The position numbers and the translations under genes were made by a program. The notes below the pieces were generated by a model that saw only the letters and a program-made list of their open reading frames with translations, had not been told where the DNA came from and did no database searches. Shown here piece by piece: positions 1 through 46,234 of a stretch of DNA of 46,234 bases (position 1 is the first letter of the stretch; each line of letters starts with the position of its first letter). Origin of the DNA: Betaproteobacteria bacterium (GTDB taxonomy: Bacteria; Pseudomonadota; Gammaproteobacteria; Burkholderiales; SG8-39); assembly GCA_031389685.1 (NCBI GenBank), contig JANMSV010000112.1, positions 1-46,234 on the forward strand, given 5' to 3'.

Positions 1-44
1 CGCTGGGTCGCGGCCGCCCAGCGCCGGTTCGATTTGGAGCCACC

Positions 45-1004
45 CTACACGCAGGTGGAGATCAGGGGCTGAAGCCGCTCGCGGCTGGGAGCCTGTACCA
101 CGGCTTTCTCGCAGATGATCGCCGTGATGAGTTCCGCAGGGGTCACGTCGAACGCAGGATTGCGCACCGCTACGCCTTCCGGCGCCCAGCGCACGTCGCG
201 GTAGCCGGTCATCTCGCCGGCCGGACGCTCCTCGATCGGGATCATCGAGCCATCGGCGATTTTGGGGTCGAAGGTGGAGAGCGGCGCAGCGACGTAAAAA
301 GGCAGCCGGTGACGTTTCGCCAAAACGGCGAGGGTGTAGGTGCCGATCTTGTTCGCCGTGTCGCCATTCGCCGCGATGCGGTCAGCGCCGACGATCACCA
401 GGTCCACTTCCTTGCGGCTCATCAGGTGGCCCGCCATGTTGTCGGCGATCAACGTGCACGGAATGCCTTCCTGCATGCATTCCCATGCGGTCAACCGCGC
501 GCCCTGGAGGTAGGGCCTGGTTTCACATGCAATGACGGAAATGCCCTTTTCGCGTGCGGATCGGATGACGCCCAGCGCTGTTCCGTGCCCGGCGGTGGCC
601 AGCGCGCCCGTATTGCAGTAGGTCAGGACGCGGGCGCTCTGCGGAATCAGTTTCGCGCCACGCGCTCCGATGGCGTGGTTCACGGCCAGGTCTTCCGCGA
701 AAATCGCTTCGGCTTCGGCCTTCTTGTCCGGTGCCCGGCGCATGCGCTCCAGCGCCCAGAAGAGGTTGGCGGCCGTAGGCCGGCTTTCCGAAAGGATCTT
801 GTAGGACGGTTCTCCGGGCTCCAGCGCGATGCCGAACGCGGCGGCGCAGCCGATGGCCGGTGCGCCGCGCACCGCCATGTCGCGGATCGCGGCGGCAACT
901 TCAGCCGCCGTCCTGCACGTCAGATAGACGATCCGCTCCGGCAGCAGGCGCTGGTCCAGCACCTCCAGCGCGTCTCCCGTCCAGCGCAGGGCCTGGACGT
1001 TCAC
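45..1004 (-). CDS. mtnA: S-methyl-5-thioribose-1-phosphate isomerase (eIF-2B-like family)
   Basis: C-terminal part of ORF 45..1847; motifs LDQRLLP, MAVRGAPAIG, SRPTAANL, TYCNTGALAT, ETRPYLQGARLT, GADRIAANGDTANKIGTY, NPAFDVTP. GTG start at 1004 in a GTGA overlap with the upstream stop. Confidence 0.93.
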   Translation of the reverse strand: MNVQALRWTGDALEVLDQRLLPERIVYLTCRTAAEVAAAIRDMAVRGAPAIGCAAAFGIALEPGEPSYKILSESRPTAANLFWALERMRRAPDKKAEAEAIFAEDLAVNHAIGARGAKLIPQSARVLTYCNTGALATAGHGTALGVIRSAREKGISVIACETRPYLQGARLTAWECMQEGIPCTLIADNMAGHLMSRKEVDLVIVGADRIAANGDTANKIGTYTLAVLAKRHRLPFYVAAPLSTFDPKIADGSMIPIEERPAGEMTGYRDVRWAPEGVAVRNPAFDVTPAELITAIICEKAVVQAPSRERLQPLISTCV

Positions 1005-2971
1005 ACCAGCTTTTCCGTGCCGCCATCCACCGGCACCTGGGCGGCAGTGGTCTTGGCGAACAGCGGCCCGCACATCTCGGCAGCAAGCTCGGCCACGTCT
1101 TTCGAGGTCACCTCGGTGTTCAGCAGGTTGTTCTTCTTGTATTGCTCCACGCTGAGGTTGTAGGCCTTGGCGCGGGAGGCGAGCACCTCGTCGGTCCAGA
1201 GCGCAGTGTCGTACACCGCGTTTGGATGGATGGTGTTGATGCGGATGCCATTCCTGGCCCACTCCAGCGCGGCCACGCGTGCCAGCTGGTTGAGCGCCGC
1301 CTTCGACGCCGAGTAGGCGGCCGCACCCATGCCCGGCGCCGGCACGTTCTTGGAGCCGATCACCACTACGCGGCCACCGCGCGGCGCAAGCTCGAGCAGA
1401 CCGTGGCAAGCCTGCATCACCAGAAGATTCGCCTCGACGTTCACCGTCATCGCTGTTTTCCACGTCTGGGCGTCGATGTCCTTGACCGCCTGGGAGGAGG
1501 GGAAGACGCCGGCGTTGAGCACCAGCATGTCTGCGCCCCCGAAACGCTTGACTGCGGCATCCATGGCGGCATGGACGGCGTTCGCGTCGGTAAGGTCGCA
1601 GACGATGCCAAGGTAGTCCGGGCGCCTGAAAAGTTCTGCGATCACGGGATTGCGGTCCAGGCCGACTACGGCAGCGCCGCGCTTGAAGAACGCGTCGACA
1701 CAGGCCTTGCCGATGCCCGACGCAGCGCCCGTCACGATCACCACCTCTCCGGCGAATAGCGGAGGGTTGCCGGCTTTCTTCAGTTTTGCCTGCTCCAGGT
1801 CCCAGTACTCGATGTCGAACGTGTGCTTGTCCTCCAGCGCCTGCCATCCGCCCAGGGCCTCGGCGCGCAGGATGACCTCGATGGTGTGCGCGTAGAGCTC
1901 TTCGACCACGCCGGTGTCTTTCGCAGTACGCCCGAACGCAGCGAAGCCCAGCTCCGGATCGAGCGCCATGCGCGGCGCGGCATCCAGGATGGTCTTGGGT
2001 TCCCTGGCCTTCTTCGCGTTGCCCTCGAAGTAGGCGCGGTACGCGGCACTGAAGCCGGCGACGTCCCGCCCCAGCATGGGCCGCGGCTTGGTGCGGATCA
2101 CGTGGTCCGGCGTCGCCGGCCCGCCCTGGGAGATGCGCCCCACATCGGGATGGCGCGCGAAGCCGAGAAAGCGCGGCGCGTCGTTGCAGCGGCAGAGCAG
2201 GGGAAAGCCGGCTGACCTGGAGACCTCCTGGCGCAGCTTCGCTGCTGCCTCGCGTTTGAACGCGGGCGCTGGCGCAGGCGGCAGGCTGATGCTCCAGGCC
2301 TTTTGCGCCTGCAGGTATTTCTCGGCCAGGGACACCAGTTCGATCATCAACTCATAGGATTCGCGCGCATCGGCGCCGAACGAAAAAACGCCGTGCGACA
2401 GCAGCACCATGCCGACCGTGTGCCTGGTCGCTTGCTGCGGAAACTCGCGCGCGCAGTAGGCAGCGAGGTCGAAGCCGGCCATGATGTACGGGATGACCAC
2501 CACCTTGCCGCCATAGATGTCGCGAATGCGCTGGTCCCCGTCCGGCGCGTTCGATACCGACAGCACCGCATCGGCGTGCGTGTGGTCCACGTACTTGTGC
2601 GGCAGGATGGCGTGCAGGATGGTTTCCACGGAGGGCGCCGGCGCGCCGGCGCGCAGCGTGTGCGTGGCAAACTCGTTGACCATCTGCGGATCCGACAGGC
2701 TGGGCAGCGACGCGAGCCGCCTGAGATAGTCGAGCTCAACCGGCGCGAAGCCCGCCGCTTCGATGGTCTCCATGTCCCAGCCGCTGCCCTTCACGTAGAG
2801 GATCTCGGCTTCCTCGCCAAACAGGTTCTGCTCGCGCAGTTTCACCGAGGTATTGCCGCCGCCGTGCAGCACCAGGGACTTATCCCGCCCGAGCAGGCGG
2901 GAGGTGTAGACGCGGGGGCCGAGCGCGCCGGAGAACTGCGCGGCTTCAGCATCATTCCACAGGCTATTCAT
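1001..2971 (-). CDS. Bifunctional class II aldolase / short-chain dehydrogenase (RhaEW/YuxG-like)
   Basis: N-terminal aldolase II motifs GGGNTSVK, PSVETILH, DHTHAD, LSHG; C-terminal SDR motifs TGAASGIG, NAG, YSASK. Confidence 0.9.
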   Translation of the reverse strand: MNSLWNDAEAAQFSGALGPRVYTSRLLGRDKSLVLHGGGNTSVKLREQNLFGEEAEILYVKGSGWDMETIEAAGFAPVELDYLRRLASLPSLSDPQMVNEFATHTLRAGAPAPSVETILHAILPHKYVDHTHADAVLSVSNAPDGDQRIRDIYGGKVVVIPYIMAGFDLAAYCAREFPQQATRHTVGMVLLSHGVFSFGADARESYELMIELVSLAEKYLQAQKAWSISLPPAPAPAFKREAAAKLRQEVSRSAGFPLLCRCNDAPRFLGFARHPDVGRISQGGPATPDHVIRTKPRPMLGRDVAGFSAAYRAYFEGNAKKAREPKTILDAAPRMALDPELGFAAFGRTAKDTGVVEELYAHTIEVILRAEALGGWQALEDKHTFDIEYWDLEQAKLKKAGNPPLFAGEVVIVTGAASGIGKACVDAFFKRGAAVVGLDRNPVIAELFRRPDYLGIVCDLTDANAVHAAMDAAVKRFGGADMLVLNAGVFPSSQAVKDIDAQTWKTAMTVNVEANLLVMQACHGLLELAPRGGRVVVIGSKNVPAPGMGAAAYSASKAALNQLARVAALEWARNGIRINTIHPNAVYDTALWTDEVLASRAKAYNLSVEQYKKNNLLNTEVTSKDVAELAAEMCGPLFAKTTAAQVPVDGGTEKLV

Positions 2972-2978
2972 GCCGCGA

Positions 2979-2986
2979 ATTATACT
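2979..2986. promoter_or_regulatory. Overlapping divergent -10 elements (TATAAT on minus, TATACT on plus)
   Basis: ATTATACT in a 23-bp gap; 7 nt from the aldolase ATG and 8 nt from the GNAT ATG. Confidence 0.55.
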
Positions 2987-2994
2987 TTTGCGCG

Positions 2995-3417
2995 ATGCTC
3001 CGCATTGAACTCCTGGACTGGACTGCCGCGCGCGCAGAGGCGAGCCGCATCCGCTTGACGGTGTTCGTCGAAGAGCAGCGCGTACCGCCGGAGATCGAAA
3101 TGGACGACCAGGACCTTGCCTGCGTGCACGCGCTGGCCTATGCGCAAGGCAGGGCGGTGGGCACCGGCAGGCTGCTGCCCGACGGTCACATCGGCCGCAT
3201 GGCAGTGCTCAAGGAGAGCCGTTCTCTCGGGGTGGGTGGTGCGATCCTCGAACGTCTGGTGCAGGAAGCCCGCAACAGGGGCATGCAGCGGGTCGCCCTG
3301 TCAGCGCAAACCCACGCCCTCGGGTTCTACCGCCGGCACGGATTCAAGGAGCAGGGCGCGGTCTACGAAGAAGCCGGCATCCCGCATCAGGAGATGCGCC
3401 GCGTACTGAGTTCATAG
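2995..3417 (+). CDS. GNAT family N-acetyltransferase (ElaA/YjcF-like)
   Basis: RLTVFVEEQ, IGRMAVLKESRSLGVG (acetyl-CoA binding), AQTHALGFYRRHGF, EAGIPH. Confidence 0.88.
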   Translation: MLRIELLDWTAARAEASRIRLTVFVEEQRVPPEIEMDDQDLACVHALAYAQGRAVGTGRLLPDGHIGRMAVLKESRSLGVGGAILERLVQEARNRGMQRVALSAQTHALGFYRRHGFKEQGAVYEEAGIPHQEMRRVLSS

Positions 3418-4046
3418 CGCAGCGTCGCTTGTTCGCCGCCGTCGCTGGCAAAGCCGCGCTCGGCGAAGCGCAGTTCGTCTCCCTGCATCAGCACGCTGGA
3501 GCAGCGCGTGCCGTAACTCTCATGGATGATTTTTGCCTGCGCGAGAACGCCGAACAACGGTTCCAGGGTCACCGGGCAATCCCGGAAACGCTGCTTGTGT
3601 TCCTCGACTTCCGGCGTGTCCAGCAGCAGGTTGCCCAGCCCGTACCAGCCGGGCTCGAGCCGCCGGGGTCCGCCATCGCGATTGGAAAGCCACCATAGTT
3701 CCGCGCCGTCCGAGGCGAGCAGGTTGAAGCCGCTGCAGGACGATTTGAGTTCCGCAAGTTCGGGCACGCTGATGCCTTCGAGGTACCGTGTAGGGAGCGC
3801 ACCACGGGACAGCTCAGCACCCGGTTCGGTTCCGCCACGGTAGTTGGTGACCGCGGCAAAGCGTCCCCCGCGCGATACGCCCATCCAGGTGCCCCGCGCC
3901 TGCAGATCGCGGCCCGCGAGCACGTCGGGTTTGTCGTCCCAGAACCCGGCGCGCGCAGCGGGTCGGCCGTGGAATTCGTCGCGATTCGCGGCAACCACCA
4001 GCGGGAAGCGCGCATGCACCTTCCACGCAACGAGGATCAGGCACAT
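3387..4046 (-). CDS. NRDE family (TANGO2/DUF833) protein
   Basis: MCL N-terminus, AANRDEF, GGTW-like RGTWMG, YGTRCSS. Confidence 0.9.
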   Translation of the reverse strand: MCLILVAWKVHARFPLVVAANRDEFHGRPAARAGFWDDKPDVLAGRDLQARGTWMGVSRGGRFAAVTNYRGGTEPGAELSRGALPTRYLEGISVPELAELKSSCSGFNLLASDGAELWWLSNRDGGPRRLEPGWYGLGNLLLDTPEVEEHKQRFRDCPVTLEPLFGVLAQAKIIHESYGTRCSSVLMQGDELRFAERGFASDGGEQATLRYELSTRRIS

Positions 4047-4294
4047 ACGAAGCGCTCGACGTGCCGCTGCAAGCCGAGTTTCGCACCTTCGCTTTCCAGG
4101 CGTGCCTCGAAAGCGCTTTCTTCTCGCACGTCCTCGTACACTTCCATATAGGTCGCCGGCTCGTCACGGCGCCGCATCCATCGCCCACGGACGCCGGTGG
4201 CCGCCTCGATGCTGCGAAAGAGCAGTCGCACCTGTTCCTGCAACAACGAAACGCGGCCTGGCTCGACCTGGTAGTAAACGTAGTAGCTCGTCAC
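4037..4294 (-). CDS. DUF4936-like small protein
   Basis: YYVYYQV...RRRDEPATYMEVYE...RHVERFVCA; GTG at 4294 overlaps the ygfZ stop; usual position between ygfZ and NRDE. Confidence 0.75.
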   Translation of the reverse strand: MTSYYVYYQVEPGRVSLLQEQVRLLFRSIEAATGVRGRWMRRRDEPATYMEVYEDVREESAFEARLESEGAKLGLQRHVERFVCA

Positions 4295-5211
4295 GCCGCG
4301 TAGGGCAGGGGCAGCAACTCGAGCTGCGGCCCGTCGGCGGTGCCGAGCCGGATCGGACTGGCGCTCTCCAGCGAGCCGATCTGCACGACCGCCAGAAGCT
4401 CGGTGCGGCCATCCGCCCCCGGGACCGCATTCACCACCGTGCCGCTCGCCTGCCCGGGCAGGTTGTCGGCGTACAAATCGTTGCCTGGCGCTGCCGGCGC
4501 GGCCACGCCCGCGCGCACCATGCGACGCTTCAGGACACCGCGATATTGGGTTCGCGCCACGATTTCCTGTCCCGGGTAGCAACCTTTCTTGAAGTCGAGC
4601 GCGCCCAAGCGCTCGAGATTCACCATTTGCGGCACGAACAGGTCCTGCGTCGCCTGCACTACCAATGGGCGACCGGCGCGAATCTCATCGAGAGCCCATG
4701 CCTCGTCGCCCGCGTCGCCCAGTGAACCAAGCAGGCCCCCGCGCTGCGTCGCCGGCGCCAACAGCAGGAAGCGCTGCCCGGAAACCCGCACCACCGTCAC
4801 ATCGGCCGCACGCCCGAGCGCGAGATCCGCCTCGGGCACCGCGAATCCCAGCGCCGCCAGTCGGCCAGCGGCCTGCGGTCCCCAGAGTCCGACCTGCACC
4901 CACGATTCGCTGGCGTCGACCAGTTTCGCCTTGGCGCGCAGGATGAACATGGACAGGCGCTTGGCAACCGCCGGCGCGATGTCGCGCGAAAGTTGCAGAA
5001 GAAATCCGCCCGCCTGCGGCACCACGAGAAAGTTCGCCAGCAGCCGGCCCTTCGCAGAACACCAACCGGCATTGCGCGCACGATCCTGCGCCAGCCCCGA
5101 CACGTCGCTGGTCAGTTGTGCGTGCAGGAATTTGCGCGCCTCGTCGCCCGTGCACGACAACAGGCCGAGCCGCCTCAGTTCCGCCGCGGCGTGGGAAACC
5201 TTGGTGTCCAT
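4291..5211 (-). CDS. ygfZ: Folate-binding Fe-S/tRNA modification protein YgfZ
   Basis: Signature KGCYPGQE; GcvT-like N-terminus FLHAQLTSDV, SAKGR. Confidence 0.93.
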   Translation of the reverse strand: MDTKVSHAAAELRRLGLLSCTGDEARKFLHAQLTSDVSGLAQDRARNAGWCSAKGRLLANFLVVPQAGGFLLQLSRDIAPAVAKRLSMFILRAKAKLVDASESWVQVGLWGPQAAGRLAALGFAVPEADLALGRAADVTVVRVSGQRFLLLAPATQRGGLLGSLGDAGDEAWALDEIRAGRPLVVQATQDLFVPQMVNLERLGALDFKKGCYPGQEIVARTQYRGVLKRRMVRAGVAAPAAPGNDLYADNLPGQASGTVVNAVPGADGRTELLAVVQIGSLESASPIRLGTADGPQLELLPLPYAA

Positions 5212-5248
5212 CGTAGAATGCCTGCAGCGATTCTATTCCGATTCCGCG

Positions 5249-6250
5249 TTGATCTACTTAAGGCTGCTCCTCGCGCTCGCGTTCCTCGGGCTGCTCGCCG
5301 TAGCTGGCTACGCCGGCTGGTATCTGACCTCGCCCGTACCCATGCCCGCGCTGCCGGTGGAAGTCGAACTCCCGCCGGGTAGCAGCCTGCGCGCCGCGGT
5401 GGGCCGTCTCGCGCAGGCCGGCATCGGCGTTCGCCCAATGCAATTCGAGATTCTGGTGCGCGTACTTGGACGCGACCAGGAAATCAAAGCCGGCTACTAC
5501 CAGCTTGCGGCGCCGATCACGCCGCTGCAGTTGCTCGACAAATTGGAACGCGGTGAAGTCCTGCAGAGCGAGGTCCAGGTGCTGGAAGGCTGGACCTTTG
5601 GGGAATTTCGCGCCGCGCTCGATGCCAGCCAGGCGTTGCGCCACGACTCGACGGGCCTGAGCGACTCGGCACTGCTGACGCGCATCGGCGCGAGCGAGCC
5701 GCACCCAGAAGGCCTTTTTTTTCCCGACACCTATGTCGTCGCGCGCGGCTCCAGCGATCTCGCATTGCTGCGGCATGCCTATCGCACGATGCGGCAGCAC
5801 CTGAGCAGGGAATGGTCGCAGCGGGCCGCTGAATTGCCCTACAAGACGCCCTACGAAGCGCTCACCATGGCGTCGATCGTCGAAAAGGAAACCGGCAGGG
5901 CGCAGGAGCGCGAACAAATCGCCGGGGTGCTAGTGAACCGCCTGCGCGTTCGCATGGCGTTGCAAGCGGATCCGACAGTGATTTACGGTCTGGGAAAAAG
6001 CTTTGACGGCAACCTGAAGAAAGTGCACCTCAAGACGGACAGCCCGTACAACACCTACACGCGCCCCGGCCTGCCGCCGACACCGATCGCGCTCCCCGGG
6101 CTGGCCTCATTGCGCGCCGCCCTGCGGCCGGCGCCGATCGATGCGTTCTACTACGTCTCGCGCGGCGACGGCAGCAGCCAGTTTTCGCGCACGCTCCGGG
6201 AGCACAATCGCGCGGTGTCACAATACCAGCTCAAACCAAGACGCCGATGA
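5249..6250 (+). CDS. mltG: Endolytic murein transglycosylase MltG (YceG)
   Basis: N-terminal TM helix, EGLFFPDTY, ASIVEKET, LQADPTVIYG, SPYNTY; TTG start at 5249 inferred. Confidence 0.93.
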   Translation: MIYLRLLLALAFLGLLAVAGYAGWYLTSPVPMPALPVEVELPPGSSLRAAVGRLAQAGIGVRPMQFEILVRVLGRDQEIKAGYYQLAAPITPLQLLDKLERGEVLQSEVQVLEGWTFGEFRAALDASQALRHDSTGLSDSALLTRIGASEPHPEGLFFPDTYVVARGSSDLALLRHAYRTMRQHLSREWSQRAAELPYKTPYEALTMASIVEKETGRAQEREQIAGVLVNRLRVRMALQADPTVIYGLGKSFDGNLKKVHLKTDSPYNTYTRPGLPPTPIALPGLASLRAALRPAPIDAFYYVSRGDGSSQFSRTLREHNRAVSQYQLKPRRR

Positions 6251-6858
6251 CCAGAGGCCGATTCATCACGCTCGAAGGCGTGGACGGCGCCGGCAAGTCC
6301 ACCCACGTTGCGTGGATCGCCGAGCGCCTGCGCGTGCGCAGCCATACCGTGCAGGTCACGCGCGAGCCCGGCGGCACACCGCTCGCCGAACGCTTGCGCG
6401 AGCTGGTGCTCGCCGAGCCCATGGATCCGATCGCCGAAACCATGCTGCTGTTCGCGGCGCGCGCCGACCACGTGCAGCGGGAAATCGCGCCGGCGCTGGA
6501 GGCGGGGACCTGGGTGCTCTGCGAGCGCTTCACAGACGCGACTTTCGCCTACCAGGGCGGCGGCAAAGGGGTGGCCGCAGAGCTGATCGCCCACCTTGCG
6601 CAGGTGTCGCACGACGGGCTGCTGCCGGACCTCACCTTGGTATTCGATTGCCCCTACGAGGTCAGCCGGGAACGACTGCGCCGTACGGGCCGGGCGCCGG
6701 ATCGCTTCGAGCGGGAGGACCGACCGTTCTTCGAGCGCGTGCGGCAGGCCTACCTGGCGCTCGCACGGAGCGCCCCGGAACGCATACGTGTGATCGACGC
6801 CTCGGGGTCAGTAGAAAATATTAAGAAAATGGTTGATGAAGAACTATTAACACTCTGA
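6247..6858 (+). CDS. tmk: Thymidylate kinase
   Basis: EGVDGAGKST P-loop, TREPGGT, AYQGGG; lies between mltG and holB. Confidence 0.96.
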   Translation: MTRGRFITLEGVDGAGKSTHVAWIAERLRVRSHTVQVTREPGGTPLAERLRELVLAEPMDPIAETMLLFAARADHVQREIAPALEAGTWVLCERFTDATFAYQGGGKGVAAELIAHLAQVSHDGLLPDLTLVFDCPYEVSRERLRRTGRAPDRFEREDRPFFERVRQAYLALARSAPERIRVIDASGSVENIKKMVDEELLTL

Positions 6859-6863
6859 AAAAC

Positions 6864-7841
6864 ATGATATTTCCTTGGCATAAAAATCTCTGGGACCAGC
6901 TCCAGGCACGGCAGGCGCGGCAGTCGCATGCCTTGCTGATCCACGGTCCAGCGGGAATTGGAAAGCTGGCGCTGGCGGAGCACTACGCGCAGAGCCTGCT
7001 TTGCGAGTCCCGGCACCCAATCGAATCGCCTTGCGGGGAATGCGAGGGCTGCCGTTGGTACCTGGCGGGCAGCCACCCGGATTTTCGGCGCATTGAGCCC
7101 GAATCCTTGGCCCGCCGGTCCGAGACGGACGAAGACCCGGACGAAGCGGCCCCCGCGGCCGCCAAAACTGCAAAGGCCAGTAACGAGATCAAGGTCGATC
7201 AGGTTCGGGCGCTGGACGGCTTCTTGAACCTCAAGTCGCACCGGGGCGGCCGCCGGGTGGCCCTGGTGCACCCCGCGGAAGACATGAACCCGAGCGCCGC
7301 AAACGCGCTATTGAAAGGCCTGGAGGAGCCGCCGGCGGGTGCAATCTTCCTCCTGGTGTCACATCGGCCGGCGCGCCTGTTTGCCACTGTGCGCAGCCGG
7401 TGCGTTGCGGTGCCGATCCCAGTGCCGGATGCGGCCGCGTCCACCGCGTGGCTGGCCCGGCAAGGCGTAAAGGGCGCCAGTGCCTGGCTGCCCTTTGCCT
7501 CCGGCGCGCCGATTCGGGCGCTCAAGTATGCGCAGGGATCCGGCGAGGTGATGGCCCATATGCGCGAGGCCTTGCAGGCCAGGGACCCAGGCGCGCTGGG
7601 CGCAGTTAACGACCGGGAACAGCTTGAGGCGCTTGCGGAGATCCTGCAGAAACACGCTCTGGACGTTGCGTTCGCTTCGTACTGCGGTAAGCCCAAGTAC
7701 GGCGAGGCGAAAGCCTCGGTAAATGCGGCGGCTTGGCTGAGTTACGCCAGGCGCGCGGGGAGAAACAGGATGCTGGCGCGCCATCCACTGAATCCGCGAT
7801 TATTCGCGGGGCAGATGTTGGCGGAGATGCCCAAGGACTGA
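6864..7841 (+). CDS. holB: DNA polymerase III delta' subunit
   Basis: GPAGIGK, CGECEGC Zn motif, HPDF, AANALLKGLEEP, TVRSRC. Confidence 0.94.
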   Translation: MIFPWHKNLWDQLQARQARQSHALLIHGPAGIGKLALAEHYAQSLLCESRHPIESPCGECEGCRWYLAGSHPDFRRIEPESLARRSETDEDPDEAAPAAAKTAKASNEIKVDQVRALDGFLNLKSHRGGRRVALVHPAEDMNPSAANALLKGLEEPPAGAIFLLVSHRPARLFATVRSRCVAVPIPVPDAAASTAWLARQGVKGASAWLPFASGAPIRALKYAQGSGEVMAHMREALQARDPGALGAVNDREQLEALAEILQKHALDVAFASYCGKPKYGEAKASVNAAAWLSYARRAGRNRMLARHPLNPRLFAGQMLAEMPKD

Positions 7842-7873
7842 GGTATGTGCTCGGCTTGGACACTGAGCCTATT

Positions 7874-7901
7874 ATTTAACATAATACACAATGCCCAACT
7901 T
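7874..7901 (-). other. dif-like XerC/XerD recombination site (XerC arm degenerate)
   Basis: Minus strand AAGTTGGGCAT-TGTGTA-TTATGTTAAAT vs E. coli dif GGTGCGCATAA-TGTATA-TTATGTTAAAT; XerD arm 11/11; located in an AT-rich gap between convergent genes. Confidence 0.6.
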
Positions 7902-7917
7902 TAATCTGTTTCAATCC

Positions 7918-8352
7918 TCAGTTCCATCGCCCTGAAGGCGGAATGGGAAGTCGGGCGACCGGGATGCCTTCCTCCACCAACGCCTCGTGTTCCGCAGCGC
8001 TGGCCTGGCCCCGGATTGAACGTGCCGGCGCCTCCTCATAATGGATACGCCGGGCTTCCGCCGGGAAATCGCTGCCCACGTCCTCGGAACGGGTCAGCAA
8101 CTCGTCCAGCATGCGTGAGTAGAGTTTCTGGGCGAGGGCCATCGGGTCCTGCTGCCCCGGCGGGGCCGAAACGGGCGGCTGGGCGACCCCGGTATTGAAC
8201 CGGGTCGCGGAAGGTACCCGGTCCACGTCGAGCGCCCCGCAGGACGGGCATTCGATCAGGCCCCCGGTCTTTTGCGTGGCGAAATCCTCCGCGGACGCAA
8301 ACCAGCCCTCGAATCGGTGCCCGGCGCCGCACAACAGGTCGAAAATCTTCAT
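7918..8352 (-). CDS. DUF1178 family protein (Zn-ribbon)
   Basis: MKIFDLLCGAGHRFEGWF, CPSCG, EARRIHYEEAPARSIRG; ATG at 8352. Confidence 0.88.
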   Translation of the reverse strand: MKIFDLLCGAGHRFEGWFASAEDFATQKTGGLIECPSCGALDVDRVPSATRFNTGVAQPPVSAPPGQQDPMALAQKLYSRMLDELLTRSEDVGSDFPAEARRIHYEEAPARSIRGQASAAEHEALVEEGIPVARLPIPPSGRWN

Positions 8353-8381
8353 CTGCCGGATTCTATTACGATTACAGGGCC

Positions 8382-8939
8382 ATGACCGCCGAGCGTCGAA
8401 GGCACGCTGGTGATAGCGCCCAGCGACCTCAACCTCACGTTCAAGCGCTACGCGGAGTCCCCGTGGGCCAGATCTATTGCTGCACGGAAACGGCACCGAT
8501 CGCCATCGTCCTCCTCAAAGAGGATGCCGCCACCCGGGTCTGCAGCGCGGGCAAGCCCGCGATGCACTGCGAGGTCAAGATCGTGGCCGGCGAGATCTGG
8601 GTGCGCGGACCGAACGTCATGCGACGTTACTGGAATGATCTGGCAGCGACCGCGGCGGTGCTGGACACGGAAGGGTGGCTCCGCACTGGCGATCTCGCGC
8701 GGCTGGACGAGGACGTCTACTACTGGATGCTCGCCCTGTTCAGGGACCGGCTGGCGCGCTACAAGCATCCGCGCCGCGTCGTGTTCGCCGACGGGTTGCC
8801 CAAGAACGCCCTGGGCAGGGTACAGAAGCACGAGCTGAAGAAGCTGCTCCAGCAGTTCAGGTCACGCGCAACTCGACCGCCCCAAGCGCGCCCGCCTCGA
8901 AACGCAGGACATCGCCCTGCCGCGGAAACTTCGAGGTGA
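8382..8939 (+). pseudogene. Degraded acyl-CoA synthetase / AMP-binding enzyme fragment
   Basis: Only C-terminal motifs remain (GQIYCCTET, GEIWVRGPNVMRRYW, GWLRTGDLA, ARYKHPR, LPKNALGRVQK); the N-terminal domain and the hinge/GGENIYP segment are missing; conserved Gly and Lys residues are substituted. Confidence 0.75.
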
Positions 8940-9663
8940 CGAGGCTCCCGCAGATCACGATGTCGCCCTTGCGCAGGCCCCGCGCGCGCGCCGCAAGGTG
9001 GTTTGCGACCCAGGCAAGCGCCGCGAACGGATGGCCCATGCTGTCGGCGCCGCGCCCCTCCCCGGCCACCGCGCCGTTGATCGTGGCCACGCCGTGCAGC
9101 GCGGCAAGATCGACGCGGTGCCAGGCGGCCACGGGCTCACCGAGCACCGCGCCCTCGTTCCAGGCGTTGTCGGCGGCAAGCTCGAAACCGCGCGCGGGCA
9201 AGGAACCGTAGTCGGCGTCTCGGTCATCGGCAAGTTCGAAAGCCGGCATGAGCGCGCCCACTGCGGCGGCCACTTGCTGCGGCGCGTACGGAGCGCCTTC
9301 GGGCGGCAGGTCGGCATCCATGCGTGCCCCGATCTCGAACTCGACCAGGAGCCGGCCATAGTCCGCCGCCCGCACCGAAGCCGGGCCGCGCACGACCTGG
9401 CGCGCATGCAGGCGTCCGGCGATCGGTTCGTTCAGGCCGACCAGCGCGCGCATCTGCGGCGTCGTCAGGGCGATCTTGTGGCCCGCCACAGCGCCGCAAG
9501 CGCTCGCCTTGAGCGCGACGAACGCGTCCTGGATGGCATAGGCCTCCTCGATCCCGCGCGGCGCCATCGACGCCGGCATCGGGCGCGAGCGTGCCCTGCC
9601 CAGATGCTGGCGCACCAGCCACCGGGCTGCCCTGACGATACGAAAGTCACCGGCAGCGTGCAT
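8857..9663 (-). CDS. Fumarylacetoacetate-hydrolase family protein (2-keto-4-pentenoate hydratase-like)
   Basis: AYAIQ, GHKIALT, VEFEIG, ADNA, MGHPFAALAWVAN, GDIVICGS. Confidence 0.85.
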   Translation of the reverse strand: MHAAGDFRIVRAARWLVRQHLGRARSRPMPASMAPRGIEEAYAIQDAFVALKASACGAVAGHKIALTTPQMRALVGLNEPIAGRLHARQVVRGPASVRAADYGRLLVEFEIGARMDADLPPEGAPYAPQQVAAAVGALMPAFELADDRDADYGSLPARGFELAADNAWNEGAVLGEPVAAWHRVDLAALHGVATINGAVAGEGRGADSMGHPFAALAWVANHLAARARGLRKGDIVICGSLVTSKFPRQGDVLRFEAGALGAVELRVT

Positions 9664-9730
9664 GATGCGATTCTAGCGGTTGCCCTCTGCGGCGGCTTTG
9701 CCGACAATACAGCCTGGGGAAAGTCCACTC

Positions 9731-10105
9731 ATGCCTCTCACTCACCGTTCCTACGACAGCGCCCTGGTGCTCGCGCCCACCGGCCGGCTCGACCACGACA
9801 ATTGCGAGAGTTTCCGGGAGGAACTGGCGCCGCACCTGGCGCGCTCGGCCAAGGAAAGCACCGCCATCGTGCTCGACCTGTCCGGCCTGGAATACGTGTC
9901 GAGTGCCGGCCTGCGCTGCTTCATGCTCGCGGCGAAGCAGGCCAAGGCGCAGAACAGCCGCATCGTCATCGCGTCGATGCAACCGGTGGTGGCCGAGATC
10001 TTTCAGATCGCCCGCTTCAACCTGGTGTTCGAAGCCTACCCCAAGGTGCGCGACGCGCTCGCGGCGCTCTCCCCAAGCGCCGCCGCCGCGTTCGACCGGG
10101 GATAG
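9731..10105 (+). CDS. STAS-domain anti-anti-sigma factor (RsbV/SpoIIAA-like)
   Basis: GRLD, VLDLSGLEYVSSAGLR carrying the phospho-acceptor Ser motif, VAEIFQIARF. Confidence 0.9.
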   Translation: MPLTHRSYDSALVLAPTGRLDHDNCESFREELAPHLARSAKESTAIVLDLSGLEYVSSAGLRCFMLAAKQAKAQNSRIVIASMQPVVAEIFQIARFNLVFEAYPKVRDALAALSPSAAAAFDRG

Positions 10106-10110
10106 CGCGC

Positions 10111-11067
10111 GTGCGCGTCCGCTTCTGGGGCACGCGCGGCTCGATTCCGGTCGCCATAACTTCCGCTGACATCCGCGACAAGATTGCCCTCGCGCTGGTG
10201 CGTGCCGATGGCCGGCGTTTCGCGGACGTCGGCGAAGCGCATGCATTCGCGCTGGAGCATCTCGATTTCGCCCTGTCGCACACGTTTGGCGGGCATTCCG
10301 CCTGCGTCGAACTCGAGACCGGCAGGGACGAATACTTCGTGTGCGACCTGGGTAGCGGCGCGAGACCTCTGGGCGCTCATGTGCTCGCCCGGCAGTCGGG
10401 CCGGCCGGCGGTCGTGAACGTGTTCATGTCGCACGTGCACTGGGACCACATCATGGGGTTCCCGTTTTTCGGCCCCGCCTACGTCGCCGGCACCCGCATC
10501 CGCATTCACGGCTGCCATGACGTACTGGAGCAGGCGTTTCGCCTTCAGCAGGCACCGCCCTGCTTTCCGGTCGAGTTCTCGCAACTGGCCGCCGACATCG
10601 AATTCGTGAAACTGGCGCCGGGCCAGGCGTACGAGATCTCCGGAATCATGGTCACCCCCGCGCCGCAGATGCACTCCGGCGATTCGTACGGCTACCGTTT
10701 CGAGGCGCAGGGCAAATCCGTGGTCTACACCACGGATTCGGAGCACAAGCTGGAGAACCGCGCGCAGACCGAGCGCTTCGTGCGCTTTTTTCACGGCGCC
10801 GACCTGGTCGTGTTCGATGCCATGTACTCGCTGGCCGACGCCATCTCGGTGAAGGCGGACTGGGGCCATTCCAGCAACATCATCGGCGTCGAGCTGTGCC
10901 AGATGGCGCAGGTCAAGCACCTGGTCCTGTTCCATCACGAGCCCGCCTACGACGATGCGACGATCGAAGGCGTCCTGAACGAGACGCGGCGCTTCGAGGA
11001 ACTTACGCGCGGCACGCTTCCGCTGCAGGTCTCTGCGGCCTACGACGGGCTGGAGATCGAAGTCTGA
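10111..11067 (+). CDS. MBL-fold metallo-hydrolase (RNase Z/PhnP-like subgroup)
   Basis: RFWGTRGS N-terminus, HVHWDH metal motif, YTTDSE, WGHSS, LFHHEP; GTG at 10111. Confidence 0.9.
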   Translation: MRVRFWGTRGSIPVAITSADIRDKIALALVRADGRRFADVGEAHAFALEHLDFALSHTFGGHSACVELETGRDEYFVCDLGSGARPLGAHVLARQSGRPAVVNVFMSHVHWDHIMGFPFFGPAYVAGTRIRIHGCHDVLEQAFRLQQAPPCFPVEFSQLAADIEFVKLAPGQAYEISGIMVTPAPQMHSGDSYGYRFEAQGKSVVYTTDSEHKLENRAQTERFVRFFHGADLVVFDAMYSLADAISVKADWGHSSNIIGVELCQMAQVKHLVLFHHEPAYDDATIEGVLNETRRFEELTRGTLPLQVSAAYDGLEIEV

Positions 11068-13187
11068 AGTCCGCCTGGTCCAAGCGGGCGGGCCCGCTGG
11101 CACTGGTCATTGCCCTGCTGCTCCTGCTCGCCACCGAGCCGCCGTTCGTGCACGGACTGCGCCACGCGCTGTTCGACGGCTACCAAAGACTTTTTCCGCG
11201 CCCGCGCCTCGGCGCACCTGCCGTGATCGTGGCGATCGATGAACCCGCGCTGGCTCGTTACGGGCAGTGGCCCTGGCCGCGCACCCGCATCGCGCAATTG
11301 CTGGCCAAGATCGCCAACGCCGGGCCCGCGGCCATCGGCCTCGACTTGCTGCTCCCGGAGCCCGACCGCTTCTCGCCGGGTGAGGTGGCCAAGGAAGTAA
11401 AGGAATTGTCGGTCGACGTGGCGCGGCGCCTGCGTGCCCTGCCTTCCAACGACGCGGCGCTGGCCGCGGCCATCCAGGGGCGCAAGGTGGTCCTCGGCAT
11501 TGCCGGGCTCGAGAAGCCCGATCCGCGATTTATGCGCCCTCCGGCTGCGCCTCCCATTCTGATCGCCAACGCGGCCGATCTGGCGTTGCGCCGCTTCGCC
11601 GGTCATTTGCAAAGCCTGCCGATCATCGATCGCGCCGCGGCCGGCCGCGGTCTGCTCAGCGTGGACTCCGAGAGCGGCGTGATCCGACGCGCGCTCGTCG
11701 CCGGACGCATTGGCGACGTTATCGTGCCGGCGCTGAGCGTCGAGATGTGGCGCGTGGCCAACGACGCGCCGCTCGCCCTGGTCGGCCGCGAGCGTGACCA
11801 GATCGAATTGCAACTGGGCGACATCGCAATACCGGCGCACGCGGACGGTAGATTCTGGATCCGGTTCGGGCCGCATGATCCGGCGCGTTTCGTCTCCGCA
11901 GCCCGGGTGCTGGATGGGAGCATCGCGTCGGAGCAATTCGAACGCAAGCTGGTGCTGATCGGGGTCACCGGGCTCGGGCTGCTTGACTATCAGAACACCG
12001 CGCTCGGCGAACGGATGCCGGGGGTCGAAATCCACGCGCAGATCCTGGAGCAGATCTTCGATCACGCCTATTTGCGCCGGCCTGCCATCCTGCGCTCGTT
12101 GGAACTCGGGTTGCTCGCAGCGGCGGCGCTGATGCTCGCGTTCGCCGTACCTGCCCTGGGAGTGGGATCCTCGATCGCCCTCTACGCCGCCGTTATCGCC
12201 GCGCTTGCCGCGCTCGGCCTTGCGGGTTTCCTGCAGGAAGGATTGCTGCTGGACGTCGCATGGCCCGGCATCGGCGCAACCGCGGTATTCGGCATTGTGC
12301 TTGCCAAAGCATTGAGCGAATCCGACGAGCAGCGCCGCCGATTGCGTGAGCAGGCGGCGCGCGTCAGCGGTGAACTGGAGTCTGCGCGACGCATCCAGAT
12401 GGGATTGCTTCCCGCTCCCCGCATGATGTTCGCGCACGAGCGGCGCTTCGAAATCGATACGTTTCTTGAGCCTGCGCGCACGGTCGGAGGGGATTTCTAC
12501 GACTGCTTCATGCTCGACTCGCACCGTTTGTTCTTCATCGTCGCCGACGTATCCGGCAAGGGCCTGCCGGCGAGCCTGTTCATGGCGCTTTCAAAGACCC
12601 TGCTGAAGAGCGCGGCGCGTCGCGTAGACAACGTCGGCGGCCTCATGGTGCGCGCCAATGCCGAGGTCTCGAGCGAGAATCCGGAATCCCTGTTCATCAC
12701 CGCGTTCGCCGGGATTCTGGACGCCCGCACCGGCATGCTCGAGTTCTGCAATGCGGGCCACGAACCGCCGTTCGCGCGGCGCCCGGGCGGCGCCCTGGAA
12801 CGGCTCGAGCATTCCGGCGGGCCGCCGCTGTGCGTGATTGAGAATTTTGCATATCCGGTGGAGTACCGCGGCGTTGCCGCGGGCGAATGGATCTGCGTGG
12901 TGACCGACGGCGTGACCGAGGCGATGAACGAATCCGGCGAGCTCTACGGTGCCGCGCGCCTGCAAAGAGTGCTCGCCGGCCTGCCCGAGTCGGTGGCGCC
13001 GCCCGAACTGCTCGCGGCAGTGCGTGCCGACGTGGGGCGTTTCGTCGGCACGGCGGAGCCCTCCGATGACTTGACGCTGCTTTGCCTGCGCTGGATCGGC
13101 GCGGCGCCGGCTGACGACCCGCTAGCGCACGCTGATCTCGACGCGCCGGTTGCGGGGCTCGGGGACGCCGTCCGCGGTCGGCACTAA
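11064..13187 (+). CDS. CHASE2 sensor + three TM helices + PP2C/SpoIIE (RsbU-like) Ser/Thr phosphatase
   Basis: CHASE2 motifs IVAIDE..L..YGQWPWPR, PEPDR, PGVEIHAQ; PP2C motifs VGGDFYD, ADVSGKG, NAGH, TDGVTEA, DDLTLL; CTG start at 11064 inferred. Confidence 0.88.
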   Translation: MKSAWSKRAGPLALVIALLLLLATEPPFVHGLRHALFDGYQRLFPRPRLGAPAVIVAIDEPALARYGQWPWPRTRIAQLLAKIANAGPAAIGLDLLLPEPDRFSPGEVAKEVKELSVDVARRLRALPSNDAALAAAIQGRKVVLGIAGLEKPDPRFMRPPAAPPILIANAADLALRRFAGHLQSLPIIDRAAAGRGLLSVDSESGVIRRALVAGRIGDVIVPALSVEMWRVANDAPLALVGRERDQIELQLGDIAIPAHADGRFWIRFGPHDPARFVSAARVLDGSIASEQFERKLVLIGVTGLGLLDYQNTALGERMPGVEIHAQILEQIFDHAYLRRPAILRSLELGLLAAAALMLAFAVPALGVGSSIALYAAVIAALAALGLAGFLQEGLLLDVAWPGIGATAVFGIVLAKALSESDEQRRRLREQAARVSGELESARRIQMGLLPAPRMMFAHERRFEIDTFLEPARTVGGDFYDCFMLDSHRLFFIVADVSGKGLPASLFMALSKTLLKSAARRVDNVGGLMVRANAEVSSENPESLFITAFAGILDARTGMLEFCNAGHEPPFARRPGGALERLEHSGGPPLCVIENFAYPVEYRGVAAGEWICVVTDGVTEAMNESGELYGAARLQRVLAGLPESVAPPELLAAVRADVGRFVGTAEPSDDLTLLCLRWIGAAPADDPLAHADLDAPVAGLGDAVRGRH

Positions 13188-13718
13188 CGGTTCGCGTTCA
13201 CCGCGGCCCGCGGTCTGGATATGGGCCGGCGGTATGCCTAGCCGCACCAGCTCCTCCCGCACACGGTTCGCGCGCTGCAGGGAAAGCCGGTCGTTGTACT
13301 CGTCGCTGGCCAGTCGGTCGGTGTGCCCGATGGCCAGGACATCCGGCGAATTGCTCTCGCGCAACTCTGCCAGGACCCTGGCCAACTCGACCTTCGATTC
13401 CGGCGTGAACTCGTCACTGTCTTCGAGGAAGTACAGCAGGAACGACTTCGGACGACCGGGTAGCGCAGTGAGGACCGCACGGAATTCCTGCCGCACGGCG
13501 CCTTCGTCGAAGCTTTGCGCGCGCGGCGCGCTACCACCCACGATTCGGCTCGCCGCATACGCTTGGTTGAGAATTGCTTGCTCGCCCCGGCGTTCGACCA
13601 CCACCATCCCTACGTGGCCATCCGCCGATGGCAATACCACCACCAGTTCGTCGCCGATCTGTTGCGGACCAAAAAAGACCATGAGCGCCCCGGCGAGCGC
13701 GACGATCACGGCCCCCAT
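13122..13718 (-). CDS. OmpA-like (peptidoglycan-binding) domain protein
   Basis: GHTD, N..LS..RA..V, GRGEREP, NRRVEI; hydrophobic N-terminus. Confidence 0.9.
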   Translation of the reverse strand: MGAVIVALAGALMVFFGPQQIGDELVVVLPSADGHVGMVVVERRGEQAILNQAYAASRIVGGSAPRAQSFDEGAVRQEFRAVLTALPGRPKSFLLYFLEDSDEFTPESKVELARVLAELRESNSPDVLAIGHTDRLASDEYNDRLSLQRANRVREELVRLGIPPAHIQTAGRGEREPLVPTADGVPEPRNRRVEISVR

Positions 13719-13719
13719 T

Positions 13720-14169
13720 TCACTTTACTGGTTCGTCCACCTGCACAACGAACTCGGTGCCGCGCACGCCCATGATCGCCGCCGGCGTACGCACGCGCAT
13801 GGCGTCCGGGGACTGCTTGACCATCTTGCCGGAAACCACCGCCAGCGTGCCCTTCTTCAGCGACGCGTCGAAATGGCCGGCGTGCGTGGTGCTGTTGAAG
13901 CTGTAACGATCTACCACCAGCACGCTGTTCGGTCCCGTGGACAGCCGGCTGTTGTCGCTGAATGTCACCCCGGCCGAACCATCGGCCCCGGTAACCAGGA
14001 CGTCGGACTGGCGGATGCCCATGCCCACTGTGGCCGGCAGGTGCTTGCCTTCGCGCTCGACATGAACGCTACCCTTGGCAACCTTGACCTGGCCGACCTC
14101 GTCGGCGCGGGCTAGGCCCGTGGACGCTAACACAAGGACCGCAACCGCAACTGCTACCCTATGGCGCAT
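13720..14169 (-). CDS. Secreted stand-alone FecR-domain protein
   Basis: Signal peptide ending ARA; TGADGSAGVTFSDNS, LKKG, VRTPAAIMGVRGTEF; AGGAGG RBS at 14174-14179. Confidence 0.85.
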   Translation of the reverse strand: MRHRVAVAVAVLVLASTGLARADEVGQVKVAKGSVHVEREGKHLPATVGMGIRQSDVLVTGADGSAGVTFSDNSRLSTGPNSVLVVDRYSFNSTTHAGHFDASLKKGTLAVVSGKMVKQSPDAMRVRTPAAIMGVRGTEFVVQVDEPVK

Positions 14170-14193
14170 ACGTCCTCCTGCAGAATGAAACGG

Positions 14194-14203
14194 ATTCTAT
14201 AAT
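14194..14203. promoter_or_regulatory. Overlapping divergent -10 elements (TAGAAT minus, TATAAT plus) between fecR-like and rsbW-like genes
   Basis: ATTCTATAAT in the 58-bp divergent gap. Confidence 0.45.
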
Positions 14204-14227
14204 GCCCGCGACGAATCAGGTAATCGC

Positions 14228-14647
14228 GTGAAAAACCCCCGAGTCGCACAGTTTCTTGCACGGCTGGACCAATTGCGGCCCATGCAGGCATTCCTCGAGG
14301 CCTTCTGCGCCGACTCGGGCATGCCTCGGGCGGCATGCCTGCGCCTGAACCTGGTGCTGGAGGAATTGTTCACCAATACGGTAAAACACGGCCACCGCGG
14401 CGACTGCGATGCACCAGTTTGGGTAGCGCTGTCGCGTACCGACGACAGCGTGCTGGTGGTCTATGAGGACAAGGCGCCCCCGTTCAATCCCTACGCACAT
14501 CTGCGCGACGATTCTCCCGATGTCACGCTTGAATTGCGCAAGGTCGGCGGGCTTGGCGTGCTGCTGACGAAGGAATTGGCGGCATCCCGCGATTATGCCT
14601 ACCTGTTCGGACGCAATCGGATCCGCCTGACACTCGTTCCGGCCTAG
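14228..14647 (+). CDS. RsbW/SpoIIAB-like anti-sigma factor Ser/Thr kinase (HATPase_c_2)
   Basis: LVLEELFTNTVKHG, YEDKAPPFNP, GGLGV, GRNRIRL; GTG start. Confidence 0.88.
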   Translation: MKNPRVAQFLARLDQLRPMQAFLEAFCADSGMPRAACLRLNLVLEELFTNTVKHGHRGDCDAPVWVALSRTDDSVLVVYEDKAPPFNPYAHLRDDSPDVTLELRKVGGLGVLLTKELAASRDYAYLFGRNRIRLTLVPA

Positions 14648-14650
14648 GCC

Positions 14651-14737
14651 TGGTACCCGGGGCCGGAGTCGAACCGGCATGGCCTTTCGGCCGAGGGATT
14701 TTAAGTCCCTTGCGTCTACCAGTTTCGCCACCCGGGC
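14651..14737 (-). tRNA. tRNA-Leu(TAA)
   Basis: 87 nt GCCCGGGTGGCGAAACTGGTAGACGC...CTTAAAA...long variable arm...GGTTCGACTCC...ACCA. Confidence 0.97.
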
Positions 14738-14757
14738 AGCAACGCGTCAAGGAAATT

Positions 14758-14831
14758 TGGAGGCGGGAGTCGGAATCGAACCGGCGTCCACGGCTTTGCA
14801 GGCCGCTGCATGACCACTCTGCCATCCCGCC
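14758..14831 (-). tRNA. tRNA-Cys(GCA)
   Basis: 74 nt GGCGGGATGGCAGAGTGG...CTGCAAA...GGTTCGATTCC...TCCA. Confidence 0.97.
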
Positions 14832-14844
14832 CGGGGATGCAACG

Positions 14845-14871
14845 AAAAAGGGAAGGCCCCCGGCCTTCCCT
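14845..14871 (-). terminator. Intrinsic terminator-like hairpin between tRNA-Gly and tRNA-Cys
   Basis: AGGGAAGGCC-GGG-GGCCTTCCCT followed by TTTT on the minus strand. Confidence 0.55.
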
Positions 14872-14880
14872 AGCCTAAAC

Positions 14881-14956
14881 TGGAGCGGGAGACGAGTCTC
14901 GAACTCGCGACCTCAACCTTGGCAAGGTTGCGCTCTACCAACTGAGCTACTCCCGC
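14881..14956 (-). tRNA. tRNA-Gly(GCC)
   Basis: 76 nt GCGGGAGTAGCTCAGTTGGTAGAGC...TTGCCAA...GTTCGAGAC...TCCA. Confidence 0.98.
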
Positions 14957-14971
14957 GTCTTGGAGCCGGAA

Positions 14972-14977
14972 ATTATA
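14972..14977 (-). promoter_or_regulatory. -10 element (TATAAT) of the tRNA cluster promoter
   Basis: TATAAT 15 nt upstream of tRNA-Gly. Confidence 0.6.
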
Positions 14978-14979
14978 GC

Positions 14980-15546
14980 TTATCCCGCTGCATGAGGCAG
15001 CGCGCGGCGCAGGTAGACCAGCATCGAGATCACCGTCAGCACCGCCGCGATATTGATCAGGATGGTGCCGAGCCACTGCGCGTTGAACGCACCCCAAAAA
15101 TCGTCGTGATAGAGCAGCAGCGGGATGGCCACCATCTGACTCACGGTCTTGATCTTACCCACGAAAGCCACGGCGACATTCTTTGACTTGCCGATGCTCG
15201 CCATCCATTCTCGAAGCGCCGAGATGGCGATCTCGCGCCCGATGATGATCAGGGCGATGACCGCCTCGACGCGATCCAACTGCAGCAGCACGATCAGCGC
15301 GCCCGCGACGATCAGCTTGTCCGCCACCGGATCGAGGAACGCCCCAAACGCAGACATTTGATCGAGCTTGCGCGCCAGGTAACCGTCGAGCCAGTCGCTG
15401 AGCGCCGCGACCACGAACACCGCGCAGGCGGAGCCATTCCTGCCGGAAGGCGACAACCACTCATCCGGCAGGTAAAAGATGCCGACGATCAGCGGGATCA
15501 GGATGATGCGCAACCACGTGATCAGATTGGGCAGATTGAGCGGCAT
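14980..15546 (-). CDS. pgsA: CDP-diacylglycerol--glycerol-3-phosphate 3-phosphatidyltransferase
   Basis: NLPNLITWLRI, DWLDGYLAR...GAFLDPVADK; uvrC-pgsA-tRNA synteny. Confidence 0.96.
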   Translation of the reverse strand: MPLNLPNLITWLRIILIPLIVGIFYLPDEWLSPSGRNGSACAVFVVAALSDWLDGYLARKLDQMSAFGAFLDPVADKLIVAGALIVLLQLDRVEAVIALIIIGREIAISALREWMASIGKSKNVAVAFVGKIKTVSQMVAIPLLLYHDDFWGAFNAQWLGTILINIAAVLTVISMLVYLRRALPHAAG

Positions 15547-17312
15547 CAGTGCAAAGCCCTGTAGATGCGCTCGGCCAGGGGCCGGCTGATGCCGGCCACC
15601 TGTGCGATTTCGTCCACCGCCGCCGCCTGGACTTCGCGCAGCCCGCCGAAGTGCGCGAGCAGGCGCTGGCGGCGTTGAGCGCCGATGCCGGGAATTTCGC
15701 CAAGCGACGACCGGGTACGCGACTTCCCGCGCCGGGCGCGGTGACCCACCACAGCAAAACGGTGCGCCTCGTCGCGAATCTGCTGCACCAGATGCAGGCC
15801 CGGATGATTCGGGGGCAGACTGAGGCTGTTGCCTGCGCCGTCGAGAATCAACTCCTCGAGTCCCGGCTTGCGTTCCGCCCCCTTGGCCACGCCGACCACG
15901 CCCACGTCGTGCAGGCCAAGTTCGGCCAGCGCCGCGCGCGCCGCGTTCGCCTGTCCCCGGCCCCCGTCGATCAGGATCAGGTCTGGAACCTTTCCACCCT
16001 CCGCCGTTACCCGCTTGTAGCGCCGGGCCAGCGCCTGGCGCATCGCTGCATAGTCGTCTCCCGGCGTGACATCGCGCAGATTGAAGCGGCGATACTCGCC
16101 ATTTTGCATCGCATGCCGATCGTAGACCACGCATGAAGCCACCGCCGCCTCGCCCATGGTGTGGCTGATATCGAAGCACTCGATGCGCTGCGTGGAATCC
16201 GGCAGCGCGAGGGCTTCGCGCAGCGCGGCGAGACGGCCTTCCTGCGCGCCTTTCTCGCGCGCACGCTGTTCGAGCGCAAGCTGGCCGTTCTTCAGCGCCA
16301 TTTGCAGCCAGATGCGGCGCTCGCCTTGCGCGGGCACCACCGCCTCAAACTCCACCTCATGGCTGGCCAGTATCAGCCGCGGCATGGGCTGCTCCGCGTA
16401 ATGCTGCTCGAGGAAGGCCTGCAGCACCTCCGCCGGGCCGGCGGCGTCCGCGTTCGCAGGAAAGAAACTGCGGTCCCCGACATGACGCCCGCCGCGGATC
16501 ATGACCAGATTCACGCACGCCATGCCCTCGCCGGCCACGCAGGCGACCACGTCGGCCTCCACGCCAACATTCGACTCCACGTACTGCCGTGCCTGCACGC
16601 GGGATAAAGCGCGTATCTGATCGCGCAACACGGCCGCAATCTCGTAATGCCTGCCGGCTGCCGCGGCCTGCATCTTCGCAGTCAGGCGCTGCATTACGTC
16701 GTCCTCGCGTCCGCGCAGGAACAACTCGGCGTGCTCGACGTCCTGCGCGTACGAAGCCTCCCCGATCAGTCCCGTGCAAGGGGCGGTGCAGCGTCGAATC
16801 TGGTGCAGCAGGCACGGGCGAGACCGGTTCTCGAACACCGTGTCCTCGCAGGTGCGCAAACGGAAAATGCGCTGTAACAGATGGATGCTGTCGCGCACCG
16901 CGGAGGCATGCGGAAACGGACCGAAGTAGCGATGGCGCGCCTCGCGTGCGCCACGGTGGAATCCGAGGCGCGGGAACCGATGCCCGGTCAACATGAGGTA
17001 GGGGTAGGATTTGTCGTCCCTGAACAGGATGTTGTAGCGCGGCGTCAGGCTCTTGATCAGATTGTTCTCGAGCAGCAGCGCCTCGGCTTCGGAGCGCGTC
17101 GCAGTGACTTCGACCCGCGCGACCTGGGTCAGCATCATGCGGATGCGCGGGCTGGACACGCTTTTTTGAAAATAGGACCCCACGCGCTTCTTGAGATCGC
17201 GCGCTTTGCCGACGTACAGCATTTCGCCGGCAGGCCCGAGCATGCGGTAGACGCCGGGCAGGCTCGGCAGCCCGGCGACAAAGCCTTTCGCGTCGAAGCC
17301 GGAGGCGTCCAT
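15546..17312 (-). CDS. uvrC: Excinuclease ABC subunit C
   Basis: GIY-YIG (PGVYRM...YVGKA), DDKSYPY, IECFDISH, LIDGG, RDEAHRFA, C-terminal HhH. Confidence 0.97.
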   Translation of the reverse strand: MDASGFDAKGFVAGLPSLPGVYRMLGPAGEMLYVGKARDLKKRVGSYFQKSVSSPRIRMMLTQVARVEVTATRSEAEALLLENNLIKSLTPRYNILFRDDKSYPYLMLTGHRFPRLGFHRGAREARHRYFGPFPHASAVRDSIHLLQRIFRLRTCEDTVFENRSRPCLLHQIRRCTAPCTGLIGEASYAQDVEHAELFLRGREDDVMQRLTAKMQAAAAGRHYEIAAVLRDQIRALSRVQARQYVESNVGVEADVVACVAGEGMACVNLVMIRGGRHVGDRSFFPANADAAGPAEVLQAFLEQHYAEQPMPRLILASHEVEFEAVVPAQGERRIWLQMALKNGQLALEQRAREKGAQEGRLAALREALALPDSTQRIECFDISHTMGEAAVASCVVYDRHAMQNGEYRRFNLRDVTPGDDYAAMRQALARRYKRVTAEGGKVPDLILIDGGRGQANAARAALAELGLHDVGVVGVAKGAERKPGLEELILDGAGNSLSLPPNHPGLHLVQQIRDEAHRFAVVGHRARRGKSRTRSSLGEIPGIGAQRRQRLLAHFGGLREVQAAAVDEIAQVAGISRPLAERIYRALH

Positions 17313-17387
17313 CGGAACGGGAATTTTAGCGCCGGGCGGTGGAAACGGTGTAAACTTTGCGCCTTTTTTCAGCCCCTTAGATCGCAC

Positions 17388-17954
17388 ATGGCCAAGGTCT
17401 CGGCAGTTGAAATCCGCGTCGGCAATCTCCTGGAATGGGACAAGCGCGTGTGGCGCGTGCTCAAGTGCTACCACGTGCACGTTGGCGGACGCGGCGGCGC
17501 GTTCATGCAGGTAGAGATGAAGGACATCGAGGCGGGCACCAAGACCAACCAGCGCTTCCGCACCGAAGACAAGATCGAACGCGCGTTTGTCGATCCGCGT
17601 GGCATGCAGTTTCTGTACCAGGACGGCACCGGTTACGTGTTCATGGACCAGGAAAACTACGAGCAGCTGACGCTGCAGGCCGAGTTCCTCGAGGGGCAGG
17701 CCGGCTACCTCCTCCCGAACGCCGAAGTGCAGATCAATTTCTACAATGGGCGTGCCATCGGCGTCGCGATCCCGCCCTCTGTCGTACTCACCGTCGCGGA
17801 CACGGAACCCGGCATCAGGAACGCGACCGCGACCAACACTTTCAAACCGGCGACGATGGAAACCGGCATCACCGTGCAGGTGCCCCCGTTCATCAACAAG
17901 GGCGAAAGAATCAAGATCGACACTAACGAAGGCACCTACATGGAGCGCGCCTAG
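17388..17954 (+). CDS. efp: Elongation factor P family protein, atypical Arg-tip loop (HVHVGGRGGAF)
   Basis: QFLYQDG, FMDQENYEQ, DTEPG, KPATMETG.TVQVPPFI, IDT..G.YMERA; 188 aa. Confidence 0.93.
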   Translation: MAKVSAVEIRVGNLLEWDKRVWRVLKCYHVHVGGRGGAFMQVEMKDIEAGTKTNQRFRTEDKIERAFVDPRGMQFLYQDGTGYVFMDQENYEQLTLQAEFLEGQAGYLLPNAEVQINFYNGRAIGVAIPPSVVLTVADTEPGIRNATATNTFKPATMETGITVQVPPFINKGERIKIDTNEGTYMERA

Positions 17955-18979
17955 GCCATCGCGCCGAAGGCCTCCTGCGCTTCCCGGTACGCAACGCTCC
18001 TGCGCAGGTCACGCCCCCCGCGATGGCGCATGCGCGCCGCACGTTCCGGTACCGCGACTTTGCGTTCTCCCAGCGACTGCAGCAGCTGATCCTGGCCTTG
18101 CGGATCGTGGCAGAGCAGCACCATGTCGCAGCCTGCATCCAGCGCCGCTTGGGCGCGCGCCGGGATGCCGCCCGCGGTGCTCGCCCCCTCCATGGACAGG
18201 TCGTCGCTGAAGATCAGGCCGTCGAACCCCAGCTTGCCGCGCAGCACCTCCTGCAGCCAGACGCGCGAATAACCCGCAGGCTCGCGATCGACCTGCGGGT
18301 AGATCACGTGCGCGGGCATCACCGCCGCAAGCCCTGATCTGATCGCCGCTAGGTAGGGCGCGAGATCCTTGCGCAGGATCTCCTGCAACGGCCGGTGGTC
18401 CGTGGGCACCGCGATGTGCGAGTCTGCAGCCGCGTAGCCATGCCCCGGGAAATGTTTGCCGACCGCGGGCATGCCCGCCTCAGACAAACCGCCGATCAGC
18501 GCCGCCGCCAGGGCGCCCGCGGCAATCGGATCGTAGTGCAGCGCGCGGTCTCCAATCACCGAGCTCGAGCCATAGTCCAGGTCGAGCACCGGCGCGAAAC
18601 TGAAGTCCAGCCCGTGCGCCGCCAGCTCGGCGCCGATGACATAGCCGACGGCGTGTCCTGCCGCCCTCCCCGCTTCCCGGTCGCGGTCCCACAGCCGCCC
18701 CAGGGCGCGCATCGGCGGAAGTGCAGTAAAGCCTTCTCTGAAGCGCTGGACGCGGCCCCCTTCATGATCCACGCAGATCAACAACTGCGGCTCACGCAGC
18801 GCGCGGATCTCTTCAGTAAGCGCCTGCAGCTGTTCCGGGCTCTGGAAATTGCGCGCGAACAGGATCACGGCGCCGGTGGCGGGATGCAGCATGCGCCTGC
18901 GGTCGTCCTCCGTGAGGGTAGGCCCCAGCGGATCCAGCATTGCCGGTCCGAGCGGCAGTCGCGCCCTTAGTCGTCGCAT
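17951..18979 (-). CDS. nagZ: Beta-N-acetylhexosaminidase (GH3)
   Basis: VDHEGGRVQRF, FAPVLD, KHFPGHG..ADSH, SDDLSM; exact start uncertain (18979 or 18940). Confidence 0.94.
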   Translation of the reverse strand: MRRLRARLPLGPAMLDPLGPTLTEDDRRRMLHPATGAVILFARNFQSPEQLQALTEEIRALREPQLLICVDHEGGRVQRFREGFTALPPMRALGRLWDRDREAGRAAGHAVGYVIGAELAAHGLDFSFAPVLDLDYGSSSVIGDRALHYDPIAAGALAAALIGGLSEAGMPAVGKHFPGHGYAAADSHIAVPTDHRPLQEILRKDLAPYLAAIRSGLAAVMPAHVIYPQVDREPAGYSRVWLQEVLRGKLGFDGLIFSDDLSMEGASTAGGIPARAQAALDAGCDMVLLCHDPQGQDQLLQSLGERKVAVPERAARMRHRGGRDLRRSVAYREAQEAFGAMA

Positions 18980-19350
18980 TCCAGGATCACGGTGGCGGCC
19001 GCCATGCCGGGCTCGTCGGTAAGCGTCAGGTGCGAGCGCAGGATGCCGCGCACCCTGAGCAGAGCCGCGAGCTCCGTCGAGAACTGAAGCTGCGGCTTAC
19101 CGGATCCCAGGTTGCTCACCCAAACGCCATGCCAGTTGGCGGGCGCGCGGATGCCCGTGCCCAGCGCCTTGGTAAACGCTTCCTTGGCGGCGAAGCGCTT
19201 GGCCAGGTAGGCCGCCGGCTTGCCGTGCCCCTGGAATCGACGCAACTCCGGTTCGCACAGGATGCGCCGGGCGAAGCGCTGGCCGAATCGCGCCAGAACG
19301 CGCTCGATGCGCGGAATTTCAACCAGGTCCGTGCCGACGCCGTAGATCAC
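18967..19350 (-). CDS. acpS: Holo-ACP synthase
   Basis: GVGTDLVE, RFAAKEAFTKALGTG, GKP. Confidence 0.96.
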   Translation of the reverse strand: MIYGVGTDLVEIPRIERVLARFGQRFARRILCEPELRRFQGHGKPAAYLAKRFAAKEAFTKALGTGIRAPANWHGVWVSNLGSGKPQLQFSTELAALLRVRGILRSHLTLTDEPGMAAATVILECDD

Positions 19351-20093
19351 TTTGCGGCCTGGATCATCAACTGCTTCATCTCACGTACCGCCTCACGCAT
19401 CCCGACGAACAGGGCGCGGCTGACGATCGCATGGCCGATGTGCAGTTCGCGCAACCCCGGAAGGCGCGCAACCGGCTGGACATTGAAGTAGTTGAGGGCA
19501 TGACCCGCATTGAAGCGCATGCCGAGCGCACGAATGCGCTCGCCGGCGCGGGCGATCTTTTCAAGCTCCGCGACCACCGCCGGGGACTCGGCGTCGCGCC
19601 CCCTGGCATGAAAGGCATGCGCGTATGGTCCCGTATGCACTTCGCACACGGCAGCGCCGATGCGGTGCGCCGCTTCGATCTGCTTCGATTCCGCGTCGAT
19701 GAATACCGAAACCACGATCCCCACCTGCGCGAGTTGCGCCACCATGTCTCGCAGGCGAATCTCCAGTGCCGCGATGTCCAGTCCGCCTTCGGTGGTGATC
19801 TCATGACGCCCTTCGGGCACCAGCATCGCCATCTCGGGCCGGATGCGCCGGGAAATCTCCACCATCTCGTCGGTGGCCGCCATTTCCAGGTTGAGCTTGA
19901 GGTGCGTCAATTCGCGCAAGCGCCGCACGTCCTCATCCTGGATATGGCGGCGATCCTCGCGCAGGTGCACCGTGATGCCGTCGGCGCCGCCGAGTTGCGC
20001 TTCTACGGCCGCCCGCACGGGATCCGGTTCGAAGCTGCGCCGCGCCTGGCGCACCGTGGCCACGTGGTCGACATTGACGCCAAGTTCGATCAT
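19347..20093 (-). CDS. pdxJ: Pyridoxine 5'-phosphate synthase
   Basis: LGVNVDHVATVRQAR, HLREDRRHIQ, TTEGGLD, ELHIGHAI. Confidence 0.97.
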   Translation of the reverse strand: MIELGVNVDHVATVRQARRSFEPDPVRAAVEAQLGGADGITVHLREDRRHIQDEDVRRLRELTHLKLNLEMAATDEMVEISRRIRPEMAMLVPEGRHEITTEGGLDIAALEIRLRDMVAQLAQVGIVVSVFIDAESKQIEAAHRIGAAVCEVHTGPYAHAFHARGRDAESPAVVAELEKIARAGERIRALGMRFNAGHALNYFNVQPVARLPGLRELHIGHAIVSRALFVGMREAVREMKQLMIQAAK

Positions 20094-20821
20094 AGGTCTT
20101 GAAGTTCCCGCAACATTTCCCGCGTGTGCAGGGTCTGTCCCGACAGGCGCGCGGCGATCAGACTGCGCATCAGCCGGCGCGCCTCGTCCCGCGTCTGCGT
20201 GCGCGCGTAGTCGTCGCGCGACATGTCGAGCAGCGTCTGCCCGTCGACCACCACGTCCTCGGGTTGGAAATCAGACGCGCCGCCGTTGACGGCCAGCGGC
20301 CCGCGCTCCGGAACGTAGGCGTAACGCATGCCGGGCTGCACCGGCCTGCCGCTGGCGGCATCGCGATCCAGCGGCGGAGCATACCCGAGTTCAGTCAGCA
20401 GCTTGAGCTCGAAGCCGCGCAGCAGCACCGCGTGCTCTGCGCCAGCGGCCAGGCGTGCGACGGCGCCAGCGTAGGCGTCGAACAGGTGCTCGTGGGCGTC
20501 CTCGCGCGGCAGCAGGCGCAGCAGCAGTTCATTGATGTAGAAACCGCACATCAGACCCAAGCCGGCCAGCGCCCGCTGCCCGCCCGACCACTCCGCAGCC
20601 ACCAGGGTGCCGAGTTCGGCGGACGCGGACCAGCTCAGGCGCAATGGATGGAATGCAAGCAAGGTGCCGCGGAGTGCCGAACGCGCGCGGCGCGCGCCGC
20701 GCGCCAGCAGCCCCACGCGGCCGCAATGGCGCGTGAAGACTTCCACGATCAGGCTGGTTTCCTTGTACGGGTAGCTGTGCAGGACGTAGGCCGGCTCCAG
20801 CTGCACGCGGCGGCGCGTCAT
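20090..20821 (-). CDS. recO: DNA repair protein RecO
   Basis: AYVLHSYPYKETSLIV, ARGAR, GFYINELL, FELKLL..LGY; between era and pdxJ. Confidence 0.94.
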   Translation of the reverse strand: MTRRRVQLEPAYVLHSYPYKETSLIVEVFTRHCGRVGLLARGARRARSALRGTLLAFHPLRLSWSASAELGTLVAAEWSGGQRALAGLGLMCGFYINELLLRLLPREDAHEHLFDAYAGAVARLAAGAEHAVLLRGFELKLLTELGYAPPLDRDAASGRPVQPGMRYAYVPERGPLAVNGGASDFQPEDVVVDGQTLLDMSRDDYARTQTRDEARRLMRSLIAARLSGQTLHTREMLRELQDL

Positions 20822-21702
20822 GCGTAGCCCAGCTCGCGCAGCGTGCGCGCGTCCTCCGTCCAGCGGCGTTTCACCTTGATCCAGACCTGCAGGAACACTT
20901 TGCCCCCGTACAGGCTTTCCATGTCCTTGCGCGCGTCGGTCGAAATGCGCTTCAGCATCGCGCCGCCTTTGCCCAGCACGATCGGTTTGTGGCTGTCGCG
21001 CTCCACCCAGAGCGTTGCCTCGATGCGCCGCAACTTGCCTTCCTGGCGAAAGCTGTCCACGATCACGTCGCAGCGATAGGGCAATTCCTCTCCGAGAAAT
21101 CGAAACACCTTTTCGCGCAGCAACTCCGCCGCGAAAAAGCGCTCGTCGCGATCGGTCAGTTGCTCCAACGGGTAGTGCGGCGGACTTTCGGGCAGGTTCG
21201 CGCGCAGCACCTTGAGCAGCTCGGGCAAGTTGCGGCCGGTGGTTGCCGAAACAGGAACGATGGCGGCGAACTGCCGCTCCCGCGCCACCCGCTCCAGGAA
21301 TGGCAGCAGGCGCAGGGCGGGGCGCACCTGGTCGACCTTGTTGACGACTGCCACCACCGGTTTGTCCGCCGGGATTCTCGCCAGTGCGGCGCGGTCCGCG
21401 GCATCCAGCCGCATGGCTTCGAGTACGAAGGCAACCACGTCCACGTCGCGCGCCACCTCGCCGGCACGGCGGTTGAGGGAGCGGTTCAGAAGGTTGCGGT
21501 GCCGGGTCTGAAAACCCGGGGAGTCGACGAACGCGTACTGGCAATCGGAGGTGTTGAGGATCCCGGTCAGGAGATGGCGTGTGGTTTGCTCGCGCGGCGA
21601 CACGATCGCCAGCTTTTGCCCTACCAGGCGATTCAGGAGGCTGGACTTGCCGGTGTTTGGCCGGCCGACGAACCCAACGCTTCCGCTGCGAAACGCAGTC
21701 AT
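20818..21702 (-). CDS. era: GTPase Era
   Basis: GRPNTGKS, QTTR, DSPG, NKVD, KH domain GKGG, VFLQVWIKVK. Confidence 0.97.
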   Translation of the reverse strand: MTAFRSGSVGFVGRPNTGKSSLLNRLVGQKLAIVSPREQTTRHLLTGILNTSDCQYAFVDSPGFQTRHRNLLNRSLNRRAGEVARDVDVVAFVLEAMRLDAADRAALARIPADKPVVAVVNKVDQVRPALRLLPFLERVARERQFAAIVPVSATTGRNLPELLKVLRANLPESPPHYPLEQLTDRDERFFAAELLREKVFRFLGEELPYRCDVIVDSFRQEGKLRRIEATLWVERDSHKPIVLGKGGAMLKRISTDARKDMESLYGGKVFLQVWIKVKRRWTEDARTLRELGYA

Positions 21703-22370
21703 GCGTCCAGCTGTCTGAGCAGCGCTGCAGCCGCCTTCTGCTCTGCTGAGCGCCGCGAGCTGCCGCTGCCGCGCGCGCGCAGGCCGAGTGTCTCAACCAC
21801 GCATTCGACCTCGAAGGTCTGCCGGTGGGCCGCGCCCAGCGTCGCCACCACCTCGTAGCGGGGCAGCGCCCGGTGGCGCGCCTGCAGCGCCTCCTGCAGG
21901 CTGGTCTTGGCGTCCTTTGCGGTGCCGCCTTCACCCGCGCTGTCGAGCGCCGCACCCAGGGTGTTTAGCACGGCATGCCTCGCGCTATCGTAGCCCGCAT
22001 CCAGGAACACGGCGCCGTAGACTGCTTCCAACGCATCCGCGAGGATGGACGGGCGGTCCGCGCCGCCGCTGGTGCCCTCACCCTGCCCCATGCGCAGGTA
22101 GCCGGCAAGGTCGATCTCCCTGGCAACGGCAGCCAAGGCTTCCTCGCGCACCAGGCTCGCGCGCAGGCGCGACAGTTCTCCCTCGCTCAAGTCTGGAAAG
22201 CGCTCGATCAGCGCTTCCGCCACCGCGCAGCCGAGCACGCTGTCGCCAAGAAACTCCAGGCGTTCGTTGTGCGGCGAGCCAAAACTGCGGTGCGTCAGGG
22301 CCTGCTCGAGGAGCTCGGCGCGCACGAAGCGGTGGCCGATCCGTTCCTCCAGGCGCGCCGTGCGGGTCAA
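21699..22370 (-). CDS. rnc: Ribonuclease III
   Basis: ALTHRS, NERLEFLGDS, LADALEA, dsRBD KTSLQE; TTG start inferred. Confidence 0.96.
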   Translation of the reverse strand: MTRTARLEERIGHRFVRAELLEQALTHRSFGSPHNERLEFLGDSVLGCAVAEALIERFPDLSEGELSRLRASLVREEALAAVAREIDLAGYLRMGQGEGTSGGADRPSILADALEAVYGAVFLDAGYDSARHAVLNTLGAALDSAGEGGTAKDAKTSLQEALQARHRALPRYEVVATLGAAHRQTFEVECVVETLGLRARGSGSSRRSAEQKAAAALLRQLDA

Positions 22371-22389
22371 GCGACGCGCGCAGCCCCGG

Positions 22390-22752
22390 CTAGTTGCTGG
22401 AAGACGCTGCGGTGAAATCGATGAACACCCCGATGTTCGCGAACAACGGGATTTCCCTGCGGTAGGAGGCGACAATGGAAAAGCCGTTGCCTTCCTTGGT
22501 GATCTCGAGGTCGCTCGCATTGACGCTCTTGATGTCGTCGATGGCCGTGCGGCTCTCGAAGGCGCGGCGGATGTCGGTCACTGCGCCGCCGCGGCCGCGG
22601 CTTTCCAGCGCGATGCCGGCGAGTGCCTTCTTGATGGTGAAGTACTCGATGTACGAAGGCAGCAGCTTCATGGCGAGCAACGCCACCATGATGACGACCA
22701 CCGAACCCGCGATCAGTCCGGTCAGGGTAACGCCGCGTTGCCTGTTGCGCAT
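22390..22752 (-). CDS. DUF4845 family protein (pilin-like N-terminus)
   Basis: RQRGVTL followed by a hydrophobic segment; usual position between lepB and rnc. Confidence 0.85.
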   Translation of the reverse strand: MRNRQRGVTLTGLIAGSVVVIMVALLAMKLLPSYIEYFTIKKALAGIALESRGRGGAVTDIRRAFESRTAIDDIKSVNASDLEITKEGNGFSIVASYRREIPLFANIGVFIDFTAASSSN

Positions 22753-22778
22753 GATGGATCTCCTGTCGGAACGACCCG

Positions 22779-23567
22779 CTAACGGAAGGACCCGAAGCGG
22801 CCCAGTTCCCCGAGATTGAGCCAGATGAAGAACGCCTTGCCGACGATATTCTCGTCCGGCACGAACCCCCAGACACGGCTGTCGCTCGAATTGTCCCGAT
22901 TGTCGCCCATGACGAAAAAGTGGCCGGGCGGTACCGTGCATGCCAAGCCCGACATATTGTAGTTGCAATTGTCGAAATATGGGAACGCGCGCGCCTGCAC
23001 CACGAACGCCGGCACGTCGTCCTCGACCATGATCTGGTGCTCGGCACCGTCCAGTTTTTCCAGGAAGCGGCGCGAATACTGCATGCGCTCGCGCGACAGG
23101 TAGTCCTCGATCTGTTTCATCGGCACCGGCTGACCATTGATGGTCAGCCGCTTGCCGCGGTATTCGATGCGGTCCCCGGGCAGACCGACCACGCGCTTGA
23201 TGTAGTCGAGCGACGGTTCCTCGGGGTAGCGGAACACCATGACGTCGCCGCGCCGGGGGCTGCCGATCTCAATCAGCTTGCGATTCGCCACCGGCAAGCG
23301 GATGCCGTAGGTGAACTTGTTGACCAGGATGAAATCGCCGACCAGCAGGGTTGGGACCATCGAACCCGAGGGAATCTTGAACGGCTCCACCGCGAATGAA
23401 CGCAGCAGGAACACAATCAAGATCACCGGGAAGAAGCTGACCGAGTACTCCACCCACCAGGGTTGCCGGTCGTCCCGGCGGCGGCGCCTGCCCAGCCAGG
23501 CGGCGTCCAGCGCCCACACGCCTCCCGTCAGCACCAGCAGAATCAGCAGGAACAAGGCGAAATTCAC
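22779..23567 (-). CDS. lepB: Signal peptidase I
   Basis: PFKIPSGSMVPTL, DYIKRVVGLPGD, MGDNRDNSSDSR; GTG start. Confidence 0.96.
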   Translation of the reverse strand: MNFALFLLILLVLTGGVWALDAAWLGRRRRRDDRQPWWVEYSVSFFPVILIVFLLRSFAVEPFKIPSGSMVPTLLVGDFILVNKFTYGIRLPVANRKLIEIGSPRRGDVMVFRYPEEPSLDYIKRVVGLPGDRIEYRGKRLTINGQPVPMKQIEDYLSRERMQYSRRFLEKLDGAEHQIMVEDDVPAFVVQARAFPYFDNCNYNMSGLACTVPPGHFFVMGDNRDNSSDSRVWGFVPDENIVGKAFFIWLNLGELGRFGSFR

Positions 23568-23569
23568 GC

Positions 23570-25372
23570 CTAATCCGAGTCCCTGCGCAGTACCGCCAGG
23601 AACGCCTCCTGCGGAATCCCTACCGAGCCCACCTGCTTCATGCGCTTCTTGCCTTCCTTTTGCTTTTCCAGCAGCTTTCTCTTGCGCGAGACGTCGCCTC
23701 CATAGCATTTGGCCAGCACGTTCTTGCGCAGCGCTTTGACGTTCTCGCGCGCGATGATGTTCGCGCCGATCGCCGCCTGGATCGCGACGTCGAACATCTG
23801 CCGCGGGATCAGGCCGCGCAGGCGCGCCGCCAGGTCCCGGCCCTGCCGCTGCGCCACCTCGCGGTGCACCATGCTGGAGAGCGCGTCCACGCGTTCGCCG
23901 TTCACTAGCACGTCCAGCCTGATCACGTCCGCGGGCCGGTATTCCTTGAACTCGTAATCCATGGATCCGAAACCGCGCGTGAGCGACTTCAGCCGATCGA
24001 AGAAGTCCAGCACCACCTCGTTCAAGGGCAGGTCATAGGACAGCACCACGTGCCGCGCCGAGTAGTGCAGGTTGGTCTGCACGCCGCGTTTCTCGGTGCA
24101 CAGCGTCATCACCGGCCCGACGTACTCCTGCGGCACGAACAGGGTGGTTGCGATCACCGGCTCGCGGATCTCCGCGATCTGTGCCGGATCGGGCAGCTTC
24201 GCGGGATTCGACACCAGTTCCACCATGCCGTCGCGCAGATGCACCTCGTACACCACCGAGGGCGCCGTGGTGACCAGTTCCATGCCGTATTCGCGTTCCA
24301 GGCGTTCCTGCACGATGTCCATGTGCAGCAGGCCGAGGAATCCGCAACGAAAGCCGAAGCCGAGCGCCTGCGATACCTCCGGCTCGTATTGGAAGGACGC
24401 GTCGTTGAGATGCAGCTTCTCCAGCGCGTCGCGCATCGCCTCGTACTGATTGGATTCCACCGGGAACAGGCCCGCGAACACCTGCGGCTTGATCTCCTTG
24501 AATCCGGCCAGCGGCGCCGGCGCCGGTTTGTCCGCCCGCGTCATGGTGTCGCCGACCTTGGCCTCGCGCAGTTCCTTGACGCCGGCGACCACGAATCCCA
24601 CTTCGCCTGCTTCCAACGCCGCGCGCTGTTCCGACTTGGGTGTGAATACGCCGACCTGTTCGCACGGGTGCACCGCGCCGGTGCTCATCAGCAGCACCTT
24701 GTCTTTGGGTCGCAGGGTCCCGGCGAACATCCGCACCAGCATCACAACGCCGACGTAGTTATCGAACCACGAGTCGATCACCAAGGCCTGCAGGGGCGCC
24801 GCGGGGTCGCCGCTGGGCGGCGGCACCCGCGCAATCACGGCTTCGAGGATCTCCGGCACGCCCTCCCCCGTCTTGGCGCTGGCGCGCAGCGCGTCCTTCG
24901 CCTGGATACCGATGACGTCCTCGATCTCCTGAATCGCTTTCTCCGGATCGGCGGAGGGCAGGTCGATCTTGTTCAGCACCGGGATTACCGTGACACCCTG
25001 CTCGATCGCGGTGTAGCAGTTGGCGACCGTCTGCGCTTCTACGCCCTGCGAGGCGTCCACCACCAGCAGCGCACCTTCACAGGCGGCCAGCGAACGACTC
25101 ACTTCGTAGGAAAAATCCACGTGCCCCGGCGTGTCGATGAGATTGAGCAGGTAGTGTTCGCCGTCGCGCGCCCGGTACTGCAGCGCCGCCGTCTGTGCCT
25201 TGATGGTGATGCCGCGTTCGCGCTCCAGGGCCATGGAGTCGAGCACCTGTTCGGCCATCTCCCGATCGGCAAGCCCCCCGCACAGCTGGATGATACGGTC
25301 AGCCAGCGTCGACTTGCCGTGATCGATGTGCGCAATGATGGAGAAGTTGCGGATGCGGCTCGGCGGGGTCAT
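23570..25372 (-). CDS. lepA: Elongation factor 4 (LepA)
   Basis: [43 protein letters not shown]. Confidence 0.98.
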
Positions 25373-25411
25373 AAAAAAAGGTGCCGGTGGCACCCTTGTG
25401 CGAAACGGTCG

Positions 25412-25639
25412 CTATCTTACCGCAAGCCGCGCCCGCAATGCCGCTTCGTCCAGATGGTAGTGGCAGATCTCCACGCCCGCGGGATCGGCGAGCACGGGTA
25501 CCCGCGCGCCGTAGCTTGCGTCCAGAGCGGGGTCCGCGTCGACGTCGAGTTCCTCGAACGCCACGCCAAGCGCGCGCAGCGCGCGCGCCATGTCCTCGCA
25601 CAAGTGGCAATACCTGCGCCCGTAGAGGCGAAAAATCAG
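25412..25639 (-). CDS. Glutaredoxin-like protein (DUF836)
   Basis: LYGRRYCHLCEDM (CxxC), DVDADPAL, YGARVPVL, ICHYHLD; needs a non-canonical start (CTG 25639) to include the CxxC. Confidence 0.75.
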   Translation of the reverse strand: MIFRLYGRRYCHLCEDMARALRALGVAFEELDVDADPALDASYGARVPVLADPAGVEICHYHLDEAALRARLAVR

Positions 25640-25640
25640 C

Positions 25641-27059
25641 TTAGCCCTTGTCCGCCAGGCCGGTGACCGTGACGAAGGCCGTATTTTCGCCGCGACGCAC
25701 CTGCAGCGTGATCACCGCGTTCTTGTCCATGCCCGCCAGCAGCTTGTTGAACTGCTCCGTGGACTTCAGTTCCGTGTGCTGGCCGTTGTGCACCACCTTG
25801 AGGATCACGTCGCCGCGGCGCACGTCGGCGCGCGCGTCGGGACGCACGTCCGACACCACCACCCCGTGCCCCAGCTTCATCTCGCGCTTTTGCTCGGCCG
25901 TCAATTCGCTCACCACCAGCCCTAGCCGGTTGGCGGCGAGTTCTGCGGGCTTGCGCTCGCGCGGCGCATCGCGTGCCGCGACCCGCTCCTCCTGCAGCTC
26001 GCCGACCGTCAGCGTGAGGGTGCGGGACGCCGCCTTGCGCCACACCTCCACCTGCACGCTGGCGCCCGGACGCGTGGCACCGACGATGCGTGGCAAGTCG
26101 CTGGAAGAGTCGACGGGCTTGCCGTCGAAGCGGGTGATGATGTCGGTCGCCTCGATACCGCCCCGGTCCGCCGGGCTGCCCTTCTCCACCGAGTTCACCA
26201 GGGCACCGCGCGGACGATCGATGCCGAAGGACAGGGCCAGGTCCTTCGTCACCTCCTGGATCACCACGCCGATGCGACCGCGCGACACGCGGCCCTTGTC
26301 GCGCAATTGCCTCTGGATATCGAGGGCCACGTCGATCGGAATCGCGAACGACAGGCCCATGAAGCCCCCGGTGCGGCTGTAAATCTGCGAATTGACGCCG
26401 ACCACTTCGCCCTTCATGTTGAACAGCGGGCCGCCGGAATTGCCCGGGTTGATGGCCACGTCGGTCTGGATGAAGGGCACGAAGTTCTCCTGCGGCAGCG
26501 AGCGTCCCTTGGCGCTGACGATTCCGGCGGTCACGGTATTCTCGAAGCCGAACGGCGAGCCGATCGCCACCACCCACTCGCCCACCTTGAGCTTTGCGGG
26601 GTCGCCCAGGCGCACGGCGGGCAAGTTCGACGCGTCGATCTTGATCAGCGCGACGTCGGTACGCTTGTCCGCACCGATGACCTTGGCCTTGTACTCGCGC
26701 TTGTCGGTGAGCTTGACGTTGATTTCGTCGGCGGCGTCAATCACGTGCGCATTGGTGAGGATGTAGCCGTCCGCGCTGATGATGAAGCCGGACCCGAGGG
26801 ACCGGCTTTCCGGGCGCGCGCCGGGCCCGGGCTGGCGCGGGATGAAGCGGCGGAAGAATTCCAGCATCTCCTCGTCTTCGATGTTCGGCACCTGCGGCAC
26901 GTTGGCGCGGCGCGGCGCCTGCGTGGTGCTGATGTTGACGACTGCCGTCCCTTGCTCCTCAACCAGGCGGGTGAAGTCGGGAAGTTCGCGTCCCTGGGCC
27001 GCGGCGAGGGCCGCGCAGGTGGCGAGCAGCAGCGCGACGGCCAATCTGTACAAATGCAT
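25641..27059 (-). CDS. DegP/MucD-type periplasmic serine protease with two PDZ domains
   Basis: Signal peptide; LTNAHV, DVAL, GNSGGPL triad; two PDZ domains; in the rpoE operon. Confidence 0.95.
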   Translation of the reverse strand: MHLYRLAVALLLATCAALAAAQGRELPDFTRLVEEQGTAVVNISTTQAPRRANVPQVPNIEDEEMLEFFRRFIPRQPGPGARPESRSLGSGFIISADGYILTNAHVIDAADEINVKLTDKREYKAKVIGADKRTDVALIKIDASNLPAVRLGDPAKLKVGEWVVAIGSPFGFENTVTAGIVSAKGRSLPQENFVPFIQTDVAINPGNSGGPLFNMKGEVVGVNSQIYSRTGGFMGLSFAIPIDVALDIQRQLRDKGRVSRGRIGVVIQEVTKDLALSFGIDRPRGALVNSVEKGSPADRGGIEATDIITRFDGKPVDSSSDLPRIVGATRPGASVQVEVWRKAASRTLTLTVGELQEERVAARDAPRERKPAELAANRLGLVVSELTAEQKREMKLGHGVVVSDVRPDARADVRRGDVILKVVHNGQHTELKSTEQFNKLLAGMDKNAVITLQVRRGENTAFVTVTGLADKG

Positions 27060-27114
27060 TTTGCATCCTCTCGGAAAGTAACGTGCCCGGCATTCCCCCG
27101 GGCAGCTCAGGAAA

Positions 27115-28074
27115 TTATTGCGGGCGGTGGTATTCCACCGTATCGCCGATGCGTTGCACGCTTGCCGCGGGCGTCTCGCCCACCACGGTCACCAGGTGAT
27201 CTGCAACTTCGCGCGTGTAGACGTTGACCGCACCCATGCTGGCGAGCCCGAGGCGCGCGGTCTCGGTGCGGCCGGCAATCGGCTCGATGAACACCGACAC
27301 GGCCGCCAGTCCGTCGGAATACACCACCTGACCTACCGGCTGGGTGTCACTCAGCATGCGCCGAATCTCGACGATCTTGCGGAACCCCGGCAGGTGCGGA
27401 GATACTTTCCAGCCCGAGCGCGCCAGGTCGGCAGGCGCGACCCCGGCCTGCTCCACGCGCCAGTTGCGCGCGGCGCGCAGCGGCCGCAGCCGTTCGCGCG
27501 GGACGCTGCCGATTTCCAGTTGCGTGAAGGTGAATTGCTCCACCGTCTGGCCATTGGCGTCGAACGCGCGGGCCTTCAACAGCATACCAGTGCGCAGGTC
27601 GGCCCACAGCTGGTAGCCGTAGCGCAGATTGTCCCTGGGCGCCAGTACCAGCACCTGGCAGTCGTAACCGGCGATGCGCTGCACGTCGTGCTTGGTGATC
27701 GAGTAATGCTCGGCCAGGGCGTTCACCTGCTCGGGCAGCAGCGCAGGAAAATCGCGCTGATTCCTGCGCCGGTCGACCTTTACGATCTGGCGCTCCGGCA
27801 GGTAGCAGCGGATCTCGTCGCGCGTACGCAGGATCTCGCGCGGCGGGCCGTCGAGCACTTCCAGTTTTTCCACGCCGCCGTCGGCATCGGCCAGGCGCGA
27901 AATGCGCGACGTCTCCGTGCGCCCCGCCTGCTGGTACACGAAAATTCCGGTGTAAGACAGTTTTTCCGTCGCCTGGTGGATCTTGCGCAGCCAATCCAGC
28001 GCCTCCGGCGCCGCCTGCGCCTGCGCCAGCCCCGCGGCCACACACAGCAGCACGGCGCCGATGGCGCGCGTCAT
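27115..28074 (-). CDS. rseB: Sigma-E regulatory protein RseB/MucB
   Basis: LSYTGIFVYQ, LDGPPRE, PRDNLRYGY, YSDGLAAVSVFIEP, TVVGETP. Confidence 0.93.
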   Translation of the reverse strand: MTRAIGAVLLCVAAGLAQAQAAPEALDWLRKIHQATEKLSYTGIFVYQQAGRTETSRISRLADADGGVEKLEVLDGPPREILRTRDEIRCYLPERQIVKVDRRRNQRDFPALLPEQVNALAEHYSITKHDVQRIAGYDCQVLVLAPRDNLRYGYQLWADLRTGMLLKARAFDANGQTVEQFTFTQLEIGSVPRERLRPLRAARNWRVEQAGVAPADLARSGWKVSPHLPGFRKIVEIRRMLSDTQPVGQVVYSDGLAAVSVFIEPIAGRTETARLGLASMGAVNVYTREVADHLVTVVGETPAASVQRIGDTVEYHRPQ

Positions 28075-28607
28075 GGCTTCCTCGCTGCTGCGTCGTCGGA
28101 CACCGAGCGCACGTAAGGCGCCAAGCCGAGCAGCGAATTTCGGGACGAGAACGCCTGATGGGCAAGCAGGTAATCGCGGCTCGCAGTGGTCAGCGGCACG
28201 CTGGCCGGCGCTTTGGCAGCTTCGATCGTCGGCGCAGCCGGTGCCTGGGCGAGCGGCGTCGGCCCGGGGCCCGCCCCTTGCTGGGGCGCGAACGCCAACC
28301 AGCCGACCAGCGCAACTGCCGCGACGCCCGCGGCGAGCGCGGAGGGGACGAACCAAGGTGCGCGCTCCGGCGGGCGCACCGCGGAAGGATGCGGCGCCAC
28401 CAGAATGGGCTCCTGCGCCAGGCGTGCCACCACCCGGTGCAGGCAATCCGCCGACAGCAGGGCGCGACCCTGCAACGCATCGCTGATCAAATGATAGGTG
28501 CGCCAGGATTCGCGCGCGCCCTCGTCGTCGCGTAGCGCGGCAAGGGGCTCGTGCAGCTCATGCGCATCGAGCTCGCCGTCCATCAGTGCCGATATCTGCG
28601 ATTTCAT
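28071..28607 (-). CDS. rseA: Anti-sigma-E factor RseA/MucA
   Basis: ISALMDGE, WRTYHLISDAL, single TM helix, YLLAHQ. Confidence 0.92.
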   Translation of the reverse strand: MKSQISALMDGELDAHELHEPLAALRDDEGARESWRTYHLISDALQGRALLSADCLHRVVARLAQEPILVAPHPSAVRPPERAPWFVPSALAAGVAAVALVGWLAFAPQQGAGPGPTPLAQAPAAPTIEAAKAPASVPLTTASRDYLLAHQAFSSRNSLLGLAPYVRSVSDDAAARKP

Positions 28608-28611
28608 CTTG

Positions 28612-29211
28612 CTACCACCTCCGGTCCTTGCCCGTGTCGAGCAGCGGTCGCAGCCGTTCCGCAATCGCCTCGCGCGCCCTGAAAATGCGCGAGCGCACGG
28701 TGCCGATGGGGCAGTCCATGATGCGCGCGATGTCTTCGTAGCTCATGCCTTCGATCTCGCGCAACTGGATCGCCGTACGCAATTCCTCGGGCAGCTCGTC
28801 GATCGTCGCGTTCACAGTCTGCGCAATCTCCTTGGACAGCAACATGCTTTCCGGCGTGTTGATGTCGCGCAATTGCTCGCCTTCCTCGAAACCCTCGGCG
28901 TCCTCCGCCTCCACTTCGGTGGAGGTCGGCGCCCGCCGCCTCAGCGCCATCAGGTAATTCTTGGCGGTGTTGATGCCTATCCGGTACAGCCACGTATAGA
29001 ACGCGCTATCGCCGCGAAACGCCGGGAGCGCCCGGTACGCCTTGATGAACGCCTCCTGCGTCACGTCTTCCACCTCGGCCGGGTCGCGGATGAATCGCGC
29101 CAACAACCGCCCCAGCTTGCGCTGGTATTTCTCCACCAGCAGCTCGAACGCGCGCTTGTCGCCGCGCTGTGCGCGCTCTACCAGCTGGCGATCAATGTCG
29201 CGCTCAGACAA
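28612..29211 (-). CDS. rpoE: ECF sigma factor RpoE/AlgU
   Basis: DRQLVERAQRGD..AFELLV.KYQ, FRGDSAFYTWLYRI, CPIGTVRSRIFRAR; TTG start. Confidence 0.96.
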   Translation of the reverse strand: MSERDIDRQLVERAQRGDKRAFELLVEKYQRKLGRLLARFIRDPAEVEDVTQEAFIKAYRALPAFRGDSAFYTWLYRIGINTAKNYLMALRRRAPTSTEVEAEDAEGFEEGEQLRDINTPESMLLSKEIAQTVNATIDELPEELRTAIQLREIEGMSYEDIARIMDCPIGTVRSRIFRAREAIAERLRPLLDTGKDRRW

Positions 29212-29274
29212 CTGCCCGCCCGCCTGGCCCGCGCAGCATACCCGCGCCGGACCGCACTGCAATGCCTATGAGGC

Positions 29275-29301
29275 ACTGACACTGGCGTTCTGAAATAGTT
29301 C
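29275..29301 (-). promoter_or_regulatory. Putative sigma-E autoregulatory promoter
   Basis: GAACTA-N16-TCAGT upstream of rpoE, close to the GAACTT-N16-TCnnA consensus. Confidence 0.5.
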
Positions 29302-29304
29302 GGC

Positions 29305-29772
29305 TCATGCCCCGCCGCTCCGCGCTTCGTTCGGCGTCCATGCCGTCCCGGCGACCCTGCCCCACAGCGCCCACAGCCGCAGCCGGCGAAAATCGGCGGG
29401 CGCCAGCATATCGGCCGCGATCAGCAAAGTTCGGGACCAGGCGCCGCTGAAGGGCAGCGTGACCCAGAACAGGGTCACCTGGCGACGGCCGGCGACGCGG
29501 ACGGACAGGCGCCTGCCATCGGCCAGTTCGAGCGTCGCCGCGCCCTCCGCGGCAAGCTCGAGGGCGCGCACCGAACTGCGTCGGCGCAGCAAGGCCCGGT
29601 CCCACGCCACCTCCGCCCCGAGGGCCAGCAACAACCCGGACACCGCCAACGCGGGAACGCCGGGCGCCACGGCGACGACGCAGGCCGCGCCCCCGCCATG
29701 GATCAGTGCCAGCGCAACGGCCAGCGCGCGCGACGCACGCAATTCCAAGCGCAGCACCGGCTTGCCGCTCAA
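29305..29772 (-). CDS. YgfX/CptA-like membrane protein
   Basis: Two N-terminal hydrophobic segments and D.L...DFRRLRLW C-terminal motif; TTG start overlapping the fabF stop. Confidence 0.7.
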   Translation of the reverse strand: MSGKPVLRLELRASRALAVALALIHGGGAACVVAVAPGVPALAVSGLLLALGAEVAWDRALLRRRSSVRALELAAEGAATLELADGRRLSVRVAGRRQVTLFWVTLPFSGAWSRTLLIAADMLAPADFRRLRLWALWGRVAGTAWTPNEARSGGA

Positions 29773-31001
29773 ATGCGCGCGAACACCAGCGTGCCGTTGG
29801 TGCCACCGAAACCGAAGTTGTTTTTGACGGCGCAGTCGATCTTGAGATCGCGCGCCGTATTGGCGCAGTAGTCGAGATCGCACTCCGGATCCTGGTTGAA
29901 GATATTGATCGTCGGCGGCGACACCTGCCGGTGCACCGCCAATACCGTGAACACCGATTCGATGGCGCCTGCGCCGCCCAGCTGGTGGCCGGTCATCGTC
30001 TTGGTGGAGTTGACGACCAGCTTCTTCGCATGGCTGCCAAACGCCCGCTTGATGGCCTCTGTCTCGTTCTTGTCGCCGAGCACAGTCGAGGTACCGTGTG
30101 CATTCAGGTACTGCACGCGGTCGGGGGCGATGCCCGCGTTGGCCAACGCCGCCGCCATGCAGCGCTTGGGGCCGTCCTGGTCGGGCGCCGTCATGTGGAA
30201 GGCGTCCGCGCTCATGCCGAAGCCGGCAAGCTCGCAGTAAATCCTCGCACCACGCGCCCGCGCGTGCTCGTATTCCTCCAGGACCAGCGCGCCGGCCCCC
30301 TCCCCCAGCACGAAACCGTCCCGGTCCTTGTCCCAGGGTCGGCTCGCAGTCGCCGGATCGTCATTGCGCGTCGACAGTGCGCGCGCTGCAGCGAATCCCC
30401 CGACCCCCAAAGGTGAGATGCTGGCTTCCGCCCCGCCTGCCACCATGACGTCGGCATCGCCGTACTCAATCATGCGTGCCGCCAGCCCCACCGCGTGCAA
30501 GCCGGTGGTGCACGCCGTGACCACGGAAAGATTCGGGCCCTTCATGCCGTAAAGGATCGACATGTGGCCGGAGATCATGTTGATGATGACGGCCGGCACG
30601 AAGAACGGCGAAATGCGGCGTGGCCCGCGCTGCACCAGATCGCCGTGGGTATCCTCGATGCGCGGCAGGCCGCCGATCCCCGAGCCGATGATCACCCCGA
30701 TGCGCTCGGCATTCTGCTCGGTCACCTGCAGCCCGCAGTCTTTCCACGCCTGGATCCCTGCGGCGAGCCCGAAATGGATGAAGGTATCCATGTGGCGCGC
30801 ATCCTTCGCCGGCAGGTAGGCCGAGACGTCGAAGCCTTTCACCTCGCCGGCGATGCGGCAGGCAAATGCCGCAGCGTCAAAGCGCGTGATCGGGCCGATC
30901 CCGGACTTGCCATCGACCAGATTGCGCCAGGCGTCCTCTACGGTGTTGCCGACCGGGCAGACAATGCCGAGTCCGGTGACGGCGACTCTGCGGTGCGACA
31001 C
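29769..31001 (-). CDS. fabF: 3-oxoacyl-ACP synthase II
   Basis: RRVAVTGLG, TACTTG, AHGTST, NNFGFGGTN. Confidence 0.97.
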   Translation of the reverse strand: MSHRRVAVTGLGIVCPVGNTVEDAWRNLVDGKSGIGPITRFDAAAFACRIAGEVKGFDVSAYLPAKDARHMDTFIHFGLAAGIQAWKDCGLQVTEQNAERIGVIIGSGIGGLPRIEDTHGDLVQRGPRRISPFFVPAVIINMISGHMSILYGMKGPNLSVVTACTTGLHAVGLAARMIEYGDADVMVAGGAEASISPLGVGGFAAARALSTRNDDPATASRPWDKDRDGFVLGEGAGALVLEEYEHARARGARIYCELAGFGMSADAFHMTAPDQDGPKRCMAAALANAGIAPDRVQYLNAHGTSTVLGDKNETEAIKRAFGSHAKKLVVNSTKTMTGHQLGGAGAIESVFTVLAVHRQVSPPTINIFNQDPECDLDYCANTARDLKIDCAVKNNFGFGGTNGTLVFARI

Positions 31002-31014
31002 TGATCCCTTGGTG

Positions 31015-31254
31015 TTACGACTTCGAGTGCGACTTGACGAAGTCGATGGCCTGCTGGACGGTGGTGATCTTCTCGGCTTCCTCGTCCGGGATCTCGGTTT
31101 CGAATTCCTCTTCCAGGGCCATCACCAGCTCCACCGTGTCGAGGGAATCGGCCCCCAGGTCGTCCACGAAAGAGGACTCGTTCTTGATCTCGGTCTCATT
31201 CACCCCGAGCTGCTCGGCGATGATCTTCCTGACGCGTTGTTCGACGTTTTCCAT
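31015..31254 (-). CDS. acpP: Acyl carrier protein
   Basis: [20 protein letters not shown]. Confidence 0.98.
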
Positions 31255-31319
31255 GTCCTGCTCCTTCCCTGTTGGGGCCAAGCGGCGGCCCGGATTTTAC
31301 CAAATCGGCCAGACGGCCT

Positions 31320-32060
31320 TCAGCCCATATACATGCCGCCGTTCACATGCAGCACGCATCCCGTCACGTAGGCGGCCGCCGGCGACGCCAAGTAGGCCAC
31401 CGCCGCCGCGACATCCTCCGGCGCCCCCAGGCGTCCGAGGGGGATCTGCAACAGCAGCGCGCTGCGCTGTGCTTCAGTCAGCGCACGCGTCATATCCGTA
31501 TCGATGAATCCGGGCGCCACGCAGTTGACCGTGATGCTGCGGCTGCCCAGTTCGCGCGCCAGCGACTTGGTCATGCCGACCACGCCCGCCTTCGCCGCCG
31601 CATAGTTCGCCTGCCCGGCATTGCCGGAAGCGCCTACCACCGAGGTGATGTTGACGATGCGCCCCCAACGTGCCTTCATCATGCCGCGCATCACTGCGCG
31701 CGACAGGCGGAAAACCGCCTTCAGGTTGGTTTCCATGACTTCATCCCACTCCGCATCTCTCATGCGCAGCGCCAGATTGTCGCGCGTGATGCCGGCGTTA
31801 TTGACCAGAACCACAACCTCCCCGTACTCCTTGTGCACCGCTTCGACGAGCGCATCGCATTGTTGCGCCTCGCGCACATTCAATACTCTGCCCGCACCCC
31901 GTGCGCCGGCTTCCTGCAGGGCGCTGCCGATGCCCGCGGCGCCCTGCTCCGTGGTCGCGGTGCCTACGACGGTCGCGCCCTGCCGCCCCAGTTCCAACGC
32001 GATCGCGCGCCCGATACCGCGTGTCGCGCCAGTCACCAGTGCCACCTTTCCTTGCAGCAT
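31320..32060 (-). CDS. fabG: 3-oxoacyl-ACP reductase
   Basis: TGATRGIG, NNAGITRD, YAAAK, APGFIDTDMT. Confidence 0.97.
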   Translation of the reverse strand: MLQGKVALVTGATRGIGRAIALELGRQGATVVGTATTEQGAAGIGSALQEAGARGAGRVLNVREAQQCDALVEAVHKEYGEVVVLVNNAGITRDNLALRMRDAEWDEVMETNLKAVFRLSRAVMRGMMKARWGRIVNITSVVGASGNAGQANYAAAKAGVVGMTKSLARELGSRSITVNCVAPGFIDTDMTRALTEAQRSALLLQIPLGRLGAPEDVAAAVAYLASPAAAYVTGCVLHVNGGMYMG

Positions 32061-32062
32061 CG

Positions 32063-32998
32063 TCAGGCTCCTTTGAGCGCCGCCAGCGCCTGCTCAAGCG
32101 ACGCCCGGTCCGCGAGCACATAACTCTGCAGTTCGTCGTCGATACGCTTCACCATCCCGGCGAGCGCCCTGCCCGGGCCACATTCCACGACATGCGTGAC
32201 GCCCAATTGCCGCATCTTGCGTATCGTCTCGACCCAGCGCACGGGCGCTGCCGCCTGGCGCACCAGCGCGTCCTTGATGGCTGCCGGCTGCGACTCGATA
32301 TTGACGTCGACGTTGTTGATCATTTGCAGCTTCGGTGCCGCCATCGGCACGTCCGCGAGATAGCTGCGCAGGCGGTCCGCGGCGGGCCGCAACAGGCTGG
32401 AATGGAACGGCGCGCTGACCGGCAGCGGCAGCGCGCGCTTGGCGCCCCTCGCTTTGCAGGCCTCCATGGCACGGGCCACCGCGCCCTTGTGGCCGGCGAT
32501 TACGACTTGGCCGGGCGCGTTGAAATTCACCGCCTGCACGACTTCACCCTGCGACGCTTCGGCGCACGCGGCCCGCACCGCGTCGTCCTCGAGATTGAGG
32601 ATCGCCGCCATGGCACCCTCGCCCGCCGGCACGGCCTCCTGCATCGCCTGGGCGCGAAACCTCACCAGCGGCAGGCAGTCACGGAATTCGAGCGCCCCGG
32701 CAGCCACCAGCGCGGTATATTCGCCAAGGCTGTGACCCGCCACCAACTCCGGTGCCGGCCCGCCCAGGACCTGCCAGGCGCGGAACGCGGCGAAACCGGC
32801 GGTCACCATCGCCGGCTGCGTATTCACCGTCAGACCGAGCGCTTCCGCCGGGCCTTCGTCCAGCAGCCGCACAAAGTCGGCGCCCAGCACGGCGGCCGCC
32901 GTCTCGCGCACCTCGTTTACCGCCGGCAAACCCGCGTAGGCCTGCAGCATGCCGACCGATTGCGAGCCCTGTCCCGGAAACACCATGGCCAGTTTCAT
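32063..32998 (-). CDS. fabD: Malonyl-CoA-ACP transacylase
   Basis: FPGQGSQ, GHSLGE, SAPFHS. Confidence 0.97.
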   Translation of the reverse strand: MKLAMVFPGQGSQSVGMLQAYAGLPAVNEVRETAAAVLGADFVRLLDEGPAEALGLTVNTQPAMVTAGFAAFRAWQVLGGPAPELVAGHSLGEYTALVAAGALEFRDCLPLVRFRAQAMQEAVPAGEGAMAAILNLEDDAVRAACAEASQGEVVQAVNFNAPGQVVIAGHKGAVARAMEACKARGAKRALPLPVSAPFHSSLLRPAADRLRSYLADVPMAAPKLQMINNVDVNIESQPAAIKDALVRQAAAPVRWVETIRKMRQLGVTHVVECGPGRALAGMVKRIDDELQSYVLADRASLEQALAALKGA

Positions 32999-33002
32999 GC
33001 GG

Positions 33003-33962
33003 TCACATCGTCGCGAGTGTCGCGCCCCAGGTGAATCCGCCGCCGACGCCCTGCATCAAGACCCGTTGTCCGGTGCGGATCCTGCCGGCGCGCACGTACT
33101 CGTCCAGCGCCAGCGGGACCGAAGCGGCGGAAGTATTGCCATGATGATCCACGGTGACCACCAGGCGCTCCAGCGGCAAGCCGAGCTTGCGCGCCGTCGC
33201 TTCCAGGATGCGCAGATTGGCCTGGTGCGGGATCAGCCAGTCGATGTCTTCGAGGCGCATGCCGGCGGCCGCGACGGTCTCGCGCGCCACTTCGTCCAGC
33301 ACCTTGACCGCGAACTTGAAAACCTGGCTGCCTTGCATCTGCACGAAGGGAGAGCCGACGATGCGCCCGCCGCTCACGTTCCCCGGTACCGACAGGATAC
33401 CCGCGTAACGACCGTCGGCGCGCAGCACCGAGGCGTGCAGCCCGGGCCGTTCGGCGGCCGCCAGCACCACCGCGCCCGCGCCGTCGCCAAACAGCACGCA
33501 GGTGCCGCGATCGTTCCAGTCGAGGATGCGCGAAAACACCTCGCTGCCGATCACCAGCGCGCACTTGTGCGTCCCGGCGCGGATGAAATTGTCGGCGGTT
33601 GCCAGTGCGTACACGAACCCGCTGCACACCGCCTGCAGGTCGAAAGCGGCGCAGTTCCCGGTACCTAGCTTGGCCTGCAGCAGGCAGGCGGTGCTCGGGA
33701 AGATGAAATCGGGCGTCGAAGTCGCGAGCACGATCAGGTCCACTTGCCCGGCCCGCAGCCCGGCCGCCGCCAGAGCGGCGCGGCTCGCCTCAAGCGCCAG
33801 ATCGCTGGACGCCTGGGACTCGTCGGCGATGTGCCGCTGCGCGATGCCGGTGCGCTCACGGATCCACGCATCGCTGGTGTCGAGCCGCGTCGCGAACTCC
33901 GCGTTGGTGACCACGCGCGGCGGCAGGTAGCTGCCGGTGCCGACGATGCGGGAGTAGATCAT
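33003..33962 (-). CDS. fabH: 3-oxoacyl-ACP synthase III
   Basis: [26 protein letters not shown]. Confidence 0.97.
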
Positions 33963-34999
33963 CGCGCGCCCGCGCGATCGACCGGCACCGCGGGATGCAT
34001 CTGCGACATGCGCTGCGCAATACGCTGGATCACGTCATTGCGCACTTCCTCGACCGCCCGCTCCAGCGCCTTGCCGAACGAATACGCATCGGCCGACCCA
34101 TGGCTCTTGATCACCACCCCGCGCAGCCCCAGCAGGCTGGCGCCGTTGTAGCGCGCGGGATCCATGCGCCGGCGCAGCGCCTTGAGCACCGGCAGAGACA
34201 CGATTGCCGCGAGCCTGCGAAATGCATTGCGCGAAAACTCCTGGCGCAGGAATGCGACGATCATGTGCACCACGCCTTCCGACGCCTTGAGCACCGAGTT
34301 GCCGACGAACCCGTCGCAGACCACCACGTCGGTCGTCCCCTTGAAGATGTCGTCGCCCTCGACATTGCCGTGGAAGTTCAGCCCGCTGTCGCGCAGCAAC
34401 TCGCCCGCCAGCTTCACGGTCTCGTTGCCCTTGATGTCTTCCACGCCGATGTTCAGCAATCCTACCGTCGGCCGCTCCCGGTGCTCGAGCGCCGCCACCA
34501 GCATCGCGCCCATCACGCCGAACTGCATCAATTGCTCCGGCGTGCAATCGACGTTGGCGCCCAGGTCCAGGACATAGGTCCCGCCGCCCCGCATATTGGG
34601 CAGCACCGTCGCAATCGCTGGCCGATCGATGCCTGCCAGGGTCTTCAGTACGTAACGCGAAGTGGCCATCAACGCGCCGGTGTTGCCGGCACTCACGCAG
34701 GCATGCGCTGCGCCGCTCTTGACCAGGTTGACCGCCACGCGCATTGAGGAGTCTTTCTTGTAGCGCAGGGCTTGCGCCGGGGGTTCGTCCATGGTGACCA
34801 CCTCACCCGCATGATGCACGCGCATGCGGGGCCCGGCCAGCGCGCCGCAGCGGGCGAGTTCCGCCTCGAGCGCCTCACTTCGGCCGACCAGGATCACGGC
34901 CACGTCCGCGTGCTCGCGCTGCAGCTCGAGCGCGGCGGGGACTGTCACGTGGGGCCCGTGATCGCCCCCCATGCAGTCGATGGCGACGGTGATGTCCAT
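33959..34999 (-). CDS. plsX: Phosphate acyltransferase PlsX
   Basis: [33 protein letters not shown]. Confidence 0.97.
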
Positions 35000-35049
35000 C
35001 GAGCCTTGGGCGCCCGCGCGAAGGGCGCAGGACTCGAACGATCGCGCGC

Positions 35050-35229
35050 CTACTCGCCTTTGGCCTTCGCGACCTTCTTGCCGCGATAGTAGCCGGTGGG
35101 ACTGACGTGATGGCGCAGGTGCACTTCGCCCGTCGTCGGCTCCACCGCCAGCGGCGGGTTGACCAGGAAGTCGTGGGCGCGATGCATGCCGCGCCGCGAC
35201 GCGGATTTCTTGTTCTGCTGTACCGCCAT
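35050..35229 (-). CDS. rpmF: 50S ribosomal protein L32
   Basis: [19 protein letters not shown]...[16 protein letters not shown]. Confidence 0.97.
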
Positions 35230-35242
35230 GTGCTTGCTCCTG

Positions 35243-35755
35243 TTAGTGTTTACTATTGCCGCGCAGCATGCCGCGCAACGCTGCGAACGGCAATTGCCGC
35301 CCGCCCGGTTCCGCCCTGCCTCGCGCCGAACAATTCTCGTGCCGCGGCGCGTACGGCAGCGCCAGCAGCAGCTCGTCTTCCACCAGATCGCGCACCGCCA
35401 TCTCCTTTTGCGCGACCACACGCTCGGGCATCTCCGGCGTAATCGGGTCTGCATCGATCTCCGACTGCGACGCCGCCAGCAACAAGGTCGCCCGCGGCGC
35501 CAGCACACATTCCACTGCGCCGAGGCAACGTTGGCAAGTCAAAGTCAATCGCGCTTTTGCCTGCAGTACCAGCTGCGACTGCCCGTACGAACCGCGTTGA
35601 CCCAGTAACTCGTACTCGACCGCGCCCGAGTCGTCATGCAGCACACCTCGCAGCCGGGCGAAAACATTCACCGGCCAGGAGCCGCGCAAGCTTCCGCCGG
35701 CTGCTGCAAACTCGAAGCCGTCGATTTGGGGAAACCGAGCCGACTGCTGCGGCAT
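35243..35755 (-). CDS. yceD: YceD/DUF177 23S rRNA accumulation protein
   Basis: [21 protein letters not shown]; upstream of rpmF. Confidence 0.92.
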
Positions 35756-35765
35756 GAGGGCGCGG

Positions 35766-35794
35766 ATGATATCATTGCCGAAAAACCGTGTCAA
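35766..35794 (-). promoter_or_regulatory. Sigma-70 promoter of the yceD-rpmF-plsX-fab operon
   Basis: TTGACA-N17-TATCAT followed by the GC-rich discriminator CCGCGCC. Confidence 0.8.
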
Positions 35795-35803
35795 AACAAA
35801 GTC

Positions 35804-36397
35804 ATGCCAGAATCCCGCCAATTGGTGCTCGCCTCGACGTCCCGCTACCGCAAAGAGCTGCTGGGACGCTTGGGACTTGCCTTCGAGTGCGCGGACCCGG
35901 GCGTGGATGAGCGAGCCTCGCCCGAAGAGGCGACGGCCCTCACCGCGGAACGCCTGGCAGGGCTGAAGGCACGCGCGGTCGCCGCACGCTTTCCGCACGC
36001 GCTGATCGTCGGCGCGGACCAGGTGGCCTCCTGCGAGGGCGTGGTCCTCGACAAGCCCGGCACGCATGCCAATGCGGCACGCCAACTCTCCGCCATGAGC
36101 GGCAGGACCGCCCGCTTCGACACTGCCCTGGCGCTGCTCGATGCACGCAGCGGAGCGCTGAGCGCGCGCGTGGTGCCCTGCCTGGTGCATTTTCGTCGTC
36201 TCAACGCCGCTCAGATCGAAGACTATTTGCGGCGTGAACAACCCTACGACTGCGCCGGCAGCGCGAAATCCGAAGGACTGGGCATCGCCTTGATCGCACG
36301 CATCGATGGGGAGGATCCGACCGCGCTCATCGGGCTGCCATTGATCGCGCTGACCGAGATGCTGGCGCTGGCCGGGATGCCTGTGTTGCGCACATGA
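35804..36397 (+). CDS. Maf-family nucleotide pyrophosphatase (YceF type)
   Basis: [38 protein letters not shown]. Confidence 0.93.
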
Positions 36398-37080
36398 GAC
36401 CTGCGCTGTATTTGGTGCCGGCGCCGCTGGGCGGGCGGGCGGCAGAAGCGCTGCCTGCCGTGGCGGCGGAAACAGTCCGTGCGTTGCGCGATTTCGCAGT
36501 CGAGAACGCCAGGAGCGCGCGGGCCTTCCTCGGCGCACTGGGCATGCCCTGCGCCATTCGGGAACTGAACATTCGGGAGATCGCGGGCGACGCGCCCGCT
36601 CTGCTCGCGCCGCTGCGCGCGGGCCGCCCCCTGGGGGTGCTTGCCGAGGCCGGCAGCCCCGCCGTGGCGGACCCCGGCGCAGCGCTGGTCGCCGCCGCGC
36701 ACGCCGAAGGCTTTCGCGTGATTCCCCTGGTCGGTCCCTCTGCGATCCTGCTGGCGCTGATGGCCTCGGGCCTGGAAGGCCAGCGCTTTGCGTTTTGCGG
36801 CTACCTGCCGCGCGAGGCGCCGGCGCGCGCGCAACACATCCACGCGCTCGAGCGGCGCTCGCGCGCCGAGCGCGAGACGCAGATCTTCATTGAAACGCCG
36901 TATCGCAATGCAGCGCTGCTCGGGGCGCTGCTGGAATGCTGCGCGCCCGGCACCCGGCTGTGCGTCGCTGCGGACCTGACCCTGCCCTCCGAGGAAATTT
37001 CCACGCACACGGTGGCGCAGTGGCGCCTCCGGCGAGCCGCCATCGGGCGGCGCCCGGCGGTGTTCCTGCTGCAGGCCTAG
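36394..37080 (+). CDS. Tetrapyrrole-methylase family SAM-dependent methyltransferase (RsmI-like)
   Basis: [42 protein letters not shown]. Confidence 0.88.
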
Positions 37081-38018
37081 CGCAGCTGCGGCGCCTGCCG
37101 CAGCGCCAGCTCGAGGATTGCGCCCGCAGCCCCCGCGCCCAGTCGCCGGGCGAACTTCTCCGCGATGTTTTCTTTCTGCGTGTAGTCCACGATGTTCTCG
37201 GCCTTGATTACTTCGCGCGCCACGTATTCCATGCTGCCGACCGCATCGGCCAGGCCCAGTTCCACGCTTTTCTGGCCGGTCCAGATCAGCCCGGAGAACA
37301 TGTCCGGGGTCTCCTTGAGCCGCTTGCCACGCCCTTCGCGCACCACGCCGATGAACTGCTGGTGGATGTCATCCAGCAGGGCCTGCGCGTGCAGCCGCTG
37401 CTTCTCGTCCACCGGCAGGAACGGATCCATGAAGCCCTTGTTCTCGCCGGCGGTGAGCAGCCGGCGCTCGACGCCGAGCTTGTCCATCAGCCCGGTGACT
37501 CCGAATCCGTCCATGCGCACGCCGATCGAGCCGACAATGCTCGACTTGGCGACGAAGATCCGGTCCGCGCCGGCCGCGACGTAATAGCCGCCCGAGGCGC
37601 ACAAGTCTTCGACCACGGCGTACAAAGGAATGCCGGGGTGCTTTTGACGCAGCCGGCGCATTTCCTCGTAAATATTCTGTGCCTGCACCGGGCTGCCGCC
37701 GGGACTGTTGATGCGCACCAGCACGCCCTGGGTATTCTTGTCCTTGAAGGCGCTCTGCAGCGCCGCGGTCACGCGCTCGGCGCTGGCGTCGGTCCCGGGC
37801 GCGATGATGCCATTCACTTCGACCAGCGCGGTGTGCCTGCCCTTGGTTTCGCCGCCGCCCTTCCAATCCATCGCCAGCAGGATGATCACCGTCACATAGG
37901 CGAAGGTCATCAGCTTGAAGAAAATGCCCCACCGGCGCGCGCGCCGCTGCTCCTTGAGCGCCGCAGTGGCGAGTTTCTCAATCATGCCGCGCTCCCACTG
38001 CCCGTCGTTGTCAGCCAT
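37077..38018 (-). CDS. S49 family peptidase (SppA-like)
   Basis: RINSPGGSPV, CASGGYY, VGSIGV, FSGLIWTG. Confidence 0.92.
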   Translation of the reverse strand: MADNDGQWERGMIEKLATAALKEQRRARRWGIFFKLMTFAYVTVIILLAMDWKGGGETKGRHTALVEVNGIIAPGTDASAERVTAALQSAFKDKNTQGVLVRINSPGGSPVQAQNIYEEMRRLRQKHPGIPLYAVVEDLCASGGYYVAAGADRIFVAKSSIVGSIGVRMDGFGVTGLMDKLGVERRLLTAGENKGFMDPFLPVDEKQRLHAQALLDDIHQQFIGVVREGRGKRLKETPDMFSGLIWTGQKSVELGLADAVGSMEYVAREVIKAENIVDYTQKENIAEKFARRLGAGAAGAILELALRQAPQLR

Positions 38019-38367
38019 CGTCGACTCCCATGAAATAGACCTGCCCGGCGTACTCCTCGATTTTCAGGCGCACCAGCGGCGTGCCGCCGCAGGGTCCGCC
38101 CAGGCAGCGGCCGCTGTCGGCGGCGTAGACGGCACCATGCGTCGAGCATATCAAATCGCGTCCCTGCAGATCGAAGAACTCGGCTGCGCGCCAATCCAGT
38201 TCCATCGCCACATGCGCGCAGCGGTTGAGGTAACCGTAAACACGGCCAGCGTAGCGCACCGCAAATGCAGGCGCCGTGTCGCCGAAGTACTCGACTTCGA
38301 AGCGCACGCCCTTGCCCGCGTCCTGCAGCGCGGACGAATCGCAGATCAGGCGTTCGCCGTCAGCCAT
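38011..38367 (-). CDS. Rieske [2Fe-2S] ferredoxin
   Basis: NRCAH...CSTHGA motifs. Confidence 0.92.
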   Translation of the reverse strand: MADGERLICDSSALQDAGKGVRFEVEYFGDTAPAFAVRYAGRVYGYLNRCAHVAMELDWRAAEFFDLQGRDLICSTHGAVYAADSGRCLGGPCGGTPLVRLKIEEYAGQVYFMGVDDG

Positions 38368-38996
38368 TCGCGCAGCTCAATGACGCTTGCGACGCAGGCG
38401 CGCGGCGCAAGGGCGCTCAGCGAGGCGCCCGGATGCGCTCCATAGGAAACCGCCACCGCGTCCACGCCCGCGCTTCGAGCCATTTCCAGATCATGCGAGG
38501 TATCGCCGATCATCAGCGCCTGCCCGGGCGTGGCCGCCAGCTGCTGCATCAACTCGAGCAGCATGGCCGGGTGCGGCTTCGGGTTGGTCTCGTCGGCGCA
38601 GCGCGACGCGGCAAAGTACCTGCGCAGCGCGTTGGATTCGAGCGCATGGTCGAGACCGCGGCGGCTCTTGCCAGTCGCCACCGCAAGGCAGTGGCCTGCG
38701 GCATGCAGGTCCTGCAGCAGCTCGCGAATCCCGGGAAACAGCCCCATCGAGCCCTGCCGAACCAGGAAGTGCCTGCGGTAGGCCTCGGCAAACTCCCGGT
38801 ACTTCTCCTCCGGCAGGCTCGGCACCGCCGTGCGCAGCGAATCCTGCAGACCCAGGCCGATGACGTGGCGGGCGGTCTCGCGCGCGGGCACCGGGAGCCG
38901 CAAGTCGCGCGCCGCTTCCTGGATCGACTCGACGATGCCCGCCGCCGAGTCGAGCAGCGTCCCGTCCCAGTCAAAGACGATCAGGCTGTAGCGCAA
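38346..38996 (-). CDS. HAD-IA family hydrolase (phosphoglycolate phosphatase-like)
   Basis: FDWDGTL, ATGK, KPHP, MIGD; start TTG 38996 or ATG 39011. Confidence 0.9.
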   Translation of the reverse strand: MRYSLIVFDWDGTLLDSAAGIVESIQEAARDLRLPVPARETARHVIGLGLQDSLRTAVPSLPEEKYREFAEAYRRHFLVRQGSMGLFPGIRELLQDLHAAGHCLAVATGKSRRGLDHALESNALRRYFAASRCADETNPKPHPAMLLELMQQLAATPGQALMIGDTSHDLEMARSAGVDAVAVSYGAHPGASLSALAPRACVASVIELREWLTANA

Positions 38997-39921
38997 GGCG
39001 CGCCTCCGCAAAGCGGCGCATATCGGGCGGCAGGGGCGCGTCGAACCTGAGGGCCACGCCCGTCAGCGGGTGGGCCAGCGACAGGCGGCGCGCGTGCAGC
39101 AGCAAGCGCTTCACCCCCTGCCGCGCCAGCGCATGGTTGAGCGCGAAATCGCCGTATTTGTCGTCTCCCAGGACCGGATGGCCCGCGTGCGCCAGATGGA
39201 CCCGGATCTGGTGCGTTCGTCCGGTCAGCAGCTGCAGTTCCAGCAGGCTGCAGTCGTCCGCCACCGCGACCGGTTTCACCCGGGTCACTGCCGTCTGCCC
39301 TTCACCGTGCACCGCGACGCGGCGCTCGCCCGCGGCGGTGACGAACTTGTGCAACCGATCGCTCAATTCGCGCTCCCCGCCCCTCCATCGGCCCTGCACC
39401 AGCGCGGCATAGATCTTTTCCACTTCACCCTCGCGCAGCATGCGGTGCAGTTCGACCAGCGCACTGCGCTTCTTGGCGATGATCAGCAGCCCGGAGGTGT
39501 CGCGGTCGAGGCGATGCGCGAGTTCCAGGGATTTTGCCGCAGGCCGCTCCGCGCGCAGCGACTCGATCACCCCGTAGCTCACGCCGCTGCCCCCATGGAC
39601 TGCAACGCCGGAGGGCTTGTCGAGCACCAGCAGCGCGGCGTCTTCGTACACGATGGGCAGATCGAGCGGACGTGGCGCGGGCTTCGCCGCGGGGGTGGCG
39701 ACCCGCACGGGCGGGACCCTGACCCGGTCGCCAGGCTGCAGGCGGTAATCCGGCTTGATCCGGCCGCTGTTGACCCTGACCTCCCCGCTGCGCAGCACCC
39801 GGTAGACGTGGCTCTTCGGCACCCCTTTGAGGCGGCGCAGAAGGAAATTGTCGATGCGCTGCCCGGCGCTCTCCTCCCCAACTTCGAGTAGGGTCGCGCG
39901 AGCCTTGCTTAAGTCATTCAT
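38971..39921 (-). CDS. rluC: 23S rRNA pseudouridine synthase C
   Basis: S4 domain QRIDNFL, HRLDRDTSG, TGRTHQIRVH; divergent from rne. Confidence 0.94.
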   Translation of the reverse strand: MNDLSKARATLLEVGEESAGQRIDNFLLRRLKGVPKSHVYRVLRSGEVRVNSGRIKPDYRLQPGDRVRVPPVRVATPAAKPAPRPLDLPIVYEDAALLVLDKPSGVAVHGGSGVSYGVIESLRAERPAAKSLELAHRLDRDTSGLLIIAKKRSALVELHRMLREGEVEKIYAALVQGRWRGGERELSDRLHKFVTAAGERRVAVHGEGQTAVTRVKPVAVADDCSLLELQLLTGRTHQIRVHLAHAGHPVLGDDKYGDFALNHALARQGVKRLLLHARRLSLAHPLTGVALRFDAPLPPDMRRFAEARLALQPDRL

Positions 39922-40167
39922 TTTTCGTATTATCTGCGCGTTGCTTCGAGATGCGAGGCACAGGTTCGAAGGGCGTGGCGTAGCTTCAATTCGCCGCCGG
40001 AACCTGCAACCCGCCTCCTGTTTGGCCACAGCCGGACCTGAAGCAGTGGTGATGTTCGCTCACCCTAAGTAGCGATACTACCCAATAGCGCGCGGCAGGA
40101 TTTATCCCCGCCCCTTCGCAATCGGTTTCCAGCCCCAAAGGAGAGCGCTGACCGACGGAACGCCGGG

Positions 40168-40187
40168 TCTCCTGCGCGCGCAGGAGA
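40168..40187 (+). promoter_or_regulatory. Perfect inverted repeat covering the rne Shine-Dalgarno
   Basis: TCTCCTGCGC|GCGCAGGAGA; AGGAGA ends 7 nt before the GTG start. Confidence 0.55.
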
Positions 40188-40194
40188 ACAATAA

Positions 40195-42915
40195 GTGAAA
40201 CGCATGTTGTTTAACGCGACCCAGCAGGAAGAGCTGCGAGTCGCCATAGTAGAAGGCCAGAAGCTGGTTGACCTCGACATCGAATCCGCATCCAGGGAGC
40301 AACGCAAGAGCAACATCTACAAAGGCATTATCACCCGCGTCGAGCCCAGCCTCGAGGCCGCCTTCGTCGATTACGGCGAGGAACGGCACGGGTTCCTGCC
40401 TTTCAAGGAGGTCGACAAGATCTTTTTCAAGCCCGGCGTGGACGTCGGCCGGGCGCGCATCCAGGATGCGCTTACCGAGGGCCAGGACCTGATCGTTCAG
40501 GTCGAGAAGGACGAGCGCGGCACCAAAGGCGCGGCCCTCACCACCTATATCAGCCTCGCGGGACGGTACCTCGTCCTGATGCCGAACAATCCTCGGGGCG
40601 GCGGCGTATCGCGTCGTATCGAGGGCGAGGACCGCAACGAGCTGCGCGACACCCTGGACAGCCTGCAGCTTCCCGAGGGCATGAGCGTGATCGCGCGCAC
40701 CGCGGCGATTGGCCGTGCGCCCGAGGAACTTCAGTGGGACCTCAACTACCTGCTGCAGCTGTGGAGCGCGGTGGATGGCGCTGGCAAGACCCAGGACAGG
40801 AAGCCGTTCCTGATCTACCTCGAATCCAGCCTGGTGATCCGCGCCATTCGCGACTATTTTCAGCCCGACATCGGCGAGATCCTGATCGACACCGAGGAAA
40901 TCTACGAGCAGGCGCTCGCCTTCATGCAGACCGTGATGCCGGCCAACGTCGGCAAGGTCAAGCTGTACCGCGACGACGTGCCCCTGTTCTCGCGCTTCCA
41001 GATCGAACACCAGATCGAGAGCGCGTACTCGCGCCACGTGAGCCTGCCTTCGGGCGGCGCGATCGTGATCGACCATACCGAGGCGCTGGTGGCGGTGGAC
41101 GTCAACTCGGCGCGCGCGACCAAGGGCAGCGACATCGAGGAAACCGCGACGCGCACCAACCTCGAGGCGGCGGACGAAGTCGCCCGGCAGTTGCGCCTGC
41201 GCGACCTGGGCGGCCTGATCGTGGTCGACTTCATCGACATGGAATCGCTGAAGAACCAGCGCGAGGTGGAGAACCGGTTCCGCGATGCGCTGCGCTATGA
41301 CCGCGCACGCGTGCAGGTCAGCAAGATTTCGCGCTTCGGGCTGCTGGAGCTGTCGCGCCAGCGGCTGCAGGCCTCGCTGGAGGAGACCGCGCACATCAGC
41401 TGCCCGCGTTGCAGCGGCACCGGGTTCATCCGCGGCACCGAGTCCACCGCGCTGCACGTGCTGCGCATCCTGCAGGAAGAAGCCATGAAGGAGAACACCG
41501 GCGCGGTGCATGTGCAGGTGCCGGTCGACGTGGCGAGCTTCCTGCTCAACGAGAAGCGCGCCGAGATCCAGAAGCTCGAAGCGCGCCTCAAGGTCAACAT
41601 CATCCTGGTGCCGAACCCGCACCTGGAGACGCCGCACTACAAGATCCAGCGCCTGCGCCATGACGAACTCAACGCCATGGAACACGTGCCGGCAAGCTAC
41701 GAGATGGTCGAGCAGCCGGAGGAACCCAAGCCGGAAGACGCAGCCGGCGAAGCCAAGAAGGAGCGGCCCGAAGCCGCGGTGAAAGGCATCGTGCCCGATC
41801 AGCCGGCACCCAACGTGCCCGAGCGGCTGCCGCAGGCGGCGTCTCAGGCATCCGCGCGCGCAGCGCCCCGCCCCGCTGCGGCGCGGCCGGAGGCTGCGTC
41901 CCGGTCAGGCTTCATGGGCCGGATTCTCGGCTGGTTCAAGGCGGACAAGCAGGAAGCCCCAGTGGCGCGTGCGGCCGCCGACACCGCGCGTCCGGCGCGC
42001 GAGCCGCGACGCGACTATCAGTCCCGCGAGCGCCGACCTGATCAGCGCCATGGCGGTGGCGAACGCCGCGACCATCGGCGCGAGCGTCCCCGGGATGAGC
42101 ACCGTGGCGAGCAGCGCCGCCCGCAGCAAGGCGGCGAGCGGCGACCCGATCAGCGCCACGGCGGACAGCCACAGCGCGACGGGCGCCCTCAAGGTGGCGA
42201 GCGCCGCCCGGACCAGCAGCGCCCGCAGCACCAGCAGCGACCGCCCCAGCAGCAACAGGCCCAGCAGCAACAGCCCCAGCAGCAACAGCCGCAGCAGGGA
42301 CCGCGACCTGCAGGCGATCCGGTCCAAGCCGGGGAGCGCGAAGGTGGCGAACAGCGCCGCGGCCGGCGCGGCCGCCAGCGCGAGCGGCGGCCAGACCAGT
42401 CGCGCGATCCGCTTGCCCCGTCGTCGGGCAACGAGAACGGACGCGCGGAGCAGCCTATCCAGGACGCCCAGACCCCCGCTTACCATGCCAGGGAGCCGGA
42501 CGAAAGGGAGCTGCGCGCAATGGAGCGGCAGATGCATGAGGCGCAGGTGCGCGAAGAGGCCCGTGCTCGCGAAGAAACGGTGCATCAGGTGCCTGTGCGC
42601 GAGGAACCCGCACACCGAGAACCGCTTAGAACGGAGCCGGTGCAGCAACAGCCTGCGCGAGTAGAGCCGGTGCACCACGAACCCGTACGCGCCGAGCCGA
42701 CGCCCCAGTCCCGGGCGCCATTGGAACCTCAGCAGCCGCGCGTTAACACCCGCGATTTGCTGGAGAGCGCCGGTCTGCAAATGGTCGAAACGCGACCCGA
42801 CCGATCGCAAGCGCCGGCCACCGAGCCCGAAGCGGTGCCGCTCGGCCGGCCGCGCCGCGAGCGTGCGCGTCCGTCTGCCGAGGAGAAGCTGGAGCAAATC
42901 GAAACCAAGGAGTAG
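40195..42915 (+). CDS. rne: Ribonuclease E
   Basis: [17 protein letters not shown]1 domain, DVNS, DFIDM, CPRCSG Zn-link, amphipathic [11 protein letters not shown], disordered C-terminal half. Confidence 0.98.
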
Positions 42916-42924
42916 CGCTCGAAC

Positions 42925-42949
42925 ACCCGCCGGGGCGCACCCGGCGGGT
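42925..42949 (+). terminator. Hairpin after rne (terminator-like, weak U-tract)
   Basis: ACCCGCCGGG-GCGCA-CCCGGCGGGT 10-bp stem, 9 nt after the stop codon. Confidence 0.55.
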
Positions 42950-43059
42950 TGCCATGCTTGTTCCAGGCCGCGTTCCGGCGCGCGCATGCACTCCCCCCGC
43001 GTCAGAGTTTGCTGCGGTCCATCACGCGCTGATGCCGGCCGTGCCTCGCGTTTCACACT

Positions 43060-43102
43060 TGTGCGCCAGCACACAGACGGTGCCCGCATCGAACCGTAGA
43101 TT
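43060..43102 (+). promoter_or_regulatory. Crp/Fnr-like box (TGTGC-N6-ACACA) plus -10 (TAGATT) upstream of sod
   Basis: 16-bp box 43060-43075, 21-nt gap, TAGATT 43097-43102. Confidence 0.55.
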
Positions 43103-43115
43103 GAATCCCACCAAT

Positions 43116-43805
43116 ATGGACGATCTGGAAACTGTCCAATCGAGGCATGTGCTGCCGGCTTTGCCCTATTCGCCTGCGTCGCTGGAGCCGCACATCGACG
43201 CGCGCACCATGATGCTGCATCACGACAAGCATCACGCGTCGTACGTGGAGAACCTGAATTCAGCACTCGGCAATTATCCGGAACTGCGCGAACGCACGGC
43301 GCTCTGGCTGTTGCTCAATCCGAGCCGGATTCCGGAAGCAGCGCGAACTGCTGTGTGCAACAACGCGGGTGGACACGTAAACCACAGCATGCTGTGGCGG
43401 GCCATGTCTCCAGGCGGAGGTGGTGAACCCGCCGGCGCCCTTGCCGAGGCGATCAAACGCGATTTCGGTGGATTCGAGCAATTCAAGACCCGGTTCGCCG
43501 AAGCGGGAAGCAAGGTGTTCGGCTCCGGATGGGTCTGGCTCGCGCGCGTCCAGAACGACGGCGGGAAACTGCAGGTGACCACCACCCCCGGTCACGACAA
43601 TCCGCTGATGCAAGGGCACTTTCCGGTGCTGCTCAACGATGTCTGGGAGCATGCCTATTACCTGAAGTATGAGAATCGGCGCGCCGACTATCTGAAGAAC
43701 TGGTGGTCGGTGGTGAACTGGCCCGAGGCGGCCCGGCGGTTCGAAAGTTCCGAGCTATCCGCCGAGCGGCGCTGGGAAGGCGAAGGCGGGTTGGTCCTCC
43801 GCTAA
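43116..43805 (+). CDS. Fe/Mn superoxide dismutase
   Basis: LPALPY, LHHDKHH, NNAGGHVNHSMLW, FGSGWVWL, DVWEHAYY; start ATG 43116 inferred. Confidence 0.94.
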   Translation: MDDLETVQSRHVLPALPYSPASLEPHIDARTMMLHHDKHHASYVENLNSALGNYPELRERTALWLLLNPSRIPEAARTAVCNNAGGHVNHSMLWRAMSPGGGGEPAGALAEAIKRDFGGFEQFKTRFAEAGSKVFGSGWVWLARVQNDGGKLQVTTTPGHDNPLMQGHFPVLLNDVWEHAYYLKYENRRADYLKNWWSVVNWPEAARRFESSELSAERRWEGEGGLVLR

Positions 43806-43814
43806 GCCGACCTG

Positions 43815-43857
43815 TGCGCGCCAGCGCACATACGTCCGTCGCAAAGATCGTTATCCT
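43815..43857 (+). promoter_or_regulatory. Crp/Fnr-like box (TGCGC-N6-GCACA) plus -10 (TATCCT) upstream of the hybrid kinase
   Basis: 16-bp box 43815-43830, 21-nt gap, TATCCT 43852-43857. Confidence 0.55.
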
Positions 43858-43978
43858 CCACAGCCGCCTTGGTAGAGGCGCGGCCTTTTTCTGCTGGGCG
43901 AGGCCGCCATCTTCTGTTGCCGGCCCGACTGGCGCAGTTCCCCCGCCGATCGTTGTACGTTTTTCGTGGAGGTCGGCC

Positions 43979-45688
43979 ATGTCCGAAACAGAAGGCGGTT
44001 TCACCCTTGCCGACGCTGCCGGCAAGGGTGATGGCGCCAGCGAAGTGCGGCGCCAGGAAGCGCTGCTTAAAACGGGGGCCTTGCAGACCGCGATCCTCAC
44101 CAGCGCCAATTTCTCGATTATCGCCACCGACGAAAAAGGCATCATCCAGTTATTCAATATCGGCGCCGAGCGCATGCTGGGATACACGGCCGCCGAAGTC
44201 GTGAACAAGATAAGACCGAGCGACATTCATGATCCGCAGGAAGTGGCGGCACGCGCCCAGGCATTGAGCCGCGAGCTCGCAACCCCAATTACGCCGGGAT
44301 TCGAGGCCCTGGCCTACAAAGCGTCGCGCGGGGTCGAGGACATCTATGAATTGACCTATATCCGCAAGGATGGCGGCCGCTTTCCGGCCCTCATCTCGAT
44401 CACGGCGCTGCGCGACGACTATGGCGACGTCATCGGATACCTGTTGATCGGCACCGACAATTCCGTGCGCAAGCAGGTCGAAGTGGAACTGAACCAGGCC
44501 ATGGCCGTTGCGGAAAAAGCCAACCTCGCGAAATCGGATTTCTTGTCCAGCATGAGCCATGAGCTGCGCACGCCGCTCAGTGCGATCCTCGGTTTCGCCC
44601 AGTTGATGGAGTCCGGTTCGCCGCTGCCAACGCCCACCCAGAAGCGAAGCATCGATCAAATTCTCAAGGCGGGGTGGTACCTGCTGGAACTGATCAACGA
44701 AATCCTCGATCTCTCGCTGATCGAATCCGGCAAGCTGCCGCTGTCGCTGGAACCGATATCGCTCACCGAAGTCATGCACGAATGCCACGCCATGATCGAA
44801 CCGCAGGCGCAAAAGCGCGACATCCGCATGAGCTTTCCCCAGTTCGAATGCCCGTACTTTGTCACAGCCGACCGGACCCGGGTGAAGCAGGTTCTCATCA
44901 ACCTTCTTTCCAACGCGGTCAAATACAACAAGGCCGGCGGATCGGTCGTCGTGGACTGCATCGAGAGCACCCCAGGACGCATTCGCATCAGTGTCAAGGA
45001 CACCGGCGAGGGATTGACTCCGGATAAGCTGACGCAGCTTTTCCAGCCGTTCAATCGTCTCGGAAAAGAGGCCGGCATCGAGGAAGGCACCGGCATCGGC
45101 CTGATGGTGAGCAAGCGGCTGGTCGAATTGATGAAGGGCGAAATCGGCGTGCAAAGCACGGTCGGGAAGGGCAGTGTGTTCTGGATCGAACTGAACCTGA
45201 CGGCTGAACCACAACTTGCCGCCGACGCAGCCAAACCCACGGCAGTCGCCCAGGCGCAATTTCAAGCCGGCGTGCAGCTGCGCACTCTGCTCTATGTCGA
45301 GGACAACCCTGCTAATCTGATGCTGGTCGAGGATCTCATCGCGCGCCGTCCCGATATCCGCTTGCTGAGTGCGATGGACGGCAACCGCGGCATCGAGATT
45401 GCGCGCGCCTCCCGGCCGGATGTCATCCTGATGGACATCAATCTGCCTGGCATCAGCGGTATCCAGGCGCTGAAAATCCTGCGCGCAGAACCGGCGACAG
45501 CGCACATCCCGGTGGTCGCGCTCAGTGCCAATGCAATGCCCAACGATATCGCGAAAGGCCTGGCCGCAGGATTCTTCCGTTATCTCACCAAACCGATCAA
45601 AGTCAACGAGTTCATGGATACGCTGGACGAGGCGCTGAAATTTTCGAAAACGCAATCGGCCCGCGCAAATAAAGAGGCACAAGGATGA
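43979..45688 (+). CDS. Cytoplasmic hybrid sensor histidine kinase (PAS-HisKA-HATPase-REC)
   Basis: PAS (FNIGAERMLGY...YIRKDG), MSHELRTPL, NLLSNAVKYN, DTGEG, GTGIGL, REC LMDINLP...TKPI; GGAGG RBS. Confidence 0.92.
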   Translation: MSETEGGFTLADAAGKGDGASEVRRQEALLKTGALQTAILTSANFSIIATDEKGIIQLFNIGAERMLGYTAAEVVNKIRPSDIHDPQEVAARAQALSRELATPITPGFEALAYKASRGVEDIYELTYIRKDGGRFPALISITALRDDYGDVIGYLLIGTDNSVRKQVEVELNQAMAVAEKANLAKSDFLSSMSHELRTPLSAILGFAQLMESGSPLPTPTQKRSIDQILKAGWYLLELINEILDLSLIESGKLPLSLEPISLTEVMHECHAMIEPQAQKRDIRMSFPQFECPYFVTADRTRVKQVLINLLSNAVKYNKAGGSVVVDCIESTPGRIRISVKDTGEGLTPDKLTQLFQPFNRLGKEAGIEEGTGIGLMVSKRLVELMKGEIGVQSTVGKGSVFWIELNLTAEPQLAADAAKPTAVAQAQFQAGVQLRTLLYVEDNPANLMLVEDLIARRPDIRLLSAMDGNRGIEIARASRPDVILMDINLPGISGIQALKILRAEPATAHIPVVALSANAMPNDIAKGLAAGFFRYLTKPIKVNEFMDTLDEALKFSKTQSARANKEAQG

Positions 45689-46234
45689 TGGTCAGTGCGC
45701 CCGACATTCTCAACGCCAGCATCCTGATCGTTGACGATCAGGAGTCGAACGTCAGCCTGCTCGAACAGATGCTGCGCGAAGCCGGCTACACCGGCGTTGC
45801 CTCAACGATGAATCCACAGGAGGTCTGCGCGCTGCATCGCAAGAACCGCTACGACCTGATCCTGCTCGACCTGCAGATGCCCGGTATGGATGGATTCCAG
45901 GTGATGGAAGGCCTCAAGACAAACCCTGCGGACGGCTACCTTCCGGTCCTGGTGATCACCGCCCAGCCTGGCCACAAGTTGCGCGCGTTGCAGGCCGGCG
46001 CAAAGGATTTCATCAGCAAGCCCTTCGATCTGGTCGAAGTCAAGGCGCGCGTCCACAATCTTCTGGAGGTGCGGCTGCTGTACAGGAAACTCGAGCACTA
46101 CAGCAGGGAACTGGAGCAGACGGTGCAGGAGCGGACCGCCGAACTGCGCGAAAGCGAAGCCCGCTACCGCAGCCTGACCGAACTGGCCTCCGACTGGTAC
46201 TGGGAGCAGGACGAGAACGGCAATTTCAGCAAGA
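45685..46234 (+). CDS. Response regulator (REC + coiled coil + start of a PAS domain), truncated by the window end
   Basis: Not in the ORF track; manual translation MMVSAPDILNASILIVDDQ...LLDLQMP...ISKPFD...ELRESEARYRSLTELASDWYWEQDENG; ATGA overlap with the kinase stop. Confidence 0.88.
   Translation, partial: MMVSAPDILNASILIVDDQESNVSLLEQMLREAGYTGVASTMNPQEVCALHRKNRYDLILLDLQMPGMDGFQVMEGLKTNPADGYLPVLVITAQPGHKLRALQAGAKDFISKPFDLVEVKARVHNLLEVRLLYRKLEHYSRELEQTVQERTAELRESEARYRSLTELASDWYWEQDENGNFSK

Follow-up and report, generated by a model that had tools for sequence, protein, structure and literature searches.

What does a kinase/phosphatase/STAS triad control when no sigma factor is encoded beside it? 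The question is raised by a six-gene cassette on contig JANMSV010000112.1 of a Betaproteobacteria bacterium (assembly GCA_031389685.1); the window, i.e. the whole stretch of DNA analysed, comprises 46,234 nucleotides. The host is an uncultured soil or sediment bacterium. Genes were called from the list of open reading frames and their translations, and domains were assigned from Pfam matches. All six genes proposed in an earlier note on this DNA were found at their positions with strong Pfam matches (Table 1).

Table 1. Position of the cassette genes and of the divergent spacer in the window, with the match or source for each
Feature	Position	Strand	Match or source
STAS protein, 124 aa	9731..10105	+	Pfam PF01740, E 5.1e-18
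MBL-fold metallo-hydrolase, 318 aa, GTG start	10111..11067	+	Lactamase_B_2, E 7.4e-18
CHASE2 + SpoIIE/PP2C phosphatase	about 11064..13187	+	CHASE2, E 1.8e-51; SpoIIE, E 7e-44
OmpA_C-like protein, 198 aa	13122..13718	-	OmpA family, E 5.8e-18, residues 96-191
FecR-domain protein, 149 aa	13720..14169	-	FecR, E 7.6e-13
58-nt spacer between divergent FecR and kinase genes	14170..14227	.	ORF coordinates
RsbW/SpoIIAB-type serine kinase, 139 aa, GTG start	14228..14647	+	HATPase_c_2, E 1.2e-18

The tight packing noted earlier was confirmed, but the genes do not form one co-directional operon. They fall into three transcription units on both strands: STAS>MBL>CHASE2-PP2C (+), FecR>OmpA-like (-) and the kinase (+). 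The MBL gene starts 5 nt past the STAS stop, and the FecR stop lies 1 nt ahead of the OmpA-like start. The FecR>OmpA-like unit is convergent to CHASE2-PP2C and their 3' ends share 66 nt. The start of CHASE2-PP2C is uncertain; its start codon overlaps the MBL stop (CTGA), and the phosphatase codon at this stop is CTG, as it is in 20 relatives, whereas 5 relatives have GTG and 2 have CTA. The FecR and kinase genes presumably share the spacer between them as a regulatory region; a search of 9500-14800 turned up no consensus sigma-70 promoter. The upstream flank carries mltG/tmk/holB and genes for a Zn-ribbon protein and a member of the FAA-hydrolase family, and the downstream flank three tRNAs, pgsA and uvrC, with tRNA-Leu beginning at 14651 on the strand opposite to the kinase gene. 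In agreement with the earlier note, no sigma factor, cyclase or transcription factor was observed within several kb of the cluster. The nearest sigma gene is rpoE (28612-29262, -), ~14 kb off and accompanied by its own rseA, rseB and degP.

Conservation was assessed on 157 fetched loci representing 136 distinct places, 98 of which were long enough for a six-gene test. The six genes were present together, in the same order and orientation, at 90 of these 98 loci, as expected for a conserved unit. In a third set, searched with our own HMMs and with incomplete loci counted in, the six families occurred in cassette order at 44 of 79 loci, under record titles naming Alpha- and Gammaproteobacteria, Binatus, Rokubacteria/Methylomirabilia and Polyangia. 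Median identity across relatives was highest for the MBL protein (73%) and ranged from 52 to 65% for the others, the FecR-domain protein reaching 65%. One genome carries a split cassette, with CHASE2-PP2C/OmpA/FecR at one locus (L056) and MBL adjoining STAS and an RsbW-like gene at another (L143).

The residues required for a phospho-switch are all there, which bears out the reading of the three genes as a complete triad; every kinase, phosphatase and STAS motif quoted earlier was seen in the translations and is kept in relatives. Ser58 of the STAS YVSSAG motif was invariant (50/50 sequences), and in the alignment with SpoIIAA 1TH8_B it falls on the first Ser of D-S-S-G. Against NCBIfam TIGR00377 (anti-sigma factor antagonist superfamily) the protein scored 68.7 bits for a cut-off of 53.45. 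As judged by sequence, STAS is presumed to be a phospho-switch, phosphorylatable at Ser58. The phosphatase begins with TM1 and a periplasmic CHASE2 domain, after which come some three TM segments and a helical linker leading to the SpoIIE/PP2C domain in the cytoplasm. Its hydrophobic segments lie at about 6-32 and 340-414, and its motifs GGDFYD, DVSGKG, TDG and SDD were conserved across 95 aligned CHASE2-PP2C sequences. Among 111 kinase sequences, the N-box EELFTN..HG and the G2 motif GGLG were conserved, and the G1 region, EDKAPPFNP, has an invariant Asp. The usual glycines are missing from this G1 box and the kinase gene is transcribed separately from the other five genes, two observations which speak against the reading that we favour below. 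The kinase gene had no tblastn match at 3 of the 98 loci long enough to test.

On the envelope side, the FecR-domain protein is, as predicted from its hydrophobic N-terminus (residues 4-23) followed by A-R-A and D-E, a small exported protein with a signal peptide. The OmpA-like protein carries a hydrophobic segment at 1-22; its N-terminus has no Cys or lipobox, so it is no YfiB/Pal-type lipoprotein. Every score against the NCBIfam lipoprotein models was under cut-off. A lipobox-like motif was detected in 20 of 117 relatives, with crude start calls. In YfiBNR of Pseudomonas and E. coli, an OmpA-like peptidoglycan-binding protein belongs to an envelope-to-cytoplasm signalling set. The analogy with YfiB drawn earlier turned out to be weak: the YfiB NCBIfam model gave 64.5 bits for a cut-off of 128, and the two systems resemble each other in theme only: the cassette has neither YfiR or YfiN relatives nor a lipobox. 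The proposed FecR-CHASE2 linkage fared better, this association being recurrent in the accessible text of two papers (PMC5192318, PMC9239204). The Burkholderia 'BiofilmReg' operon encodes a LysM-FecR protein and a CHASE2 histidine kinase (PMC5192318), and a Campylobacterota cluster a CHASE2 adenylate cyclase, a cAMP phosphodiesterase, a FecR protein and a TPR protein (PMC9239204). As described there, both share with the cassette an exported FecR-domain protein encoded beside a CHASE2 receptor, and the added partner is a peptidoglycan-binding domain in Burkholderia and a phosphodiesterase in Campylobacterota. They differ in that CHASE2 ends in a histidine kinase or cyclase, whereas in the cassette it ends in a PP2C domain feeding STAS, and in that the peptidoglycan-binding domain of the cassette is OmpA-like and on a separate protein, unlike the Burkholderia LysM-FecR. 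Sensor domains are reported to swap among PPM phosphatases, kinases and cyclases via helical linkers (PMC12143880, in the part accessible). We infer the roles of FecR and OmpA-like proteins, and the signal, purely from gene neighbourhood.

Sequence and fold comparisons place the MBL protein as a predicted binuclear-metal phosphodiesterase of the ElaC/YhfI/RNase Z/PhnP clade. It carries the SHVHWDH motif, and the residues H108, H110, D112, H113, H188, D209, H253 and H275, with all metal ligands among them, were invariant in 50/50 sequences. Top Foldseek matches were 1ZKP, 6KNS (YhfI), PhnP and RNase Z, and ELAC1 was also returned; the match to 6KNS reached a TM of 0.8 (normalised to target). 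The structural model of the MBL protein of this locus was only moderate (pLDDT 73.6). The protein has an additional helical insert past the first strand (residues 12-60). Curated enzyme models all scored far under cut-off: RNase Z 63/293 bits, cyclic-nucleotide PDE 50/400 and PhnP 35/272. In the sequence-profile ranking RNase Z (E 2e-6) came ahead of YhfI (E 1e-3), and RNA is thus no less conceivable as a substrate than a nucleotide. As a tentative best guess, the enzyme would act on a cyclic mononucleotide, for example cAMP or cGMP. The S-H-V-H-W-D-H of MBL fits [T/S]HxHxDH, given as the signature of the atypical class-II PDEs Rv1339/YhfI/CpdA (PMC9293780), and cAMP and cGMP are described as the preferred YhfI substrates (PMC9117128). 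The 3.05-Mb genome of this DNA contains 8 class III cyclase-domain matches, one cyclase being a CHASE2-cyclase, and 17 cNMP-binding matches. As far as the accessible text of these two papers goes, Rv1339, YhfI, CpdA (C. glutamicum) and phage Apyc1 have the PF12706 fold and the signature in common with MBL, and no STAS control is reported for any of them; they differ from it by the helical insert, and at sequence level YhfI is only weakly related to it.

Could STAS act on this enzyme? Within the cassette, STAS and MBL lie in one stop-free frame at 16 of 79 loci; a fused frame was confirmed by Pfam for L261 and L301, with the CHASE2-SpoIIE gene next in each. We further considered the long MBL forms, i.e. 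the 46 of more than 400 aa among the best 150 MBL-family representatives. STAS was fused in 40 of them, in both domain orders, with the architectures STAS-MBL, MBL-STAS and MBL-STAS-Pkinase(-AAA_16-TPR). A Hanks-type kinase was present in 35/46 and HATPase_c_2 (RsbW-type kinase) in 0/46, a distribution which points to STAS touching the enzyme. A natural MBL-STAS fusion was predicted as a confident two-domain fold (pLDDT 88.7, pTM 0.86). The STAS gene is divergent and upstream of the MBL relative in Leptospira loci, and a Fimbriimonadaceae locus reads RsbW-STAS-MBL. For more distant MBL relatives, STAS was neither fused nor adjoining in 62 of 80 loci and Pfam found none among 121 flanking ORFs; the MBL family therefore needs no STAS as such. 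In fused proteins the Ser58-equivalent was Ser/Thr in 18 of 39, such a residue stood solely one position earlier in 9, and neither held in 12; judging from these residues, phospho-control is not universal among STAS-MBL fusions. The uncharacterised MBL-STAS-Ser/Thr kinase-AAA_16-TPR giants of Chloroflexota and others combine the same MBL subfamily with STAS and a kinase, which suggests the same enzyme-switch-kinase logic in one polypeptide; they differ from the cassette by the Hanks-type kinase, by the switch-site Ser/Thr missing in those 12, and by having no CHASE2, FecR or OmpA-like parts seen. The fusions within the cassette and in the long forms lend comparative support to the earlier guess that MBL is the output.

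Taken together, these results make it reasonably probable that the locus is one sigma-less partner-switching cassette, running from envelope input through STAS to the MBL phosphodiesterase. The secreted FecR protein and the peptidoglycan-binding OmpA-like protein would act on periplasmic CHASE2, and the signal would pass through the membrane helices and the helical linker to the PP2C domain. The RsbW-like kinase, whose residues are present, would phosphorylate STAS Ser58, and the PP2C domain would take the phosphate off. STAS in one of its phospho-states (the unphosphorylated, by analogy) would then bind the MBL enzyme of the adjoining gene and alter its activity, as fusions and synteny suggest; no sigma factor would be released. 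Of the first interpretation of this DNA, the conserved unit, the triad and the absence of a sigma factor are supported, and the MBL output has comparative support; the YfiB analogy is weak, and the periplasmic order proposed there, with the OmpA-like protein sensing peptidoglycan and FecR relaying to CHASE2, is conjectural.

Other explanations have to be weighed against this scheme. The RsbW-like protein might itself bind and inhibit MBL, unphosphorylated STAS capturing the kinase and freeing the enzyme. This matches the canonical partner-switch topology, that of RsbW/SpoIIAB, and the kinase gene is retained in 90/98 cassettes and, where the cassette is split, lies next to STAS and MBL (L143). 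However, it is STAS and never HATPase_c_2 that accompanies the long MBL forms, and a Hanks kinase replaces the RsbW type in the large fusions; we consider such inhibition improbable. We give a similarly small chance to a switch target elsewhere (a sigma factor, a diguanylate cyclase or a transporter), with MBL a conserved passenger or upstream, e.g. in signal degradation. Unlinked targets are known for the STAS switches HsbA and BtrV, and the genome has 8 sigma70_r2 matches (7 above the Pfam cut-off) as well as additional STAS, HATPase_c_2 and SpoIIE genes, but a passenger would hardly be fused to STAS in both orders and within the cassette, and RpoE, the nearest sigma, has its own RseA/RseB.

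With the wiring unchanged, MBL might instead be an RNase Z/ElaC-like RNA phosphodiesterase, the output being regulated RNA cleavage. Although the top sequence matches are RNase Z (TIGR02651, E 2.1e-17; 2CBN, E 2e-6) and Foldseek also returned RNase Z and ELAC1, the curated RNase Z score is far under its cut-off and the best folds are the short YhfI/BA1088 forms, YhfI being reported to cleave cAMP/cGMP (PMC9117128, accessible text). We regard an RNA substrate as rather unlikely. Finally, the six genes could be neighbours through descent only, without joint function, since related uncultured Burkholderiales supply most of the loci and could have inherited the synteny. Yet the order is maintained at 42-60% protein identity and under record titles from several phyla, flanking genes vary from locus to locus, and the STAS-MBL fusions bring this explanation close to refutation; it is very hard to credit.

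The favoured scheme, from STAS to the MBL enzyme, has three protein families and the phospho-serine position in common with the Bacillus systems RsbU/RsbP-RsbV-RsbW-sigmaB and SpoIIE-SpoIIAA-SpoIIAB-sigmaF, and the cassette STAS profile matched SpoIIAA structures (E 3e-13). In contrast to these systems, the cassette has no sigma factor in or near it, its phosphatase has a periplasmic CHASE2 input, and the partner conserved with the switch, and at some loci fused to it, is an MBL-fold enzyme. An enzyme as switch target rather than a sigma factor is also described for SiaABCD of Pseudomonas aeruginosa, where the phosphorylation of the switch protein SiaC (at Thr68) depends on a small kinase and a membrane PP2C phosphatase, and unphosphorylated SiaC binds and activates the cyclase SiaD without sigma release (PMC7647112, PMC8457831, in the parts accessible). 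The output there is a diguanylate cyclase, whereas the cassette has a hydrolase and a CHASE2 plus FecR/OmpA-like input. Membership of SiaABCD was rejected, the SiaA model NF038263 giving 28 bits for a cut-off of 700. As the earlier note had supposed of the combination, no description of this wiring was found in the literature searched. The cassette STAS appears to control a metal-dependent phosphodiesterase in place of the usual sigma factor and, if the cyclic-nucleotide guess is true, would tie the state of the envelope to the degradation of a second messenger.

The cassette occupies positions 9731-14647 and comprises, as the earlier note had claimed, six genes, on which the ORF listing and Pfam agree.

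Genes of the cassette, with the best supporting domain match for each product
Gene product	Position	Strand	Support
STAS protein, 124 aa	9731-10105	+	Pfam PF01740 STAS, E 5.1e-18
MBL-fold hydrolase, 318 aa, GTG start	10111-11067	+	Pfam Lactamase_B_2, E 7.4e-18
CHASE2-SpoIIE/PP2C membrane protein, about 707 aa	about 11064-13187	+	Pfam CHASE2, E 1.8e-51; SpoIIE, E 7e-44
OmpA_C-like protein, 198 aa	13122-13718	-	Pfam OmpA, E 5.8e-18
FecR-domain protein, 149 aa	13720-14169	-	Pfam FecR, E 7.6e-13
HATPase_c_2 kinase, 139 aa	14228-14647	+	Pfam HATPase_c_2, E 1.2e-18

These genes form three transcription units, not one. By their ORF coordinates, the STAS and MBL genes are separated by 5 nt and the FecR and OmpA-like genes by 1 nt, and the first codon of the phosphatase gene shares bases with the MBL stop codon. 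The FecR/OmpA-like pair is convergent with the phosphatase gene, the ORF ends overlapping by 66 nt, and the kinase gene is divergent from FecR, with 58 nt between them. Three minus-strand tRNA genes lie downstream of the cassette. An uninformative promoter and terminator scan of window 9500-14800 returned no promoter-like site and two terminator-like sites, both inside the kinase gene and fewer than in shuffled sequences.

No canonical start codon was seen near the conserved N-terminus of the phosphatase (window 11064-11067). Among 29 MBL/phosphatase junctions, the codon sharing bases with the MBL stop (xTGA) is CTG in the window and 20 relatives, GTG in 5 and CTA in 2; in 2 further junctions a CTG lies 11 nt past the MBL stop. 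The junction sequences suggest translational coupling with a rare start codon or, alternatively, a start that was overlooked. At the other end of the gene, the overlap with the OmpA-like gene (window 13122-13187) has a similar counterpart in relatives, for example of about 60 nt in locus L002, and conservation of the phosphatase tail falls off after about residue 680.

Elsewhere in the window, a short ORF at 8382-8939 (+), between a Zn-ribbon and a FAA-hydrolase gene, has a translation resembling the C-terminal end of an acyl-CoA/AMP-binding enzyme and may be a gene remnant. The ORF at 40195-42915 (+), of 906 aa, is presumably RNase E, judging by its N-terminal sequence; its C-terminal half is repetitive and rich in Arg, Pro and Gln, with 15-30-nt tandem repeats at 42200-42326 and a strong AT skew.

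Searches with the phosphatase and with the MBL alignment as queries gave 157 loci at 136 distinct places, 98 of which extend far enough on both sides. All six genes were found, alike in order and orientation, in 90 of these 98 (tblastn, E <= 1e-4), which answers the earlier call for a co-occurrence search in favour of a conserved unit. The complete genome titled 'Betaproteobacteria bacterium GR16-43' (L047) is among the carriers of all six. In the same tblastn comparison, the OmpA hit was absent from one of the eight exceptions (L133) and the kinase hit from three (L148, L152 and L157). L063 carries the first three genes only, L056 only those for the phosphatase, OmpA-like and FecR proteins, and in L143 and L144 the MBL gene stands alongside convergent small genes, which are STAS and HATPase_c_2 by Pfam in L143 and ORFs matching in size only in L144. 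Since L056 and L143 belong to one assembly, the cassette can divide into two trios, one for the sensor and the other for enzyme, switch and kinase. Identity to the window, as a median over 101 distinct complete loci, was 73% for MBL, 65% for FecR, 60% for STAS, 54% for the kinase and 52% for both the OmpA-like protein and the phosphatase.

By record title the relatives are mostly Burkholderiales, Betaproteobacteria or Usitatibacter; metagenome-assembled genomes titled Enterobacteriaceae, Streptomycetaceae or Lysobacter look like mislabelled bins. Among uncultured bacteria of soil and sediment the cassette is widespread, across several phyla. One further locus, L334, titled Eremiobacteraeota, has PP2C, STAS, MBL and kinase genes on one strand and no CHASE2, OmpA or FecR hit with our custom HMMs; it may be a variant with another input.

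The kinase, phosphatase and STAS motifs reported in the earlier note were all found (YVSSAG, the PP2C motifs, EELFTN..HG and GGLG) and are conserved in relatives. Ser58 of the STAS protein, within YVSSAG, is unchanged in 50 of 50 aligned relatives and matches, in a HMMER alignment, the first Ser of D-S-S-G in SpoIIAA (1TH8 chain B), which we take to be the phosphorylated serine. The single-domain STAS protein with a phosphorylatable serine that an RsbU/V/W-type partner switch requires is present, as is the PPM/SpoIIE-type phosphatase with its metal-binding aspartates: GGDFYD, DVSGKG, NAGH, TDG and SDD are kept across 95 sequences. The kinase retains a conserved N-box (EELFTN..HG) and a conserved G2 (GGLG); in the G1 region, EDKAPPFNP, the Asp is invariant and the glycines are replaced. 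The RsbW equivalog NF003144 scored 15 bits on this kinase against a cut-off of 145.

The cognate sigma factor of RsbU/V/W-type systems is absent, in agreement with the earlier observation: none was found in the cassette, in its flanks or in the conserved neighbourhood of the 98 loci. To judge from sequence, all three protein families known from RsbU/V/W systems are represented in the cassette, without a sigma factor. The host genome assembly (3.05 Mb in 276 contigs, 95.7% completeness) has eight sigma70_r2 matches, the window's sole one being RpoE at 28612-29262 (-) (TIGR02939, 323 bits, over the cut-off), 14 kb off and with housekeeping genes between. RpoE was ruled out as the target of the switch, having its own RseA/RseB alongside. 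It belongs to an ordinary envelope-stress set outside the cassette, at 25641-29262 (-), with RseA-like and RseB-like proteins and a DegP/HtrA protease. Elsewhere in the genome (G000), one contig end (C174:38043-39082) carries two STAS matches and one HATPase_c_2 match and one contig start (C50:13-1765) three HATPase_c_2 matches and one SpoIIE match; these may be a second, stressosome-like partner-switch set split by the assembly.

On the input side, a hydropathy scan gave the phosphatase the usual CHASE2 topology, in which a first TM segment and a periplasmic domain (residues about 30-340) are followed by about three more TM segments and then, through a helical linker, by the PPM domain (residues about 445-690). 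The N-terminus of the FecR protein resembles a signal peptide. That of the OmpA-like protein contains a single hydrophobic segment and, over the first 40 residues, no Cys, and in the window this protein is not a lipoprotein; by crude start calls, 20 of 117 relatives carry a lipobox-like motif. The analogy with YfiB drawn in the earlier note did not hold for this protein, which scored 64.5 bits with NF053585 (cut-off 128) and is without a lipobox. A YfiB-type titration was rejected as its model for the latter reason.

The exported FecR protein and CHASE2 occur as a pair in 90 of the 98 loci, and stay together in L056 although the switch genes are elsewhere. Comparable pairs are known. A LysM-FecR protein adjoins a CHASE2 histidine kinase in Burkholderia and P. 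aeruginosa (PMC5192318), and in Campylobacterota the companions of a CHASE2 adenylate cyclase are a cAMP phosphodiesterase and one FecR and one TPR protein (PMC9239204). Our cassette differs from these FecR-linked CHASE2 modules in having PP2C as its output domain and in carrying the peptidoglycan-binding function on a protein of its own, the OmpA-like one. PMC12143880 argues that sensor domains are interchangeable among PPM phosphatases, kinases and cyclases via helical linkers, an argument that fits the occurrence of CHASE2 with all three outputs. The host genome also encodes a 739-aa protein that joins CHASE2 to a class III nucleotide cyclase (G000:C91; L256:1252-3471, minus strand).

A profile of the MBL family run against 1.84 billion representatives gave 7684 proteins at E <= 1e-3, of which 1357 reach E <= 1e-30. 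Among the best 150 of the 7684, 46 proteins exceed 400 aa; all 46 were scanned with Pfam and 40 contain a STAS domain. The STAS fusions have three architectures, STAS-MBL of about 450 aa, MBL-STAS of about 445-465 aa and MBL-STAS-Pkinase of 700-1640 aa, the last often followed by AAA_16 and TPR. A Hanks-type kinase is present in 35 of the 46 long forms and HATPase_c_2 in none; STAS was not found at E <= 1e-5 in four of the kinase fusions. One long form, P0141, has an N-terminus without Pfam assignment. In another, P0159 (612 aa), CHASE2 is fused to the C-terminal part of an MBL of this family; the protein may be a read-through of overlapping MBL/phosphatase genes or an artefact of gene calling or assembly.

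With a fused form (P0123) as query, 79 new loci were recovered, titled Alphaproteobacteria (Stellaceae, Kordiimonadales, Minwuia), Binatus, Rokubacteria/Methylomirabilia, Gammaproteobacteria, Polyangia and others. The complete cassette order was found in 44 of the 79 (custom HMMs), and in 16 STAS and MBL share one stop-free frame. In L261 and L301, Pfam confirmed a STAS-MBL fused protein with a CHASE2-SpoIIE gene after it. The strongest evidence that STAS acts on the MBL enzyme is that the two are fused in either domain order and also within the same cassette. The Ser58 equivalent in the fused proteins is Ser or Thr in 18 of 39, such a residue occurs only one position earlier in 9, and in neither position in 12. 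The predicted fold of the MBL-STAS fusion P0129 (pTM 0.86, without an inter-domain error map) is only a hint.

The link is not general to the family. When a kinase fusion (P0153) served as query, STAS was fused or adjacent in only 18 of 80 loci. These were Chloroflexota fusions, eight loci from Leptospira in which the STAS gene is divergent, and a single RsbW-STAS-MBL locus from Fimbriimonadaceae. Our custom HMMs are narrow and had overlooked STAS in some distant loci, so flanking ORFs were checked with Pfam. In the other 62 loci none of the 121 ORFs flanking MBL contained STAS, which counts against a universal MBL-STAS link. Neighbours there were varied and included HDOD, GAF histidine kinases, sigma-54 response regulators, PilZ, GAF-cyclase, FHA and a FecR protein. 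Some of these distant STAS-less relatives lie by second-messenger genes: GAF-cyclase in L225, PilZ in L227 and L234, and HDOD in L179, L180 and L246.

All metal ligands of the MBL protein are kept (H108, H110, D112, H113, H188, D209, H253 and H275), and its signature S107-H-V-H-W-D-H113 is invariant and fits [T/S]HxHxDH. This motif defines the 'atypical class-II phosphodiesterases' Rv1339, YhfI and C. glutamicum CpdA, all PF12706, of which Rv1339 hydrolyses cAMP and cGMP (PMC9293780); for YhfI, a preference for cAMP/cGMP is reported (PMC9117128). The PF12706 fold and the [T/S]HxHxDH motif of this class are both found in the cassette enzyme. Foldseek placed 1ZKP (short ElaC-like) and YhfI 6KNS at the top for the window model (pLDDT 73.6) and for that of its relative P0129 (pLDDT 88.7, pTM 0.86), with E values of 1e-12 to 8e-15; target-normalised TM scores to 6KNS/1ZKP were 0.62-0.68 and 0.75-0.82, respectively. 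RNase Z, PhnP, PqqB, yeast PDE1 and Apyc1 were the next matches. Both models have a family-specific helix pair inserted after the first strand, at residues of about 18-50.

Sequence profiles ranked the candidates otherwise, with RNase Z (E 2e-6) and 1ZKP (E 3e-5) above YhfI (E 1e-3), and a PDB search using the MBL sequence by itself returned RNase Z and PhnP only, weakly. The MBL protein stayed below the cut-offs of the curated models: the RNase Z equivalogs TIGR02651 (63.1 against 292.95 bits) and NF000801 (57.8 against 252), the cyclic-nucleotide-degrading phosphodiesterase model NF041851 (50.4 against 400) and the PhnP model (35 against 272). Among the matches listed, a homologue search gave close relatives only (78-92% identity), named 'MBL fold metallo-hydrolase' or, at JGI, 'phosphoribosyl 1,2-cyclic phosphodiesterase', and was uninformative as to function. 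PF23023, which precomputed hits and the Atlas give for part of the MBL relatives and which is a lead only, had no Pfam match on the window's protein (E up to 10). RNA is a possible substrate. A cyclic nucleotide is plausible, judged from the signature shared with the YhfI/Rv1339 group, the modelled fold shared with YhfI and the genome's eight class III cyclase-domain and 17 cNMP-binding hits.

In the main texts of the literature searched, no description was found of CHASE2 with a partner switch or of STAS with an MBL enzyme, and CHASE2 was not found together with PP2C, SpoIIE or RsbU; the CHASE2 and FecR literature retrieved holds none with a PP2C or STAS output. The STAS review PMC8256260 does not mention lactamase, hydrolase or phosphodiesterase, and PMC1262709 contains nothing relevant to the cassette. 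FecR beside CHASE2 is already in print; the partner-switch wiring with a hydrolase output was not found described. By analogy, the cassette may work like SiaABCD (PMC7647112 and PMC8457831). It is not a member of that system, scoring 28.2 bits with NF038263 (cut-off 700) and having no GGDEF gene.

Taken together, one tentative reading, which we consider possible rather than probable, is that of a second-messenger brake. The FecR, OmpA-like and CHASE2 proteins would read envelope or peptidoglycan status and set STAS phosphorylation, and STAS would in turn switch a cAMP/cGMP phosphodiesterase on or off. If so, cyclic-nucleotide breakdown would be gated through CHASE2 by a partner switch, and synthesis by the CHASE2-cyclase of the same genome. 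STAS would then serve this family of phosphodiesterases as a general and portable regulatory subunit, a separate protein here and a fused domain in Alphaproteobacteria and Chloroflexota.

The textbook role of partner switches is to regulate sigma factors. To our knowledge, few act on enzymes, SiaABCD being the clearest case, and the present cassette would give them a hydrolase output. It offers a defined system for asking what CHASE2 domains and their FecR-domain companions sense and how a STAS domain can regulate an enzyme, with the natural STAS-MBL and MBL-STAS-kinase fusions as ready constructs for structural work. Should its enzyme break down cAMP or cGMP, the cassette would couple the state of the envelope to second-messenger turnover.
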